Shown here: in pieces, positions 1 to 64,000 of the stretch | Position numbering within the stretch: the first letter of the stretch is position 1 | How the letters are laid out: each line of letters starts with the position of its first letter | NCBI GenBank assembly: GCA_029863705.1 | Contig: JAOTUU010000003.1 | Coordinates: 1,200 to 65,199 of the forward strand | DNA length: 64,000 bases | Source of the DNA: Gammaproteobacteria bacterium | GTDB taxonomy: Bacteria; Pseudomonadota; Gammaproteobacteria; Steroidobacterales; Woeseiaceae | Direction of reading: 5' to 3' | Translations under genes and position numbers: made by a program | The notes under the pieces: generated by a model | Told to the model about the DNA's origin: nothing | What the model saw: only the letters and a program-made list of their open reading frames with translations | Databases searched by the model: none

Positions 1-1011
1 GGCCAGCTCGTCGGTCAGGTCAATCTTGTTTCTCACGATAGTCAGCTGCACGCCTGGAGGCAGCTTTTCGCCGATTTCCGCGTCGTCCGGCTCAGACGCA
101 TCCTGGATCCATAGCGCCGTGTCTGCGCTCTTGAGCGCCTCGCGCGCGCGCCGTATGCCCTCTGCCTCAATGCGGTCCGGGTTGTCTCGCAGGCCGGCGG
201 TGTCCACCAGCTCGACCGCCAGGCCATCGATGTTTATCTGCTCGCGAATGATGTCGCGCGTGGTTCCTGCAACCTCGGTGACAATCGCGGACTCCTCTCC
301 GCTGAGGCAGTTCAACAGGCTCGACTTTCCGGCGTTGGGCTTGCCAACGATCACAACCCGCAAACCGTCCCGCAGGACGCGACCCATGCCGGCCTGTCGC
401 TCAAGTTTGCGAAAAGCCTTGCCGCAATCCTCGAGACCAGACAGCAAGGCGTCATCCGATAGAAAGTCGATTTCCTCTTCGGGAAAATCAATCGCTGCCT
501 CGACGTGCATGCGCAGCCGGGTTAATTGCTCAGCGAGCTTGCCCACCGACTCCGAAAACACACCGCTTAGAGATCGCAGTGCTGCGCGCGCCGCCTGCTC
601 CGTGCCACTGCTTATGAGGTCAGCTATCGCTTCTGCCTGTGCAAGATCCAGCTTGCCATTGAGAAAGGCTCGCTTGGTGAATTCGCCGGGCTGCGCGCGC
701 CGCGCCCCGAGTTCAACGGCGGCGTCTACGATAAGTGAAACGACCAACGGCCCGCCGTGTCCGTGCAGCTCAAGAACAGACTCGCCAGTGAAGGACGCCG
801 GCGCCGGGAAGAATAGCGCAAGGCCAACATCGAGCACCGCCGCATCGCCGCGCCGAAATTTTGCGTAGGTCGCTTTGCGTGGCTCAGGCAGCTTACCCAG
901 CATGCTCCGGGCGATACGCTCTGCCTCGCTGCCAGAAACGCGCACGACGGCAACGCCTCCGGCACCGGCGGGCGTTGCTGCAGCGACTATCGTATCTGGC
1001 GGCGCGATCAT
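1..1011 (-). CDS. mnmE: tRNA modification GTPase MnmE (TrmE), N-terminal 337 codons; 3' end lies off the left edge
   Basis: Absent from the ORF track because it runs off the window. Hand translation of the minus strand from ATG at 1011 gives MIAPPDTIVAAATPAGAGGVAVVRVSGSEAERIA...FFPAPASFTGESVLELHGHGGP, then GTPase motifs VGKPNAGKSSLLN (G1), DTAG (G3) and NKID (G4). Its position downstream of yidC fits the conserved rpmH-rnpA-yidC-mnmE block. Confidence 0.9.
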   Translation of the reverse strand, partial: MIAPPDTIVAAATPAGAGGVAVVRVSGSEAERIARSMLGKLPEPRKATYAKFRRGDAAVLDVGLALFFPAPASFTGESVLELHGHGGPLVVSLIVDAAVELGARRAQPGEFTKRAFLNGKLDLAQAEAIADLISSGTEQAARAALRSLSGVFSESVGKLAEQLTRLRMHVEAAIDFPEEEIDFLSDDALLSGLEDCGKAFRKLERQAGMGRVLRDGLRVVIVGKPNAGKSSLLNCLSGEESAIVTEVAGTTRDIIREQINIDGLAVELVDTAGLRDNPDRIEAEGIRRAREALKSADTALWIQDASEPDDAEIGEKLPPGVQLTIVRNKIDLTDELA

Positions 1012-1093
1012 GTCCGTAATGAGACCATAGCTGCCGGCATTATGCAGCGCCATGCACCGGCGGTCGAAGCGGCGCTTCCCCGGGTCCGGGCTC

Positions 1094-2818
1094 CTAGTCG
1101 GCCTTGTCGCCCTTGTCGCCCTTGCCGCCCTTCTTGCTGCGCTTGCCGCCCCTGGCCTGTTTGGCTTCTTTCTCCACGACCGTATTTATCTTCCATTGCT
1201 GTGCAATCGACAACAGCGTGTTGGTTACCCAGTAAAGCACCAGGCCTGACGGGAAGAAGGCAAAAAAGCCGGTAAAGATAATCGGCATTATTTGCATGAC
1301 CTTGACTTGTACCGGATCCCCAACCTGCGGATTCAGCTTTTGTTGAAAGAACATGGCCCCACCCATGATCAGCGGCAGGATGAAGAACGGATCTTTGGAT
1401 GACAGGTCTGTGATCCACAGCGCGAACGGTGCTTGTCGCATTTCAACGCTTTCGAGCAGCACCCAGTAAAACGCCAGGAAGAATGGCATTTGGATAAGGA
1501 TGGGTAAGCAGCCTGCCGCAGGATTTACTTTCTCTCGCTTGTACAGCTCCATCATTGCCTGGCTGAGCTGCTGACGGTCGTCCTTGTAGCGCTCTTGCAG
1601 CGCCTTTAGTCTCGGCTGCAAGTTTCGCATCTTCGCCATCGAGCGACCGCTCGATTCAGTGAGCTTATAAAAGGCGGCCTTGATGAGAATGGTCACGGCA
1701 ATAATCGACACGCCCCAGTTGCCAAACAATCCGAACGCTTTGCTTAGCAACCAGAACAGCGGCTGCGAGAGAATGGTCAGCCAGCCGTAATCGACCGTTA
1801 GCTTGAGCGACTCGTCAATGTCTTCGAGTTGTCCCTGCAGCTTCGGGCCGACGAAAAGCGTGGTCGTAAATGTTTTGCTCGCTCCTGGCTCCACGGTTTG
1901 CGTCGGGCCTATCGAACTCGCCGTTGATACCGCATCACGCACCGACACGCTGTAACGCTGGCTTGTTCCCGGCGCAGGCACAACCGCGCTAACAAAATGA
2001 TGTTGAATGGCGCCGAACCATCCCTGCTCCGACGCGTAAGCGTAGGGCCCGTCTTCGAGCAGGTCGTCGCGATCAAGCTTCTCGGATTTCTCACCGTCAT
2101 AAACGATTGGGCCATCGACCGAGTAAGAGTCGACGTCGAACATGCTCCGCTTGCGCTCCGTGTTCCGCCGCAGTAGCTGCACGTACTCGGCGCCGCGCCA
2201 TGTTTCTGCGCTGTTGTTTGTTATCTGCTGTTCCAGCTCGATGGCGTAACCGTCCGCCGTAAATCGATAGCGCTTTTCAACGGTCACTCCCGCACCATCG
2301 GACCAGCTCAGTGGTACTACGAGATCGTCACTGCCGCTAACGACATAGCTTTGCTGTTTGGCGCTGAAGGTGGCCCGATGGTTCGGCTCCGGGCCGTCCG
2401 CCGCCGAGCGCAAGCCCGACTGTATAAGGCCAAGCTCACTGGAATTGGTTGATAGCAGCTCGACGAGGTCATCAGGCCGGTCTTTGGCCACCGGGTAATT
2501 GCGCAAGACTGCGCGCTGAACCGTGCCACCCTGGGTGCTTAGCTCAATGTCGAACACGTCTGTCTTAACGTGGATGACCGGCGCCAGGACAACATCGTCA
2601 ACCGCCGGTGGCGCGTCAAGGCTCGGTTGCACGGCCGGTGCGTCGATGTCTGTGCTTGTCAGCTGCGGCAGCTCATCATTAGGCGCCTCAATCAGCGGCT
2701 CTTCTGTCGCGGTCGGTGTTGCTTGCGGCTTTGGGCCGTAGTCAAGCATCCATGCCTGGTAGGTAAGCCAGGCCATCATGCCGAACAGGCCCCATGTGAG
2801 AAGTCGTTGGTTATCCAT
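1094..2818 (-). CDS. yidC: membrane protein insertase YidC
   Basis: 574-aa ORF with an N-terminal TM (LLTWGLFGMMAWLTYQAW), a large periplasmic domain, and a conserved C-terminal core (GWLTILSQPLFWLL, NPAAGCLPILIQMPFFLAFYWVL, LPLIMGGAMFFQQKL). It has a lysine-rich tail. Synteny with rnpA/rpmH supports the call. Confidence 0.95.
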   Translation of the reverse strand: MDNQRLLTWGLFGMMAWLTYQAWMLDYGPKPQATPTATEEPLIEAPNDELPQLTSTDIDAPAVQPSLDAPPAVDDVVLAPVIHVKTDVFDIELSTQGGTVQRAVLRNYPVAKDRPDDLVELLSTNSSELGLIQSGLRSAADGPEPNHRATFSAKQQSYVVSGSDDLVVPLSWSDGAGVTVEKRYRFTADGYAIELEQQITNNSAETWRGAEYVQLLRRNTERKRSMFDVDSYSVDGPIVYDGEKSEKLDRDDLLEDGPYAYASEQGWFGAIQHHFVSAVVPAPGTSQRYSVSVRDAVSTASSIGPTQTVEPGASKTFTTTLFVGPKLQGQLEDIDESLKLTVDYGWLTILSQPLFWLLSKAFGLFGNWGVSIIAVTILIKAAFYKLTESSGRSMAKMRNLQPRLKALQERYKDDRQQLSQAMMELYKREKVNPAAGCLPILIQMPFFLAFYWVLLESVEMRQAPFALWITDLSSKDPFFILPLIMGGAMFFQQKLNPQVGDPVQVKVMQIMPIIFTGFFAFFPSGLVLYWVTNTLLSIAQQWKINTVVEKEAKQARGGKRSKKGGKGDKGDKAD

Positions 2819-2824
2819 GTTTTC

Positions 2825-3205
2825 CTATTCCTGAGCGCCCTTCTCGCGCATTGCCCGCTGACACCGCCCCCAGTGTCCCGTCAGGCTGTTGAACAGCTGT
2901 TGGTTTCCTGCCGCACGTGCCGCCGGCTGGTTGATGACCACGACATCCAGCCCCGCCAGCGCCGCCTGGTGGTGCCGGAAAGACTCCCTGACAACGCGCT
3001 TAATTCTGTTTCTGTCTGTTGCGAGGCGACAGTTCTTTTTGGATATCGCCAGACCCAGCCGGGCGGTGTCCATGTCGTTGCATCGGGATAATACGGTAAA
3101 ACATTTATCGCGGCTGCGCGTCGCTTTTTTAAACACGCGCCCGTACGCAGCGGCATCAAGCAGCCTCTTATCCTTTTTAAGCCGGTAGAGTGAGCTGCCA
3201 GCCAT
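2825..3205 (-). CDS. rnpA: ribonuclease P protein component
   Basis: 126-aa basic ORF between rpmH and yidC with typical RnpA features (RLKKDKRLLDAAAYGRVFKK, LGLAISKKNCRLATDRNRIKRVVRE). It ends 6 nt before the yidC start. Confidence 0.85.
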   Translation of the reverse strand: MAGSSLYRLKKDKRLLDAAAYGRVFKKATRSRDKCFTVLSRCNDMDTARLGLAISKKNCRLATDRNRIKRVVRESFRHHQAALAGLDVVVINQPAARAAGNQQLFNSLTGHWGRCQRAMREKGAQE

Positions 3206-3255
3206 TTATCTGAGTTTTTTGCCGTCTGGGCGACCGCGGCCAAAACCGGGGTCGG

Positions 3256-3390
3256 CTAAGGCGTTAGCCTGGCGCGGCCTTTTGCGCGGCGGCGCTTGAT
3301 GACGAGGCGCCCGGCTTTTGTCGCCATGCGGGCACGAAAACCGTGCGTCCGCGCGCGCTTCAATTTGCTGGGTTGAAAAGTGCGTTTCAT
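3256..3390 (-). CDS. rpmH: 50S ribosomal protein L34
   Basis: Too short for the ORF track. Hand translation of the minus strand from ATG at 3390 gives [44 protein letters not shown], then TAG at 3258-3256. This is the canonical L34 sequence. Confidence 0.9.
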
Positions 3391-3627
3391 TTGCCTGGTA
3401 CCTGGGTTTTCTGCAGCACCATCAATGGCCTGCAATCCGGAGGGGCGGCAAGAGTACGCAGATGGCCAGACAGTGTCAATAGGCGCCCTGGAACCGGCCC
3501 CTAGCTGCGCTTCGAACAGTATCTTCCGGGCGATCTGGCGGCGCTGTTGCAGACGGTATAGACTGCCCGGTCTTCTATTGATATTACTGTTTACCGCTCT
3601 TTTTTGGGGACTCTTTTGCCGGTCGAA

Positions 3628-4956
3628 ATGACGCTTTGGAATCGCTGCATCCGCGACCTTCAGGCCGAGCTTCCGGAGCAGCAGTTCAACACCTGGATTC
3701 GACCTCTACAGGCCGTAGAAGAAGGCGGCGTACTGCGCTTGCTCGCCCCGAACCGTTTTGTCGTGGAATGGCTGCAGCAACACTACGTTGACCGCATTCT
3801 GGAAATCGTCAGCGATGCGGACACAAATACCGAGATTGTCATTGAGGTTGGATCGCGCGCATCGGCTGCGCCGGCGGTGACATCGCGGCGCCCCGCCCCG
3901 CTTACCACGAACGGCTCGGTCGCAAGCACCGGCGTGGAGCCGCGCCTTAATTCGGCGTTTACCTTCAATCAGTTTGTCGAGGGCAAAAGCAATCAGCTCG
4001 CCAAGGCGGCGGCAACCCAGGTAGGCGAGAACCCCGGCAAGTCGTATAACCCGCTATTCATTTACGGTGGCGTTGGCCTTGGCAAGACCCACCTCATGCA
4101 CGCTATCGGTAACGCGATGCTCGAGCGAAACCCACGGGCGCGTGTCGCTTATGTGCATTCGGAGCGCTTCGTGGGCGACATGGTTCGCGGCCTGCAACAC
4201 AACACCATTTCGGACTTCAAGCGGCTGTATAGGTCGCTCGATGCTTTGCTTATTGACGATATTCAGTTTTTTGCGGGCAAGGAGCGATCTCAGGAAGAGT
4301 TCTTCCACACTTTCAACGAGTTGCTTGAGGGTCAGCGGCAGATGGTTCTTACCTGCGACCGTTATCCAAAAGAGGTTAATGGCCTGGAGGAGCGACTGAA
4401 GTCTCGCTTTGGCTGGGGTCTGACGGTAGCAATTGAGCCGCCGGAGCTCGAAACCTCGGTTGCCATCCTTATGAGCAAGGCTGCGGCAGATGGCGTTGAG
4501 CTTCCTGAAGAGGTTGCCTTTTTTATTGCAAAGAGAATTCGCTCGAATGTCAGGGAGCTTGAGGGCGCGCTACGCAGAGTTATCGCAAACTCTCGGTTTA
4601 CACAGCGTCCGATCAACCTGGACTTTGCAAAAGAAGCGTTGCGGGACCTTCTCGCTTTGCAGGCCCGACTGGTTTCGATTGAAAATATACAGAAGACAGT
4701 CGCAGAGTATTTTAAGATACGCGTTGGTGACCTGTTGTCAAAACGACGCACTCGCTCGATCGCTCGTCCGCGCCAGGTTGCCATGGCGCTCGCAAAGGAA
4801 CTAACGAACCACAGCCTGCCTGAAATTGGCGACGCCTTCGGCGGGCGGGATCACACGACGGTGTTACACGGTTGTCGGCGAATTGAGGCTCTACGGGAAT
4901 CCGACAAGCGAATTGACAACGATTATTTGAACTTGTTGAGAACCCTGACGGGATAG
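3628..4956 (+). CDS. dnaA: chromosomal replication initiator protein DnaA
   Basis: The ORF track starts at TTG 3604. I prefer ATG 3628 ([28 protein letters not shown]), which matches the usual DnaA N-terminus. AAA+ Walker A is [13 protein letters not shown], and the domain IV DNA-binding motif is [35 protein letters not shown]. Confidence 0.95.
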
Positions 4957-5098
4957 TGTGGATAAGTGGTGGATAATAGTTGTCACTACCGTTATCCACA
5001 GGCTGCACACAAGCACATGCCGAGGCATGCACCGAGTCTTAGCTCGGTTTTTCGAGTATAAGCTATTGATTTTTAAGGAAAAGAATAAATTATCCACA
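4957..5098. promoter_or_regulatory. cluster of four DnaA boxes (three perfect TTATCCACA 9-mers, one 8/9)
   Basis: TGTGGATAA at 4957-4965 is the reverse complement of TTATCCACA. GGTGGATAA at 4968-4976 is an 8/9 match. TTATCCACA occurs at 4992-5000 and again at 5090-5098. All lie in the dnaA-dnaN spacer. Confidence 0.7.
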
Positions 5099-5112
5099 GG
5101 TGCTTAGGCGCC

Positions 5113-5153
5113 TAATAATAATAATAAAATAACTATATCCAATATTTATTAAC
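5113..5153. other. AT-rich tract (candidate DNA unwinding element and/or dnaN promoter region)
   Basis: taataataataataaaataactatatccaatatttattaac has only 4 G/C in 41 nt within an otherwise GC-rich window. The preceding ~70 nt (5041-5112) are also visibly AT-rich. It sits immediately downstream of the DnaA-box cluster and upstream of the dnaN RBS (aggtgga). Confidence 0.5.
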
Positions 5154-5164
5154 AGGTGGAATCT

Positions 5165-6262
5165 ATGAAGTTAAGTGCAGCTCGGGACGTGCTCTTAAAA
5201 CCGCTACAAGCAGTAATTGGCGTTGTCGAACGACGTCAAACGATGCCCATTTTGTCGAATGTTTTGCTTGTCGCTAACGACGGTCAGCTAGCGGTTACCG
5301 CAACGGACCTGGAGGTAGAGCTTGTCGCTCAGGCAGAAGTTGCTGTAGCGGATGGTGGCGAAATTACGGTATCGGGTAGAAAGCTGCTCGATATTTGCAG
5401 GGCGCTTCCAGAGGGCTCAGACATCGATATGTCAGTAAGCGGCGAAAAGCTCGTCGTTCGCTCCGGGCGCAGCAAGTTCAGCCTTGCTACATTGCCGGCG
5501 GCCGAGTTTCCGAGCGTGGAAGATATCAAGGCCGGTCAGATCATTGAGGTAGAGCAGCAAACGCTTGGTCGCCTGATTGAAAAAACGCACTTTTCCATGG
5601 CGCAGCAAGATGTTCGTTATTATCTGAATGGCATGTTGCTGGAGACCGGTGGGAAGTTCTTGCGCGCGGTAGCAACCGACGGCCATCGTCTTGCTATGTG
5701 CGAGGCAGAGCTCGACGGTGCGAGCCTTGACGAACAGCAGGTCATCGTGCCGCGCAAGGGTGTTCTTGAGCTGCAGCGCCTGATGAGCGGAGAGGGATCA
5801 CTGAATATAGAGCTGGGCCCGAACCACGTGCGTATTCAGCTGGAGGGCATACGGTTCACATCGAAGCTGATAGACGGGCGGTTTCCAGAGTACGACCGTG
5901 TCATACCGAAGGAGTCGAGCAACGAGCTTTCTGCGGATAGAGAGGGCTTTAAAGCGGCCCTGCAGAGAACGGCGATTCTATCGAACGAAAAATATCGAGG
6001 AATTCGGCTGATCATTCGCGATAGCGGCGTCGTGATGCAAGCGCATAACCCGGAGCAGGAAGAGGCCGAAGAAGAGCTCGAAGTGCAGTACAGCGGTGAG
6101 GACATTGAGATCGGATTCAATGTGAATTACCTGCTGGATGCTCTTGGGGCCGTAAGCGGGGATGAGGTAACGCTGTCTGTTCTCGATGGCAACTCCAGTT
6201 GCCTGATTCGTCAGCCCGGGAGAGACGACTGTAAGTTTGTTGTTATGCCTATGCGCCTGTAG
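5165..6262 (+). CDS. dnaN: DNA polymerase III beta sliding clamp
   Basis: MKLSAARDVLLKPLQAVIGVVERRQTMPILSNVLL... is a typical DnaN N-terminus, and the C-terminus ends with VVMPMRL. ATG 5165 is preferred over the track's GTG 5156 because of the AGGTGGA RBS just upstream. Synteny is dnaA-dnaN-recF. Confidence 0.95.
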   Translation: MKLSAARDVLLKPLQAVIGVVERRQTMPILSNVLLVANDGQLAVTATDLEVELVAQAEVAVADGGEITVSGRKLLDICRALPEGSDIDMSVSGEKLVVRSGRSKFSLATLPAAEFPSVEDIKAGQIIEVEQQTLGRLIEKTHFSMAQQDVRYYLNGMLLETGGKFLRAVATDGHRLAMCEAELDGASLDEQQVIVPRKGVLELQRLMSGEGSLNIELGPNHVRIQLEGIRFTSKLIDGRFPEYDRVIPKESSNELSADREGFKAALQRTAILSNEKYRGIRLIIRDSGVVMQAHNPEQEEAEEELEVQYSGEDIEIGFNVNYLLDALGAVSGDEVTLSVLDGNSSCLIRQPGRDDCKFVVMPMRL

Positions 6263-6280
6263 GGGCGCGGGCCAATCCGG

Positions 6281-7348
6281 GTGCCTATTGGCAAATTCAC
6301 GGCGACGAATTTCCGCTGCCTGGCGTCCATAGAGCTCGAGGCGGACGCCAAATTCAATTTGATTTACGGCGCGAACGCCTCTGGCAAGACGAGCGTTCTC
6401 GAGGCGCTTGCGTATCTCGGGCGCGGGAAGTCTTTTCGAGGGGCGCCTACAAGCAGCCTGATCCGGCACGGAGAACAGGAATTCGTGCTTTTCGGCAAGG
6501 TAGACAACAACGGCACCGGTTCCAGCGTCGGCGTGCGTAACAGCGCGGCGGGCCTCGAGGTACGCATTGACGGCTCTGATGGCGGCGGCTCGGCCGGCCT
6601 GGCCACAGCGCTACCGCTGCAGATAATCGACCCCGATGTTCACAACCTTGTCGGCGGGGCGCCTGATGAGCGGCGCCGCTACCTCGATTGGATCGCGTTT
6701 CACGTGGAACACGGCTATCTGGATACCTGGCGGCGGTTTCGCCGCGCCCTCAAGCAACGCAATGCGGCCCTGCGCACCGGGGCAGCTACCGCCACGATCG
6801 AAGGCTGGAATGCTGGCTTTGCCGAGCTAGCAGAGGCCGTGGATGCGGCACGACGATTGGCGCTTGAGGTGGCAACGGACAGCCTGGAGGAGGCCGGACA
6901 GGACTTGCTTGGAAGCAGCGTTGGTTTTGAGTATCGCAGCGGCTGGGCAGAGGAAAGGGCGTTGTCCGACGTCCTGGCAACAACCCTCGAGAGAGACCGG
7001 CAGCAGGGCAGCACACAGGCCGGGCCGCACCGGGGAGACCTGAAGCTGACCTGTGATGAGCGCCAGGCGCGACGTCTTGTTTCTCGTGGACAGCAAAAGC
7101 TGCTCGCTTGCGCCATGATTCTCGCCGCCGCGGAAACTGCGCAAACCGCCCTGGAAAAACCTCTGCTTCTGTTGCTGGATGACCCTGCGGCGGAGTTGGA
7201 TGCTGACTCCCTGGCGCGGCTCATGGGCCGGGTAGCCGGGCTCGGTTGCCAGGTAATAGCAACCAGCCTTGAGCCAGAAACGTCATTATTTGCTGGCTCG
7301 ACGACGGTGTTTCACGTGGAACGGGGCTCGCTTGAGCGCGTCGCGTAA
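6281..7348 (+). CDS. recF: DNA replication/repair protein RecF
   Basis: 355-aa ORF with Walker A GANASGKTSVLEAL, an SMC-like signature (SRGQQKLLA) and Walker B (LLLLDDPAAELD). Position is between dnaN and gyrB. Confidence 0.9.
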   Translation: MPIGKFTATNFRCLASIELEADAKFNLIYGANASGKTSVLEALAYLGRGKSFRGAPTSSLIRHGEQEFVLFGKVDNNGTGSSVGVRNSAAGLEVRIDGSDGGGSAGLATALPLQIIDPDVHNLVGGAPDERRRYLDWIAFHVEHGYLDTWRRFRRALKQRNAALRTGAATATIEGWNAGFAELAEAVDAARRLALEVATDSLEEAGQDLLGSSVGFEYRSGWAEERALSDVLATTLERDRQQGSTQAGPHRGDLKLTCDERQARRLVSRGQQKLLACAMILAAAETAQTALEKPLLLLLDDPAAELDADSLARLMGRVAGLGCQVIATSLEPETSLFAGSTTVFHVERGSLERVA

Positions 7349-7455
7349 GGGCAGTATTTCGCCGCCTCGAAAAAACCTCATAATTCCCTAAAATATCAGG
7401 CTTTTACGCTGCTCTCAGGCGCCCGGTTTGCTACAATGGGCCGGTTATTATTTGA

Positions 7456-9903
<2,448 letters not shown>

Positions 9904-9904
9904 A

Positions 9905-11962
9905 TTAACCGGCCGAGCCGCCACGGTTAATTGGCCGCCCCAACAAGTAAGGCAATACGGTCAGATTGCTGAAGACCGCGCCGCCAAGTGCAAGGGCGCA
10001 GTAGCCGGCAAATTGCCGGGTTGTCGGGAAGTCACTGAACTGCCACACGAGCAAGCCAAGACACAGCAGCGCCGTGCTCAACAAAACGCTGAACTCTATG
10101 CTGCTGCCGCCGACCGGCACCCCGCTGCTGCGCCAGAAAAGTATGTGTATGGAGTCGTCGACGATGACGCCAAGCGCAACCAAAAACACAAACAAGGTCA
10201 CGAGGTTTAATGGGTCGCCAATAAGCCAGATGCCACCGCAAACGATCGCCAACGGCACACCGTTCGCGAGCACGGTGCTGAAAACGGCGCGCGGCGAACG
10301 GAACACCAACAAAATGGCGCCGAAAATCAGGGCCAAAGACCATGCCAGCGACCGTGACAACGACGCAATCGCGCCCTCATCAATCGTGTTGTAAACAATC
10401 AGCGCGCTACTGTAGACAAGGCTCAAGCGCTCGTCGAGCAACTCGCTCTGCTTGTCCAGCCAGGCGACAATATTTGGCAGCTCGTCCCCCTCAGAAAGCA
10501 GCGCCGTCAAAACAAAGGCGCCCACCGATTTCTGCGCAGGTTGCAGGGCAACCTGCCGAACACTCGATAGCTCTTCAAGCGAACCGCGCAAGGCACTCGA
10601 GGACTGCAGCGCAAGCAGAGGATCATCTTCATCGCTTCTTGCCGACACCAGAATTCGAAGTGGCGAGTAAACGTAAAAATCCTTTTCAAATTCATCGATA
10701 GCCGAAGAAAAACGCGAGTCGTCGGGAAAAAACGAACGCGGATCTGACTTGACCGAAAGCAGCGGGACCGTAACCGCACCGGCAACCATCACGAGCAGCA
10801 AAACAGCGCTCAACGGCGCTCTGCGGCGCGCGAGCCAGGCGGAAAGGCGAAGAAATGGTCCGGATTCCTGCCACGACCGCGAGGAGCCCTGCAGATACCA
10901 ACGCAAGGAAAGCGGCGCCGCGAGCAGCACCAGGAAATAAACGATGACCAGTGCCCCGGCCGAAAGCCGACCGAGGTTCGCAATCGGCGGAAAGTCATTG
11001 AGTCCAAGTGAGGCGAGCGCGATAGCCGTTGTGAGGCTGCTGAAAAAAAACGGTGGGCCAACCCGCTGCAATGACTGAGCAACGGCCGCATCGATATCCT
11101 GGCGCCCCTCGGCAACCGCATCAGATCTGGCAAGAAAGTGGCAACTGTTCGCCAACCCCACAATCAATACGATAGGTAACGCAAGCAAGGTAACGAGGTT
11201 GATCGTCACGTTAGCCGCGGAAAACAACGCGAACGTAACCACCGCCGATGCGATGCTCGCGAACACAGGTAACAGCAACGCGCGCCAACCTCCGAAAGCA
11301 GCCCAGAGGGCCAGCAACATCAGGAACATGGCAACTGGAATTAGTACACGCAGATCCCGCTCGAGTCCGGCAGCGATATCCTGCTCAAGCTCGAGGCCCG
11401 CAAGAACGCGATAAGCCGAATAGACGTCGTCCCAATGATGTTCGCCAAGTAGGCGCAGAAGCTGTTTCTCGTCGCCGCCCGGAGAAGAAACAACAACAAG
11501 AAAGCTCAACGCATCCGCACTAATGATAGTTTGCGCCAGCGGGTTTTCGCGCAACGCGCTGGTGAGCGTGTGCACTGAATCGTCGGGATTCAGGTCGTAC
11601 AGAAACAGCTGATCGCGAACCGAGTCGATAGAGCGAACGGAGGCGCTATCGCTTGCCGATGCCAACTTCTGTCGAAGCGTGGCAAGGTCATCGAAAACCG
11701 CGGCGATGCTGATGCCAACTTTCGGCCGAACGATTACGGCAACCGTCGTCGCGTCTCCGGAGGCTTGCGCAATCTGCAGGGCAACCTCCAGCCCTTCGTT
11801 ACTCCCGGAAATCTGGTCAAGCATCGAGCCCTCGATGACAGGAGGGCGAATCATCAGTGCAAGCAGCGCCAGCAGGCCGGTCGCGATCCACGCGGAGCTG
11901 CGCGGCCGCGCCGCCAGCCAGGCAAGCCCGTCGGTCCAGTTTCTGTTGCTTGGGTTTCGCAT
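9905..11962 (-). CDS. RND-superfamily / MMPL-type predicted exporter (12-TM with two small periplasmic loops)
   Basis: 685-aa ORF with two repeats, each a soluble loop followed by a block of hydrophobic helices (e.g. LLALWAAFGGWRALLLPVFASIASAVVTFALF and LLVFRSPRAVFSTVLANGVPLAIVCGGIWLIG). This is the topology of COG1033/MMPL-like exporters. The substrate cannot be inferred. Confidence 0.6.
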   Translation of the reverse strand: MRNPSNRNWTDGLAWLAARPRSSAWIATGLLALLALMIRPPVIEGSMLDQISGSNEGLEVALQIAQASGDATTVAVIVRPKVGISIAAVFDDLATLRQKLASASDSASVRSIDSVRDQLFLYDLNPDDSVHTLTSALRENPLAQTIISADALSFLVVVSSPGGDEKQLLRLLGEHHWDDVYSAYRVLAGLELEQDIAAGLERDLRVLIPVAMFLMLLALWAAFGGWRALLLPVFASIASAVVTFALFSAANVTINLVTLLALPIVLIVGLANSCHFLARSDAVAEGRQDIDAAVAQSLQRVGPPFFFSSLTTAIALASLGLNDFPPIANLGRLSAGALVIVYFLVLLAAPLSLRWYLQGSSRSWQESGPFLRLSAWLARRRAPLSAVLLLVMVAGAVTVPLLSVKSDPRSFFPDDSRFSSAIDEFEKDFYVYSPLRILVSARSDEDDPLLALQSSSALRGSLEELSSVRQVALQPAQKSVGAFVLTALLSEGDELPNIVAWLDKQSELLDERLSLVYSSALIVYNTIDEGAIASLSRSLAWSLALIFGAILLVFRSPRAVFSTVLANGVPLAIVCGGIWLIGDPLNLVTLFVFLVALGVIVDDSIHILFWRSSGVPVGGSSIEFSVLLSTALLCLGLLVWQFSDFPTTRQFAGYCALALGGAVFSNLTVLPYLLGRPINRGGSAG

Positions 11963-12027
11963 CGCGTCCGAGTGTACCTGCCGTCAGCGCTGCGTGTCGG
12001 CAAGGGAAAGGGTTTACAATCCGGCAC

Positions 12028-12966
12028 ATGACCAGGAAGCGCCAACTTATCCACACCGTCTTTCTATTTCTCCTGCCGATAGTTGTGGCATGGATGGGTG
12101 CGGGGGTGCTGACAGCGCTCTTCCTCGTTGGCCTGGCGCTGCTGTGGCGCTGGCTCATAGTGCTCAGCGGGGTGACCGCGCCCGAAGCCACGCCGGACGT
12201 CGTGCTGGAGACCATTGCCGCGAGCCACTTCGTCGAGAAGGTGCGCTGGTGCATGGATCGAATGCAGCTTGAGTACACCGAGCGCCAGTCGGGCGGCACG
12301 CTGGGTGTGTTCTTTACGGGGAGGACCGTGCCGCAACTTCGTGTGCGAACAGGCCTTGTCGAATCGGTCATTGGCAACTCGCCGGAAATATTGCGTTTCC
12401 TCTGGGGTGCGTACAGTGCGCGATCACCGCAGGAAATGGCGTTTCTCGAACCAACGACCGGGCGGCTGGAGCTGGAAAGCAGGATCGACCGACACGGCCG
12501 AAACCTGCAGGTGTGGATCTACTACCATTTGTTGCGTGACCGCGAGCTAACGTTGCAAGCATGGGGCGCGAACAACCCGGCGGTTCCCGCATGGCAGCGG
12601 CAAGTTCTGCGCCTGATCTTCCCGCTTCTCGCTATGCTGATTCGCCGCGCATTCGCCATTACAGACGAGCATTACACGAGGTCCGTTCTGCATATCGAAG
12701 AGCTGCTCAGCGAGGTTGATACGGTACTTGCAGACGGGCGGGGCTCGATCCTCGGCGGCGACGCCGTCAACTTCACTGATCTGGCGTTTGCTGCAAATAC
12801 GGGGTTGTGGCTTCAGCCTGAGAATTACGGTGGCGGCAAAGCCGACGCCTGCCGCATTGAACGAGACCGCATGCCGGCGGAAATGCGCGCTGACATAGAG
12901 CGCTGGATCGAAGACTTTCCCAGGGCCGCCGGGTTTGTTGAGGGGCTGTATGAAGACGAGCGGTGA
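12028..12966 (+). CDS. hypothetical membrane-anchored protein, possibly glutathione S-transferase-like fold
   Basis: The start is placed at ATG 12028 (MTRKRQLIHTVFLFLLPIVVAW...); the track's longer ORF overlaps the divergent exporter gene. Two N-terminal TM helices are followed by a pattern reminiscent of GST N-domains (SHFVEKVRWCMDRMQLEYTE...TVPQL...SPEILRFLW). This is a weak, motif-level call only. Confidence 0.35.
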   Translation: MTRKRQLIHTVFLFLLPIVVAWMGAGVLTALFLVGLALLWRWLIVLSGVTAPEATPDVVLETIAASHFVEKVRWCMDRMQLEYTERQSGGTLGVFFTGRTVPQLRVRTGLVESVIGNSPEILRFLWGAYSARSPQEMAFLEPTTGRLELESRIDRHGRNLQVWIYYHLLRDRELTLQAWGANNPAVPAWQRQVLRLIFPLLAMLIRRAFAITDEHYTRSVLHIEELLSEVDTVLADGRGSILGGDAVNFTDLAFAANTGLWLQPENYGGGKADACRIERDRMPAEMRADIERWIEDFPRAAGFVEGLYEDER

Positions 12967-13054
12967 TGAGAAGGCCTGGGTCGAAACCAAATCGACCGGC
13001 ACCGGTCTACCGACTGCCGGTGAAGAGCTTAAAGGGTCTAGCGCTAGAACGACA

Positions 13055-14374
13055 ATGAAAAAATTATTTCTTGGCGCTTCGGCGCTGCTGCTGCTGGCCG
13101 CTTGCGGGCAGGAACAGCCCGCCTCACAGCAGGTGGCCGATGAGGCGCAGCTTGACCCGATAGCCGAGCGCTACGTCCGGTTGGCGTTAGCGCTGGGCGA
13201 GCACGACGACGACTACGTCGACGCTTACTTCGGCCCCGCCGAGTGGCGCGAACAGGCGAAGCAGGAGGCGCTTGATCTTGCCGCAATAACAGTCGCTGCC
13301 GACAAGCTGGTTGCGGAGCTGCAGGCGCTGAAGGTGTCCAGCGCAGAAAGATACGCTGCGCTTCGCCACAACTTTCTGCTTTCACACCTGGGCTCCATGG
13401 CCGCTATCAGCCGCATGCGCAACGGCGAGACCCTGAGCTTCGATGAAGAGTCCAGGGCGGTTTATGGTTTCGTCGCGCCGAGTTTTCCGCTTGAGCATTA
13501 CGACGATGCGCTGCAGAAGCTGGAAGCACTGCTACCCGGCAACGGGCCCCTGCACGAGCGTTACCAGGCATTCTTGCAGCAATTCAAAATCCCCGAAGAC
13601 AAAGTGAAGGCGGTGGTTCGAAAGGGCCTCGAGGCTTGCCGCGAGCAGACGCGGCAACACATGACGATGGTCGAAGGCGAAAACTTCTCACTAGAGTTCG
13701 TAACCGGACAGCCATGGAGCGCATACAACTGGTATCAGGGCAATGGTCAGGGGCTTATCCAGATAAACCTCGACCGGCCAAAGTACCTGGGTACGTCGAT
13801 CAGACTTGGGTGTCACGAGGGCTATCCAGGGCACCACCTGTTTAGCACCATGCTCGATGCCGAGTATCTGCAAAAGCGCGGCTGGGTTGAGTTTTCAGTG
13901 TTACCGCTATTCTCTCCGCAAGGCATGATCTTCGAGGGTAGCGGCGACCTTGCGTCCAGGGTTGCGTTTCCGGGCGATGAGCGCACGGCATTCCTGCGTG
14001 ATGTCATCGTGCCAATAGCGGGCCTCGGGACAGTTGATTTGGAAACAGCCGCAGCGGTACGAGAGGCCACCCAGGAGCTGCGCTACGCCGGTATTGAGGC
14101 GGCACGGCATTACCTGGATGGCGACTGGAGCAAGGAACAAACGATCGAGTGGCTAACAAGCTACGCTTTGGTCGGGCCAGAAAGCATCGACGCCTGGTTC
14201 GGCTTTACGGCGCGCTATCGCGCTTACCGAATTAACTACGTCCTGGGCGAAGACCTCGTTTTGTCTTTCGTGCGCGCACGCAACCCGGACGCAGATCCGG
14301 AGGGCGACTGGGACGCTCTGGCCGAGCTATTGTCGTTGCCACCGACGCCCGCGCTATTTGCTGACGAGCGCTAG
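13055..14374 (+). CDS. lipoprotein, DUF885-like putative metallopeptidase (HExxPGHH motif)
   Basis: Start at ATG 13055 gives MKKLFLGASALLLLAACGQEQ, a signal peptide with lipobox LAAC. The motif CHEGYPGHHLF resembles the HExxPGHH signature of the DUF885 family. Confidence 0.5.
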   Translation: MKKLFLGASALLLLAACGQEQPASQQVADEAQLDPIAERYVRLALALGEHDDDYVDAYFGPAEWREQAKQEALDLAAITVAADKLVAELQALKVSSAERYAALRHNFLLSHLGSMAAISRMRNGETLSFDEESRAVYGFVAPSFPLEHYDDALQKLEALLPGNGPLHERYQAFLQQFKIPEDKVKAVVRKGLEACREQTRQHMTMVEGENFSLEFVTGQPWSAYNWYQGNGQGLIQINLDRPKYLGTSIRLGCHEGYPGHHLFSTMLDAEYLQKRGWVEFSVLPLFSPQGMIFEGSGDLASRVAFPGDERTAFLRDVIVPIAGLGTVDLETAAAVREATQELRYAGIEAARHYLDGDWSKEQTIEWLTSYALVGPESIDAWFGFTARYRAYRINYVLGEDLVLSFVRARNPDADPEGDWDALAELLSLPPTPALFADER

Positions 14375-16026
14375 TCTTCGGGGGCGAACATATCGCCGAA
14401 AAAGTCGCCTTCATTCCAGGTAGGGCGGTCATCGTCGTTGGCAACAGCGAGCCCGATACGCGCGTTAGCGCGCGCGAAACGCACGGCGGAATCCCAGTCC
14501 ACCGGCCGGCTAAGGTCATCCGACGGCTTGTGATAGTGATTCTTGAGGTGGTCTTTATAGGCCGCCTCTCCATCGATATCCGGATCACTCGAGCGATTAC
14601 TAACATCGAGGTATGACGCGGGTATGCCCTTTTTGACGAACGAGTACTGGTCGCTGCGGATGAAGAAGTTTTCTTCGGGCAGCGGATCCGGTACCAACAC
14701 AAAGCCCTCCGCCTCAGCCGCGGCAGCCATCGGCTTTTGCAGCGACGAGTGCTCGGCGCCAAAGCCGATGATTTCAGCAACAGGAAACAGAAACAGCGGC
14801 ATGTCGAGGTTGACGTTGGCAACGATAGAGTCGCTGGGCACGGTTGGGTAGTGCGCGAAGTAGTCCGAGCCAAGCAGCCCCTTTTCTTCAGCGGTTAGTC
14901 CAATGAACATGACGGAGCGCCGTGGCGGCGCTGCCGCGATAGCCCGGGCAGCTTCAAGCATCAGCGCGATACCCATCGCGTTGTCATAGGCGCCGTTGTT
15001 GATCTTGTCGGTACTTCCCTCAACCGGCTCGCCGATGCCGGTGTGGTCAAGGTGGGCGCTAAAGACAACGTACTCGTCGGCAAGTTTCGGGTCGGTGCCA
15101 CGAACGACGCCGATTACGTTGGGGCTTTCGATGCTCGAATGAGAGGTCTTGCGCGCCAGGCTCACTTCAATACCCAGTGGAACGGAGGCTGGCGTATCCG
15201 ACTCGGTTGCCGCTCGTGCATCTGCGAATGAAATGGGTGTGCCGGCCATCATTTCTGTGGCGGCGTCGACGCTCATGAACACGGAGCCTTCGAGCTCCGG
15301 AAAGTAACCGGAGGCAGCGCCGGACAGGTCGACCCAGGCCATGCCGGGCTTCTTGCCAACTACCTTTTTAACACGCTCCCAGGGAAAGCTTTCGACGGAG
15401 CGTTGTGAGCGTAACCCGACCACACCAACCGCCCCCCGATCTACTGCTTCCTGAGCCTTAACGCGCGTAGAGGCGTAGTACGCGCGGTGGTCGGCAGGCA
15501 ATGTCGAAGGTGCGTTATCAAACATCGCGACGATCTTGCCTTCAACGTCAACGCCCTCGTAGTCTGAGTAATCAAAATCCGGCGCGTGTACTCCGAAGCC
15601 CACATACACGACCTCGGCACGAACGAAGTTCTCGCTGCGAACAGCGTCACCGCGCATCGAGAATTGCTCTTTGTATTCAAGCGCAGCGTCGACGCCGTCC
15701 CGATGTACGACCATTGTCGGGCTGTCGGGATCGAGCAAGTAGGTGACCAAAGGTACTTGCTGGTACCAACCATCAACACCCCCTGGCTCAAGGCCCATCG
15801 TGGCAAATTGTTCGGAGACGTAAGTGGCCGCGAGATCATAACCGGGCTGCCCGGCTTCGCGACCTTCGAGCGAGTCGTCGGCGAGATAAGTGAGATGTGC
15901 GGACAATGCCTCCTGGCTGATCGTATCGAGCGCGTCATCCAGGAGCGTGTCGTCGGGGGCGGGCTGCTTTTCACAAGCACCAAGGACAACAAGCGACAAA
16001 GCAAGGACTAGGCATTTAGTTTTCAT
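14371..16026 (-). CDS. M28-family aminopeptidase with PA domain, lipoprotein
   Basis: Signal/lipobox MKTKCLVLALSLVVLGACEKQ. M28 metal-ligand regions are present: VVFSAHLDHTGIG, YDNAMGIALMLEAARAI, FIGLTAEEKGLLGSDYF, YHKPSDD. Confidence 0.75.
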   Translation of the reverse strand: MKTKCLVLALSLVVLGACEKQPAPDDTLLDDALDTISQEALSAHLTYLADDSLEGREAGQPGYDLAATYVSEQFATMGLEPGGVDGWYQQVPLVTYLLDPDSPTMVVHRDGVDAALEYKEQFSMRGDAVRSENFVRAEVVYVGFGVHAPDFDYSDYEGVDVEGKIVAMFDNAPSTLPADHRAYYASTRVKAQEAVDRGAVGVVGLRSQRSVESFPWERVKKVVGKKPGMAWVDLSGAASGYFPELEGSVFMSVDAATEMMAGTPISFADARAATESDTPASVPLGIEVSLARKTSHSSIESPNVIGVVRGTDPKLADEYVVFSAHLDHTGIGEPVEGSTDKINNGAYDNAMGIALMLEAARAIAAAPPRRSVMFIGLTAEEKGLLGSDYFAHYPTVPSDSIVANVNLDMPLFLFPVAEIIGFGAEHSSLQKPMAAAAEAEGFVLVPDPLPEENFFIRSDQYSFVKKGIPASYLDVSNRSSDPDIDGEAAYKDHLKNHYHKPSDDLSRPVDWDSAVRFARANARIGLAVANDDDRPTWNEGDFFGDMFAPED

Positions 16027-16753
16027 TTTCCGGGCCTCTATATAAACGACTTATCTCGCGCATTTTGGACTCAACCCATTCCTGCGCGATCCTGTTGGTT
16101 TCTTTCGGGGCGCGGCCGGCCGGGTCGATCGGCGGGCCAATACAAAAACGAATGTCGCCGGGCACTTTGCGCAAACCACGGCGCGGCCAGAAGTCACCGG
16201 CGTTGTGTGCAACCGGAACAACCGGGCAACCAGCTTCTCTTGCCAGCGCAGCACCGCTGACGCCGTAGCGACGAGTTTCGCCGGGCGCCATGCGCGTACC
16301 CTCCGGGAAGATGCAAACGCTTTTTCCGGAGGCGATTCGGTCTTTTCCCTGGGCAAGAACTTGCTTCACGGCCGAGCCACCCGCACCGCGGTTGACCGCG
16401 ATCGATTTCATTACAAAGCCCAGGGCCCAGCCGAAAACAGGCACCCACAACAACTCGCGCTTTAACACCCAGGTTGAGGGCGGTAACGCGGCGATCTGCC
16501 AGTAGGCCTCCATCGCGGTCGTGTGCTTGATAAGAAAGACGCTGGGCTCGTCGGGAATGTTCTCGGTGCCTTCAGTTGTAACATTGAGGCCACAAAAAAA
16601 CTTGCCAGCCCAAAGGCAAAACCGCGCCCAACCAACAGCGATGCTCCAGTTCACGCGAAACGGCGCCCAAAAAAATACCAGCTCGAGCGCAGCACCAAGA
16701 ATTGCCGAAGCAAAAAGGAGGGCGGTGAAAATCAGTGAGCGAAGGGTTAGCAC
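16016..16753 (-). CDS. 1-acyl-sn-glycerol-3-phosphate (lysophospholipid) acyltransferase family protein
   Basis: 245-aa ORF with an N-terminal TM, an acyltransferase block I-like region (FLIKHTTAMEAYW) and block III (CIFPEGTR). Its position next to glyS mirrors the Pseudomonas PA0005 (lptA) arrangement. The GTG start shares one nt with the glyS TAG stop. Confidence 0.75.
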   Translation of the reverse strand: MLTLRSLIFTALLFASAILGAALELVFFWAPFRVNWSIAVGWARFCLWAGKFFCGLNVTTEGTENIPDEPSVFLIKHTTAMEAYWQIAALPPSTWVLKRELLWVPVFGWALGFVMKSIAVNRGAGGSAVKQVLAQGKDRIASGKSVCIFPEGTRMAPGETRRYGVSGAALAREAGCPVVPVAHNAGDFWPRRGLRKVPGDIRFCIGPPIDPAGRAPKETNRIAQEWVESKMREISRLYRGPENEN

Positions 16754-18837
16754 TAAATCGCCAGTCGTGAAATATCCGCGACATCGAGAAACAAAGCCCG
16801 AAGCTCGCCAAGCAGGGCCAGGCGATTGTTCCGCAACGCTTCGTCATCTGCCATAACCATGACGTCATCGAAAAACCGATCGACCGGCGCACGGAGACCC
16901 GCAAGCACGGTTAGAGCTTTTGTATAGTCGCCAGCGTCAAGCAGGGGGCGAGCGATGTTTCTCGTTTCGCCCAGAGACAGCCAAAGGGCGCTCTCTGCTT
17001 CGTCGGCAAACAGCTTTTCATTGACGGTCGCGATGCCGTCGCCGCCTGCCTGGCGAAGAATGTTGGCGATGCGCTTGTTTGCCGCGGCGAGACTCGCTGC
17101 GGCGTCGAGCTTGATAAAAGCCTGTACGGCATCGAGGCGCCGACCGAAGTCGACCAGCGACGACGGGCGTCGAGCAAGAACCGCATCAAAGGTCTCTGTC
17201 GCAAGCGTTGTGTCACGATCGAGAAAGTAGCGGCGCAAGCGGTCGGCGATGTAGGTGTACAGCGAGTCACACAACTCGGCTTGATCAGCCTTCCCTTCGG
17301 GCTGCGCGCCAACGGCTTCGCCGATAAGCGCCTTAAGGTCGATGTCGAGGCCACACTCGACGAGGATCCGGACGATACCCAGGGCCGATCTGCGCAGGCC
17401 GAACGGGTCGCGATTACCTGAGGGCTTCTTGCCAATCGAAAAAATTCCGGCGAGCGAGTCGAGCTTATCGGCGACCGCGAGAATTTGGCCGTCGACCGAC
17501 GCCGGCAGCGAGTCTCGTGCGAAGCGCGGGCGGTAGTGATCACCGATGGCGACGGCAACAGCCCGCGGCTCACCTTCTGCTGCGGCGTAATAGCGCCCCA
17601 TCGTGCCCTGTAGCTCAGGAAATTCGCCAACCATGCCGGTGAGCAGGTCGCATTTGCAAAGCGCCGCTGCGCGCTGAACGACTTCAGCGTCTACGTCGAG
17701 AGCGGCAGCGACTGATGCTGCGAGCCTCGCTGTTCTTTCGGCCTTATCGCCGAGACTGCCAAGGCCGCGCTGGTAAACAACTTCGCGCAGCGCCTCTTGT
17801 CGTGCAGCAAGACCCATGCGGCGGTCTGAGTCCCAGAAAAAGGCAGCATCCGCCAACCGAGGCCGAATGACCCGCTCGTTACCATCGCGCACCTGGTCGG
17901 GATTCTTGCTCTCGAGGTTTGCGACCGTAATGAAGTGCGGTAACAACTTGCCGCCCTCGTCGGCGACCGCGAAATATCGTTGGTGGCTCGTCAGTGTTGA
18001 AATAACAACTTCGCGCGGCAGCTCGAGATACTTTTCGTCGAATGCACCGGTAATCGGAACGGGCCACTCGACCAGCGCCGCGACCTCGTCGAGCAGCGAT
18101 TCGGCGTCGACGACTTTGCCACCCGCGCGCTCGGCTTCTGCGTTTACACCGGCAAGGATCAGTTCCCGGCGTCGCTCGAAGTCAGCAATAACGTGTCCGC
18201 TTTTCTCGAGCGATGCGAGATAGTCGCCGGGCGTTTTGATGACGATGGGCTCGTCGCAGTGGAAGCGATGGCCGCGCGACTGATTGCCGGCCGCGATGCC
18301 CATGACCGAAGCGCTGAGAACATCGCTGCCGTGTAAAAGCACGACCCAGTGCACGGGGCGCACAAACTCGGCATCGCCAGCGCCCCAGCGCATGCGCCTT
18401 GGTATCGGTAATGCGGCCAATGCCTTTTCGATCAGCGGCGGCATAAGCTCGGCGGACGTTTTACCGGGCTCGACGATGTCGCAGGATAACCACTCGCCCT
18501 TTGCCGTGCTCGTGCGACCAAGGTCAGCGACGGCGACACCGCATTTTTTTGCAAAGGCCACGGCGGCCGGAGTGGCCTTGCCATCAGCATCGAAAGCGAT
18601 TGATACAGGCGGACCCTTCTGCGAAACGGTTCGATCGCCCTGGCCTCGCGCCAGGCTTTCGATTAATACGGTGAGCCGGCGAGGGCTCGCATAGGTATGC
18701 ACCGCCCCATGTTCGAGGCGCGCCCCATCGACCGCCACCTCGAGGCCCTGGCCGAAGGCCGTCATCAGGGAGCGCAGCGCTTTCGGCGGTAGCTCTTCTG
18801 TTCCAATCTCTACAAGAAAGTCGGCGGCGGCGCTCAT
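16753..18837 (-). CDS. glyS: glycine--tRNA ligase beta subunit
   Basis: 694-aa ORF starting [21 protein letters not shown]... with a typical GlyS N-terminus and length. It is translationally coupled to glyQ (ATGA overlap at 18834-18837). Confidence 0.95.
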
Positions 18838-19766
18838 GATGACGCACCGTTTTTGCCGACGGAACCCACCATCGGAAAGCCCAGCGCTTCGCGTGACGCG
18901 TAATAGGCTTCGGCAATTGCGCGCGCCATCGTCCGCACGCGCAGGATATAGCGCTGTCGCTCCGTGACGGATATCGCCTGGCGCGCATCCAGCAAGTTGA
19001 ACACGTGTGAGGCGACCAGCATTTGTTCATAAGCGGGCAGTGCGAGGCTCAGATCAATCAGCCTCGCGCTCTCGTGTTCGGCATGGTCGAACTCATGAAA
19101 CAGCGCGTCGACGTCGGCGGCCTCAAAGTTATACTTTGATTGTTCCACCTCGTTCTGGTGGTAAACGTCTCCGTACGTGATGCGACCAAGCGGGCCATCC
19201 GTCCAGACAAGATCGAAGATGCTTTCTACGCCCTGCAAATACATGGCAAGACGCTCAATGCCGTAGGTGATTTCACCGGTGACCGGCCGGCACTCGAGCC
19301 CACCGACTTGTTGAAAGTACGTGAACTGCGTAATTTCCATGCCGTTGAGCCAGACCTCCCAGCCGAGACCCCAGGCACCCAGGGTCGGCGACTCCCAGTT
19401 GTCTTCCACGAAGCGAATGTCATGTACTAGCGGGTCGATGCCGATGGCGCGCAACGAATCGAGATAAAGCTCCTGGATGTCTGCGGGAGATGGCTTGATG
19501 ACCACCTGGTACTGATAGTAGTGCTGCAAGCGAAACGGGTTGTCGCCGTAGCGCCCATCGGTCGGCCGCCGTGTCGGCTGCACGTACGCCGCGCTCCACG
19601 GTTCGGGCCCGATGGACCTGAGAAAGGTCGCCGGATGGAACGTGCCCGCACCCATTTCCTTGTCGTAGGGCTGCAGGATGACGCAGCCGCGCTCCGCCCA
19701 ATATTGCTGCAGTTTCAGAATCAAATCCTGAAAGCTGAGCACGGCGGACGCTTTTTGCTTGCTCAT
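18834..19766 (-). CDS. glyQ: glycine--tRNA ligase alpha subunit
   Basis: Start is placed at ATG 19766 ([35 protein letters not shown]...), the canonical GlyQ N-terminus. The track's extra 62 N-terminal residues look non-coding. 310 aa. Confidence 0.95.
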
Positions 19767-20206
19767 TGGTGTTCTACCGGCCTCAAACCCGCGCAGTATA
19801 TAGGAATTTGGTCGGTTAGCACGACTTGCGAGCACGTGGGTAAAACCGCCACACGGGCACGTTACCGCGTACGCGCTTTCGGTTTGCTGCACGGCCAGCC
19901 CCCGCAATGCGTTTTCTACACAGCCGGCAGACGGGGCATTTCTCTCGGTCATGTCTCGATCCCGCTTGACGGGAGCTCCCTGCGGTCCGCTTTACTTCCC
20001 TCGATAAACGCCCCGCCCGCCGGCTCTACGATGATGGTTGTAGGGCCGGGAGCGTGGGATCTTTTTTTCCGGAAATAAAGCGCAGCGCAGCGAGCCATTC
20101 CGGAAAAAAATGATGCCAGGCTAGACGGCCGTGTGCCGGTTCGAAGAACGCGTATCCGTTGACGTGCCCATGCGACGATGTCGGTGTCGCGATCGCACGC
20201 TCGTGC

Positions 20207-20254
20207 AGCACTGTTCTGGTGCAATCTGATGACGTCTTGCACTATACTGGTGCA
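20207..20254. promoter_or_regulatory. two tandem NtrC-type enhancer sites (TGCACY-N5-GGTGCA)
   Basis: AGCACTGTTCTGGTGCA at 20207-20223 and TGCACTATACTGGTGCA at 20238-20254 compare well with the enterobacterial NtrC consensus TGCACCA-N3-TGGTGCA. They lie about 65-110 nt upstream of the sigma-54 promoter. Confidence 0.6.
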
Positions 20255-20316
20255 GTAACGGCGGCTGCGTCTTTTGTTATACCAATTAAATCAACAGCTT
20301 ACGGGGCGCACTATTT

Positions 20317-20332
20317 TGGCACGCTTAATGCA
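20317..20332 (+). promoter_or_regulatory. sigma-54 (-24/-12) promoter of glnA
   Basis: TGGCACGCTTAATGCA has GG and GC separated by 10 nt, matching TGGCAC-N5-TTGCW at all but one position of the -12 element. It lies 70 nt upstream of the glnA ATG. Confidence 0.65.
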
Positions 20333-20401
20333 ATTGTATTCGTAACCCGCCCCGGACAGACCGGGCGCTTTTATTGCGTTGTATTTTTGGAGGAAAGATT
20401 C

Positions 20402-21817
20402 ATGAAGCCCAAGGAGGTACTCGGCCTTATTAAAGATAATGAGGTCAAATTCGTCGATTTTCGTTTCACAGACACGAAGGGCAAGGAGCAGCATGTCACC
20501 GTTCCCGCCCATACGGTTGACGAAGATTTGTTTGAAGAAGGCAAGATGTTCGATGGCTCATCGATTTCTGGCTGGAAGGGTATTAATGAGTCCGACATGA
20601 TCCTGATGCCTGACCCGGCAACAGCCGTGATCGATGTCTTTCCCGACGAAACCACAGTCAACTTGCGCTGTAATGTCGTCGAGCCAGCGACGATGCAAGG
20701 CTACGATCGCTGTCCGCGCTCTCTCGCAGATCGCGCTGAGGCCTACCTCAAGTCGACGGGCATTGCGGATGCTGCGTTCTTCGGCCCGGAAAATGAGTTC
20801 TTTGTATTCGACCATGTGTCATGGGACGACAACATGCAGGGAGCCTTTTACAAGGTCGACTCGGATGAAGGTGCGTGGAACACCGATCGCGCCTCTTCCG
20901 AAGGCGAGGGCAACACGGGCCATCGGCCGACGGTCAAGGGTGGCTACTTTCCAGTGCCCCCGGTGGACTCTTTGCATGACCTGCGTTCAGCCATGTGTCT
21001 TGCAATCGAGGACATGGGCGTGGAAACAGAGGTGCACCATCATGAAGTCGCGACGGCAGGACAGTGCGAAATTGGCGCTAAATTCAACACCTTAGTACGC
21101 AAGGCCGACGAGGTTCAGATCCTCAAGTATGTCGTGCATAACGTCGCCCACGTCTACGGCAAGACCGCAACATTCATGCCGAAGCCCCTCGTCAACGACA
21201 ACGGTAGCGGTATGCACGTGCATCAGTCCCTGTTCAAAGACGGCGACAACCTTTTTTCCGGTGACGGTTACGGAGGCCTGTCGGAAACGGCGCTGTACTA
21301 CATTGGCGGAATCATCAAGCACGCGAAGGCGCTCAATGCATTCACGAACCCGGCAACGAACAGTTACAAACGGCTCGTTCCTGGATTCGAGGCACCGACG
21401 ATTCTTGCGTACTCGGCGCGTAACCGCTCTGCATCGATTCGTATTCCATACATATCGAATCCGAAGGGTCGCCGTATTGAAGTTCGCTTCCCCGATTCGA
21501 TGGCCAATCCGTACCTCGCATTCTCCGCGATGATGATGGCGGGCCTCGACGGCATCATGAACAAGATCCACCCCGGCGACGCCATGGACAAGGACCTGTA
21601 CGACCTGCCGCCAGAGGAAGAGAAAGAGCTGAAGCTGGTCGCATTTTCACTCGAAGAAGCCATGGATGCGCTGGGCGCGGATCGAGAATTCCTCAAGGCG
21701 GGCGACGTCTTCTCGGACGACCTCATTGACGCCTATGTCGAGCTGCTCGAAGAAAACGTCACGAGGCTGAGAATGACGACCCATCCGGTCGAATTCGACA
21801 TGTATTACAGCCTGTAA
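20402..21817 (+). CDS. glnA: glutamine synthetase type I
   Basis: Start at ATG 20402 preceded by [44 protein letters not shown]... matches GSI, with the adenylylation-loop region [17 protein letters not shown] and the ending VEFDMYYSL. 471 aa. Confidence 0.97.
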
Positions 21818-21834
21818 AATTAGAAAAGTGTGAA

Positions 21835-21857
21835 CCGGGCGGCATTTTGCCGCCCGG
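21835..21857 (+). terminator. stem-loop downstream of glnA (possible partial terminator before the DUF4124-ntrBC genes)
   Basis: CCGGGCGGC-atttt-GCCGCCCGG forms a perfect 9-bp GC-rich stem 18 nt after the glnA stop. No clear U-tract follows, so termination efficiency is uncertain. Confidence 0.4.
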
Positions 21858-21897
21858 GCACTAGCCCGGATTCCCCCTGCGCTGCTATGCTAACTCA

Positions 21898-22431
21898 ATG
21901 CAAACACGACCGATTCTCGTTCTACTCGGCTTATTCGCGTCGGCTACGGCCCTGGCGCAGGCCTACACGTGGGTGGACGAGGAAGGTGTTACGCATTATT
22001 CCGACCGACCGCAAGAGGGCGCGCAACAGGTTAACCTGGCCGAGTATTCTCGCAATACCGGCGCGCAACTTTACCGGCAAAGGCCAACAGCGGCAGCGGC
22101 TGATGACGCCGAAGAGGACGCCGGGCCATTCAAATACGAAAGCCTCGCGGTCGTCTCCCCTGGTCCAGAAGAAACGCTATGGAACATAGAGGGAGTATTG
22201 AACGTTTCCCTGGCGTTGAGTCCGGGCCTGCAGAGCGGCCATCGGGTTCGCGTTTATTTCGACGGCCAGCCGAGGGAAGTGAGCGGCTCGAGCATCCAGA
22301 TAGAGGACGTGTTTCGCGGTGTGCACAACATTCAGGTGGAGGTCATCGACGAGACGGGCAAACTGATGATCCGCAGTCAGACCAATCGCTTCTACGTCCA
22401 ACAGAACTCGATACTGACGGGCAGCCGTTAG
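21898..22431 (+). CDS. DUF4124 domain-containing periplasmic protein
   Basis: A signal peptide (MQTRPILVLLGLFASATALAQA) is followed by the YTWVDEEGVTHYSDRPQ motif characteristic of DUF4124. It is commonly found between glnA and ntrB in marine gammaproteobacteria. Confidence 0.7.
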   Translation: MQTRPILVLLGLFASATALAQAYTWVDEEGVTHYSDRPQEGAQQVNLAEYSRNTGAQLYRQRPTAAAADDAEEDAGPFKYESLAVVSPGPEETLWNIEGVLNVSLALSPGLQSGHRVRVYFDGQPREVSGSSIQIEDVFRGVHNIQVEVIDETGKLMIRSQTNRFYVQQNSILTGSR

Positions 22432-22469
22432 GCCAGCGCAAATCGTCGGGCCATTCTGGCGGCGGCGGG

Positions 22470-23534
22470 ATTTTCAACAAAGAATCGCTTCGCATCCTTG
22501 ACGGCCTGAGCTCGGGCGTCATTCTCCTCGACAGCAATCTGCTGATTGTTGGCCTGAATCCATCGGCGGAAAACATTCTGGGGATCAGCCAGCAGCGCGC
22601 ACAGGGTGAATCGCTCTTGCGCCTGCTGGACGACGAACCGGAGTTGCGAGACATCCTGAGCCGCGTCATGCAAACCGGCGACCACTACGCAAACGAAATA
22701 CGCCTCGGCGCGACCGAGGTTCACGCCGACGAGCGCATTGTCGACTGCCGCGTGTCACCGCTGAAGACAGAAGATACCGAGCTGCTGATCGAAATGACGG
22801 ACGTAACGCGCCGCGCGAAGATCAGCCGCGAAAACGCGCTCTTGATACAGCATGGCACAGGCCGACAGATGATCCGGCAGCTGGCCCACGAAATTAAGAA
22901 TCCGCTCGGCGGCATTCGTGGCGCGGCACAGCTGCTGGAAAGGCAGCTCGATGATGCTGAGCTAAGCGAATACACCGACGTCGTCATCAGCGAAACAGAC
23001 CGCCTTGCCGGCCTCGTCGATACATTGCTCGGCCCGGGCGGCCCGTCCAATAAACAACCGGTGAACGTGCATGAGTTACTTGAGTATGTTGTGCGACTCA
23101 TCGAAGCAGAGGACCAGAAAAGACTCACCGTTGTGCGCGATTACGACCCCAGCTTGCCGCTGATCGATCTCGATCGCGATCAAATGGTGCAGGCGTTTTT
23201 GAACCTGGTGCGAAACGCCGTAGCTGCGCTCGATGGCCAGGGGACAATTAAAATTCGTAGCCGGGCGGCCACGAACTTTACGATAGGCGACCGGCGCCAT
23301 CGCGTCATCGCGTCAATCGAAATCGAAGATGACGGGCCGGGCATACCCCTCGACATGCAGGACTCTGTTTTCTATCCACTCGTAACGAGCCGTCCCGAGG
23401 GCACGGGCCTTGGCCTGCCCGCTGCGCAGGAGCTGCTAAGTCGTCACAATGGGTTGATCGAATTCGAGAGCCGGCCCGGACGTACGGTGTTCTTCGCACG
23501 AATCCCACTTGAACAAACGGTGCAGAGCCAATGA
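22470..23534 (+). CDS. ntrB: nitrogen regulation sensor histidine kinase NtrB (GlnL); start codon uncertain
   Basis: PAS-like N-terminus (ILDGLSSGVILLDSNLLIVGLNPSAENILG), H-box (LAHEIKNPLGGIRGAAQLL) and N/G boxes (LNLVRNAVAAL, DDGPGIP, GTGLGL). There is no in-frame ATG/GTG/TTG between the upstream gene's stop (22431) and the conserved region. ATT at 22470 is my best guess and gives 354 aa. Confidence 0.85.
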   Translation: MFNKESLRILDGLSSGVILLDSNLLIVGLNPSAENILGISQQRAQGESLLRLLDDEPELRDILSRVMQTGDHYANEIRLGATEVHADERIVDCRVSPLKTEDTELLIEMTDVTRRAKISRENALLIQHGTGRQMIRQLAHEIKNPLGGIRGAAQLLERQLDDAELSEYTDVVISETDRLAGLVDTLLGPGGPSNKQPVNVHELLEYVVRLIEAEDQKRLTVVRDYDPSLPLIDLDRDQMVQAFLNLVRNAVAALDGQGTIKIRSRAATNFTIGDRRHRVIASIEIEDDGPGIPLDMQDSVFYPLVTSRPEGTGLGLPAAQELLSRHNGLIEFESRPGRTVFFARIPLEQTVQSQ

Positions 23535-24934
23535 CAGGTGCCGGTCTGAATGTCTGGGTGGTCGACGATGACCAGTCTGTTCGCTGGGTGCTCGAAAAAG
23601 CGCTGCGGCAGGCGGGAATGCAGGCGCGCAGCTTCGAGCGCGCGGAACACCTGCTTGAGGCGATAGAACACGGTGAGCCGGACGTCCTCATTACCGATGT
23701 CCGGATGCCGGGCATGAGTGGCATTACGCTGCTCGATCGCTTGCAAACAAGCTGCCCTGATCTGCCGATTATTGTCATTACCGCACATTCCGACCTGGAA
23801 AATGCCGTCGCCGCTTACAAGGGCGGGGCTTTTGAATACCTGCCCAAGCCATTCGACATTGATGAGGTGATAGCGCTCGTTAGAAAAGCAGCGCGCAAGA
23901 ACGGTGCTGTGGACGTAGACCAGAGGCAGAAAGGCAGTGACATTCCGTCGCTGATCGGCCAGGCACCGGCGATGCAGGAAGTGTTTCGCTCAATCGGCCG
24001 CCTGGCAGGCTCAAGTATGACTGTTTTGATAACCGGCGAGTCGGGTACAGGCAAAGAGCTCGTTGCACGGGCACTGCACGAACACAGCCCGCGGGCCAGC
24101 CAGCCGTTTGTAGCGCTCAACACGTCTGCGATTGCATCCGAGTTACTCGAGTCCGAATTGTTTGGCCATGAGCGTGGCTCGTTCACGGGGGCGGACTCGC
24201 GCCGCATTGGTCGCTTTGAACAAGCCGACGGCGGCACCTTGTTTCTCGATGAAATTGGCGACATGTCAGCGGCACTGCAGACGCGCTTGCTGCGCGTACT
24301 CGCCGAGAGCGAGTTCTATCGCGTTGGTGGACAGAGCTCGATCAAAGTCGATGTGCGGGTGATTGCTGCCACAAACCAGGACCTTGCGCGCGCAGTCAAG
24401 GAGTCGCGCTTTCGCGAAGACCTTTACCATCGTCTCAACGTCATAAGAATCAATACGCCGCCATTACGGCAACGGCGTGCCGACATACCGCTGTTGCTGA
24501 AGCACTATCTCACCGAGTCGGCGAAAGAGCTCGACGCGCCCGCCAAACTCATCGATGCAGATGCGCTTGACCTGTTGCAGGGATATGAATGGCCCGGCAA
24601 TGTGCGCCAGCTCGTTAACGCAACACGGCGACTGACGGTAACGGCGCCGGGCACCGTGATTACGCCGGCGGATATTCCGCAGGATCTCGGTGGCAATGTT
24701 TCGTCACAACGCGCAGCGCAGGAGTGGACGCGCAGCCTCGCATCGTGGGCGGAACGAGAAGTGAGCGCGAAGGATGCCGGGCCCCTACTAGATACGGCGC
24801 TACCCGAGTTCGAAAAAACGCTGATACAGATAGCGATGAGCCAGACGAACGGTCATCGGCAGGAAGCGGCGAAGTTACTTGGCTGGGGCCGCAATACGCT
24901 TACCCGCAAGATGAAAGCACTACATATAGACTGA
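23531..24934 (+). CDS. ntrC: sigma-54-dependent response regulator NtrC (GlnG)
   Basis: Receiver domain (VWVVDDDQSVRWVLEKAL, DVLITDVRMPGMSG), AAA+ sigma-54 activator domain (VLITGESGTGKELVARALH, GAFTGA-like GSFTGA, ESEFYRVGG) and a C-terminal Fis-type HTH. ATGA overlap with ntrB. Confidence 0.95.
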   Translation: MTGAGLNVWVVDDDQSVRWVLEKALRQAGMQARSFERAEHLLEAIEHGEPDVLITDVRMPGMSGITLLDRLQTSCPDLPIIVITAHSDLENAVAAYKGGAFEYLPKPFDIDEVIALVRKAARKNGAVDVDQRQKGSDIPSLIGQAPAMQEVFRSIGRLAGSSMTVLITGESGTGKELVARALHEHSPRASQPFVALNTSAIASELLESELFGHERGSFTGADSRRIGRFEQADGGTLFLDEIGDMSAALQTRLLRVLAESEFYRVGGQSSIKVDVRVIAATNQDLARAVKESRFREDLYHRLNVIRINTPPLRQRRADIPLLLKHYLTESAKELDAPAKLIDADALDLLQGYEWPGNVRQLVNATRRLTVTAPGTVITPADIPQDLGGNVSSQRAAQEWTRSLASWAEREVSAKDAGPLLDTALPEFEKTLIQIAMSQTNGHRQEAAKLLGWGRNTLTRKMKALHID

Positions 24935-24976
24935 TGTAGGAGCGCCCCGCGGGCGCGATCTCGGGCAGCCCCTACA
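24935..24976. repeat. REP-like palindromic element (two inverted units sharing a GCGATC core)
   Basis: TGTAGGAGCGCCCCGCGGGCGCGATCTCGGGCAGCCCCTACA has outer TGTAGG/CCTACA arms and an inner GCGCCC-cgc-GGGCGC hairpin. It fills the whole gap between convergent ntrC and the TPR gene, and the TPR stop codon lies inside it. A related copy is at 45371-45413. It resembles the TGTAGGAGCG...GCGA REP units of pseudomonads. Confidence 0.5.
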
Positions 24977-26699
24977 ATTCAGCCAGCCCCACTTCCTCAA
25001 GAAGCGCTACAAAGCGCGGGTCATCACGAATAAAATCGTACGCCGGATTGATTTTCATACTGAGCACACTGCGCGACCCCGATCGCTGCTCAATCGCGAA
25101 CTGAAGCGCGCTCAGTGCACCCTCTGCATCTCCGACAAACGCCAGGACCTGGCCGAGATCTTCAGTGCCCAAAAGGGCTCGTTTGATCAGGTCTTCAGAA
25201 ACATGGCCAACCTGCCTCGTGCTGGCGTAGGCAATGAACATGTCGCCAATTTGACGCGCAGCTTCCGGTTCGCCGCCGATGAATGTCGTATAGCTAACAA
25301 AAGCGTTTGCGCCGGCAACAGCATCACCGGAGCGCAATTCGTGCAGAAAATGATTTCGACGCGCAACGGCATAACCAGGATCATCGCGTTGCACACGCCT
25401 GATGATCTGAAGTCCCTCATCATACTGACGCGCATCCACAAGGATATAAGCGAGATTGCTGGTCATGAGCTTCGATAGAGGTTCGACCTCAAGCGCATAC
25501 CTCGCTGCCTTAACGGCCTCCTCATGCCGAGCCTGCCAGGAGAGCGTGTGCGACAACCAGTGCAAAACGCTGGCGTTGTCTGGCTCTATTCGAAGCGCGC
25601 GCCGAAACGTGTCCTCCGCCCCCTGCCAATCATATTCGTGAATCAGCGTAGACCAGGCGGCGGAGCTGCTGACGTAGGGTAAGTTCGGGTCGAGTTCGAG
25701 CGCGCGTGCGACCGCATATGTCGATCGTTCCTCGATAATTTTGCGATCGGCCGTTGCCGAGTACTCCGGAAGAAGCATGTTGGCGTCGGCAAGCCCCGAC
25801 CAGCCAAGCGCGAAGTCAGGATCAAGGGCCACAACTTGCTCGAAGTATTCTGCCGCGGCAAGCAGCGACTCACGTGTGCGCTTTTCCAGAAGCTGTTTGC
25901 CGATGAAATAGGAGTCCAGGGCCGCGATACTTTGTGTCGGAACAGAGTCGAGAATTTCTCGCTCCTCGTGAGTCAGCGTCGCCTGAAGCTGTGCCGCGAT
26001 TGCCTGGGCAATTTCACTCTGGATCTCGAAGACGTTAGCGGCAGTTAGTTCGCGATCGTATTGTTCGGCCCAGATGTGTTCGTCAGCGACCGCATCAATC
26101 AGCTGCACGTTTATGCGCACCCGGCTACCGGAGCGCTGCACACCGGCCTCGACGATCGTCGCCACTCCCAGCTCAGCTCCGATTTCCGGAATGGTCTTTG
26201 TGGTGCCCTCGTACTGCTGCACCGAGGTACGCGATGTTGTCTTCAGCGAGGCAATTCGTGACAAATGCGTCAGCAAGTCATCGTGAATTCCGGCGGCGAA
26301 CGGGTCGTTTTTCTCGTCCTGCGTCATGTTCGTGAAGGGCAGAATCGCAACAGACGGCTCCAGTGAGGGCGGCGCGCCACGCTCCGAAAGAAAAAATTTG
26401 TCCGCAACAAAATAGGCAAGAGCAAGCCCAAGAACCAACACGATTACACGATCTATCGGCCGTTGCCCGCCAGCCCATTTCTCGCGACCGGTGTCCTTTT
26501 GCACCCCTGCCGAAGTCAGTTGAAACGCCCAGGCGAGAATAACGGCGATCGGGAAGCCCACGACCAGAAACAGGAGGACTGTCTTCTCAAACCAGATTGG
26601 AAGCTCGAGTATGGGAGCGACAGTCGCCACGACCTGCAGCAGCAGCCATGCCGCGGCGAGATAAACGATGGCGACCTTGAAAACGCTGCGACGCTTCAA
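24972..26699 (-). CDS. membrane-anchored tetratricopeptide-repeat protein
   Basis: 575-aa ORF with N-terminal TM helices (VAIVYLAAAWLLLQVVATV, LLFLVVGFPIAVILAWAF), a TolB-N-like segment (SVAILPFTNMTQDEKNDPFAAGIHDDL) and C-terminal TPR-like repeats. Function unknown. Confidence 0.6.
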   Translation of the reverse strand: MKRRSVFKVAIVYLAAAWLLLQVVATVAPILELPIWFEKTVLLFLVVGFPIAVILAWAFQLTSAGVQKDTGREKWAGGQRPIDRVIVLVLGLALAYFVADKFFLSERGAPPSLEPSVAILPFTNMTQDEKNDPFAAGIHDDLLTHLSRIASLKTTSRTSVQQYEGTTKTIPEIGAELGVATIVEAGVQRSGSRVRINVQLIDAVADEHIWAEQYDRELTAANVFEIQSEIAQAIAAQLQATLTHEEREILDSVPTQSIAALDSYFIGKQLLEKRTRESLLAAAEYFEQVVALDPDFALGWSGLADANMLLPEYSATADRKIIEERSTYAVARALELDPNLPYVSSSAAWSTLIHEYDWQGAEDTFRRALRIEPDNASVLHWLSHTLSWQARHEEAVKAARYALEVEPLSKLMTSNLAYILVDARQYDEGLQIIRRVQRDDPGYAVARRNHFLHELRSGDAVAGANAFVSYTTFIGGEPEAARQIGDMFIAYASTRQVGHVSEDLIKRALLGTEDLGQVLAFVGDAEGALSALQFAIEQRSGSRSVLSMKINPAYDFIRDDPRFVALLEEVGLAEL

Positions 26700-26738
26700 T
26701 TCAGAGAAAAATGAAATAGCGGCCCCTATAAGGAGGTG

Positions 26739-27677
26739 TCAGACCTGCAGCGTACCGCTCAGGTGGGACACCGACTTAATCTCATGTCGATCCATATAGT
26801 CTAGCAGCCCCCGGTTGATCTTTTTGCAGACAAGCGGGTCATAGAACAACGCCGTTCCGATGCCGACGGTGCTTGCACCGGCGATCAGGAACTCGAGGGC
26901 GTCTTTAGCCGTGGTAATTCCGCCCTGGCCGATGATGGGCACATTGTGATGTTTCGCGACCTCGTAAACCTGCCGTGTCTTGAGCAGGGCGATCGGTTTG
27001 ATCGCCGGCCCCGACAAACCGCCTCGCACATTACCAATCACGGGCGTTCTTTTTTCGACATCGATTGCCATGCCCATCATCGTGTTGATCACAGCCAATG
27101 CGTCGGAGCCGGCTTCGATACAGACCCGCGCACTCTCCGCTATGTCGGTCTGGTTCGGCGACAGCTTGGTGATGATTGGTTTGCTGGTTTGTGCACGACA
27201 CGCGGCCACGACGCGCGCGGACATTTCAGGGACATTGCCAAACTGAACGCCGCCCTCTTTGATGTTCGGGCAAGAAATGTTTATCTCTATTGCGTCGATG
27301 GGTGAGTCATCAAAGCGCTTCGTAACAGCCGCATAGTCGTCGATCGTTGAGCCGCAGACATTCGCGATAAAGCGCGTTTCATTGAAATCGAGGCCAGGGA
27401 GAATATCGTCCACGACTGTATCGACGCCCGGGTTTTGTAGGCCAATGGCATTGAGCATGCCCATCGGAGTTTCGCAGACCCGATGCGGCGGGTTGCCCAG
27501 CCGCGGTTCCCGTGTCGTTCCCTTGAGCACGACTGCGCCAGCATCGGCGTTGGAAAACCCTTCGACCCGCGTGTATTCCTCGCCGAAGCCGACGCAACCG
27601 GACAACAACACGATAGGCGTTGCCAGTGGCAAGCCACAGAAGTCTACGTGCAGCGGATTTATTTGTGAGTCGGCCAT
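26739..27677 (-). CDS. pyrD: class 1 dihydroorotate dehydrogenase-like flavoenzyme (PyrD 1A/1B catalytic subunit type)
   Basis: Start at ATG 27677 ([32 protein letters not shown]...). Motifs are [32 protein letters not shown], the catalytic-Cys segment IEINISCPN and [18 protein letters not shown]. 312 aa. The track's longer ORF would overlap trmL. Confidence 0.75.
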
Positions 27678-27698
27678 TGGATGCGGCATTCTACGACA

Positions 27699-28154
27699 AT
27701 GTTGAACCTGATTCTCTACGAACCCGAGATACCGCCAAACACCGGCAATATTATTCGCTTGTGCGCGAATACCGGCGTCGCGCTGCATTTGATTGAGCCG
27801 CTGGGCTTCGACCTCGAAGAAAAGAAACTCAGGCGTGCCGGCCTCGATTATCGGGAGTTCGCCAGCGTGCAGACTTATGATTCGCTCGACGCCTGTTTGC
27901 AGGCGTTGGGGGCGCCGCGCCTGTTTGCGCTGAGTACGCGCGGCACGACGCGGCATGATGAGCCCAGCTACAGAGAGGGCGATGCTTTCCTGATGGGGCC
28001 CGAAACGAGAGGTCTGCCGCGGGAGCTGCTCAAAAGCCTGCCGCCGGAACAGGTGCTGCGGCTACCCATGCAAGCGGGAAGCCGCAGCCTGAACCTGTCG
28101 AACGCCGCAGCCGTTATCGTCTACGAGGCCTGGCGGCAACTCGGCTTCAACTAA
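27699..28154 (+). CDS. trmL: tRNA (cytidine/uridine-2'-O)-methyltransferase TrmL (SpoU/TrmH family)
   Basis: [37 protein letters not shown]... and [18 protein letters not shown] are hallmark TrmL/YibK motifs. ATG 27699 is preferred over 27681. Confidence 0.85.
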
Positions 28155-29629
28155 GCGGGTTCGATGTTGCTGTTGAGGCGGAACAGGTTGCCCGGATCGT
28201 ACTGACCCTTGATTTTTCTGAGTCGCTCATACGCTGGTCCGTAATTGCCCGCAGCTTCGGCGCCATCAAAATCGATGTTGGTGTAATAGCCACCTGTGTG
28301 CGGTTCAATTGCTTTAAAGTTAGCGCGCGTCGCTGCTATGAACTCGTCGTCCTGTGCCGGGTCCATCCAGCCGCTGACGATGACGAGCATAATCTCGGCA
28401 TTACGATGCGGGAACGCGGTGTCCAGCTCGCCGACGCGTTTGACCGCGCCTCCGGCAACATGGTTGGCAACGAAAATTCTCGGGTCGTCAGACTCGACGA
28501 TGGCGTTGACGAGGCCCTGGGTCCACTCTTTGACCATGCCGTTCTTGGCGTAGGAGCGAACGCCGTGGCCGAAAGCTACGTCGTTGATTGTTTGCAGAAC
28601 CGTGTAGTCCTGGACAGTGACTCCATCCATTATCGGTGAACCGATAGCACGCAATGGGGCGAGCTCCTTTTCGCCGGCGGCGGGATCGCCGTTGTACACA
28701 ACATCCATCATGACGACCCGTACGCCATCAGGTGTTGTCGCGATTGTGGGGCCAACGTACATTTCATCGGACAGGCCGGCCGACCATTCCGCGTAGAACT
28801 CAAGCACATCACGAAGCTGTTCCACTGGCCAGACGATACTTCCCGACAGGACATTGCGGTCGAACGGATGCAGTTGATACTCGAATTCGGTGGCCACGCC
28901 AAAATTGCCACCGCCGCCGCGAATTGCCCAGAACAGATCCGGCTCTTCTTCGGCGCTGATACGACGAACAGTGCCGTCCGCCGTGACGATTTGTGCGCCG
29001 GTAACATTGTCAACGGTCAGGCCGTACTTGCGGTTAAGCCGGCCGAAGCCGCCACCCAGCGTGTAGCCGCCGACACCCGTGTGTGACACTACTCCCGCTG
29101 TCGTAACCATGCCCTTGTTGAGCGCTGCCGCATCCAGGGCGCTGAGCAATGCGCCTCCCTGGGCGCTCGCGCGTTGCGTTTCAGCGTCGGCCGTTACAGT
29201 GTTCATCTGCGACAGGTCGACCATCAAGCCGTCGTCACAAATCGACTTGCCGGGCCAGCTGTGACCGCCACCACGAACGGCAACGAGGAGTTCGCGCTCC
29301 CGCGCAAACGTTACGGCCTCACTAACATCTTCAGCATTCAGGCAGCGCGCGATTAACGCCGGTCTCTTGTCGTGCATGCCGTTCCAGATTGTGCGCGCGC
29401 CGTCGTAGTCCGGATGGCCGGATAACAGCACCGGACCGGTCATGCTTTCGCCGAGCTCCCTGATGGCGGCTTTCTCGAGTTCGATCTCGGCGCCGTCAAG
29501 AGAGATGCCACGGATGCTCGTATCGGCCTGCGTGGCTACCGGGGCCTTCTTGCCGCAGCCTGGCAGAATCGGAATGGCGGCAGCCACACTGGCAGCGACC
29601 GCTGTGCGGCAAAATTTACGTCGATCCAT
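28151..29629 (-). CDS. FAD-linked oxidase (PCMH/FAD_binding_4 plus BBE-like C-terminus) with Tat signal and lipobox
   Basis: [25 protein letters not shown] contains a twin-arginine motif and a lipobox Cys. [12 protein letters not shown] is the FAD-binding signature, and [13 protein letters not shown] is a berberine-bridge-enzyme-like C-terminal motif. Confidence 0.75.
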
Positions 29630-29859
29630 GGTTGTTCCCCTTTTTATTTGGTTCTTGTTGTTAGACGGAGGGACGGTGAGATTAACACAGGGTCACTATT
29701 CTCCTGCTTCGTATCGATTTACCTTATCCCACCAAGCATAGACTATGACGTTACAGCCCGCAGGTGGCGCTACTGAATCAAAGTGTTTTCGGGTGAAACG
29801 TGTAGCAGGCAAACCAGCACAGGCGAACAGGCGAAGACACAAGGTAACCCGGCGCGCGT

Positions 29860-30831
29860 CTATTCCACTGGCGGCTCAAGCGCAGCATCGAGCATTTCGA
29901 CCAACTCGTCGCGGCTGTAGCTGAACTCGTGATCCTCGTTCAGGCTCGCGACCTCCTCGAGCGCCTTTTGAATAGTCCACCCTGCCTGACGCTGCTCCGG
30001 CACTACGAGGTAATGCTCTTTCGGGCTGTCACTGAATAGCGCGCGCGCAACGGCATCCGCCACCTGATGCGGCTCCGGGTCAGTATCCACGGGCCGGTTT
30101 TTGCATTGCTCCACGCGCGGCGCGACGAACGCCTCAAAACGTGAACCCTCTGCGCTGTATCCCCGCGCCATCATGCGATCGCAACGGTTGTGAAAGATGT
30201 TGGTCTTGTAGTTGCCGGGCTCAACGCCAATAACCTTGACGCCAAGAATGTCCATCTCGATTGCAAGCGAATCGGTATAAGCCTCGAGCGCGTGCTTACT
30301 CATGGAGTATATGCCGTACAAAGGGCCCGACAGCGTGCCGGAAATAGAGCTGATGTTGACGATACGGCCTTGTGATTCGATGATCTGCGGCGCAAACGCC
30401 CTGGTGATTCGATAAGGGCCGTAGATGTTTACGTCAAACAAAAAGTCGAGTTCGTCTTCTTCGATTTCGATGAGCGGCGCAAGGACATTAACACCGGCAT
30501 TGTTGACCACACCGTACAGGCCCATCCCGCCAGACTCGACGAGCTTGACGGCGGCATCGATGTCACTTTGAATCGTGACGTCCAGGCGAACGCCCTGAAT
30601 ATTTTCGATTGCGGAGAGCGCGGCGATGTCTGCGGGTTTTCTTGCGCCGGCATAAACGAAGTGGCCATCAGCAGCGAGCTTTTCGGCAATCAGGCGACCG
30701 ATGCCGGTGCTGGCACCGGTGACCAACACCGCGTGCTGCGCTTCCTCTGCGCGAGAGTCTGCGGGTAGGAGCAGCGACGACACAATTGACGCCATTAAGA
30801 TTAGCATTGCGACTCGAACGGTGGCCGTCAT
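29860..30831 (-). CDS. short-chain dehydrogenase/reductase (SDR) with N-terminal signal/anchor
   Basis: VLVTGASTGIGRLIAEKL is a TGxxxGxG motif, NNAG is present, and YSMSKHALEAY is the catalytic YxxxK. A hydrophobic N-terminus precedes the Rossmann fold. Confidence 0.8.
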   Translation of the reverse strand: MTATVRVAMLILMASIVSSLLLPADSRAEEAQHAVLVTGASTGIGRLIAEKLAADGHFVYAGARKPADIAALSAIENIQGVRLDVTIQSDIDAAVKLVESGGMGLYGVVNNAGVNVLAPLIEIEEDELDFLFDVNIYGPYRITRAFAPQIIESQGRIVNISSISGTLSGPLYGIYSMSKHALEAYTDSLAIEMDILGVKVIGVEPGNYKTNIFHNRCDRMMARGYSAEGSRFEAFVAPRVEQCKNRPVDTDPEPHQVADAVARALFSDSPKEHYLVVPEQRQAGWTIQKALEEVASLNEDHEFSYSRDELVEMLDAALEPPVE

Positions 30832-30859
30832 AGGGGCACTCCTTTTTGAATTCTTGTTT

Positions 30860-31876
30860 TTAGCTTTCGGGTTTTAGATCGCGCCCCATCAGGGCCCCAA
30901 CAGCTTCGCGCGGTTCCGCCCCCTCATAAATAATGCGGTAGATCTGATGACAAATGGGCATCTCGATCGCGAGTTTTTGTGCAACTTCGTTAACAGCCTC
31001 GGCGGCCATAACCCCCTCGACGACTTGCTGGATTTCTTCTTTCGCTTCTTCGATGGACATGCCGCTTGCGAGCGCCAGCCCCATACGCCGGTTTCGGGAC
31101 AGGTTGTCGGTGCAGGTCAACACAAGGTCGCCCATGCAGGCGAGGCCCATGAAGGTTTCCTGTTTCGCGCCGAGCGCCACACCCAGGCGCGTCATCTCAA
31201 CAAGGCCGCGGTTAATTAACGCAACGCGTGTATTTGCGCCGAAACCGAGGCCATCTGACATGCCGGCGCCGATGGCGAGGACGTTCTTTACCGCGCCGCC
31301 GACTTCCACGCCGATCATGTCTTCAGATGTATACGCGCGGAAATTGTCGGCAGACAGCGAGACAGCAAGGTCACTCGCGAACTCCGCGTTGTTTGCAGCG
31401 ATGGTCATCGCGGTTGGCAGGCCTTCGCCAACCTCTTTGGCGAACGTCGGCCCTGATAATACGGCCATAGGTCGGTCAGAGCCCAGAACCTCGGCCGCAA
31501 CCTGGTGTGGCAACTTGCCGGTGTGCAGCTCAAACCCTTTTGTTGCCCAGCAAACGCGAGAATCAGACCCAAGAAACGGTTTGATCGTCGTCAGTGTTTC
31601 ACGTAAACCGTGGCTGGGGACCACAACGAGGATATTGCGGGCATCGTCGACGCACTCTTCGATGTCGGCATACGCAACCATGTTCGGCGGGAAGCTGACG
31701 CCCGGAAGATAGCGTTTGTTTTCGCCATCGACCGACATGGCCTCAAGCAGGTCGAGTTCGCGCACACCGCCCAAGCGAACATCGCAACCGCAGCGGGCAA
31801 GCTGCAGCGCCAGCGCCGTTCCCCAGGAGCCGGCGCCTACGACGGCGACGTTCTTCGATGTTGTCGCGGTGCTTAT
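30860..31876 (-). CDS. gpsA: NAD(P)H-dependent glycerol-3-phosphate dehydrogenase; start codon uncertain (possible ATA)
   Basis: The track ORF starts at TTG 31774 (MGGVRELD...), but the in-frame upstream sequence encodes the essential Rossmann motif KNVAVVGAGSWGTALALQLARCG. There is no ATG/GTG/TTG in that frame back to the upstream stop. ATA at 31876-31874 overlaps the secB TAA and gives 338 aa, the normal GpsA length. Synteny is secB-gpsA. Confidence 0.85.
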   Translation of the reverse strand: MSTATTSKNVAVVGAGSWGTALALQLARCGCDVRLGGVRELDLLEAMSVDGENKRYLPGVSFPPNMVAYADIEECVDDARNILVVVPSHGLRETLTTIKPFLGSDSRVCWATKGFELHTGKLPHQVAAEVLGSDRPMAVLSGPTFAKEVGEGLPTAMTIAANNAEFASDLAVSLSADNFRAYTSEDMIGVEVGGAVKNVLAIGAGMSDGLGFGANTRVALINRGLVEMTRLGVALGAKQETFMGLACMGDLVLTCTDNLSRNRRMGLALASGMSIEEAKEEIQQVVEGVMAAEAVNEVAQKLAIEMPICHQIYRIIYEGAEPREAVGALMGRDLKPES

Positions 31877-32352
31877 TAGTGTGTCTCCTCGCCTTCGGCC
31901 TGTGCTGCGGCCTGCTGCTGCAACGACTGCAAGTACAGCGCGTCAAAATTGATGGGTTGCAAGACGAATTCCGGGAAGCCGCCCTTCTGAATCGTTGCGG
32001 CGATCGCCTCACGAGCGTACGGGAACAGGATGTTCGGGCAGAAGCTGCCAATAATGGCCTTGAATTCTTCCTTTTCGTAACCCGATATGTCGAACAGCCC
32101 GGCCTGGTGTAGCTCGATCAGGAACAGAGTTTTGTCTTCTTCTTTGGCCTCGACAGTGATCGTCAAAACAACTTCATGCACATCATTTTCGACTTCATTG
32201 TGGCTGCTGCGCAGGTTGAGATTTGTCTGCGGCTTCCATTCGCCCGAGCGAAAAATAGCGGGTGATTGTGGCGACTCGAATGAAAAATCTTTCATGTAAA
32301 CTTTAGCGATGGAGATGCGCTTGCCGTCGCGACCCTGTTGTTCGTCAGTCAT
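31876..32352 (-). CDS. secB: protein-export chaperone SecB
   Basis: 158-aa ORF. IAKVYMKDFSFESPQSPAIF and FCPNILFPYAREAIAATIQKGGFPEFVLQPINFDALY are classic SecB sequences, and the C-terminus is acidic. Confidence 0.95.
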   Translation of the reverse strand: MTDEQQGRDGKRISIAKVYMKDFSFESPQSPAIFRSGEWKPQTNLNLRSSHNEVENDVHEVVLTITVEAKEEDKTLFLIELHQAGLFDISGYEKEEFKAIIGSFCPNILFPYAREAIAATIQKGGFPEFVLQPINFDALYLQSLQQQAAAQAEGEETH

Positions 32353-32418
32353 GTCTTCGTCCTGAGTTAAATAGAATATCGTTGTGAGCTGCGCACAACG
32401 AACTTAAGTGTCCAACAG

Positions 32419-32874
32419 CTATTTCTTGCCCTTGCCCTTGCTTTTGGTTTTCTTGGCGGTGACAACCGGCAGACCAGCCTGCGTCCACGCCGTCATTCCA
32501 CCTTTCAAACCGTAAACGCTTTCGAACCCCGTTTTGCGAAGAGAGTCCACGGCCTTGTTTGAGGATACGCCCGCATCGCAGACAGCGACAATCGGCTTGT
32601 CTTTGAACTTGGCGATTTTTTCGATCTGCGCATCGAACTCGGCAAACGGAATGTTCTTTGCGTTAACAATATGGCCCTGAGAGAAAGCCTCAACACTGCG
32701 CAGGTCTATGACCGTCGCGTCGTTGTTCATTAAAGTGACGGCCGCCGTTGGCTCGATGTTAATCAGGCCGCTGGCCTTGCGTCGAAGCTCGCTAAAAATG
32801 AGCACGAAAAGGCTGACCGTGAGAGCAACCACCAATAACGTGTGATTGGCAGCAAATTCCAGATATCTGTCCAT
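32419..32874 (-). CDS. membrane-anchored rhodanese-domain protein (YibN-like)
   Basis: N-terminal TM (HTLLVVALTVSLFVLIF) and a rhodanese domain with the active-site loop VAVCDAGVSS. Its position next to secB/gpsA and envC matches E. coli yibN. The C-terminal tail is lysine-rich. Confidence 0.8.
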   Translation of the reverse strand: MDRYLEFAANHTLLVVALTVSLFVLIFSELRRKASGLINIEPTAAVTLMNNDATVIDLRSVEAFSQGHIVNAKNIPFAEFDAQIEKIAKFKDKPIVAVCDAGVSSNKAVDSLRKTGFESVYGLKGGMTAWTQAGLPVVTAKKTKSKGKGKK

Positions 32875-32948
32875 GAGTTTTGATTTCGAGGCCCGCGGTG
32901 GCGCGCCCGGCTTGTGGCAAAGGACGCATTATACCAAACTGCCGAATC

Positions 32949-34106
32949 ATGAAAGCGCTCATGCCGGCCTTATTTGTACTTCTCCTTGCCCTGCCCTCAT
33001 TCGCCCAGGAATCAGGCGGTGAACTGGCGAAGATCAAGGAGCGAGAGCTCGAGCAGGTTCGCGACAAGATCAGTGACCTTAAAAAGAGCATGGACCGGAG
33101 CGCCTCTGACAGGGACCGGCTAACGGCCGACTTGCAGGAAGCGGAGGTCGAGATTTCCGAGAAGCGAATCCGGCTCAAAGAGCTGCAGCGCGAGCGTGAT
33201 TTCAGTGCCCGGCGCAAGGCGGAGCTTGACGCACAGCTTGCACGGCGTGAAGCAGAACTCGACGAGGAATCCAGCGAGCTTGCGACGCAGGTACGCGCAG
33301 CCTATATGAGCGGCTCCCAGGAGAAAATCAAGCTGCTGCTAAACCAGCGCGATCCGGCGACGATTGGGCGCCTCATGGCCTACTACGGTTATCTGAGCGA
33401 GTACCGTTCTGAAAATATCGAGGTCGTTACAGCAGCCATTCGTGACCTGGCGCAGCTGCGCAGCCAGGTTGCCGCTGAAGAAGCGCGAATAGCTCAGCTG
33501 GCCAAGGCTCGCTACGATGAGCTTTCGAAGCTCGGCGTGGCCCAGGACAAACGAAAAGCCCTGCTTGCAAGCCTCAAGGAGAGGATCTCGGGCCAAGGTC
33601 GTGAAGTCGAACGCTTGGCCGCGCAGGAGAAAGACCTGTCGAGGCTGATTGCCGAGCTGACAAGCATTCTCTCCGATTATCCGATTAGCTCAGAAGCGCC
33701 ATTCACCACGCACAAGGGTCGGCTGACCTGGCCGGTAGCCGGAACGCTGGCCCATGATTTCGGGCAGCCTCGAGTCGCGGGTCAGTTGAAATGGAACGGT
33801 GTGGTGCTTGCGGCGCCAAGGGGCAAAGAGGTCCGCTCCGTGTATCACGGTCGTGTCGAATTTGCCGACTGGCTCGCCGGCTTGGGCCTGCTGGTCATCG
33901 TCAACCACGGCGAGGGTTACATGACCCTGTACGGCTACAACGAGACGATTCTCAAGAATACAGGTGACTGGGTCGCGCCTGGCGACGTCATCGCAACAGT
34001 CGGTGATAGTGGCGGCCAGGCTCAGCCTGGGCTGTATTTCGAGATCCGCAAAGGCACCCAGCCAATCAATCCGCGCCAGTGGATAACGCGTCGGCCAGGG
34101 CAGTGA
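32949..34106 (+). CDS. envC: murein hydrolase activator EnvC-like (coiled coil plus degenerate M23/LytM domain)
   Basis: Start at ATG 32949 (MKALMPALFVLLLALPSFAQE is a signal peptide). Long coiled-coil segments are followed by a C-terminal LytM domain (GRVEFADWLAGLGLLVIVNHGEGYMTLYGYN, GLYFEIR). Synteny is yibN-envC-ctpA-yibQ. Confidence 0.8.
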   Translation: MKALMPALFVLLLALPSFAQESGGELAKIKERELEQVRDKISDLKKSMDRSASDRDRLTADLQEAEVEISEKRIRLKELQRERDFSARRKAELDAQLARREAELDEESSELATQVRAAYMSGSQEKIKLLLNQRDPATIGRLMAYYGYLSEYRSENIEVVTAAIRDLAQLRSQVAAEEARIAQLAKARYDELSKLGVAQDKRKALLASLKERISGQGREVERLAAQEKDLSRLIAELTSILSDYPISSEAPFTTHKGRLTWPVAGTLAHDFGQPRVAGQLKWNGVVLAAPRGKEVRSVYHGRVEFADWLAGLGLLVIVNHGEGYMTLYGYNETILKNTGDWVAPGDVIATVGDSGGQAQPGLYFEIRKGTQPINPRQWITRRPGQ

Positions 34107-34202
34107 AAACGTGACAGGCGCATGGTGTCGCTGTCTCGGCCTATGTTATCGTCGGTGATCCTGCTCGAACAATGGTCACTAGCAGGGCGCCAGGAGAAGA
34201 GT

Positions 34203-35420
34203 ATGTCATTGAAAACCAGAGCGATTCTGGTTTTAGTCATCGGTACCGTGATGGGTCTGAGCCTGTCTTTTGGCGGTGGCTTTCTGGCGCAGCAGCGACC
34301 CGCCGAGGAAGGCCTCGCCTGGGACAAGGCGCGCCTGTTCGCCGAGGTCGTGGAGCGGGTCAAGCAGGACTATCTCGAGCCCGTTGACGACAGCGCGCTA
34401 CTTGAGGCCGCCATCCGCGGCATGGTCAGCGATCTTGATCCGCACTCACAATACCTCGATGCCGATGAATATCGAGACATCCGCATCGGCACAACCGGCA
34501 GCTATACCGGCATCGGCATTGAAATCACGGAGCTCGATGGCGCCGTGCGCATCATCACGCCAATCGCGGGCTCACCGGCGGCGAGATCAGGGCTGCGCAG
34601 CGGTGATCAGGTAATTGCCGTCGATGGTACAGCTGTAGAAGCAAATAACCTTCAGGAAGTTATCGGCAGTATGCGCGGCAAGGCCGGGTCAAAAATCAGC
34701 ATTACCGTGGCACGCAACGATGACGCTATTGTTTACGAAATGCGACGAGAGGTCATTCGCGTCGCCAGCGTGCACCATGAAGTGCTGAACCCGTCGTACG
34801 GTTACGTGCGGGTCAATCAGTTTAGCGAAACAACAGCGCGGGAATTGAGCCGGGCTATCGACGAACTACAGGATAGCAAGGGCGGTATGCTCGAAGGCCT
34901 TGTGCTGGATTTGCGCAACAATCCCGGCGGTGTGCTGGATGCCGCTGTCGATGTCTCTGACCTTTTTCTCGATTCCGGCGTCATTGTGACGGCGCAAGGT
35001 CGCACAGCGGACTCGCGTTTCACGCGCTCGGCACACCGCGGTGACGTGCTCGACGGCGCCGACATAATCGTACTCGTTAACAAGGGCTCTGCATCTGCTT
35101 CCGAAATCGTCGCTGGCGCGCTGCAAGATCATGGTCGTGCGGCCGTGCTGGGCACCGACACTTTCGGCAAGGGGCTTGTGCAAACGGTTATGCCGTTGTC
35201 CAGGGGGCGCGCTATCAAGCTAACGACCTCACGCTACTTCACACCATCGGGTGATTCGATTCACAAAACGGGCATCACGCCGGATGTTTTCGTCGAAGAC
35301 ACGCCAGGCTTTCCCGACCTGAGTCTGACGGGCACGATCGATCGTGAGAAGGATGCGCAATTGGTCGCGGCAGTGGAGCGGCTGCAGCATCGCCAGGTAA
35401 TGCATAGCAAAGCGAAATGA
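34203..35420 (+). CDS. ctpA: S41 carboxy-terminal processing protease
   Basis: Start at ATG 34203 after the AGGAGAAGAG RBS. PDZ region (GIGIEITELDGAVRIITPIAGSPAARSGLRSGDQVIAVDG) and S41 catalytic region (LVLDLRNNPGG, VLVNKGSASASEIVAGALQD, GKGLVQT). Confidence 0.9.
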   Translation: MSLKTRAILVLVIGTVMGLSLSFGGGFLAQQRPAEEGLAWDKARLFAEVVERVKQDYLEPVDDSALLEAAIRGMVSDLDPHSQYLDADEYRDIRIGTTGSYTGIGIEITELDGAVRIITPIAGSPAARSGLRSGDQVIAVDGTAVEANNLQEVIGSMRGKAGSKISITVARNDDAIVYEMRREVIRVASVHHEVLNPSYGYVRVNQFSETTARELSRAIDELQDSKGGMLEGLVLDLRNNPGGVLDAAVDVSDLFLDSGVIVTAQGRTADSRFTRSAHRGDVLDGADIIVLVNKGSASASEIVAGALQDHGRAAVLGTDTFGKGLVQTVMPLSRGRAIKLTTSRYFTPSGDSIHKTGITPDVFVEDTPGFPDLSLTGTIDREKDAQLVAAVERLQHRQVMHSKAK

Positions 35421-36172
35421 GCCGCTGCCGATTCCTGCTCGCGACGATCATCATGTCGCTTACGGCGCACAGTGCGGCGTACTCGCCATCCCGAATAGCC
35501 ATCATAATCGACGACCTGGGCTACCAGCTTGCTGCCGGGCGACGCGCAATAGACATTCCCGGCCCGTTGGCTTTCGCCGTGCTTCCGGGAACCCCAAAAG
35601 GTGAATTGCTCGCGAGGATCGCGCACAGCCATGGCAAAGAGGTCCTGTTGCACTTGCCACTCGAGCCGGTCGAGTACAGTGGCCCGGCAGAGCCCGACGG
35701 TATTCTGCTGGACATGAGTCGTGAGCTGTTTCGGAGCACATTCGCAGACGCAATAGACTCGGTGCCGTTTGCGATTGGCGTTAGCAGCCACCGCGGCAGC
35801 CTTCTGACACGACACCCAGGTCATATGGAGTGGTTGATGGAGGAGATACTTGAGCGCGACAACCTGTTTTTCATAGACAGTTACACGACGCACCATAGCG
35901 TCGCGTTAAAGGTCGCCGCCGAAGCCGGGGTTGCGGCAACGAAGCGGGATGTGTTTCTGGACCATGACCCTTCCGCCGCCGCCGTGTCGCGGGAATTCGA
36001 GCGCCTGAAATCGCTGGCGCGCAAGAATGGCCACGCGGTTGGTATCGGTCACCTCAATCCAGCAACACTCGACTACCTTGAGCGGGAGCTTCCTACCCTT
36101 GAAAGTAAGGGCTTTGAGTTGGTATCGATTAGCCAGCTGTTGTCGTCACAGCAGTACGGAAGTGAAACCTGA
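35417..36172 (+). CDS. divergent polysaccharide deacetylase family protein (YibQ-like)
   Basis: 251-aa ORF with a signal peptide, then RIAIIIDDLGYQ, FAVLPGTP, LLHLPLEP and GVSSHRGS motifs typical of YibQ/DUF610. ATGA overlap with ctpA. Confidence 0.8.
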   Translation: MSRCRFLLATIIMSLTAHSAAYSPSRIAIIIDDLGYQLAAGRRAIDIPGPLAFAVLPGTPKGELLARIAHSHGKEVLLHLPLEPVEYSGPAEPDGILLDMSRELFRSTFADAIDSVPFAIGVSSHRGSLLTRHPGHMEWLMEEILERDNLFFIDSYTTHHSVALKVAAEAGVAATKRDVFLDHDPSAAAVSREFERLKSLARKNGHAVGIGHLNPATLDYLERELPTLESKGFELVSISQLLSSQQYGSET

Positions 36173-36789
36173 TGGGCTGGTACGACGACCGGATACTGCC
36201 AAAACTTGTCGACCTCAGCTGTGGCACAAAGCCAATCCACAAGCAACGCGAGAAGGTCGTGCCGCTGGCCGCCGGTGATGTTCTGGAAATCGGTTTCGGC
36301 GGTGGGCTAAACCTGCCCTACTATGATCGCGATCAGGTGAGAAAAGTCTGGGGTCTTGAGCCGTCTGCGGGAATGCGCAAGCGAGCCAGAAAGCGGATCG
36401 CAACAACGGACATCGACGTTGAGCTAATCGATCTGCCCGGCGAGGAAATTCCGCTGCCCGACAATAGTGTCGACACCGTCCTGGTGACTTACACGCTTTG
36501 TACGATTGCTGATGTTTCTGCCGCACTGGCAGGCATGCGCCGAGTGCTCAAGCCAGATGGACGACTGTTGTTCACTGAACACGGGCGAGCACCTGATGCG
36601 GGTGTGCGTCGTTGGCAAGATAGGTTAAACCCCGGCTGGAAAAAGCTGGCCGGCGGCTGCAATATGAATCGGGACATTGCGGGGACAATAGAGGGCGCAG
36701 GCTTTTCGCTTGCTGAGGACAATCGAATGTACATTCCGGGCATTCGCATCCTGAGCTACCACTATTGGGGAACTGCGAGGCCACGCTAG
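36172..36789 (+). CDS. class I SAM-dependent methyltransferase (Methyltransf_11-like)
   Basis: VLEIGFGGGLNLPYY is motif I, and VLKPDGRLLFTEH is the post-II/III region. The start overlaps the yibQ-like stop (TGATG). Confidence 0.75.
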   Translation: MGWYDDRILPKLVDLSCGTKPIHKQREKVVPLAAGDVLEIGFGGGLNLPYYDRDQVRKVWGLEPSAGMRKRARKRIATTDIDVELIDLPGEEIPLPDNSVDTVLVTYTLCTIADVSAALAGMRRVLKPDGRLLFTEHGRAPDAGVRRWQDRLNPGWKKLAGGCNMNRDIAGTIEGAGFSLAEDNRMYIPGIRILSYHYWGTARPR

Positions 36790-36801
36790 GTCAAATCGAA
36801 C

Positions 36802-37608
36802 ATGACGATTAATAATATGAAGGTACTGGTCCCGATTCTGATAACGATGCTTGCAGCATCATCCGCGAGCATGGCACAGGAAGGTGAAACTGCCTGCACC
36901 ATGCAATACGAACCCGTTTGCGGTGTGGACGGGCAGACCTATAGCAACGAGTGCGTTGCAGGCGCCGGTGGCGTAGAAATTGCGAGTCAGGGCATGTGCC
37001 AGACTGGCGAGTCCGGCTGCAGCGAGGCCTTCGACCCGGTCTGCGGCGTGGACGGCAATACCTATGTTAACGAGTGTTTTGCAGAAGCCTCCAACGTACA
37101 AGTTGCTGGCTTAGGCGCTTGCACGGCAAACGGCTGCCCAAGCACTGGAGATCCGGTCTGCGGCATGAATGGGCGCACATATTTGAACCGCTGCGACGCC
37201 GATGCCGAGCGTGTACCGGTGCAACGCAAGGGTCTGTGCGATGTGCAAAATTGCCCGAAAGTATTCTCGCCCGTCTGCGGCGATGACGGCGAGACCTATG
37301 AGAATGCGTGCAACGCCGAGAAAGCTGGAGTAACGACTTTCACTGTGGGCATCTGCAACGTACGCGCCTGTCCGGCGTTATTCATTCCGGTGTGTGGGTC
37401 GGATCGACTTACCTACAGTAACGCGTGTCAGGCAGAGAGGCGGGGAGTGCGCATTGATTACGCTGGCATGTGTGAGGGCCAGGGTCGCAATTGCCCGCGC
37501 GACTACGCACCGGTATGTGGCCTCGACGGCGTCACCTATGACAATGAATGCCAGTTGGGCAATGCCAACATCGATAAAGCCTATGCAGGGGCGTGCCTCG
37601 GCGACTAA
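36802..37608 (+). CDS. secreted protein with six tandem Kazal-like serine protease inhibitor domains
   Basis: Signal peptide (MTINNMKVLVPILITMLAASSASMAQE) followed by six ~41-aa repeats of the form C-x7-C(PVCG)-xDGxTYxNxC-x14-C. An example is CTMQYEPVCGVDGQTYSNECVAGAGGVEIASQGMC. The PVCG..TY.N.C core is the Kazal signature. Confidence 0.8.
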   Translation: MTINNMKVLVPILITMLAASSASMAQEGETACTMQYEPVCGVDGQTYSNECVAGAGGVEIASQGMCQTGESGCSEAFDPVCGVDGNTYVNECFAEASNVQVAGLGACTANGCPSTGDPVCGMNGRTYLNRCDADAERVPVQRKGLCDVQNCPKVFSPVCGDDGETYENACNAEKAGVTTFTVGICNVRACPALFIPVCGSDRLTYSNACQAERRGVRIDYAGMCEGQGRNCPRDYAPVCGLDGVTYDNECQLGNANIDKAYAGACLGD

Positions 37609-37613
37609 GGCAG

Positions 37614-40010
37614 CTACCAGGCGGGTCGGAGACGGCCGTTCTCGTCGGCCTGATATGGCATCCAGGCAAGTCCGATCAGCGGCACATGGATATCTGTACT
37701 CTTCGCGCGAATGATGACCTCATCCAACTCTTCGGCCTGAGCGTCGAAAGAGGTGTCCAGTGTCTCGACTTCTTTAACCAGCTCCTGGTTCAGCGCTTCG
37801 ATGTCCGCCTTTACCTTGGCTGCGGTTTCCTCGGCGCGCTTAATGTCCGCAGACTCCTTGCGCGCACCACTGGCAGTCTTTATCGCCGAGCCAATACGTG
37901 TGGCGGATGAGGTCGAGACGCGTTTGCGGCCAAGAACCGCGCCGAGGATAGCGGTGCCAAATGATACGGCTGTGTCGAGTTTCTTTTTGGTCGCTTGTTG
38001 TTTTTCACGATCTATAGATTGATGCGCACGCAACAGGCGATTCTCCAGCGTGGTGACTTTGCTCGCGTAGCGCTTACGAATCTTGGCAACGGCCTGATCG
38101 CGCTTTTCGTTTGCGACGGTCTGCAGGCGCGCGCGAAAATCCCCTTCCGCTTCACCCGATTCCGAAGACAGCTTGAAGCGCTTGCTGCGATACAGTGAAA
38201 TCGTCTCGTTTTGCCGCAACCAGCGTTTGAAGTCCCTGTTCCACGCTGTGTAGTTCTTCGCTACAGAAGCACAAGCGGGACACTCTACGTACGTCGCATC
38301 TTCCTCGCCACGATCTTCAAGGTCGTCGATGTTGATTTCAACGGCGTCACTATTGTCCCAATCGACGTTGACGGGGCCATCCTCGAACTCCACCGTGTAA
38401 ACACAGGCGCGCTCGCCTTCGATTTTATTGCGTACGCTGTTGTAGGTGATTTCAGCCGCAGCGATGAGCCGCGGGTGATACACAACGCCCTCGCCCATAC
38501 CCGGTACGAAATACTGTTCAACGGATGGCGGCAACGTGGGCGCTATGGACTCGCTACGTCGCTTGGGCTTGCTTACTGTGCGCACCGCGGCCGCGCCCGT
38601 CGCTTTGATTTTCGACATCAGGGCCTTGATGCTGTCGCGCGTCAACGGCCCGGCAAGATACGACAAGACCCAGCGCGTGTTGAACACGACGGCCTCGTTT
38701 TCATGCACATTGTGTAACAGAAAGCGGCGTTTGCCGAGCCCGGCGAGCGTTCGCTCCATTTTTTGTTTGTTGAAATTTCCGTCACTCGCGCCTTCGAGTC
38801 CTTCCATGACCCGCGCTTTGTCACGCTCGGTTTGCAGTCGGCCGATAAACCAAGTGCCGGTATTGGAAAGCCCCTTGTAGTCGAGGTCGACGGGGTTTTG
38901 CGTCGCGAGCACCAGCCCCAGCCCGTAAGCGCGCGCCTGTTTGAGCAAGGTCAAAAACAGTCTCTTGGACGGCGGGTTTGCAACCGGCGGCATGTAGCCA
39001 AAGATCTCGTCCATGTAGAGAATTGCGCGCAGGCTCGACGTGCCCTGCTGTGCTCGCATCCAGCTGATTAGCTCGTTGAGTAACATCGAAACGAAGAACA
39101 TGCGCTGCGCATCATCGAGGTGCGCGATTGACATTACTGAAATTCGCGGCTTGCCCTCGACAGTGTAGAGAAGGCTCTTCGCGTTGAGCGGCTCACCCTG
39201 CATCCAGGCCTCAAAACCAGGCGCCGCCAGCAGGTTGTTCAGGCGCATCGCCAGCGCGAAGCGATCCTTTGCGGGGAAGAAGGAGTCGAGCGTCATGACG
39301 CCGACTTTCGTTATCGGTGGATCCTGAATTTCGGCTATCAGGCTCGCGACATCGAGGCCTCGGCCTTCGCGCCAGGAGTGATCCAGCAATCGCGAAATCA
39401 GAATGTGTTCGCGACTCGATACGGGATCGGCGTCGATACCGAGTAAGGTCAGGATGCCGGTGGCGGTAGCCTGGACCCGCTCACGGTAGAGATCAGCGTC
39501 ATCAATGAGCGCCGCATCCGGGGCAGCAAAGGACTGCAGCACAGAAATCGGCAGCCCGGCGTTGCTGCCGGGCGTGTAGATTGCCATGTCGACGTTTTTG
39601 CGTAACTGGCCAATACGTGCGCCGGTCTGGCCCCACTGCCCGAGCCCCTTTTTCCACAACGCAGCCTGGCCTGCGGCGAACTCGTCTGGCGTTTGGCCGT
39701 TGTCCGTCGCGCTACGAGCATTAACCCAGGGTCGAAAGTCCTCCGCGCGCAGCTGCGGGAACGTGAGCATGATGTTGCCCATGTCCCCTTTCGGGTCGAT
39801 GGCGATGACCGGGATGTGGTCAAGCGCGGCTTCCTCGAGAATGCCAATACCAAGCCCGGTTTTCCCCGACCCCGTCATGCCGATGATGACAGCGTGCGTT
39901 GTCAGATCTTTCGCATCGTACAAGACCAACTCTTCGGTGAGGTTGTCTGCCTCCGTGTCGAAACGTTTACCGAGGTAGAACGCACCAAGTTTTTCAAAAT
40001 CGTTCATCAA
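37614..40010 (-). CDS. HerA/FtsK-superfamily P-loop ATPase (DUF853/YjgR-like N-terminal half) with long C-terminal coiled-coil extension
   Basis: 798-aa ORF. Walker A is AVIIGMTGSGKTGLGIGILEEA followed by PVIAIDPKGD, Walker B is AILYMDEIFGY, and LVLATQNPVDLDYKGLSNTGTWFIGRLQ resembles the HerA-like/YjgR sensor region. The C-terminal ~250 aa are charged and coiled-coil-like. Confidence 0.6.
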   Translation of the reverse strand: MMNDFEKLGAFYLGKRFDTEADNLTEELVLYDAKDLTTHAVIIGMTGSGKTGLGIGILEEAALDHIPVIAIDPKGDMGNIMLTFPQLRAEDFRPWVNARSATDNGQTPDEFAAGQAALWKKGLGQWGQTGARIGQLRKNVDMAIYTPGSNAGLPISVLQSFAAPDAALIDDADLYRERVQATATGILTLLGIDADPVSSREHILISRLLDHSWREGRGLDVASLIAEIQDPPITKVGVMTLDSFFPAKDRFALAMRLNNLLAAPGFEAWMQGEPLNAKSLLYTVEGKPRISVMSIAHLDDAQRMFFVSMLLNELISWMRAQQGTSSLRAILYMDEIFGYMPPVANPPSKRLFLTLLKQARAYGLGLVLATQNPVDLDYKGLSNTGTWFIGRLQTERDKARVMEGLEGASDGNFNKQKMERTLAGLGKRRFLLHNVHENEAVVFNTRWVLSYLAGPLTRDSIKALMSKIKATGAAAVRTVSKPKRRSESIAPTLPPSVEQYFVPGMGEGVVYHPRLIAAAEITYNSVRNKIEGERACVYTVEFEDGPVNVDWDNSDAVEINIDDLEDRGEEDATYVECPACASVAKNYTAWNRDFKRWLRQNETISLYRSKRFKLSSESGEAEGDFRARLQTVANEKRDQAVAKIRKRYASKVTTLENRLLRAHQSIDREKQQATKKKLDTAVSFGTAILGAVLGRKRVSTSSATRIGSAIKTASGARKESADIKRAEETAAKVKADIEALNQELVKEVETLDTSFDAQAEELDEVIIRAKSTDIHVPLIGLAWMPYQADENGRLRPAW

Positions 40011-40022
40011 ACCACCCCTGAC

Positions 40023-41564
40023 TTATGGGTAGGTGTAACTTGCCTGGATGCCTAGCGGCAAGCCAATCGCAAAGTACAGTAGCAGGAAGATCGTCCACGT
40101 GAGCAGAAACCACATCGAATAGGGCAGCATCATTGCGGTAACGGTGCCGATGCCGGTGCTTTTCACATAGCGCTGACAGTAAACCACGACCAGCGGGAAG
40201 TACGGCATTAACGGCGTGATGATGTTGGTGCTTGAGTCGCCGACACGATACGCGGCCTGCGTGAGGTCCGGCGAAATGCCAAGCGACATCAGCATGGGGA
40301 CGAAGATGGGTGCGAGCAGCCCCCACTTGCCACTTGCCGAGCCGACGAAAATGTTGACGAATGCGGTCAGCAATACGATGCCGACGATTGTGAATGCGGC
40401 CGGTAGTGCCAATGAAGCCAGGCCAGCAGCACCCTCTACCGCAAGCAGGACGCCCAGGTTCGACACGTTGAACGCGTAAACAAACTGGGCAATGAAAAAC
40501 ATGATGACGAGGTAGTAGGCCATGCTATGCATGGCGTGGGTCATGCCGTCAATCATGTCCTTGGCGCTTTTCATCGAGCCCGAAACAACGCCAAACACGA
40601 GGCCCGGCACAAGAAACAACAGGAAGATAAGCGACACGATGGAGCGCATCATCGGTGCGGCGCCACTGGTCAGTTCACCGCTTCCCGGAGCGCGCCAGGC
40701 CGAACCTTCTGGCAGGGCCGTCGCAAACAAGAGGACAACACCAACAACCATGGAGACCAGCGCCCAGCGCAGGCCTTTACGCTCGTTGGGCTTGATGTCG
40801 TGAACCTCGGGTAAGTCTTCGGCATCGCCGTCAATTTCCAGGCCCTGCAAGCGTGGCTCGACGACCTTCTCGGTCAAGTACCAGCCGAGGCCTACGATCA
40901 GCACCGAGGAGGCGGTTGTGAAGAAGTAATTGTTCAGCGGGTTTACGAGAACACTCGGATCGAGGATCTGTGCGCCCGCCTGTGTCAGTCCCTGCAACAG
41001 CGGATCGAGCGACGACGGCACGAAGTTCGCCGAGAAACCGCCGGAAACGCCGGCAAATGCGGCGGCAATACCGGCAAGTGGATGCCGACCGGCGGCATAG
41101 AAAATAACACCGCCCAGCGGAATAACCAGTACGTATCCAGCATCAACCGCGGAGTGGCTGACGATGCCGACGAGAATGACCATCGGCGTTAGCAACCATT
41201 TAGCGGTCACATTCAACAAGGCGCGAATGCCGGTTGTTATAAAGCCGGTGTGCTCCGCGACTCCGATGCCGAGCATCGCGACGAGCACAACGCCGACCGG
41301 ATGAAAGTGCGAAAAGTTGGTGACCATGACCGAGAGAAATTCGGTGAATGCCCGGCCAGACAGCAGGTTGTTAATGACGATCGGCTGGCTCGTGCGCGGA
41401 TCGATGGCGGTGATGGAGACGTAGGACATCAGCCACGATAAAATCCAGACCGCAAACAGCAGCACGATAAACAGCACCGCTGGGTCCGGCAGTTTATTGC
41501 CGATGCGCTCAACCGATGCGAGCATGCGCGCGCCAAGGCTGGCCTTTAATTGTTTTTTTGACAT
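40023..41564 (-). CDS. abgT: AbgT-family transporter (p-aminobenzoyl-glutamate / dipeptide-type)
   Basis: 513-aa polytopic ORF with the characteristic AbgT N-terminus (LASVERIGNKLPDPAVLFIVLLFAVWILSW) and a matching length. Confidence 0.8.
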   Translation of the reverse strand: MSKKQLKASLGARMLASVERIGNKLPDPAVLFIVLLFAVWILSWLMSYVSITAIDPRTSQPIVINNLLSGRAFTEFLSVMVTNFSHFHPVGVVLVAMLGIGVAEHTGFITTGIRALLNVTAKWLLTPMVILVGIVSHSAVDAGYVLVIPLGGVIFYAAGRHPLAGIAAAFAGVSGGFSANFVPSSLDPLLQGLTQAGAQILDPSVLVNPLNNYFFTTASSVLIVGLGWYLTEKVVEPRLQGLEIDGDAEDLPEVHDIKPNERKGLRWALVSMVVGVVLLFATALPEGSAWRAPGSGELTSGAAPMMRSIVSLIFLLFLVPGLVFGVVSGSMKSAKDMIDGMTHAMHSMAYYLVIMFFIAQFVYAFNVSNLGVLLAVEGAAGLASLALPAAFTIVGIVLLTAFVNIFVGSASGKWGLLAPIFVPMLMSLGISPDLTQAAYRVGDSSTNIITPLMPYFPLVVVYCQRYVKSTGIGTVTAMMLPYSMWFLLTWTIFLLLYFAIGLPLGIQASYTYP

Positions 41565-41622
41565 GGGACGATCCCCGCTTTTTTTGTTTTGCAGAGTCTA
41601 CGCAATCCGGTCAGCCACGTCG

Positions 41623-43443
41623 CTACCAGCCGCAGCTACGGCCTTCGTTTTGTTCCTGCAGATAGCCCATCAGTGGCTTGAAATAGTCGATGATCGCCGT
41701 GGCATCCATTTCCCGCGTTCCTGTCAGCTTCTCCAGCGTGTCGGGCCAGGGGTCACTGGCGCCGGCTTCGAGCATAGCGGTCAAACGCTCGCCTGCTGCC
41801 TTGCTGCCATAAATCGAACAGGCATGCAGATCGCCCTCGTGGCCCGCTGTTTCGCACAGCGCCCGCTGGAACTGGAACTGCAGAATATGCGCGAGGAAAT
41901 ACCGGGTGTACGAGACGTTTGCGGGCACATGATATTTTGCGCCCGGATCGAAGTCGGCCTCGCTGCGCTCAACTGGTGCCGCGATGCCCTGGTACTTCGT
42001 GCGCAAATCCCACCAACTCTTGTTGTAATCCGCGGGCGCGATCTCGCCAGAGAAAACGGCCCAGCGCCATTCGTCGATGAGCTTGCCGAATGGCAGGAAG
42101 GCTATTTTGTCCAAAGCCTGCTGCATCTGCCGATTAATAATTGCCTGTTCGTTTTGTTCGGCCGATGCAATCAGGCCGACCTCGGCAAGATAGCCGGGTG
42201 TCATCGACAGCGTTATGGTGTCGCCGATGGCTTCGTGAAAGCCGCTGTTCGCGCCGCCCTGGAACAGCGGCGGCTGATCTTTGTACGCACCCTGGTAATA
42301 GTTATGCCCAAGCTCATGATAGATCACGCGCAATTCATCGTAGGTTTGTTTGATGCACATTTTGATGCGCAGGTCGTTGCCACCGTCAAGGCCCCACGCA
42401 CTCGCATGGCAGACGACTTCGCGATCTGCCGGCTTGGAAAACATGGAGCGCTCCCAGAACGTATCTGGCATTCGTGGCATACCGAGCGAGGTGTAGAAAC
42501 TCTCAGCCGAGCGAACCATCTCCTGTGGTGAATAGTTCTTGGTTTTGAGGGTCGTGTCGACGTCGATTTCCGCGACGCCGGGGTACGGCTCAATCAGATC
42601 GTAAATAAAACCCCACCCCTGCGCCCACATATTGCCAAGCAGGTGCGCCGGAATAGGCTGGTCTTGTGGAACCTTGTCCTCGCCGTAAACTTCGCCGAGT
42701 TTTGCTCGCACATGACAATGCAATTCGTCGTATAACGGTTCGACTTGTTCCCAAAGACGGCCCGCTTCAGCTTGAAACTCGGTCGGGCTCATGTCGAAAC
42801 CGGCGCGCCACATCTCACCCAGGTTGGCATAGCCAAGGTCATTCGCGCCTTCGTTAGCGAGCTCTACATAGCGCTCGTACATTGCACGCATCGGCGGTGC
42901 AATTGTGCGCCACCCCTCCCACAACTCAAGCAACTCATCGTAATCTCGCAACTCAGTCATGAGACCCTCGAGCTCTGTGCCCGAGATACAATCGCCGTCA
43001 CTGCGGCAGTACTTGCCGGCGCCGTACATGCCTTTGAGTTCGGTGGCTATTTGCATCAGCTCACGGCGCTTGGCAGCATCATTCGGTGCCGGCAACGACG
43101 TGCCGAGCTTCAGCAGGTCTATCCCACGCCGTGTGTCAGCGCCCAGTTTCTGGCCATCGTACTTCGCCGCCTCGGCGACCGTGCGGCTGTGCCACTCGGC
43201 ATATCGTTCACTGGCCGCGGCGTTCAGTATCGCCGTGTCCTCGGTGATATAGGTTGCGCGTACCCAACCGGCGGCGCCCTGATCGATGCGGAGCGCCTTG
43301 AGCTCCTCATTGACTCGAGCGATGAACGCTTCGGCGGACTCTTCCGGTGCTGAACTAACAGCTTCCTCTGGGGCCTGCTGAGAACACGCAGCAAAACCCG
43401 TTGCGACCAACAGACCCGCAATCAGTGTCAAATAATTTTTCAT
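41623..43443 (-). CDS. M2-family peptidyl-dipeptidase (angiotensin-converting-enzyme-like), lipoprotein
   Basis: Lipobox signal MKNYLTLIAGLLVATGFAACS. Zinc site is HELGHNYY ... FHEAIGD (HExxH plus a downstream E, as in ACE), with the ACE-like segment VCHASAWG. 606 aa, the size of a single ACE domain. Confidence 0.8.
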   Translation of the reverse strand: MKNYLTLIAGLLVATGFAACSQQAPEEAVSSAPEESAEAFIARVNEELKALRIDQGAAGWVRATYITEDTAILNAAASERYAEWHSRTVAEAAKYDGQKLGADTRRGIDLLKLGTSLPAPNDAAKRRELMQIATELKGMYGAGKYCRSDGDCISGTELEGLMTELRDYDELLELWEGWRTIAPPMRAMYERYVELANEGANDLGYANLGEMWRAGFDMSPTEFQAEAGRLWEQVEPLYDELHCHVRAKLGEVYGEDKVPQDQPIPAHLLGNMWAQGWGFIYDLIEPYPGVAEIDVDTTLKTKNYSPQEMVRSAESFYTSLGMPRMPDTFWERSMFSKPADREVVCHASAWGLDGGNDLRIKMCIKQTYDELRVIYHELGHNYYQGAYKDQPPLFQGGANSGFHEAIGDTITLSMTPGYLAEVGLIASAEQNEQAIINRQMQQALDKIAFLPFGKLIDEWRWAVFSGEIAPADYNKSWWDLRTKYQGIAAPVERSEADFDPGAKYHVPANVSYTRYFLAHILQFQFQRALCETAGHEGDLHACSIYGSKAAGERLTAMLEAGASDPWPDTLEKLTGTREMDATAIIDYFKPLMGYLQEQNEGRSCGW

Positions 43444-43468
43444 TGTGCTTCCTGCTTTGTTAATTGGA

Positions 43469-45280
43469 TCAATGCACGCCGTGCATGCCGCGTCTCAGAA
43501 GCGGAGAAACGAGCAGAACGAACACACCTACTCCAAGGCCGACATACATCAGGAACTCAAACAGCTGTGTATACGTCGCCAGAGCGCCAACGGAATCTAC
43601 GACCTCACCACCGTGGGTGTCGACTGCCGCCATTTTGCCGAGACGTGTCGCGACAGTTTCTGAAAGCGCGGTCGCCAGGAACCACGTTCCCATGCTTACC
43701 CCGACAACCCGGCCAATCGACAGCTTGGTCACGGCAGACAGGCCGACCGGCGACAAGCACAGCTCACCCGTTGTGTGCAGCAGGTAAGCGAGAACCAGCC
43801 AGATCATGCCGACCTTGCCCGCTGCGTCCGGGAACTGCGCACCAAAAACGAGGGCGCCGAAACCAAGGCCCGCCTGGATAATGCCAAGGCCAAATTTTAC
43901 CGGGGTCGGCGGCTCGAGATTGCGTTTTGCCAGCCAGATCCAGAGCCACGCGAACGGCAGGGCAAGCAGAAAGATGAAGCCCGCGTTCAGTGAACCGAAT
44001 TGCGCGGCCGTAACCGTTACGCCACCGATTTCGCGATCGACAACGCGATCTGCGAACAAGGTCATCGAGCCGGCGGACTGTTCGAACAGCGCCCAGAAAA
44101 CCACAGTTGTCAGGATCAGGAACATGAGCACGACGGTGCGGCCAAGCTCATCGGAGTTGTGCGTCTTGAAGCCGTACACCACAAAGGCCACGATCAACGC
44201 AATCGCCGCGTAAACGGTGTATTCGACGACCATTTCGCTGCCGGGCAAGAAGCCGAGGTTAGCGGCGGCCGAATAAGAACCGAGAATTATCGCTGCGGCC
44301 GCAAAAATATAAGCAAAGGTGTTGCTGCCTGCGGCTTTTCTATAAATCATCGAATACAAAATGATGCCCACTACGGCCGAGATCAGGAACACATTTTGGG
44401 TCAGGAGAACAACAGGTTCGTGTTGCACCAGCAACCAGAACACACCCAGAACCGGCAGGCTCAGGAGATAGATCGCCCACTCACGGCTGATCGGCCCGAA
44501 AACTTTTTGCTTCAGTTGCTCTGGATCCGACGGCTCGGCATGGCCGTGGAGAAATTTCTGCCCGTAGGTAAAGGAGATCAGTCCGATGATCATGCCGATA
44601 CCGGCCGCGCCGAAGCCATACTTCCAGCCAAAGGTCTCACCAAGCCAGCCGCAAAGCAGAGTGGCGGTGAACGAACCGATGTTGATACCCATGTAAAAGA
44701 TCGTGAAACCCGAATCACGACGCGGGTCATCTTTGCTATAGAGCCTGCCAACGATCGTTGAAATGTTCGGCTTCAGGTAGCCGACGCCCATGACGATAAG
44801 CGCCAGCGCAAAATAGAAGACGTTGAGGGCGGCCGTGTCCCGGAAGGTCAGGGCCTCTGACAACATCGTGCCTGCGACCAATATCTCGCCGCTGGCAAGC
44901 GTCAGGCTTTCTGTGAGCACGGTTCCGGCAGGGTAGTTGATGGCTTTGAAGCCCTCAACAGCCATTAGCAAATGACCAAGTGACAGCAGGATGCCGCCAA
45001 ACAGGACGGACTTGCGCATGCCGAGATAGCGGTCTGCTATCAGGCCGCCGATTACCGGCAGCGCATAGACGAGGCCGGCGTACGAGCCGAGCACGTCCAG
45101 ACCGTCGCCGTCGGAAAACAGGTGATACTTGGTGAGATACAGAAGCAGCAGGTATTTCATTCCGTAGAATGAAAAGCGCTCCCAAAGCTCGGTCGTGAAA
45201 CAAACGTAAAGGCCTTTCGGGTGACCCCAAAGGTCGTCATTACTTTGCTCGTCCACTGCCGTGGCAACCAAGTCAGTCAT
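43469..45280 (-). CDS. POT/PTR2-family di/tripeptide:proton symporter
   Basis: PTR2 signatures are present: ELWERFSFYGMKYLLLLYL, GGLIADRYLGMRK and FTIFYMGINIGSF. 603 aa with about 14+ TM helices. Confidence 0.9.
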   Translation of the reverse strand: MTDLVATAVDEQSNDDLWGHPKGLYVCFTTELWERFSFYGMKYLLLLYLTKYHLFSDGDGLDVLGSYAGLVYALPVIGGLIADRYLGMRKSVLFGGILLSLGHLLMAVEGFKAINYPAGTVLTESLTLASGEILVAGTMLSEALTFRDTAALNVFYFALALIVMGVGYLKPNISTIVGRLYSKDDPRRDSGFTIFYMGINIGSFTATLLCGWLGETFGWKYGFGAAGIGMIIGLISFTYGQKFLHGHAEPSDPEQLKQKVFGPISREWAIYLLSLPVLGVFWLLVQHEPVVLLTQNVFLISAVVGIILYSMIYRKAAGSNTFAYIFAAAAIILGSYSAAANLGFLPGSEMVVEYTVYAAIALIVAFVVYGFKTHNSDELGRTVVLMFLILTTVVFWALFEQSAGSMTLFADRVVDREIGGVTVTAAQFGSLNAGFIFLLALPFAWLWIWLAKRNLEPPTPVKFGLGIIQAGLGFGALVFGAQFPDAAGKVGMIWLVLAYLLHTTGELCLSPVGLSAVTKLSIGRVVGVSMGTWFLATALSETVATRLGKMAAVDTHGGEVVDSVGALATYTQLFEFLMYVGLGVGVFVLLVSPLLRRGMHGVH

Positions 45281-45370
45281 ATTTTCCCCCGAACATTAAC
45301 TGGTGCTGCAGAAAGCTCGCAGCGTGGGCTAGGCATTAAACACTATTTGAGGCGTAACTTTCTACCGTCG

Positions 45371-45413
45371 GCGCGGCCTATGGCCGCGATCACGCCCACA
45401 GGGCGCTCCTACA
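45371..45413. repeat. REP-like palindromic element, second copy (reverse orientation)
   Basis: The reverse complement reads TGTAGGAGCGCCCTGTGGGCGTGATCGCGGCCATAGGCCGCGC. This matches the 24935-24960 unit (TGTAGGAGCGCCCCGCGGGCGCGATC) at 23 of 26 positions and contains two short GC hairpins. It overlaps the tatC stop codon. Confidence 0.45.
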
Positions 45414-46182
45414 GTTCGGTTTCTCGCGTTGGTTCAGCTTCAGCGGGTTTCCCGGCAAATATGCGCGACATGATAATGCCGCATTCATAAAGCAGGTAGA
45501 CCGGAACAGCGAGCAAGGTCTGGCTGATGATGTCGGGAGGCGTCAGGAACATGCCGACGACGAATGCGCCCAGAAACACATACGGCCGTGCTTTGCTGAG
45601 CTTGTCAATATCGGTGAGACCAGTCCAGACAAGTAGAACGGTTGCCACAGGCACTTCAAACGCGAGGCCGAATGCGAGCACGATCATCGTGATGAAGCTC
45701 AGGAAGTGCGAGATGTCGGTCATGACTTCTACGCCCTCGGGCGCCACCGCGGTAAAGAAACCGAACATCAGTGGAAAGACGACGAAGTAGGCGAATGCAA
45801 TGCCGAGATAGAAAAGCAGAATGCTGCTTGCCAGCAACGGAAACGCAAAATGTTTTTCCTTCCTGTACAGCCCTGGCGCGACAAATGCCCATACCTGATA
45901 CAAAATCACCGGCATCGCAATGAAGAGCGAAACAAAAAAGGTCAGCTTGAAGGGCGTTAGCAATGGTGACGCAACCTCGGTCGCGATCATCTGCTGGCCC
46001 GGTAAAATTTCGCGAAGCGGCTCAGACACAAGAGAGAAAATTCGCCGCGCGAACGGTAGCAGCGCGATGAAAACCAAAACGACAGCGGCCGCAATCTTCA
46101 GAAGCCGGCCACGCAACTCAATGAGGTGCGACAACAAGGTCCCCTCTGCAAGGTCTTCGCCGTTGTCGGACTCTTTACTCAC
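45409..46182 (-). CDS. tatC: twin-arginine translocase subunit TatC
   Basis: 257-aa six-[27 protein letters not shown] and [22 protein letters not shown] are typical TatC sequences. Synteny is tatA-tatB-tatC. Confidence 0.95.
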
Positions 46183-46526
46183 GCGTTTTTCTTTTCTTCG
46201 TCATCGACCGGTTCCGGGTCGGGTGCTGCATCGACCTCCGGTTCGGTATCATCCTCGGTCTTCGCTGCCTTTGTCGGATCGTGCAACGGCGAATAGGTGT
46301 CGTCGTCATTCGGTGCTGGCGCTGAAGCTCGCGGCTCAATGCTCAGCGGGTTACCGCCGAGATCGAGCTCTTCCTCTAGTTGCCGCCTCATAACCCGCGT
46401 CATGCGCCTGGCTTGTCCAAGCCATGTGCCGAGCTGGTTCGCAACGCGCGGCAGTCTCTCGGGCCCAAGTACGATGAGCCCGATCATAAATAGAATAAGG
46501 AGTTCCGAAAAGCCGATCCCGGACAT
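46179..46526 (-). CDS. tatB: twin-arginine translocase subunit TatB
   Basis: [33 protein letters not shown] is the canonical TatB N-terminus. The C-terminal tail is acidic. Confidence 0.9.
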
Positions 46527-46537
46527 ATCAGAACGAC

Positions 46538-46771
46538 TCAGGATTTGTTGTCGTGGGTCTCGTCAACCGGCGTATTGTCAAAGTCAGCGTCCTTGTCCGA
46601 TGACTCCGAAAGTTGCTCGGTCGTGGCTTCGGCGTCACTTACTGCCGAGCGAAATCCCTTTACAGCGCTGCCGAGATCGGAGCCCAGCGTGCGCAAACGT
46701 TTCGTGCCAAAAATGGCGAGCACGATGACAAGCACGATCAGCAATTGAACCGGGCCGATGTTGGATAACAT
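46538..46771 (-). CDS. tatA: twin-arginine translocase subunit TatA
   Basis: 77 aa. [33 protein letters not shown] is the TM plus amphipathic-helix signature. Confidence 0.9.
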
Positions 46772-46873
46772 CTTATTACTCCTGGGGCCTCGCCCCGTAA
46801 TGATTCTGCGTGGTTAATAATAGCGCCAAAGACGGCACAATACCGTGTCGGCGTCACACCGCAATACCTCTGA

Positions 46874-47311
46874 TCAGGTTTCGAGCCAAAACGTCACTGG
46901 ACCATCGTTGGTAAGAGTAACTTGCATATTGGCACCAAAACGCCCTGTTTCAACGCTATCGAGTCGCTTTTTACAGGTCTCCACTAATTGCCCGAAAAAC
47001 GCGCTGCCCTTTTCCGGCGCTGCCGCCCTGGTAAAACTCGCACGGGCGCCCTTCTTCGTGTCGGCGGCCAATGTGAACTGCGGAACCAGCAGCAGCGCCA
47101 GGTTTTCGTCAACAAGACTTCGGTTCATACGCTCGTCGGCGTCGGGAAATACCCTGTAGCCAAGGATCCTCTCGGCGAGGCGCTCGATATCGGCGTCAGT
47201 ATCGTCCCGATGCACTGCCACGAGCACCAGCAACCCACGCCCGATCTGGCCGATCAGCTCCCCGTCTACGCTGACGCTGGCTTGTGTCACCCGTTGTAGC
47301 AGTCCGATCAT
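46874..47311 (-). CDS. dtd: D-aminoacyl-tRNA deacylase
   Basis: 145 aa. MIGLLQRVTQASVSVDGELIGQIGRGLLVLV and the ending SNDGPVTFWLE-like motif (LTNDGPVTFWLET) match Dtd. Confidence 0.9.
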   Translation of the reverse strand: MIGLLQRVTQASVSVDGELIGQIGRGLLVLVAVHRDDTDADIERLAERILGYRVFPDADERMNRSLVDENLALLLVPQFTLAADTKKGARASFTRAAAPEKGSAFFGQLVETCKKRLDSVETGRFGANMQVTLTNDGPVTFWLET

Positions 47312-47526
47312 TTGTTGGTGATTTCCTCAACAATCCGGCAGTCGACGCCTTTATTAAGGCATCAACGAGATATGAAAGCCATAGTGGTGAGCGAAAGCTG
47401 CCAATGTCAACGGACCGGCCAGTGGGTGGGGTTTCTGCAACGTTGCCCGGGCGAGCTCCGCCACAGGATCAAGCCAGGGACGGCCGATCCGGGGCACCGC
47501 CCCTCTGGCCGGACCAGGGACGGAAC

Positions 47527-47552
47527 GGGCCCCGATCGACCGATCGGGGCCC
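47527..47552. other. perfect 12-bp-stem palindrome inside a GC-rich non-coding segment
   Basis: GGGCCCCGATCG-ac-CGATCGGGGCCC. A second hairpin, CGGCC..GGGGC-acc-GCCCC..GGCCG, lies at 47481-47511. No flanking U-tract on either strand, so it is not a canonical terminator. Confidence 0.4.
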
Positions 47553-47760
47553 AACTAGTCAAGAAACACCACATTTCACTAATAATTTAATGAAATCGAT
47601 AGTAAAGACCCACCTGATTATAAATCACGCATATCATGGGAAAACCGATCAAGATTAAAGCCATTATTGAGCCATAAGTGGGGAGATGCGTCGGCGCGAG
47701 GATGACATTGGCATAATTGCCGACAGCCAATACACTTGACTGCAGTCATCAGGAAGCGCA

Positions 47761-48855
47761 ATGAAAAGAAGACAATTTGTAGGTGGCCTTGCTGCGGCCG
47801 CCGGAGTTACGGCGTGCAGCTCGGACAGCGTTGAGTGTGAAAAAGGCCTCGGCCAGCCCGCAGAATCTTTTGAGTGGTCGTGCGTTACATCGTGGCCGCC
47901 AAAATTTCCGGGTCTGGGCATCGCTGTGGATAACTTCGCAGAGCGTGTCGAGGCAGCGTCGAGCGGTCGCCTTAAAATCAAGGTCTACGGCGGTGGCGAG
48001 CTCGTTCCGGCGTTCGAGTGTTTCGATGCGGTGAGTCGTGGCACAGTCGAGATGGGCAACGACGCATCGTATTACCACAAGGGCAAGATTGCAGCCGCGC
48101 AGTTCTTTACGGCAGTGCCTTTTGGCATGAACCACCTCGAGCTCAGTGGCTGGCTGCATTACGGCGGTGGTCTGGAGCTGTGGCGGGAACTCTACGCGCC
48201 TTTCAATATCGTGCCATTTCCATGCGGCAATACCGGCGTGCAAATGGGTGGCTGGTTTAACAGGGAAATAAATTCCGTTGGCGACCTCAAGGGACTTAAA
48301 ATGCGCATTCCGGGGCTCGGGGGCGAAGTCATCAAGCGCGCTGGCGGCACACCGATAGCCATGCCCGGCTCCGAAGTATTTACCTCCCTCAAAACCGGGA
48401 CGATCGACGCGGCCGAGTGGGTCGGTGCATACAACGACATTGCGTTTGGAATGCATGAAGCAGCAAAGTACTACTACTACCCGGGTTGGCAGGAACCGGG
48501 CGCGGGCCTGGAGCTGATGATCAATGCGACGGCGTGGGCGTCACTGCCGCCGGACCTGCAGGCAATAGTCGAAATTAGTTGCCAGTCGATTACCACAGAC
48601 ATGATGGCGGAGTACACACACGGCAACGCAATCGCTTTGCAACAGCTTATGGATGATCCAGACGTGGAAGTGCGCCCGTATCCCGATGAGGTCTTGCGCT
48701 TGCTGAAGTCGCATACGAAGGACATCGTCGACGAGATCTCCGCGGTCGATCCGACCTGGAAGAAGATCGCAGATTCTTACTACGCGTTCCTCGAAAAGTC
48801 GACGGAGAATCAGCGCACCACGGAATGGGCCAACCTGAAAACACGCGATTTGTAA
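47761..48855 (+). CDS. TRAP transporter substrate-binding protein (DctP family, COG4663-like) with Tat-type signal
   Basis: MKRRQFVGGLAAAAGVTAC is the signal. The mature part has DctP-type motifs (SWPPKFPGLG, GTVEMGNDASYY, GLKMRIPG). It is convergent with the TRAP membrane subunits. Confidence 0.8.
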   Translation: MKRRQFVGGLAAAAGVTACSSDSVECEKGLGQPAESFEWSCVTSWPPKFPGLGIAVDNFAERVEAASSGRLKIKVYGGGELVPAFECFDAVSRGTVEMGNDASYYHKGKIAAAQFFTAVPFGMNHLELSGWLHYGGGLELWRELYAPFNIVPFPCGNTGVQMGGWFNREINSVGDLKGLKMRIPGLGGEVIKRAGGTPIAMPGSEVFTSLKTGTIDAAEWVGAYNDIAFGMHEAAKYYYYPGWQEPGAGLELMINATAWASLPPDLQAIVEISCQSITTDMMAEYTHGNAIALQQLMDDPDVEVRPYPDEVLRLLKSHTKDIVDEISAVDPTWKKIADSYYAFLEKSTENQRTTEWANLKTRDL

Positions 48856-48876
48856 TCAAGCGCAATATTGAAAGTA

Positions 48877-50250
48877 TTAGCTGCCGTAGATCTTGCCGGG
48901 TAGCCAGGTAATGATATCCGGAAAGATGCTAAGCATGAGCAAAGCAAAAAGCTGAATCGCCACGAAAGGGATCACGCCGCGATAAATCTGTGCTGTAGTA
49001 ACTTCGGGCGGCGCGACGCCACGCAAATAAAACAACGCAAATCCAAAGGGCGGCGTCAGGAAGGAAGTCTGCAGATTTATCGCGATCATTATGCCGAGCC
49101 AGACCGGGTCGAGGCCCATTGCCAGTAACACGGGCCCGACAATCGGTACGACAACGAACGTGATTTCTATGAAGTCGAGTACGAAGCCAAGCAGGAACAT
49201 CACAAGCATTACAACGATAACCGCGCCAACGACGCCACCGGGAAGCGACCCAAGTATTACGCGTACCCCATCGTCACCACCGTAGCCGCGAAACACGAGA
49301 GAGAAGATCGAGGCACCGATCAGAATCAGGAACACCATGCTGCTGATCCTGAGCGTGCTGCGCATTATCTGCTGGAGCCGCGCCAGATTTATCTGGCGAC
49401 GTGACGCGGCAAGCAGCAAAGCACCCGTCGCGCCCACGCCGGCCGCCTCTGTCGGTGTGGCAAGGCCCAGGAGGATCGAACCAAGCACGGCAAAAATCAG
49501 TGTTAGTGGGGGTAGCAGCGCGCGAAGTATTTGCCGAAAGCCGACACTTTCACCTGGCCCCAGCTCGTGCGCCGGCATGGTGTCGGGCCGCAGGAAAGCA
49601 ACAACGACGATGTAGATCACATACAGGAAAACAAGCAACAAACCAGGGATTAATGCGCCGGCAAATAGGTCACCTACCGAAACGGTTTTTGGCGAGAAGA
49701 CGCCCATTTCTAACTGCGCCTGCTGATAGGCCGAGGTCATTACGTCGCCAAGCATGACAAGAATGATCGACGGCGGAATAATTTGGCCCAGCGTGCCGGA
49801 CGCGCAGATCGTGCCAGCAGAAACCTCTGCTGAGTAGCCACGACGGAGCATTGTGGGAAGCGACAACAAGCCCATCGTCACGACGGTTGCGCCGACAATG
49901 CCTGTGCTTGCCGCAAGCAACATGCCAACCACGGTCACCGAAATGCCGAGGCCGCCACGTAATGACCCGAACAGCCCACTCAGCGTTTCGAGCAGCTCCT
50001 CGGCAATACGCGCTCGCTCGAGCGTGACGCCCATGAAAACAAACAGAGGCACCGCAATGAGCGTCTCATTATTCATGATGCCGAAAATCCGATTGGGCAA
50101 ACCCGACAATAGCGCCTGGTTAAAGTCACCTGTCAGTACGCCGATACCTGCAAACAGCAGCGCTGTGCCACCCAATGTGAATGCAACCGGAAAACCCGCG
50201 AGCAAGACGATCACAACGGAGAGGAACAAAAGCAGGGCGATCCACTCCAT
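48877..50250 (-). CDS. TRAP transporter large permease (DctM family)
   Basis: 457-aa polytopic ORF with typical DctM segments (GIMNNETLIAVPLFVFMG, PPSIILVMLG). It lies immediately downstream of the small subunit. Confidence 0.85.
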   Translation of the reverse strand: MEWIALLLFLSVVIVLLAGFPVAFTLGGTALLFAGIGVLTGDFNQALLSGLPNRIFGIMNNETLIAVPLFVFMGVTLERARIAEELLETLSGLFGSLRGGLGISVTVVGMLLAASTGIVGATVVTMGLLSLPTMLRRGYSAEVSAGTICASGTLGQIIPPSIILVMLGDVMTSAYQQAQLEMGVFSPKTVSVGDLFAGALIPGLLLVFLYVIYIVVVAFLRPDTMPAHELGPGESVGFRQILRALLPPLTLIFAVLGSILLGLATPTEAAGVGATGALLLAASRRQINLARLQQIMRSTLRISSMVFLILIGASIFSLVFRGYGGDDGVRVILGSLPGGVVGAVIVVMLVMFLLGFVLDFIEITFVVVPIVGPVLLAMGLDPVWLGIMIAINLQTSFLTPPFGFALFYLRGVAPPEVTTAQIYRGVIPFVAIQLFALLMLSIFPDIITWLPGKIYGS

Positions 50251-50252
50251 CG

Positions 50253-50771
50253 CTATTTATTCCGCAGCGCTGCCAACGAACGCAGCATAAGTGAAATGCC
50301 CTGCAGGGCGACCGCGACAGGCATCAGGATGACAATGGACTTCATCGCGGGAATCGCCGGGTACGGCAAGCCGCCGGGTTCGCGGGATACCTCATGGATA
50401 GACCACGATGCCGCGGCAAAGTCATACGATTTGAAGGCAAGAAAGCCGCACAACGGCAACAGAAAAATCGTGACACCGAGCAGGTCGACCAGCGCCTGCC
50501 CACGAGGGCTCATCTTCCGATAGAAAATATCGACGCGAACGTGCTCTTCATGGAGCAATGTGTACGCAGCACCGACCATAAACACAGCGGCGTGCATCCA
50601 GATGACCAGCTCTTGCAGCCAGATAGACCCGGCGTCGAATACATAGCGCATCACAACGATGATCGCCGTGACGACAACCATGCAAAGGGTCATCCAGGAT
50701 ATTGCGCGCCCGCTAATGCTGCTGATGCGATCGAACAGATTCCGGTCTGTACGAGGTGACGAGCTGTTCAA
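50253..50771 (-). CDS. TRAP transporter small permease (DctQ family)
   Basis: 172-aa four-TM ORF 2 nt upstream of the DctM gene, with a DctQ-like N-terminus (FDRISSISGRAISWMTLCMVVVTAIIVVMRYVF). Confidence 0.8.
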   Translation of the reverse strand: MNSSSPRTDRNLFDRISSISGRAISWMTLCMVVVTAIIVVMRYVFDAGSIWLQELVIWMHAAVFMVGAAYTLLHEEHVRVDIFYRKMSPRGQALVDLLGVTIFLLPLCGFLAFKSYDFAAASWSIHEVSREPGGLPYPAIPAMKSIVILMPVAVALQGISLMLRSLAALRNK

Positions 50772-50781
50772 GCGCTGCTAC

Positions 50782-52233
50782 TCAATGACGCCAGAATGTC
50801 GGCGTAATAAGTACGAGCAAGGTAAATATTTCCAGCCGACCAAGTAGCATGCCGGCGACGGCGATCCACTTTCCTGCATCAGTCAGCGACATGAATCCGG
50901 ATGAGACATCGCCGAGCCCGGGCCCGAGATTGTTCAAGGTCGCAGCGATAGCTGAGAATGCCGAGACCTGATCCAGCCCGGTCAGCATCATTGCCAGCAT
51001 CAGGACGACAAACACAACGATGTAGACAGAAAAGAAACCCCAGACCGCGTCAACGACCCTGAACTGAACCGCTTTTGTACCCAGCTTGACGGGGATCTCG
51101 GCGTTGGGATGTATGAGGCGTTTGATTTCACGAACGCCTTGTTTGTAGATCAGCAAAACACGAATGACCTTGATGCCACCCGCGGTCGACCCGGCACATC
51201 CGCCGATGAAACTTGCGAAAATCAAGGCGACCGGCAATCCTGCGGGCCAGCTCGCATACTCTGCTGTCGTAAAGCCGGTTGTTGTCGCAATCGATACGGC
51301 CTGGAACAAACCATGAATAATAGTATCGCCGGGCGATGCGTAAACCTGGTGACGAAACAGGCCCATCACAACCAGCACTGACAGTACGAGCAGAATGGCC
51401 GCATACGTGCGGAACTCTGTGTCCTGCGAATAGTGCTTGACCGAAACGTATCGCCACGCATAAAAGTGCAGGGAAAAATTGATGCCCGCGGCAAACATGA
51501 AGACGATGGCCACAATGTCGATAGCCGTGCTATGAAAATATGCCATGCTCATGTCGTGCGTCGAGAAGCCACCGATCGCGACAGTAGAAAACGCATGGCA
51601 CAGCGCGTCGAACCAATCCATTCCTGCGGCCAGGTAGCTCGCCGCACAGGCGATCGTGAAGGCCAGGTAGACGTACCACAGCGCCTTGGCAGTTTCCGTA
51701 ATGCGCGGTGTCAGTTTGGTATCCTTGACCGGCCCCGGCGTTTCCGCCCGATACAGCTGCATGCCACCGACGCCTAGCATCGGCAATACAGCAACGGCCA
51801 AAACGATAATTCCCATACCGCCAAGCCACTGCAATTGCTGGCGATAATAAAGAATCGACCTGGGTAATTCATCGAGGCCAGTCAAAACCGTGGCCCCGGT
51901 TGTCGTGAGCCCCGACATCGACTCAAATACGGCATCCGTAAACGACATCGTTATTGAATCGGCGAAGTACAGTGGTGCTGCGCCGAACGTGCCCAGCACC
52001 GTCCAGAATGCAGCAACGACGAGAAAGCCGTCACGCAAACGAAGATCCTTCCGCGAGCGATGCACGGGTAACCAGCAGATCAGGCCGGCGCCCAGCGTTA
52101 GACCAAAACCCTCAACAAATGGCAGCCAGGAGGGCTCGTCAAAAATAACGCTGATAACGATCGGCGGCAGCATCGTGAAACTGAACATCATCAGCAGCAG
52201 GCCGAGGATTCGTTGTACTACGGTCCAGTTCAT
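50782..52233 (-). CDS. trkH: Trk potassium uptake system membrane subunit TrkH
   Basis: 483-aa ORF with repeated M1-P-M2 motifs carrying selectivity-filter-like glycines (SGLTTTGATV, STVAIGGFST, SIATTTGFTT, ATLNNLGPGLG). Confidence 0.9.
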   Translation of the reverse strand: MNWTVVQRILGLLLMMFSFTMLPPIVISVIFDEPSWLPFVEGFGLTLGAGLICWLPVHRSRKDLRLRDGFLVVAAFWTVLGTFGAAPLYFADSITMSFTDAVFESMSGLTTTGATVLTGLDELPRSILYYRQQLQWLGGMGIIVLAVAVLPMLGVGGMQLYRAETPGPVKDTKLTPRITETAKALWYVYLAFTIACAASYLAAGMDWFDALCHAFSTVAIGGFSTHDMSMAYFHSTAIDIVAIVFMFAAGINFSLHFYAWRYVSVKHYSQDTEFRTYAAILLVLSVLVVMGLFRHQVYASPGDTIIHGLFQAVSIATTTGFTTAEYASWPAGLPVALIFASFIGGCAGSTAGGIKVIRVLLIYKQGVREIKRLIHPNAEIPVKLGTKAVQFRVVDAVWGFFSVYIVVFVVLMLAMMLTGLDQVSAFSAIAATLNNLGPGLGDVSSGFMSLTDAGKWIAVAGMLLGRLEIFTLLVLITPTFWRH

Positions 52234-52248
52234 CAGCTGCCTTGGTAC

Positions 52249-53625
52249 CTAGACGAAAGAAACGCCAACCTGGAACAGGTTTTCCAGATTTTCGATTTTG
52301 CGCCGATCGGTCAGGAAGAGAATGACATGATCATCCGTTTCGATAACGGTGTCGTGGTGCGCAATGATGACTTGGCCATTACGTACCAGAGCGACGATCG
52401 AGGCGCCCTTCGGCAAATCGATATCCTCGAGTTTGCGGCCGACAACCCTGGATTCGTCCTCGGTGCCGTGCGCGATAGCCTCAATCGCTTCTGCAGCGCC
52501 GCGACGGAGAGAATGCACTTTGACAACATCGCCGCGGCGGACGTGGGCAAGCAGCGACCCGATAGTCACCTGTTGAGGAGAAATGGCAACGTCAATCGTG
52601 CTGGCCTCGACGAGATCGACATACGATGCCCTGTTGATCAGCGCCATCACTTTGTTGGCGCCAAGACGTTTAGCGAGCATGCAACTGAGAATGTTGGCCT
52701 CTTCCGAATTGGTCAGTCCGCAGAACACATCAACGTTGTCGATATTTTCTTCCAGCAATAACTCCTCGTCCGCAGCATCACCGACCAGAACGATCGCTTT
52801 GTTGAGTCGTTCGGAAATGTGCCGGGCACGCTTTGGGTCGCGTTCGATGATTTTGACCTGGTTGGTTTGCTCGAGTGCGAGCGCGAGGCGCACGCCAATG
52901 TTTCCGCCTCCAGCAATGACAACGCGGCGAACCGGGTCTTCAAGCCGACGCATCTCACTCATGAAAACGCGAATGTCTTTACGGTCGGCAATGAAAAAGA
53001 CTCCATCACCTTCCTGGATCACGGTGTCTCCATCCGGCGGTATCGACTTACCCTTGCGATAAATAGCAGCGATACGAGCCTCGGAGTTGGGAATGTGTTC
53101 CTTTAAGGTGGCGATGCGCTGACCGACGAGAAGCCCGTCCCTGTCTGCACGCGCGCCGACCAGCCGGACCCTGCCATCGGCAAAATCGAGTACCTGCGAC
53201 GCGCCCGGATAAAGAATCAGTTGTTCGACGTATTCACAAACGAGCTGTTCGGGGCTGATACGGACATCGAGGGGAATCGCGTCTTGCGTGAACAGGTCTT
53301 TGGCATTCATGTAGTCGGCAGAACGAATACGAGCGATCTTGGTCGGCGTATGAAACAAGGTGTAAGCCACCTGGCACGCGATCATGTTCGTCTCATCGGA
53401 GTCGGTTAGTGCCACAACGATGTCCGCATCGTTGGCACCTGCACGTTTGAGGACTTCGGGATATGCGGCATGGCCAACGACGGTGCGAATATCCAGACGG
53501 TCCTGCAGTTCGCGCAAGACGTCGGAGCGTCTGTCGACAACCGTGACTTCATTGGCCTCTTCGCGCGACAGGTGATACGCCGCTGATGAGCCAACCTGAC
53601 CTGCGCCGAGAATGAGAATTTTCAT
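52249..53625 (-). CDS. trkA: Trk system NAD-binding subunit TrkA
   Basis: 458 aa with two RCK/KTN domains (MKILILGAGQVGSSAA and VVIAGGGNIGVRLALAL). Adjacent to trkH. Confidence 0.92.
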   Translation of the reverse strand: MKILILGAGQVGSSAAYHLSREEANEVTVVDRRSDVLRELQDRLDIRTVVGHAAYPEVLKRAGANDADIVVALTDSDETNMIACQVAYTLFHTPTKIARIRSADYMNAKDLFTQDAIPLDVRISPEQLVCEYVEQLILYPGASQVLDFADGRVRLVGARADRDGLLVGQRIATLKEHIPNSEARIAAIYRKGKSIPPDGDTVIQEGDGVFFIADRKDIRVFMSEMRRLEDPVRRVVIAGGGNIGVRLALALEQTNQVKIIERDPKRARHISERLNKAIVLVGDAADEELLLEENIDNVDVFCGLTNSEEANILSCMLAKRLGANKVMALINRASYVDLVEASTIDVAISPQQVTIGSLLAHVRRGDVVKVHSLRRGAAEAIEAIAHGTEDESRVVGRKLEDIDLPKGASIVALVRNGQVIIAHHDTVIETDDHVILFLTDRRKIENLENLFQVGVSFV

Positions 53626-53674
53626 TGTTCTTATCGAGCCTCACAGCGCAGCCAACCACGCTGACGGCGATAGT

Positions 53675-55837
53675 TTACATCAGATCGAGATTCGCATAGC
53701 TCAGAACAAGCCATTTTGTGCCGGCCGTCTCGAAATTAACCTCGACGCGTGCGTGCGCGCCCTGGCCTTCGCAATTGAGGATGACGCCCTCGCCGAACTT
53801 GGCGTGCCGAACTCTCTGCCCGAGCCGGATGCCAAGTTCGTTGCCAGGCGCCGACTTGGCGCTGCGCCGCGATGTCGAGTGCATCGGCCTTGACACCTGC
53901 ACGCGCGGGCGAACCTCTTCGACGAACTCATCCGGTATCTCCGAAATAAAACGGGATGGCTGAGAAAAATTGTCCATCCCGTGCAGACGGCGCTGGTCCG
54001 CATGGGTGATGTAAAGCGATTGCTTGGCGCGGGTAATGCCTACATAGCAGAGGCGTCGCTCTTCTTCGAGGCCGTTAGGGTCAGCAACTGAGCGCTGGTG
54101 GGGGAATAACCCATCTTCCATGCCCGACAGAAAAACCAGCGGAAATTCGAGACCCTTGGCGGAGTGCATCGTCATTAGCTGCACGCAGTCTTCCCACGCG
54201 TCCGCCTGGCCCTCACCGGCCTCGAGTGCCGCATGTGACAGGAACTCATCGAGCTCCGACATTTCCTCCGCAGGGTCTCGCTCAAAACCTTTTGCCGCGC
54301 TGACGAGCTCAAGCAGGTTCTCGACACGCGTTTCGCCTTTTTCGCCCTTTTCCTTCTTGAAAAGGTCCACCAGGCCACTGGCGTAGATAACGTGATCGAC
54401 TTTTTCCTGCAGCTCCAGCTCGGCAACGTCCCGCGCCATTTTTTCGATCAGGTTCAAAAATGCGAGTACGGCATTCGCGGCGCGGCTATTAAGCTCGTCG
54501 CTGCCGATTGCGCCAGCCGCTCGCCACATCGAACAGCTGTTTGCACGCGCGTAGGACCTCATTATCTCAACCGTGCGGGCACCGATGCCGCGGGTTGGGC
54601 GGTTAACGACGCGCTCAAATGACGAGTCGTCATCACGGTTTGAAATCAGTCGCAGATACGCAAGCGCATCCTTGATTTCGGCGCGCTCGAAAAAACGCAG
54701 GCCGCCGTAAACGCGATACGGTATGCGGGCATTGATCAGGCCCTCTTCCAAAACGCGAGATTGAGCGTTTGATCGATACAGTATGGCCGCGTCGGCACGC
54801 AGGTTGCCCTGGGCAATCCAGTCGCGCAAACGACCGACTATAAAATCCGCTTCGTCGCGTTCGTTGTAGGCAGAGTAGACGCGAATGGGTTCGCCTTCGG
54901 CACCTTCAGTCCAAAGATTCTTGCCAAGGCGTGAACTGTTGTTCGCAATAACGGCGTTGGCCGCATTCAGAATCGCCGCTGTGGAACGATAATTTTGCTC
55001 GAGCTTGACCAGTGACGCCGACGGAAAATCTTTTTGGAAGCGATGAATATGCTCAACTCGGGCACCGCGCCAACGATAGATAGACTGGTCATCGTCACCG
55101 ACAACAAAGGGCACGCCCTTGTCCCCCGCGAGCAGCCGTAGCCAGGCGTATTGAATGGCGTTCGTGTCCTGAAACTCGTCGACGAGCAGATGTGCGAAGC
55201 GGCGTCGATAGTGCGCCAGCAGTTCGGCGTTATCGCGCCAAAGCTCGTGGGCGCGCAGTAACAATTCCGCGAAATCGACCAGCCCGCCGCGCTGACAAAC
55301 CTCTTCATAGGCCTCGTAAAAAGCAATCATCTGGCGTCGATTCGCGTCGCCTTCGTCATCGAGATGTTTCGGTCGCAGGCCCTCGTCCTTTTGCGCGTTA
55401 ATGAAATATTGGATTTCCCGAGGTACCCAGAGGCTGTCATCGACATCCATGCCGCGCAGCAGGCGTTTGATTAACCGGACCTGGTCATCCGAGTCGATAA
55501 TCTGAAAATTCTGTGGCAGCTCCGCCTCGCGCCAGTGCCGGCGAAGCAGGCGATGAGCAAGCCCGTGAAACGTGCCGATCCACAGATGGCCAACCGGCGT
55601 GCCGAGCAGAGCCTCGATGCGACCGCGCATTTCTGCGGCTGCTTTGTTGGTAAAGGTCACGGCCAGCAAGCTATGCGGCGAGATGCCCTCGACATCGATC
55701 AGCCATGCTGCGCGATGGACTAGCACGCGCGTCTTGCCACTGCCGGCGCCGGCGATAACCAGCATGGGTTCAGCGGCCGCAGTGACGGCTTGACGCTGAG
55801 CGTCGTTCAGAGATTCGAGGATCGGCGTGACGTCCAT
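53675..55837 (-). CDS. uvrD: DNA helicase II UvrD
   Basis: 720 aa with near-canonical UvrD motifs: LNDAQRQAVTAAAEPMLVIAGAGSGKTRVLVHRAAWL, AVTFTNKAAAEM, LLVDEFQDTN, LEQNYRS, TMHSAKGLEFPLVF and YVGITRAK. Confidence 0.95.
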   Translation of the reverse strand: MDVTPILESLNDAQRQAVTAAAEPMLVIAGAGSGKTRVLVHRAAWLIDVEGISPHSLLAVTFTNKAAAEMRGRIEALLGTPVGHLWIGTFHGLAHRLLRRHWREAELPQNFQIIDSDDQVRLIKRLLRGMDVDDSLWVPREIQYFINAQKDEGLRPKHLDDEGDANRRQMIAFYEAYEEVCQRGGLVDFAELLLRAHELWRDNAELLAHYRRRFAHLLVDEFQDTNAIQYAWLRLLAGDKGVPFVVGDDDQSIYRWRGARVEHIHRFQKDFPSASLVKLEQNYRSTAAILNAANAVIANNSSRLGKNLWTEGAEGEPIRVYSAYNERDEADFIVGRLRDWIAQGNLRADAAILYRSNAQSRVLEEGLINARIPYRVYGGLRFFERAEIKDALAYLRLISNRDDDSSFERVVNRPTRGIGARTVEIMRSYARANSCSMWRAAGAIGSDELNSRAANAVLAFLNLIEKMARDVAELELQEKVDHVIYASGLVDLFKKEKGEKGETRVENLLELVSAAKGFERDPAEEMSELDEFLSHAALEAGEGQADAWEDCVQLMTMHSAKGLEFPLVFLSGMEDGLFPHQRSVADPNGLEEERRLCYVGITRAKQSLYITHADQRRLHGMDNFSQPSRFISEIPDEFVEEVRPRVQVSRPMHSTSRRSAKSAPGNELGIRLGQRVRHAKFGEGVILNCEGQGAHARVEVNFETAGTKWLVLSYANLDLM

Positions 55838-55904
55838 CGGGTGGGGTAGGCGGCCTGGTGAGAGCGCGCCATCTTAGCAAACAGAAATTATTCCAACTAA
55901 CTAA

Positions 55905-57545
55905 TTATTGTCGCCATAGAAAACCGATTGAGTAGCGCTTGCGTTCGTAGCCGATACGGATGTCGGTCGATACGGTTTCGCGGTATAGCGCTTCAGCAAC
56001 CAGGTGCAGGTGTGGAGTCATGCGAAATGTGGCAGTAAGGTTGCCGTATGCCGCTTCGAGAGTTTTCGGCCCGGCAACGGGATTATTGAACGCGAAAGCG
56101 TTCGGGAAATCATAATTGCGGTAGTAAGCATCCAGGTCGAGATCGAATCGCGGGCTCGGAGACCAGCTGAACTCAAACTTGTAGCTGTCCCGGGTGTAGT
56201 CGTTGTAGCCGACAAACTTGTCGCTGCGGCTCGTACGCTCGTAGCCGAATCCAAACCACATATGCTCAGTAATGCGCTGCCTGGCGATCAGGCCCAGGTC
56301 GAGGTAGTCGTAACGCAACTCTTTATTGGTGATGAGCTGTTGGCCGTTGACGTCAAATGACGGCCGGTCACCAAAGCGACGGCTGCTTGCATCAGCGGTC
56401 AGGCGCAACAGAGAAGATTTTGTGAAGCGGTACTGCACGTTAGTGCCGAGCTCAAAGTACTCGTGGTCGTACTCCGGCACGACATCGGTTTTCTTGTAGT
56501 TCCAAAGCTGACCCTTGATCCGCATACCAACCGATAAGCGCTCATGTGACTGACGAAAGCGCATTTCAGGCCCGTAGCGTACGTAGTTGAAGCGGTCATC
56601 AATGAGCACTCCGTCGATGGTGCGGGCCTCGCCATCATCAGGATCAAAGTACGTTTCATCATGCTGGGCAATTGCAAATGCGCTAAAGACTTCGCGCTTG
56701 CGTGTGCGCTGCTTGCGGTCGAATTCACTGCCGAAGCGAACTTCGTGGCTGAACTCGTTGGCATTGTCGAGCTCCCTGTCCTGGTAGTAGCGGCCGGACA
56801 GACGGTACTCACCAAAAAAAGACTCGAACTTAAGGCTGTTAACAGAGTACTTGGCGGACAGGTCGACGGGCAGGTAAACGCCCGATATTTCCTCCGGCGT
56901 TACGAGCGGCAGGGTCGGGTCAGAAAAATCGATATATGGCTGGCTGGGTGAGCGATATACATTGCTATCGTTGCCAAAACCGACAGTTGCATGCAAATCG
57001 AAATCGCCAATCTTTTTCTCTTTGCGGCGTTTCTTCACTCGCACAAGAATAGTGTCCGCGGCTTTGCGCTCCGCCTGCAGGCGTGAAATTGCGATAATGG
57101 CGAACTCGCGGATCTTCTCGTTTTCTTCCTGGTCTCGAGCCTGTCGGAACCAGTTGAGGGCGTCATCAACATCGCCAAGGGCGTATGCGGTCAAGCCGAG
57201 GTTGTACTGCGATATAACACGCAGGCTCGGCGACTGAACCGCTTTGAGCAGTGCTGTGCGAGCACGAATATGTTGCTGGGCACGATAATGGGCGACGCCG
57301 GTGTTGTAGTGCAGGATCGGCGTGTCCATGCCAGCTTCCGCGGCTTGTCGATAGCGGAGTAATGCCGCCCAGTAAAGGTCGTCGCGGAACAACCGGTTGC
57401 CGTCTTCGAATGTGTCCTGCGCTGTCGCGGCTAACGCGGGCGTAAGGCACAAACAAACTGCCAGCATGGCTGTCGCTGCGAGGGATCTTCGTTGCTGTGT
57501 CGTCGCACGTATCACGGGCTTGCCCAAGCTCCTGATGGTCCGCAT
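55905..57545 (-). CDS. outer-membrane protein: N-terminal TPR-like domain plus C-terminal predicted beta-barrel
   Basis: Start at ATG 57545 gives MRTIRSLG...AMLAVCLCLTPALAATAQD (signal peptide). TPR-like repeats are present (YWAALLRYRQAAEAG, HYNTGVAHYRAQQH, YNLGLTAYALGDVDDALNWFRQA). About 350 aa of alternating-hydrophobic strand patterns follow, ending in an aromatic-rich segment (YSIGFLWRQ). Confidence 0.6.
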   Translation of the reverse strand: MRTIRSLGKPVIRATTQQRRSLAATAMLAVCLCLTPALAATAQDTFEDGNRLFRDDLYWAALLRYRQAAEAGMDTPILHYNTGVAHYRAQQHIRARTALLKAVQSPSLRVISQYNLGLTAYALGDVDDALNWFRQARDQEENEKIREFAIIAISRLQAERKAADTILVRVKKRRKEKKIGDFDLHATVGFGNDSNVYRSPSQPYIDFSDPTLPLVTPEEISGVYLPVDLSAKYSVNSLKFESFFGEYRLSGRYYQDRELDNANEFSHEVRFGSEFDRKQRTRKREVFSAFAIAQHDETYFDPDDGEARTIDGVLIDDRFNYVRYGPEMRFRQSHERLSVGMRIKGQLWNYKKTDVVPEYDHEYFELGTNVQYRFTKSSLLRLTADASSRRFGDRPSFDVNGQQLITNKELRYDYLDLGLIARQRITEHMWFGFGYERTSRSDKFVGYNDYTRDSYKFEFSWSPSPRFDLDLDAYYRNYDFPNAFAFNNPVAGPKTLEAAYGNLTATFRMTPHLHLVAEALYRETVSTDIRIGYERKRYSIGFLWRQ

Positions 57546-57600
57546 TATGTAGACTCGCAAGGGTACCGGCTTTGTACCCCTAAAAACTATGACGTGGCGC

Positions 57601-57637
57601 AAGAAAATCCCCCCGAAAGCGCCCTTTCGGAGGGATT
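57601..57637 (-). terminator. Rho-independent terminator after the acidic-protein gene
   Basis: The minus strand reads AATCCCTCCGAAAG-ggcg-CTTTCGGGGGGATT followed by TTTCTT. This is a 14-bp stem with one mismatch plus a U-tract, 46 nt after the stop at 57683. Confidence 0.7.
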
Positions 57638-57682
57638 TGGCTGCAACTCATCGATTGCGCCCTGTTAAAGGCTCAATACAAA

Positions 57683-58189
57683 CTAGACTGTGTCGTCGTC
57701 GAGACTGTCGGCAGAATCGTCCGCTACGTCATCTTCCATATCGTCATCCATGCGGTCGTCATCGTCTTCTTCATCGAACTCATCGTCGTCGACGTCCTCG
57801 CCTTCTTCGTCTTCGAAGTTGTCTTCGTCGTCGAGATCCTCATCCTCGAAGTCGTTGTCTTCCTCGAAGTCGTCGCCGTCCTCTTCCTCGAACTCGTCTT
57901 CTTCGTCCAATTCATCGTCTTCGAGTTCGGGCGCTTCGTCGTCCTCGCTGTCGTCGTCCGAATCGTCGTCCGAATCGCGGTCCGAAACAGCATCCGAATC
58001 ATCTCCGCTATCTGCGACGACATCCCCCGGCCCCTCCATTCTCGCGATGGTATCTTGAACGCTCGCGAGGTCATCGACGATATCCATTGTTACATCGAGG
58101 TCGTCCAGGTCATCGGCCCGCGCCGTTGCCGGAAGAAATGCGAAGCCAGTCAATATGAGCGTCGCGATAAACACGTTGAAATGTTTCAT
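57683..58189 (-). CDS. secreted hyper-acidic (Asp/Glu-rich) low-complexity protein
   Basis: GGAG RBS before ATG 58189 and a signal peptide MKHFNVFIATLILTGFAFLPATARA. By hand count the mature ~143 aa contain roughly 84 Asp/Glu, three Arg and no Lys. It is co-oriented with and 43 nt downstream of the anti-sigma-like gene. No Cys, so it is not a lipoprotein. Confidence 0.65.
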   Translation of the reverse strand: MKHFNVFIATLILTGFAFLPATARADDLDDLDVTMDIVDDLASVQDTIARMEGPGDVVADSGDDSDAVSDRDSDDDSDDDSEDDEAPELEDDELDEEDEFEEEDGDDFEEDNDFEDEDLDDEDNFEDEEGEDVDDDEFDEEDDDDRMDDDMEDDVADDSADSLDDDTV

Positions 58190-58232
58190 GTCCTTACTCC
58201 AATAACACCGCCGAATCCATTTCGGTCGGCTC

Positions 58233-58778
58233 TCAGGTTACATCCACACGCAAACGGAAAGTCCGGTCGCGATCGTCATGTTCAAGGCGGGCAAGCAGTT
58301 CGCCGCCAGCCGGGCTAAGGGCGACAAGCGTCAACGGCAATAAGTTTTTACCTTTGTTGAGGCTGGTTTCCCAGGTAATTTCGCGCTGCCCCGGAAAGCC
58401 ATCGAGCTCGATGCCATCGGGTAGCGACACAGTCAGCGTTGCTGAATCCAGTGACGTTGCAGACGCAAAGACCAGGTTCACGGTGCGCGGCTGCTCAAGG
58501 GCAATGCTGACACCCGGGATAGTGGCACCGGGGTCTGGCAAGTCTGGCGTCGTCAGCAGCACGCCGCTGATCGCCCAAATGGCAATTGTTGCTGCGATCG
58601 CTGAGCCAAAACCGGTCATCAGCCAGCGATTGCGTTGCCGGCGCGATCCCTCGTGCGTCGCCCGCACCAGTGCCTGGTCGTAGAATCCTGTAGCAGCTTC
58701 GGGCATCGGGTAATCCTTTAACAGCGCCTGAATTTCGAGGTCGTCGCCAATCGCTTGATTAATGTCGGTTTTTGTCAT
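58233..58778 (-). CDS. single-pass membrane protein, putative anti-sigma factor
   Basis: 181 aa with a ~50-aa cytoplasmic N-terminus, an RRQRNRW stop-transfer, a TM (LMTGFGSAIAATIAIWAISGVLL) and a ~105-aa periplasmic domain. It is located 35 nt downstream of the ECF sigma gene. No zinc-binding HxxxCxxC motif, so the anti-sigma role rests on context only. Confidence 0.5.
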   Translation of the reverse strand: MTKTDINQAIGDDLEIQALLKDYPMPEAATGFYDQALVRATHEGSRRQRNRWLMTGFGSAIAATIAIWAISGVLLTTPDLPDPGATIPGVSIALEQPRTVNLVFASATSLDSATLTVSLPDGIELDGFPGQREITWETSLNKGKNLLPLTLVALSPAGGELLARLEHDDRDRTFRLRVDVT

Positions 58779-58813
58779 GATTTTGTCCTGCTTGGTCTCT
58801 TACACGCATCGCT

Positions 58814-59353
58814 TCAGGAAATGGTTCCATTTTCGGTGAGAATTTCTCGTAAACGTCCTCTGGCGCGATGCAGCCGGGATTTGATTGTACCAACCGGTAG
58901 GCCGGTAAGCTCTTGTATTTCAGACATTTTATAGCCTTCTGTGTCGTGCAGGAGCACGACTATGCGGTGTTCATCGCTCAATTGAGCTAGCGCGGCGTCC
59001 AGCTGCATAATGGTCTCGTAACGGCCATGGTCGTAAGCCGGGTCGTCAGGGCCGGCCAGGCCCGCGATGCCGTCACCGGCGAGCTGGCCCTCTTCGACGG
59101 TAAGCATGCGGCGACGCGCAAAGCGGCGTTGCTCGTCAAGGAACAGGTTATACATAACGCGGCACAGCCACGCGCCGGGCGCGTCCTTTGTTACAAGGTC
59201 GTCCAACTGGCCGAACGCCTTGATCAACAATTCCTGAAACAGGTCTTCGGCCTCGGCCTTGGCACCCGTCAGGCGCCACGCGAGACGATACAGGCGGTCG
59301 AAGTGCGGTCGCACCAGACGCTCGAAGGCCCGGGTTTGGTTGGGGTTACTCAT
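58814..59353 (-). CDS. ECF-type RNA polymerase sigma-70 family factor
   Basis: Start at ATG 59353 (MSNPNQTRAFERLVRPHFDRLYRLAWRLTG). Region 2 is AEDLFQELLIKAF...WLCRVMYNLFLDEQRR, and region 4 is VVLLHDTEGYKMSEIQELTGLPVGTIKSRLHRARGRLRE. 179 aa. Confidence 0.85.
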   Translation of the reverse strand: MSNPNQTRAFERLVRPHFDRLYRLAWRLTGAKAEAEDLFQELLIKAFGQLDDLVTKDAPGAWLCRVMYNLFLDEQRRFARRRMLTVEEGQLAGDGIAGLAGPDDPAYDHGRYETIMQLDAALAQLSDEHRIVVLLHDTEGYKMSEIQELTGLPVGTIKSRLHRARGRLREILTENGTIS

Positions 59354-59440
59354 AAGTAGCGCTGAGTGTAGCGCCGGATGCGCGCACGGCAAGGATGCGG
59401 TTGGCAATAATTATCCGAAGCGGCGTTTGCTTTGTTGCGG

Positions 59441-60343
59441 CTACCAGAGGTTTAGCTGGAACAGGAAGTAGTGATCAAACAGCAGGGCCGAGAAGAGTAA
59501 TCCCAGGTAGGAAATTGAAAACCTGAACGACTTCATCGGCAATTCGAGATCGTCGTGGTCGCGCCACATCCGAATCGCGTAAGTTAGATAAGCAACGCCA
59601 AGGCCAATCGCCGACAGCAAATAAATGACGCCGCTCATGCGGGTCAGGTACGGGATGATCGTAATGACGAATAACAAGATGGTGTACAGCAGAATGTTTA
59701 TCCGCGTGTAGGCCTCGCCGTGTGTCACGGGGAGCATCGGGATATCGACCTTCGCGTACTCTTCCTTTCTTGCGATGGCCAGTGCCCAGAAATGTGGTGG
59801 AGTCCAAAGGAAAATAATCAGGAAGAGCAATAAAGCGCTGCTGGTTACTTCGCCCGTGACGGCGGTCCAGCCAAGAATCGGAGGCGCTGCACCCGCGGCA
59901 CCACCGATGACAATATTCTGTGGCGTCGCACGCTTGAGATACATCGTGTATACGCCGGCGTAGCCGATCAGAGAGATAAAGGTCAGGGCAGCAGTCAGTG
60001 GGTTGACGAGAAACCAGAGGATGATCATCGCCACGATGCCGATCGCTGATGCAAAGATGAGCGCCGACTTTTCGGTCAGCTTGCCCTGCGGCAGAGGTCG
60101 GCCTCGAGTACGCATCATTTGAATATCGATACGCGCGTCGAGGACGTGGTTAAACACAGCGGCTGACGATGCGGCCAGACCGATACCCAAAGTGCCGTAA
60201 ATCAGTGCTGCTGCGCCGGGCCAGCCGGGTACCGACAGGAACATGCCAACGATGGCTGTAAACACAATCAGCATGACGACACGAGGTTTTGTCAGCTCGT
60301 AATAGTCGCGCCAGTCCGTGTACGTTTCCACGCTCGTGTTCAT
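59441..60343 (-). CDS. cyoE: protoheme IX farnesyltransferase (heme O synthase)
   Basis: 300-aa polytopic UbiA-family ORF. Motifs YYELTKPRVVMLIVFTA, NHVLDARIDIQMMRTRGRPLP and WTPPHFWALA are characteristic of CyoE/CtaB. Confidence 0.92.
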   Translation of the reverse strand: MNTSVETYTDWRDYYELTKPRVVMLIVFTAIVGMFLSVPGWPGAAALIYGTLGIGLAASSAAVFNHVLDARIDIQMMRTRGRPLPQGKLTEKSALIFASAIGIVAMIILWFLVNPLTAALTFISLIGYAGVYTMYLKRATPQNIVIGGAAGAAPPILGWTAVTGEVTSSALLLFLIIFLWTPPHFWALAIARKEEYAKVDIPMLPVTHGEAYTRINILLYTILLFVITIIPYLTRMSGVIYLLSAIGLGVAYLTYAIRMWRDHDDLELPMKSFRFSISYLGLLFSALLFDHYFLFQLNLW

Positions 60344-60354
60344 TTGAGTGCCCG

Positions 60355-60933
60355 TCAGCCGATACGCGATAACTTAAGCAAGCGCTTGAGGTCATCGACC
60401 ATCTCAGAAGGATCGAGATCCGGCCGGAAATACATTACAAGATTGCCGTGAGGATCGATCAGGTAATAGCCATTCGCCGGTAGATCCGCGGGTTTCTTGT
60501 TACTCAGCAGCCTGGTGAGACTGCCATCCTCTATCGTCACCAGGCCCGCGTGCTCTTCGGCCAGAAACACTGTATCGGGCGGCGTATGGCCGTGCAAGAA
60601 AACACGGGCGATGCGATCCATCTCCTTGCCGAGCATTAGACGAGACTGGCGCAACTTGTACAGTGCGTCCCTGCAGGTAACGTCGCAGGTGGTGTCGTGC
60701 GAATACAGCAGCACCCAGCTTTGCTGATAATGTGCGTGGACCGCAGAGTCCGGCAGCTCTTCGGCGAGATTTGCGATGGGTTCCAGCAAAGCTCCGTGGT
60801 TCGTTCTGCCGGGTGGTTGCACTGAGGCACCCCCGTAGTACATCCACGCGGCGACGAGCAACGGCCCGAGGAAAACAGCCGCAACAAGCAGAAGCTGCAG
60901 CCGTCCTGCCCGCTGTCGTGCCGGGTCGTTCAT
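60355..60933 (-). CDS. membrane-anchored thioredoxin-fold protein of the cytochrome oxidase assembly cluster (SCO-like, CxxxC)
   Basis: Start at ATG 60933 (MNDPARQRAGRLQLLLVAAVFLGPLLVAAWMYY). It has a CDVTC motif and an ending (YYLIDPHGNLVMYF) reminiscent of SCO1/SenC-type proteins. It lies between SURF1 and cyoE, like PA0111-type genes. Confidence 0.5.
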   Translation of the reverse strand: MNDPARQRAGRLQLLLVAAVFLGPLLVAAWMYYGGASVQPPGRTNHGALLEPIANLAEELPDSAVHAHYQQSWVLLYSHDTTCDVTCRDALYKLRQSRLMLGKEMDRIARVFLHGHTPPDTVFLAEEHAGLVTIEDGSLTRLLSNKKPADLPANGYYLIDPHGNLVMYFRPDLDPSEMVDDLKRLLKLSRIG

Positions 60934-61643
60934 GACTCCAGGCCGCGCTTGCGAAAATTCCACAGCAGCAGGCCGGCAAGCACTATTCCCATCGCGAACC
61001 ATTGCAAAGCATAGGCGTAGTGTCTGCCAGGACCCATCTCCTCAGGTACCCAGTGGCGGTAAAAGCCGAGCTCCTCTTGTGGATCCATAAGCAGGACGAA
61101 AGGTTGAACATCGCGGCCAAGCGCTTGCGCGAGATCGCCGAGTTCCGGATACACCGCGGGCACGGGCCAGGACGAGCCGGCGATGATTGCATCGCCCATA
61201 CGATAGCCAGCCCTTGGCAGCGAACCGGCGCGACCTGTGATAGTGACGCGCGAACTTTGCAGCGCGATCCTGCTGCTATCAAAGTCCTGGCCCGTCCGTT
61301 CAACCCAACCACGATTGACGATTAATACGGGCGCACCGTCTTCGACGATGAGCGGCGTAAGGACGTAATAGCCGTAGCGGCTGTTAATAATGATGTTTTC
61401 GAGCAAAAACTGGTGCTGCGCATCAAACTGGCCGGTCGCTTTGAGTTTCTGGAAGGAGCGAACCTCCATACCATCCGACCATGAAGCGAAACCCGCCTGC
61501 GACGAGAAAGCTTGCCTCTCGGCACTTGCGTCAAGACCACGATAGATTTGCCAGACCCCAAGCCCCAGAAACTGCACAACGAGCACTGCGCCAATTAAGT
61601 ACGGAATCCAGCCGAGGATCTTCTTTTTGAGTGCTTCGTTCAC
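60930..61643 (-). CDS. SURF1-family cytochrome oxidase assembly protein
   Basis: 237 aa with N- and C-terminal TMs. LGLGVWQIYRG, VNRGWV and HWVPEEMGPGRHYAYALQWFAMG are typical SURF1/Shy1 motifs. Confidence 0.85.
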   Translation of the reverse strand: MNEALKKKILGWIPYLIGAVLVVQFLGLGVWQIYRGLDASAERQAFSSQAGFASWSDGMEVRSFQKLKATGQFDAQHQFLLENIIINSRYGYYVLTPLIVEDGAPVLIVNRGWVERTGQDFDSSRIALQSSRVTITGRAGSLPRAGYRMGDAIIAGSSWPVPAVYPELGDLAQALGRDVQPFVLLMDPQEELGFYRHWVPEEMGPGRHYAYALQWFAMGIVLAGLLLWNFRKRGLES

Positions 61644-61673
61644 GATATAATTGCTTATTGTCGACGCCTGGAG

Positions 61674-61874
61674 GTGGTCATGAAAGCTATTGTACTGGTT
61701 CTACTTGCGGCGATAGTGCTCGCCCTCTTCTCCGGGCTGTTCTTCATGGTCAAGGACAAGGATCATCCGGAATCGCCGCGCCTGCTGACCGCCCTGAAAG
61801 TACGCGTCGGCCTGTCGATACTGCTGGTGCTTTTGTTGGTGGCGTCGTTCAAGTTTGGCTGGATAGCCGCCTAG
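61674..61874 (+). CDS. twin-transmembrane-helix small protein (DUF2909-like)
   Basis: 66 aa with two hydrophobic helices separated by a charged loop (KDKDHPESPRLLTALKVR). It sits opposite-strand between SURF1 and coxC, as in the Pseudomonas cox clusters. Confidence 0.65.
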   Translation: MVMKAIVLVLLAAIVLALFSGLFFMVKDKDHPESPRLLTALKVRVGLSILLVLLLVASFKFGWIAA

Positions 61875-62056
61875 TTTCCACAGCTTGGCGGGCGGCGCGC
61901 TCGGGGTCTCTGCCGAGGATGCTGAGTGGGGTGTTTGGTGACCGAAGTAAAGCGCAGCATCGCGAGCCATGAGGGAAGCAAATAGCCCGCTCAGCATCAT
62001 GTGCGATCAAATCCAATAGACGAATACGGATAAGCTGCTCAGCACCCTGTGCTACG

Positions 62057-62923
62057 TCACATCCAATACACGAAAACATACAAGCCAACCCAGACGACAT
62101 CAACAAAGTGCCAGTACCAGGCAACAGCCTCAAACGCGAAGTGCTTGTCGGCCGTGAAGTGACCCTTGACCACGCGCAACCAGATGATCGTTAACATGAT
62201 CGCACCGAGCGTCACATGCATGCCGTGGAAGCCCGTCAGCATGAAAAAGGTAGAACCATAAATGCCGCTGCTTAGCTTCAGGTTCATGTGTTGGTAAGCT
62301 TCGATGTACTCCACGCCTTGCAGATATACAAAGAAGAAACCCAGCAAAAACGTCGCGCCGAGGAACACGGTCAGGATATTGCGCTTGCCGGCGAGCAGTG
62401 CGTGATGGGCGATCGTAACCGTAACGCTGCTCGTTAACAGAATAGCCGTATTGATCAAGGGCAGGCCGAACGGACCCATTACCTCAAAGTCGCCCCCAAT
62501 CTCTCCCGGGCCGTTGGTCGGCCAGGTACTTTCGTAGCCGGACCAAAGCAGCAGGTTGGTGAAAAAGTTGTTGCTGGCGCCACCGAGCCAGGGGATGGAC
62601 ATGTTTCTGGCGTAAAAAAGTGCGCCAAAAAACGCCGCGAAGAACATTACCTCGGAAAAGATGAACCAGAACATGCCCATGCGGAAAGACTTGTCCACCT
62701 GCTCGTTGTAAAGGCCGTGTTGACTCTCGCCGATAACCGTTCCAAACCAACCCGCCAGCATGAATATCATGACGGCAACGCCCGACATCATTACCCAGAA
62801 ACCCGCATCCGCACCGTTAAGCCAGGTAGAAACGCCAACCATCAGCAATAACAAGCCGATAGAGCCGACGATAGGCCAGTGGCTACCGTGCGGAACGTAA
62901 TAACTATCTTGCGTCTGTGACAT
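62057..62923 (-). CDS. coxC: cytochrome c oxidase subunit III
   Basis: Start at ATG 62923 ([21 protein letters not shown]). Motifs [20 protein letters not shown] and [22 protein letters not shown] are present. 288 aa. Confidence 0.92.
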
Positions 62924-63464
62924 AGCTGATCTCTGTATCAAATAAGGTGTACGACAATGTGATCGTGTCTACGTAGTCGGGTAGATCCGGGTCGACAATG
63001 AACTGCAACGGCAACGCGCGCTCTTCGTCGGCAGCGAACGCCTGGCTTGTGAAGCAGAAGCACTCGATTTTCTTGAAGTGATCGCTTGCCGATATGGGCG
63101 CAATGCTGGGCACCGTTTGAGTCACCCTGTCTTCTTTCGACAGGTTTTCTGCAGTGAATGTCGCGAAATACATTTTACCCGGATGCACTTCCATGCTGTC
63201 TTTGTCGGCAGCGAAACGCCATAGCCCGTATTCGTTGACGGTTGTCATAAACTCGATACGAACCGTGCGTGATAAATCGGGCGCCTCGGTGGCCGCTGCA
63301 GCGGTGGTGTTGGTGCGCCCACCGAATCCGGTGATATCGCAGAACACATCGTAAAGCGGCGGCAACACCAAAAAGCCAAACGCGAACATGCCCAGCGTAA
63401 AAGCAAACAACTTGCCCACTAGCATGCGGTTCGATTCGGTCGGCTGTTGGTCGGATGAACTCAT
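62904..63464 (-). CDS. ctaG: cytochrome c oxidase assembly protein CtaG/Cox11
   Basis: 186 aa with an N-terminal TM, then [14 protein letters not shown] and KIECFCFT, the copper-binding Cox11 motifs. Confidence 0.9.
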
Positions 63465-63467
63465 GGT

Positions 63468-63584
63468 CTAAGCGCGCAGCACGCCCATCAAGATAAAGCC
63501 GAGATAAAAGGCGAGAGCAATGCTGGTCATGATGATCGCAGTACGACGTATATTCCTGCGTCTTTGTGCTTCGTTGGGTATCAC
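63468..63584 (-). CDS. possible cytochrome oxidase small assembly protein (38 aa, single TM)
   Basis: Hand translation from GTG 63584 (GTGA overlap with the coxA stop) gives VIPNEAQRRRNIRRTAIIMTSIALAFYLGFILMGVLRA, then TAG at 63470-63468. This is a basic stretch plus one TM, matching the small ORF commonly found between coxA and ctaG. Too short to be sure. Confidence 0.45.
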   Translation of the reverse strand: MIPNEAQRRRNIRRTAIIMTSIALAFYLGFILMGVLRA

Positions 63585-64000
63585 TCGAAAGACTCCTGGG
63601 CGACACGCAGTTTCGGTGGTGTATCAAACGTGTGGTAAGGCGCGGGTGACGGCACGGTCCACTCGAGGCCACGTGGTGCTTCCCAAACCCTGTCGGTTGC
63701 CTTTTCGCCGCGCTTTGACGTCAATAGCACATACACGAAGATCAATTGCGACAAGCCGAAGCCGATTGCACCGACACTGGCCATGGCGTTGAAGTCGGCA
63801 AACTGGGTCGAGTAGTCCGGGATACGTCGCGGCATTCCCGCGAGACCCAAAAAGTGCATTGGAAAGAACGTGAGGTTGACGAAAATGGTCGACAACCAGA
63901 AATGCCATTTGCCGGCAGTCTCGTTATACATGTGGCCGGTCCACTTCGGCAGCCAGTAATACGCGGCGGCCATCAGTGCGAAAATCGACCCCGGTACCAG
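63581..64000 (-). CDS. coxA: cytochrome c oxidase subunit I, C-terminal part (5' end off the right edge)
   Basis: The sequence YYWLPKWTGHMYNETAGKWHFWLSTIFVNLTFFPMHFLGLAGMPRRIPDY... is a highly conserved CoxA C-terminal region. The ORF is open to the window edge. Confidence 0.9.
   Translation of the reverse strand: MVPGSIFALMAAAYYWLPKWTGHMYNETAGKWHFWLSTIFVNLTFFPMHFLGLAGMPRRIPDYSTQFADFNAMASVGAIGFGLSQLIFVYVLLTSKRGEKATDRVWEAPRGLEWTVPSPAPYHTFDTPPKLRVAQESFE

Follow-up and report, generated by a model that had tools for sequence, protein, structure and literature searches.

In the window analysed here (the whole 64-kb stretch of Woeseiaceae DNA), a gene for a Kazal-type protein lies behind a co-oriented run of genes that all have envelope or periplasmic functions (Table 1). 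Judged by its sequence, this gene is real and conserved and belongs, as a bacterial representative, to a well-known family of inhibitors, and the protein has been called identically on 5 metagenome contigs. The run begins with an envC-like gene, whose top NCBIfam match is EnvC at 201.6 bits, under the equivalog cut-off of 270, followed by a ctpA gene that scores 324 bits against TIGR00225 (cut-off 218.6) and whose start is placed by gene callers at a position equivalent to 34203. The original prediction had described an envC-ctpA-yibQ-methyltransferase run and a 12-nt gap ahead of the Kazal gene, and both are confirmed. A terminator scan from the terminator-like site inside yibQ (36096-36111) to the Kazal start codon found no further such site, and no clear Shine-Dalgarno sequence precedes that codon.

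Table 1. Features of the Kazal locus, with positions counted in the window.
Feature	Residues	Nucleotides	Strand	Detail
envC-like M23 murein-hydrolase activator gene		32880..34106	+	Pfam Peptidase_M23; first in the co-oriented run
ctpA, S41 C-terminal processing peptidase with PDZ		34122..35420	+	Pfam Peptidase_S41 and PDZ
yibQ-type divergent polysaccharide deacetylase gene		35417..36172	+	Pfam Polysacc_deac_2, E=1.9e-69
Class I SAM methyltransferase gene		36172..36789	+	Pfam Methyltransf_11; variable insert between yibQ and Kazal gene
Spacer, methyltransferase stop to Kazal start		36790..36801	+	12 nt, from sequence
Kazal gene	268 aa	36802..37608	+	ATG start, TAA stop
Predicted Sec (SPase I) signal peptide	1-25	36802..36876	+	MTINNMKVLVPILITMLAASSASMA, followed by QE; from sequence features
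Kazal unit 1	32-66	36895..36999	+	Loop C-T-M-Q-Y-E, predicted P1 Met34 (nt 36901-36903)
Kazal unit 2	73-107	37018..37122	+	Loop C-S-E-A-F-D, predicted P1 Glu75 (nt 37024-37026)
Kazal unit 3	112-146	37135..37239	+	Loop C-P-S-T-G-D, predicted P1 Ser114 (nt 37141-37143)
Kazal unit 4	151-185	37252..37356	+	Loop C-P-K-V-F-S, predicted P1 Lys153 (nt 37258-37260)
Kazal unit 5	190-224	37369..37473	+	Loop C-P-A-L-F-I, predicted P1 Ala192 (nt 37375-37377)
Kazal unit 6	231-265	37492..37596	+	Loop C-P-R-D-Y-A, predicted P1 Arg233 (nt 37498-37500)

This arrangement is retained well beyond the window. Relatives were collected by a ctpA search of a genome collection, where the best 80 loci were all from MAGs, and species-level Woeseiaceae genomes with a contig reaching far enough were counted as informative (n=74). 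In all 74 of these the Kazal gene stands straight after envC-ctpA-yibQ, with or without the methyltransferase, and three local orders occur: ctpA-yibQ-MT-Kazal, ctpA-yibQ-Kazal and ctpA-Kazal (the last in loci L059 and L070). The upstream gap was scored in 70 full-length relatives, 16 of which have the methyltransferase directly ahead of the Kazal gene; across relatives this gap has a median of 32-50 nt and is often an overlap of -1 or -4. The larger secB-rhodanese / envC-ctpA-yibQ neighbourhood is syntenic throughout Woeseiaceae, while the neighbours downstream of the Kazal gene vary. Shared strand, a short gap, the lack of a terminator and conserved adjacency together point to an operon-like placement of the Kazal gene behind envC-ctpA-yibQ.

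The Kazal protein contains 24 cysteines, whose successive spacings (7,10,14; 6; 7,10,14; 4; 7,10,14; 4; 7,10,14; 4; 7,10,14; 6; 7,10,14) resolve into six units, each exactly C-x7-C-x10-C-x14-C, which fits the earlier description of six units of about 41 residues. The units together span nt 36895-37596, their starts are 39-41 residues apart with linkers of 4-6 residues between them, and the protein ends 3 residues past the last cysteine. The core PVCG-xDGxTY-xNxC is matched exactly in units 1, 2, 4 and 6, and deviates by one residue in unit 3 (PVCGMNGRTYLNRC) and in unit 5 (PVCGSDRLTYSNAC). The units share 37-54% identity in protein and 41-65% in DNA; given this DNA identity, and with no DNA tandem repeat found in the gene by TRF, a repeat at the DNA level is ruled out and the repetition is confined to the protein. 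Without its predicted signal peptide the protein is small and acidic, with 32 D+E vs 15 K+R, and is predicted to be rich in disulfides.

Membership of the Kazal family, as originally proposed, is borne out by Pfam, where Kazal_1 (E=5.9e-51, 170.7 bits, cut-off 21) and Kazal_2 (E=5e-39, 132.6 bits, cut-off 22.8) each match six stretches, the top Kazal_1 stretch being residues 225-265 (unit 6); by these scores the repeat pattern is far above chance. No non-Kazal Pfam family, ecotin included, was matched, and ecotin was likewise absent from the PDB searches, where sequence matches were to ovomucoid, CrSPI-1, LDTI, SPINK1 and GmSPI-2. In an AF2 model (mean pLDDT 85.5, ~85-95 inside the units), a hairpin-helix-strand (E-E-H-E) is predicted six times, once per unit, and single units were placed by Foldseek on LDTI (1an1_I, TM 0.89), GmSPI-2 (4hgu, TM 0.85) and CrSPI-1 domain 1 (3pis, TM 0.74-0.77), each at an rmsd of 0.6 Å. 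The HMM matches, the PDB sequence matches and the predicted fold of the units thus all assign the protein to the Kazal family.

The classical Kazal domain has six cysteines paired 1-5, 2-4 and 3-6. Each unit described here has exactly four, alignment with ovomucoid puts C1 on a non-Cys residue, and no cysteine follows C4 within the helix, so that with the C1-C5 pair absent the units are not classical Kazal domains. It has previously been established that a four-cysteine type without C1-C5 exists, as GmSPI-2 (Galleria mellonella silk protease inhibitor 2; 4hgu, 2m5x) and CrSPI-1 domain 1 are both solved and proven subtilisin inhibitors. GmSPI-2 has the same C-x7-C-x10-C-x14-C spacing, and its residues 4-39 align without a gap with residues 31-66 of the window protein, where its four cysteines (5, 13, 24 and 39) and their solved disulfides (Cys5-Cys24 and Cys13-Cys39) coincide with the four cysteines of unit 1; unit 1 also aligns ungapped with LDTI. 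This agrees with the claim that C2, C3, C4 and C6 are kept and C1-C5 lost, and the units appear to belong to the two-disulfide subtype represented by GmSPI-2 and CrSPI-1 domain 1. By homology to these solved structures, disulfides would join the first to the third and the second to the fourth cysteine of each unit. In contrast, the two-disulfide domains of LEKTI, EPI1a and ShSPI are without C3-C6.

While the units resemble these known inhibitors closely, the chain that carries them differs. GmSPI-2, which is highly active on subtilisin and proteinase K, is a single 36-residue insect domain secreted into silk, as opposed to six units in a chain, and its inhibition is proven, whereas the Woeseiaceae protein is a predicted inhibitor. 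CrSPI-1, an animal immune protein found by phmmer (E 2.5e-9; 55-57% identity across the aligned unit), is itself multi-headed and binds its own protease with each head, with two heads compared with six here. Its domain 1 has the C2-C4 and C3-C6 equivalents alone (Cys1-Cys19 and Cys8-Cys35), with a spacing of x7/x10/x15 in the construct aligned here and a published numbering of 1, 8, 19 and 35 for the paired cysteines. The second domain of CrSPI-1 contains three disulfides, and ~10 residues lead from domain 1 to the domain 2 reactive loop, as opposed to the 4-6 residues of the linkers described above. Tandem Kazal heads with differing P1 residues and a broad inhibition spectrum are known from ovomucoid, ovoinhibitor, LEKTI/SPINK5 and dipetalogastin, and such multi-headed animal inhibitors occur among the sequence matches of the Kazal protein; they differ from it in being eukaryotic, with three-disulfide classical or non-classical domains and longer linkers.

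[quoted passage not shown] In that structure domain 1 occupies the subtilisin active site and makes contact through its P3 Cys, a Pro at P2, the P1 residue and an aromatic residue at P2'. At P2 the window protein has Thr (unit 1), Ser (unit 2) or Pro (units 3-6). An aromatic P2', Tyr or Phe, is present in every unit but unit 3, which has Gly there, and all six units have the P3 Cys, the Pro-Val-Cys and the loop-supporting Asn (P15') of TYxNxC. Across 71 orthologs, the 24 cysteines, the Pro-Val ahead of the second cysteine and the TYxNxC Asn are fully or almost fully conserved. Thr or Pro occupies P2 in all units but unit 2, where Pro, Ser and Gly occur, and five units have an aromatic residue at P2'. 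The protein therefore appears to carry the reactive-loop hallmarks of a canonical (Laskowski-type) inhibitor.

Among the same 71 orthologs, P1 is best conserved in unit 2 (E63 D5), and it is mostly Arg in unit 6 (R54 N6 P3), Ser in unit 3 (S48 G14 A4) and Met in unit 1 (M46 Q7 T6 E4 A4). Unit 3 also contains an almost invariant stretch, GMNGRTY.NRCEA...RVPVQR. P1 is more mixed in unit 4 (K33 R10 Q8 P5 E4 and others; 2.56 bits), where the variability peak is P18' Asn171 at 3.06 bits, and in unit 5 (N25 R16 S13 T5 A3; 2.54 bits), where it ranks second in the unit's variability. Hence, the original description of the P1 residues as diversified holds between units, but within one unit P1 is fairly stable across species, and the six heads look like a set of fixed, distinct specificities and not a rapidly diversifying one.

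The pattern of substitution is consistent with this. Pairwise dN/dS of the Kazal gene among relatives is 0.04-0.13, and the whole gene is under purifying selection. Variability is higher at the consensus contact positions than elsewhere (1.21 vs 0.79 bits, permutation p=0.002), but in a parsimony-based, SLAC-like count over the 71 orthologs non-synonymous change was not in excess at any site, and omega at P1 positions is 0.14-0.50 against 0.18 gene-wide. Positive selection at the reactive sites is accordingly rejected, the contact positions being just relatively relaxed, and the arms-race signature known from some animal Kazal inhibitors is absent here. Truncated homologues such as P0008, P0010 and P0019 have apparent recurrent frameshifts at 'NCPK'; these were taken as assembly errors and not as pseudogenes, as at least two of them (P0010 and P0019) come from assemblies (L005 and L006) in which neighbouring genes are fragmented as well.

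Kazal domains had been described as rare and essentially uncharacterised in bacteria. The first part of this description did not stand, as a scan of metagenome contigs with a degenerate PVCGxDGxTYxNxC pattern returned at least 120 loci, most of them with a prokaryote-like coding density; the second part did, as the literature searched yielded no biochemical study of any bacterial Kazal protein. As early as 2005, a Kazal-like protein had been noted in Nitrosomonas europaea, and the NCBI title 'Kazal-type serine protease inhibitor domain-containing protein' is found on Woeseiaceae and Myxococcota MAG relatives (P0029, P0031 and P0062). The proteins of two other groups are built differently. In Myxococcota, Kazal units are combined with further types of Cys-rich module, and in Lujinxingia the units have six Cys; in neither group does the gene stand behind envC-ctpA-yibQ.

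The N-terminus of the protein resembles a Sec signal peptide, as had been claimed, with n-, h- and c-regions that include Lys7, a hydrophobic core at residues 8-18 (Kyte-Doolittle window up to 2.75) and S-M-A ahead of Gln26, so that cleavage is predicted after residue 25. A comparable signal-like segment is found at the N-terminus of every ortholog, and these segments suggest that the protein is exported. A protein of a diderm cell that carries nothing but a Sec leader is by default periplasmic, and past this leader no lipobox Cys, CTD, PEP-CTERM or anchor was recognisable in the Kazal protein.

Direct support exists for the family, the six-unit anatomy, the predicted fold, the conservation of the gene, the purifying selection on it and its operon-like placement. 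The best explanation, at a probability of roughly 0.6, is that the protein is an exported, multi-headed canonical inhibitor, acting by the substrate-like Laskowski mechanism on S1 and/or S8 serine endopeptidases and shielding the cell envelope. In this mechanism, the protein would be exported by Sec and its 25-residue signal peptide cut off, after which each 35-residue unit would form its two disulfides in the oxidising periplasm (32-51 and 40-66 in unit 1), fixing a rigid reactive-site loop from P3 (the first Cys) to P3'. Each loop could then enter a protease active site with a P1 that is stable in the lineage (Met, Glu, small, Lys/Arg, variable and Arg, in order of the units), and since P1 differs on the six heads, it is proposed that one chain may cover trypsin-like, chymotrypsin/subtilisin-like, elastase-like and Glu-specific enzymes. 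A P1 Glu has a precedent in conkazal-M1, a Kazal domain that inhibits subtilisin. With linkers of 4-6 residues, adjacent heads may not bind proteases simultaneously, and the stoichiometry may thus be well under six.

The gene would be transcribed with, or right behind, the constitutive cell-envelope operon envC-ctpA-yibQ, and it is therefore proposed that the inhibitor is produced whenever envelope is built. It would guard periplasmic and envelope proteins against serine proteases, which may come from outside, where the sediment community is rich in proteases, or may be S1/S8 enzymes of the cell itself in transit. Woeseiales live on proteinaceous detritus and have S1 and S8 peptidases in all genomes examined, with ~50 or more peptidase homologues per Mb (PMC7082342). 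A search of the whole 64-kb window for S1/S8 active-site motifs found no S1 or S8 gene, the three G-x-S-x-G-G matches being gyrB, glyS and a histidine kinase, and so no candidate target is linked to the Kazal gene. The proposed shield has a functional analogue in ecotin (MEROPS I11), which in E. coli and other Proteobacteria is Sec-exported and periplasmic, inhibits many S1 proteases by a substrate-like loop and guards the cell against exogenous proteases that enter the periplasm (PMC9904509). The two are unrelated in fold, and by the Pfam and PDB searches the Kazal protein is not a member of the ecotin family; ecotin is also a dimer in which each monomer contributes one primary loop, and it gains its breadth from a secondary binding site and not from several heads, and its gene has no envC-ctpA linkage.

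While the periplasmic shield is the preferred reading, the inhibitor may instead be active outside the cell, which it would leave across the outer membrane or inside vesicles. There it would shield secreted enzymes and the surface of the cell, or counteract proteases made by competitors or bacterial predators. This reading shares all the evidence of inhibitor identity, the nearest four-Cys relatives that have been characterised, GmSPI-2 (silk) and CrSPI-1 (haemolymph), work extracellularly on microbial subtilisins, and a small, acidic, disulfide-rich protein suits stability outside the cell, but the default fate of a Sec leader that comes with no recognisable secretion or anchoring signal makes it unlikely. 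A regulatory role is considerably more doubtful. Here the Kazal protein would control the CtpA of its own operon (S41, Ser-Lys dyad), with one or more heads binding CtpA or its substrates and tuning the degradation of peptidoglycan hydrolases, and it is held just as doubtful that at least one head inhibits or docks to CtpA or to another endogenous periplasmic serine protease acting on peptidoglycan hydrolases. What supports the control of CtpA-type proteolysis suggested in the original prediction is adjacency, kept in all 74 informative genomes across three arrangements and variable downstream neighbours, and the conserved P1 of several heads (Glu in unit 2, Arg in unit 6) suggests fixed, possibly endogenous partners. 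However, as the whole neighbourhood is syntenic in the family, adjacency to ctpA may merely reflect vertical inheritance. When the Kazal loci listed from metagenomes were searched with three S41 queries, no S41, yibQ or envC was found among the ~110 non-Woeseiaceae loci listed (596 kb), and among the matches listed all three occur just at Woeseiaceae-type loci; in two non-Woeseiaceae loci (L088 and L092) an S41 gene lies at a distance of 2-5 kb from the Kazal gene, which is about the level of chance. No S41 gene adjoins the Kazal genes of Myxococcota or Lujinxingia either, so that on the loci searched a general linkage of Kazal and S41 genes is rejected and the CtpA link is specific to the Woeseiaceae lineage. 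To our knowledge, inhibition by Kazal proteins has been proven just for Ser-His-Asp enzymes, of clans S1 and S8, and for no S41 enzyme, nor do we know of any canonical inhibitor described for S41.

Kazal-like domains are non-inhibitory in agrin, follistatin and SPARC, and the fold by itself is thus no proof of activity. The six-unit array could likewise be a structural or ligand-binding module, for example a binder of an envelope component. Consistent with this, follistatin-type tandem arrays top the whole-chain Foldseek matches, four-Cys prokaryotic units also occur singly, fused to DUF5667, cupredoxin and metallo-beta-lactamase modules where an inhibitor role is not obvious, and surfaces off the reactive loop are strongly conserved (RVPVQR in unit 3, AERRG.RI.YAG in unit 5). 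The follistatin matches, however, reach a TM of just 0.14-0.19 and reflect nothing but tandem repetition, single units fit true inhibitors at 0.6 Å rmsd, and the reactive-loop hallmarks are kept in 71 orthologs, which leaves a non-inhibitory array improbable. Recent horizontal gain from a eukaryote, which the original prediction had listed for testing, or eukaryotic contamination of the assembly is effectively refuted. Animals, oomycetes and apicomplexans are the best-known sources of Kazal domains, and some database matches at 30-40% identity are to fish, insects and oomycetes, but the gene (GC 57.5%, GC3 0.64) is in the same range as its flanking genes, is intronless with a bacterial-type signal peptide, is found with its neighbourhood identical in independent assemblies, and is placed identically in 74 species-level genomes, its synonymous sites being saturated between orthologs.

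As no experimental study of bacterial Kazal inhibitors was found, the Woeseiaceae protein would be a tractable first biochemical case, and inhibitors have been explicitly omitted from peptidase surveys of the group. Being small, modular and by prediction disulfide-stabilised, and combining six natural, predicted specificities on a minimal scaffold of 35 residues, it could also interest protein engineers. If it were to control CtpA, it would be the first protein known to inhibit the C-terminal processing protease (S41) family and would add a new layer of cell-wall regulation in an abundant marine-sediment family. Woeseiaceae are among the most abundant bacteria of marine sediments, where they feed on detrital protein, and the strict conservation of an operon-embedded, six-headed predicted inhibitor indicates that control of envelope proteolysis is a core need of their lifestyle.

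The ORF encodes a product of 268 aa with 24 cysteines, arranged in six units that each follow the spacing C-x7-C-x10-C-x14-C exactly and are joined by linkers of 4-6 residues. Pfam profiles matched it in six stretches each (Kazal_1, E=5.9e-51; Kazal_2, E=5e-39), which together with the cysteine spacing bears out the original prediction of six units with a Kazal core, and a PDB sequence search returned ovomucoid, agrin, CrSPI-1, LDTI, SPINK1 and GmSPI-2, all of them Kazal inhibitors or Kazal-like modules. The units share 37-54% identity as protein and 41-65% as DNA, TRF found no DNA-level tandem repeat in the gene, and the units are old duplicates. In the N-terminus a basic residue is followed by a hydrophobic core of 11 residues and by S-M-A just before Gln26, with no lipobox in the leader; it reads as a typical Sec/SPase I leader, and export is predicted.

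An AlphaFold2 model built on an alignment of 65 sequences reached a mean pLDDT of 85.5 (~85-95 within units) and showed a hairpin-helix-strand pattern in all six units, while its pTM of only 0.44 leaves the relative placement of the units undefined in the model. In Foldseek searches against the PDB, single predicted units matched LDTI (TM 0.89), GmSPI-2 (TM 0.85) and CrSPI-1 domain 1 (TM 0.74-0.77), each with an rmsd of 0.6 Å, so that the Kazal fold expected of each unit was recovered. A whole-chain likeness to follistatin (TM 0.14-0.19) was set aside, as it reflects tandem repeats only.

The proposal that the units keep C2, C3, C4 and C6 and lack the C1-C5 pair is correct as judged from the cysteine pattern, with the disulfide pairing predicted by analogy; the subtype itself was already known, being represented by GmSPI-2 and CrSPI-1 domain 1. 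The 36-residue GmSPI-2, a Kazal inhibitor with four Cys, shares the x7/x10/x14 spacing, has disulfides Cys5-Cys24 and Cys13-Cys39, and strongly inhibits subtilisin and proteinase K (PMC4169406); it aligns with unit 1 without gaps, Cys on Cys. CrSPI-1 domain 1 has two equivalent disulfides, and its crystal structure in the subtilisin active site places P3 at Cys1, P2 at Pro2, P1 at His3 and P2' at Tyr5 (PMC3082530), which validates the assignment of P1 to the second residue after the first Cys; the six residues originally listed for that position are all confirmed in the protein (see table). Two-disulfide Kazal domains of the better-known 'atypical' kind (LEKTI, EPI1a, ShSPI) lack C3-C6, unlike the units described here, which lack C1-C5.

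Features of the Kazal locus, with the residue at first Cys +2 in each unit and predicted P1 counts across 71 orthologs (peptide-scavenging set placed by offset from gene calls on locus L001)
Feature	Position	Strand	Residue	P1 in orthologs
SAM methyltransferase	36172-36789	+		
Kazal gene	36802-37608	+		
Kazal unit 1	aa 32-66	+	Met	M46, Q7, T6
Kazal unit 2	aa 73-107	+	Glu	E63, D5
Kazal unit 3	aa 112-146	+	Ser	S48, G14, A4
Kazal unit 4	aa 151-185	+	Lys	K33, R10, Q8 and others
Kazal unit 5	aa 190-224	+	Ala	N25, R16, S13 and others
Kazal unit 6	aa 231-265	+	Arg	R54, N6
ATPase, 798 aa	37614-40010	-		
Peptide-scavenging set and tat genes	~40023-46800	-		
AbgT transporter	40023-41564	-		
Peptidase_M2 (ACE-like dipeptidyl carboxypeptidase)	~41623-43443	-		
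PTR2/POT peptide transporter	~43469-45280	-		

Across the 71 orthologs, little or no variation is seen at any cysteine, at the Pro-Val ahead of the second Cys or at the Asn of TYxNxC; this Asn is equivalent to P15', which supports the reactive loop in the ovomucoid third domain. At P2, unit 1 has Thr, units 3-6 have Pro and unit 2 varies among Pro, Ser and Gly, and P2' is aromatic in five of the six units. The predicted P1 is stable within each unit and differs from unit to unit. Consensus Kazal contact positions, a set that takes in P6-P4 linker residues, are more variable on average than the remainder (1.21 vs 0.79 bits; permutation p=0.002), as are the core loop contacts P2-P3', P14' and P18' (1.15 vs 0.79 bits), and in units 4 and 5 P1 and P18' rank among the most variable sites. 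Counting substitutions by parsimony gave omega values of 0.14-0.50 at P1 sites vs 0.18 gene-wide and detected no site in the gene with excess non-synonymous change, on which ground an arms race at the reactive sites was rejected. The six heads would thus have distinct, largely fixed predicted specificities, with some relaxation in two of them.

Five independent metagenome contigs carry exactly this protein in the same neighbourhood. Relatives' loci were fetched with CtpA as the query, one genome per species, and the best 80 (69-94% identity, the closest 94%) were nearly all labelled Woeseiaceae MAGs. By tblastn, the Kazal gene lies directly downstream of envC-ctpA-yibQ in all 74 loci with a long enough contig, the six others being cut at a contig end, and the arrangement is unchanged in a more distant Woeseiaceae MAG (CtpA identity 58%); the adjacency originally noted thus extends well beyond one genome. 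Loci L059 and L070 lack yibQ, and there the Kazal gene comes immediately after ctpA. The methyltransferase is a variable insert between yibQ and the Kazal gene (loci L008-L087), immediately preceding the latter in only 16 of the 70 full-length relatives whose upstream gap was measured. In these 70 the median gap is 32 nt where yibQ precedes and 50 nt where the methyltransferase does, with frequent -1/-4 overlaps; here it is 12 nt, and a scan found no terminator-like site within it. Genes downstream (HerA-like ATPase, AbgT) vary among relatives. The ATPase is convergent with the Kazal gene, only 5 nt separating the two stop codons, and has weak matches to the DUF87/HerA-like Walker region; present in many relatives and missing in others, it falls outside the conserved module.

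Nearly all of the 71 full-length orthologs have 24 Cys and six units. Woeseiaceae-type orthologs with seven and eight four-Cys units (28 and 32 Cys) lie beside yibQ/ctpA on metagenome contigs (L136 and L158), so that head number is not absolutely fixed at six. Pairwise dN/dS is 0.04-0.13 with synonymous sites saturated between most species, and GC (57.5%) and GC3 (0.64) are in line with the flanking genes. From the family-wide fixed position, this saturation and the native composition, the gene is judged to belong to the core of Woeseiaceae, old and passed on vertically, and a recent transfer from a eukaryote, which had been raised earlier, is rejected.

Several homologues differ in detail. 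In many orthologs (L045, L051, L057, L076, L078, L079, L086, L005 and others) unit 1 is set off from the signal peptide by a spacer of 20-40 residues, which contains the repeatedly found motif (G)DVDLQS(I/L)F...(L)AQ and might serve as a propeptide or in sorting; the protein studied here lacks this spacer. A database methyltransferase-Kazal fusion (P0004) is probably a gene-calling or assembly artefact. On long contigs of relatives (L005, L006) the Kazal gene and its neighbours tatC, abgT, herA and envC are all fragmented, so the truncated homologues P0010 and P0019 look like assembly frameshifts rather than pseudogenes. Two loci with Woeseiaceae-typical synteny, labelled Kofleriaceae (Myxococcota) and Pelomicrobium (L063, L048), probably reflect MAG mis-binning.

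The constant neighbourhood raises the possibility that the Kazal protein controls CtpA. Since the neighbourhood is wholly syntenic within Woeseiaceae, adjacency alone cannot tell function from inheritance, and Kazal genes of Myxococcota and Lujinxingia lie in unrelated contexts. Because an S41 gene lay 2-5 kb from the Kazal gene in two non-Woeseiaceae loci, a blind metagenome scan was run with the degenerate pattern PVCGxDGxTYxNxC. It gave at least 120 loci, including eight Woeseiaceae-type orthologs, seven with yibQ, ctpA or envC alongside and the eighth (L115) cut by a contig end and assigned by sequence; no S41 peptidase was found at the other ~110 loci listed (596 kb; 38 loci of at least 6 kb). 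Among the loci listed, the Kazal-S41 link is therefore absent outside Woeseiaceae. CtpA belongs to S41 and has a Ser-Lys active site, while the proven Kazal targets known so far are Ser-His-Asp enzymes of clans S1 and S8; on both counts control of CtpA is improbable. One unrelated metagenome bacterium (L091, the P0057 locus) has a Kazal gene of four units, all strictly four-Cys, right after the genes for a PDZ-domain protein and a YkuD L,D-transpeptidase, with no S41 peptidase, and is a second example of a Kazal gene beside cell-wall genes.

Most likely the Kazal protein is exported and acts as a multi-headed inhibitor of the canonical type against S1/S8 serine endopeptidases. Subtilisin is also inhibited by one Kazal domain with P1 Glu, and both solved examples of the four-Cys subtype, GmSPI-2 and CrSPI-1 domain 1, inhibit subtilisin-type enzymes (PMC4169406; PMC3082530). 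The 4-6-residue linkers may prevent simultaneous occupancy of all six heads. By Pfam/NCBIfam matches, envC, ctpA and yibQ all encode periplasmic or envelope functions; presumably made together with these envelope-maintenance genes, the protein would act as an envelope protease shield, at a presumed periplasmic or extracellular site, with periplasmic ecotin as a functional analogue. Woeseiales are proteolytic specialists of protease-rich sediment with S1 and S8 peptidases in all genomes examined, in a survey that explicitly excluded inhibitors (PMC7082342). The peptide-scavenging set downstream, after which come tatC, tatB and tatA, fits this proteolytic lifestyle.

Neither the Kazal family (MEROPS I1) nor the four-Cys subtype nor the multi-headed design is new, and NCBI already names relatives as Kazal-domain proteins. 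What is new is a six-headed, all-four-Cys array universally conserved in an abundant bacterial family, its fixed position behind envC-ctpA-yibQ, predicted head specificities that are stable across species, and the wide occurrence of four-Cys units in uncultured prokaryotes. Bacterial Kazal domains are not rare: most of the at least 120 loci from the metagenome scan have prokaryote-like coding density. Secreted proteins on low-GC metagenome contigs (L094, L109, L121, L211; also L151, L147, L140) carry a single C-terminal four-Cys unit with a DUF5667 domain and a long Glu/Lys-rich helical region, a recurrent prokaryotic architecture. Elsewhere four-Cys units are joined to plastocyanin/cupredoxin domains (L190, L168) or, in L113, to DUF4377 and a metallo-beta-lactamase fold, which suggests repeated use of Kazal modules across many extracellular proteins of prokaryotes. 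The Woeseiaceae protein would be a good first candidate for the biochemistry of a bacterial Kazal inhibitor, rather than a new kind of system.
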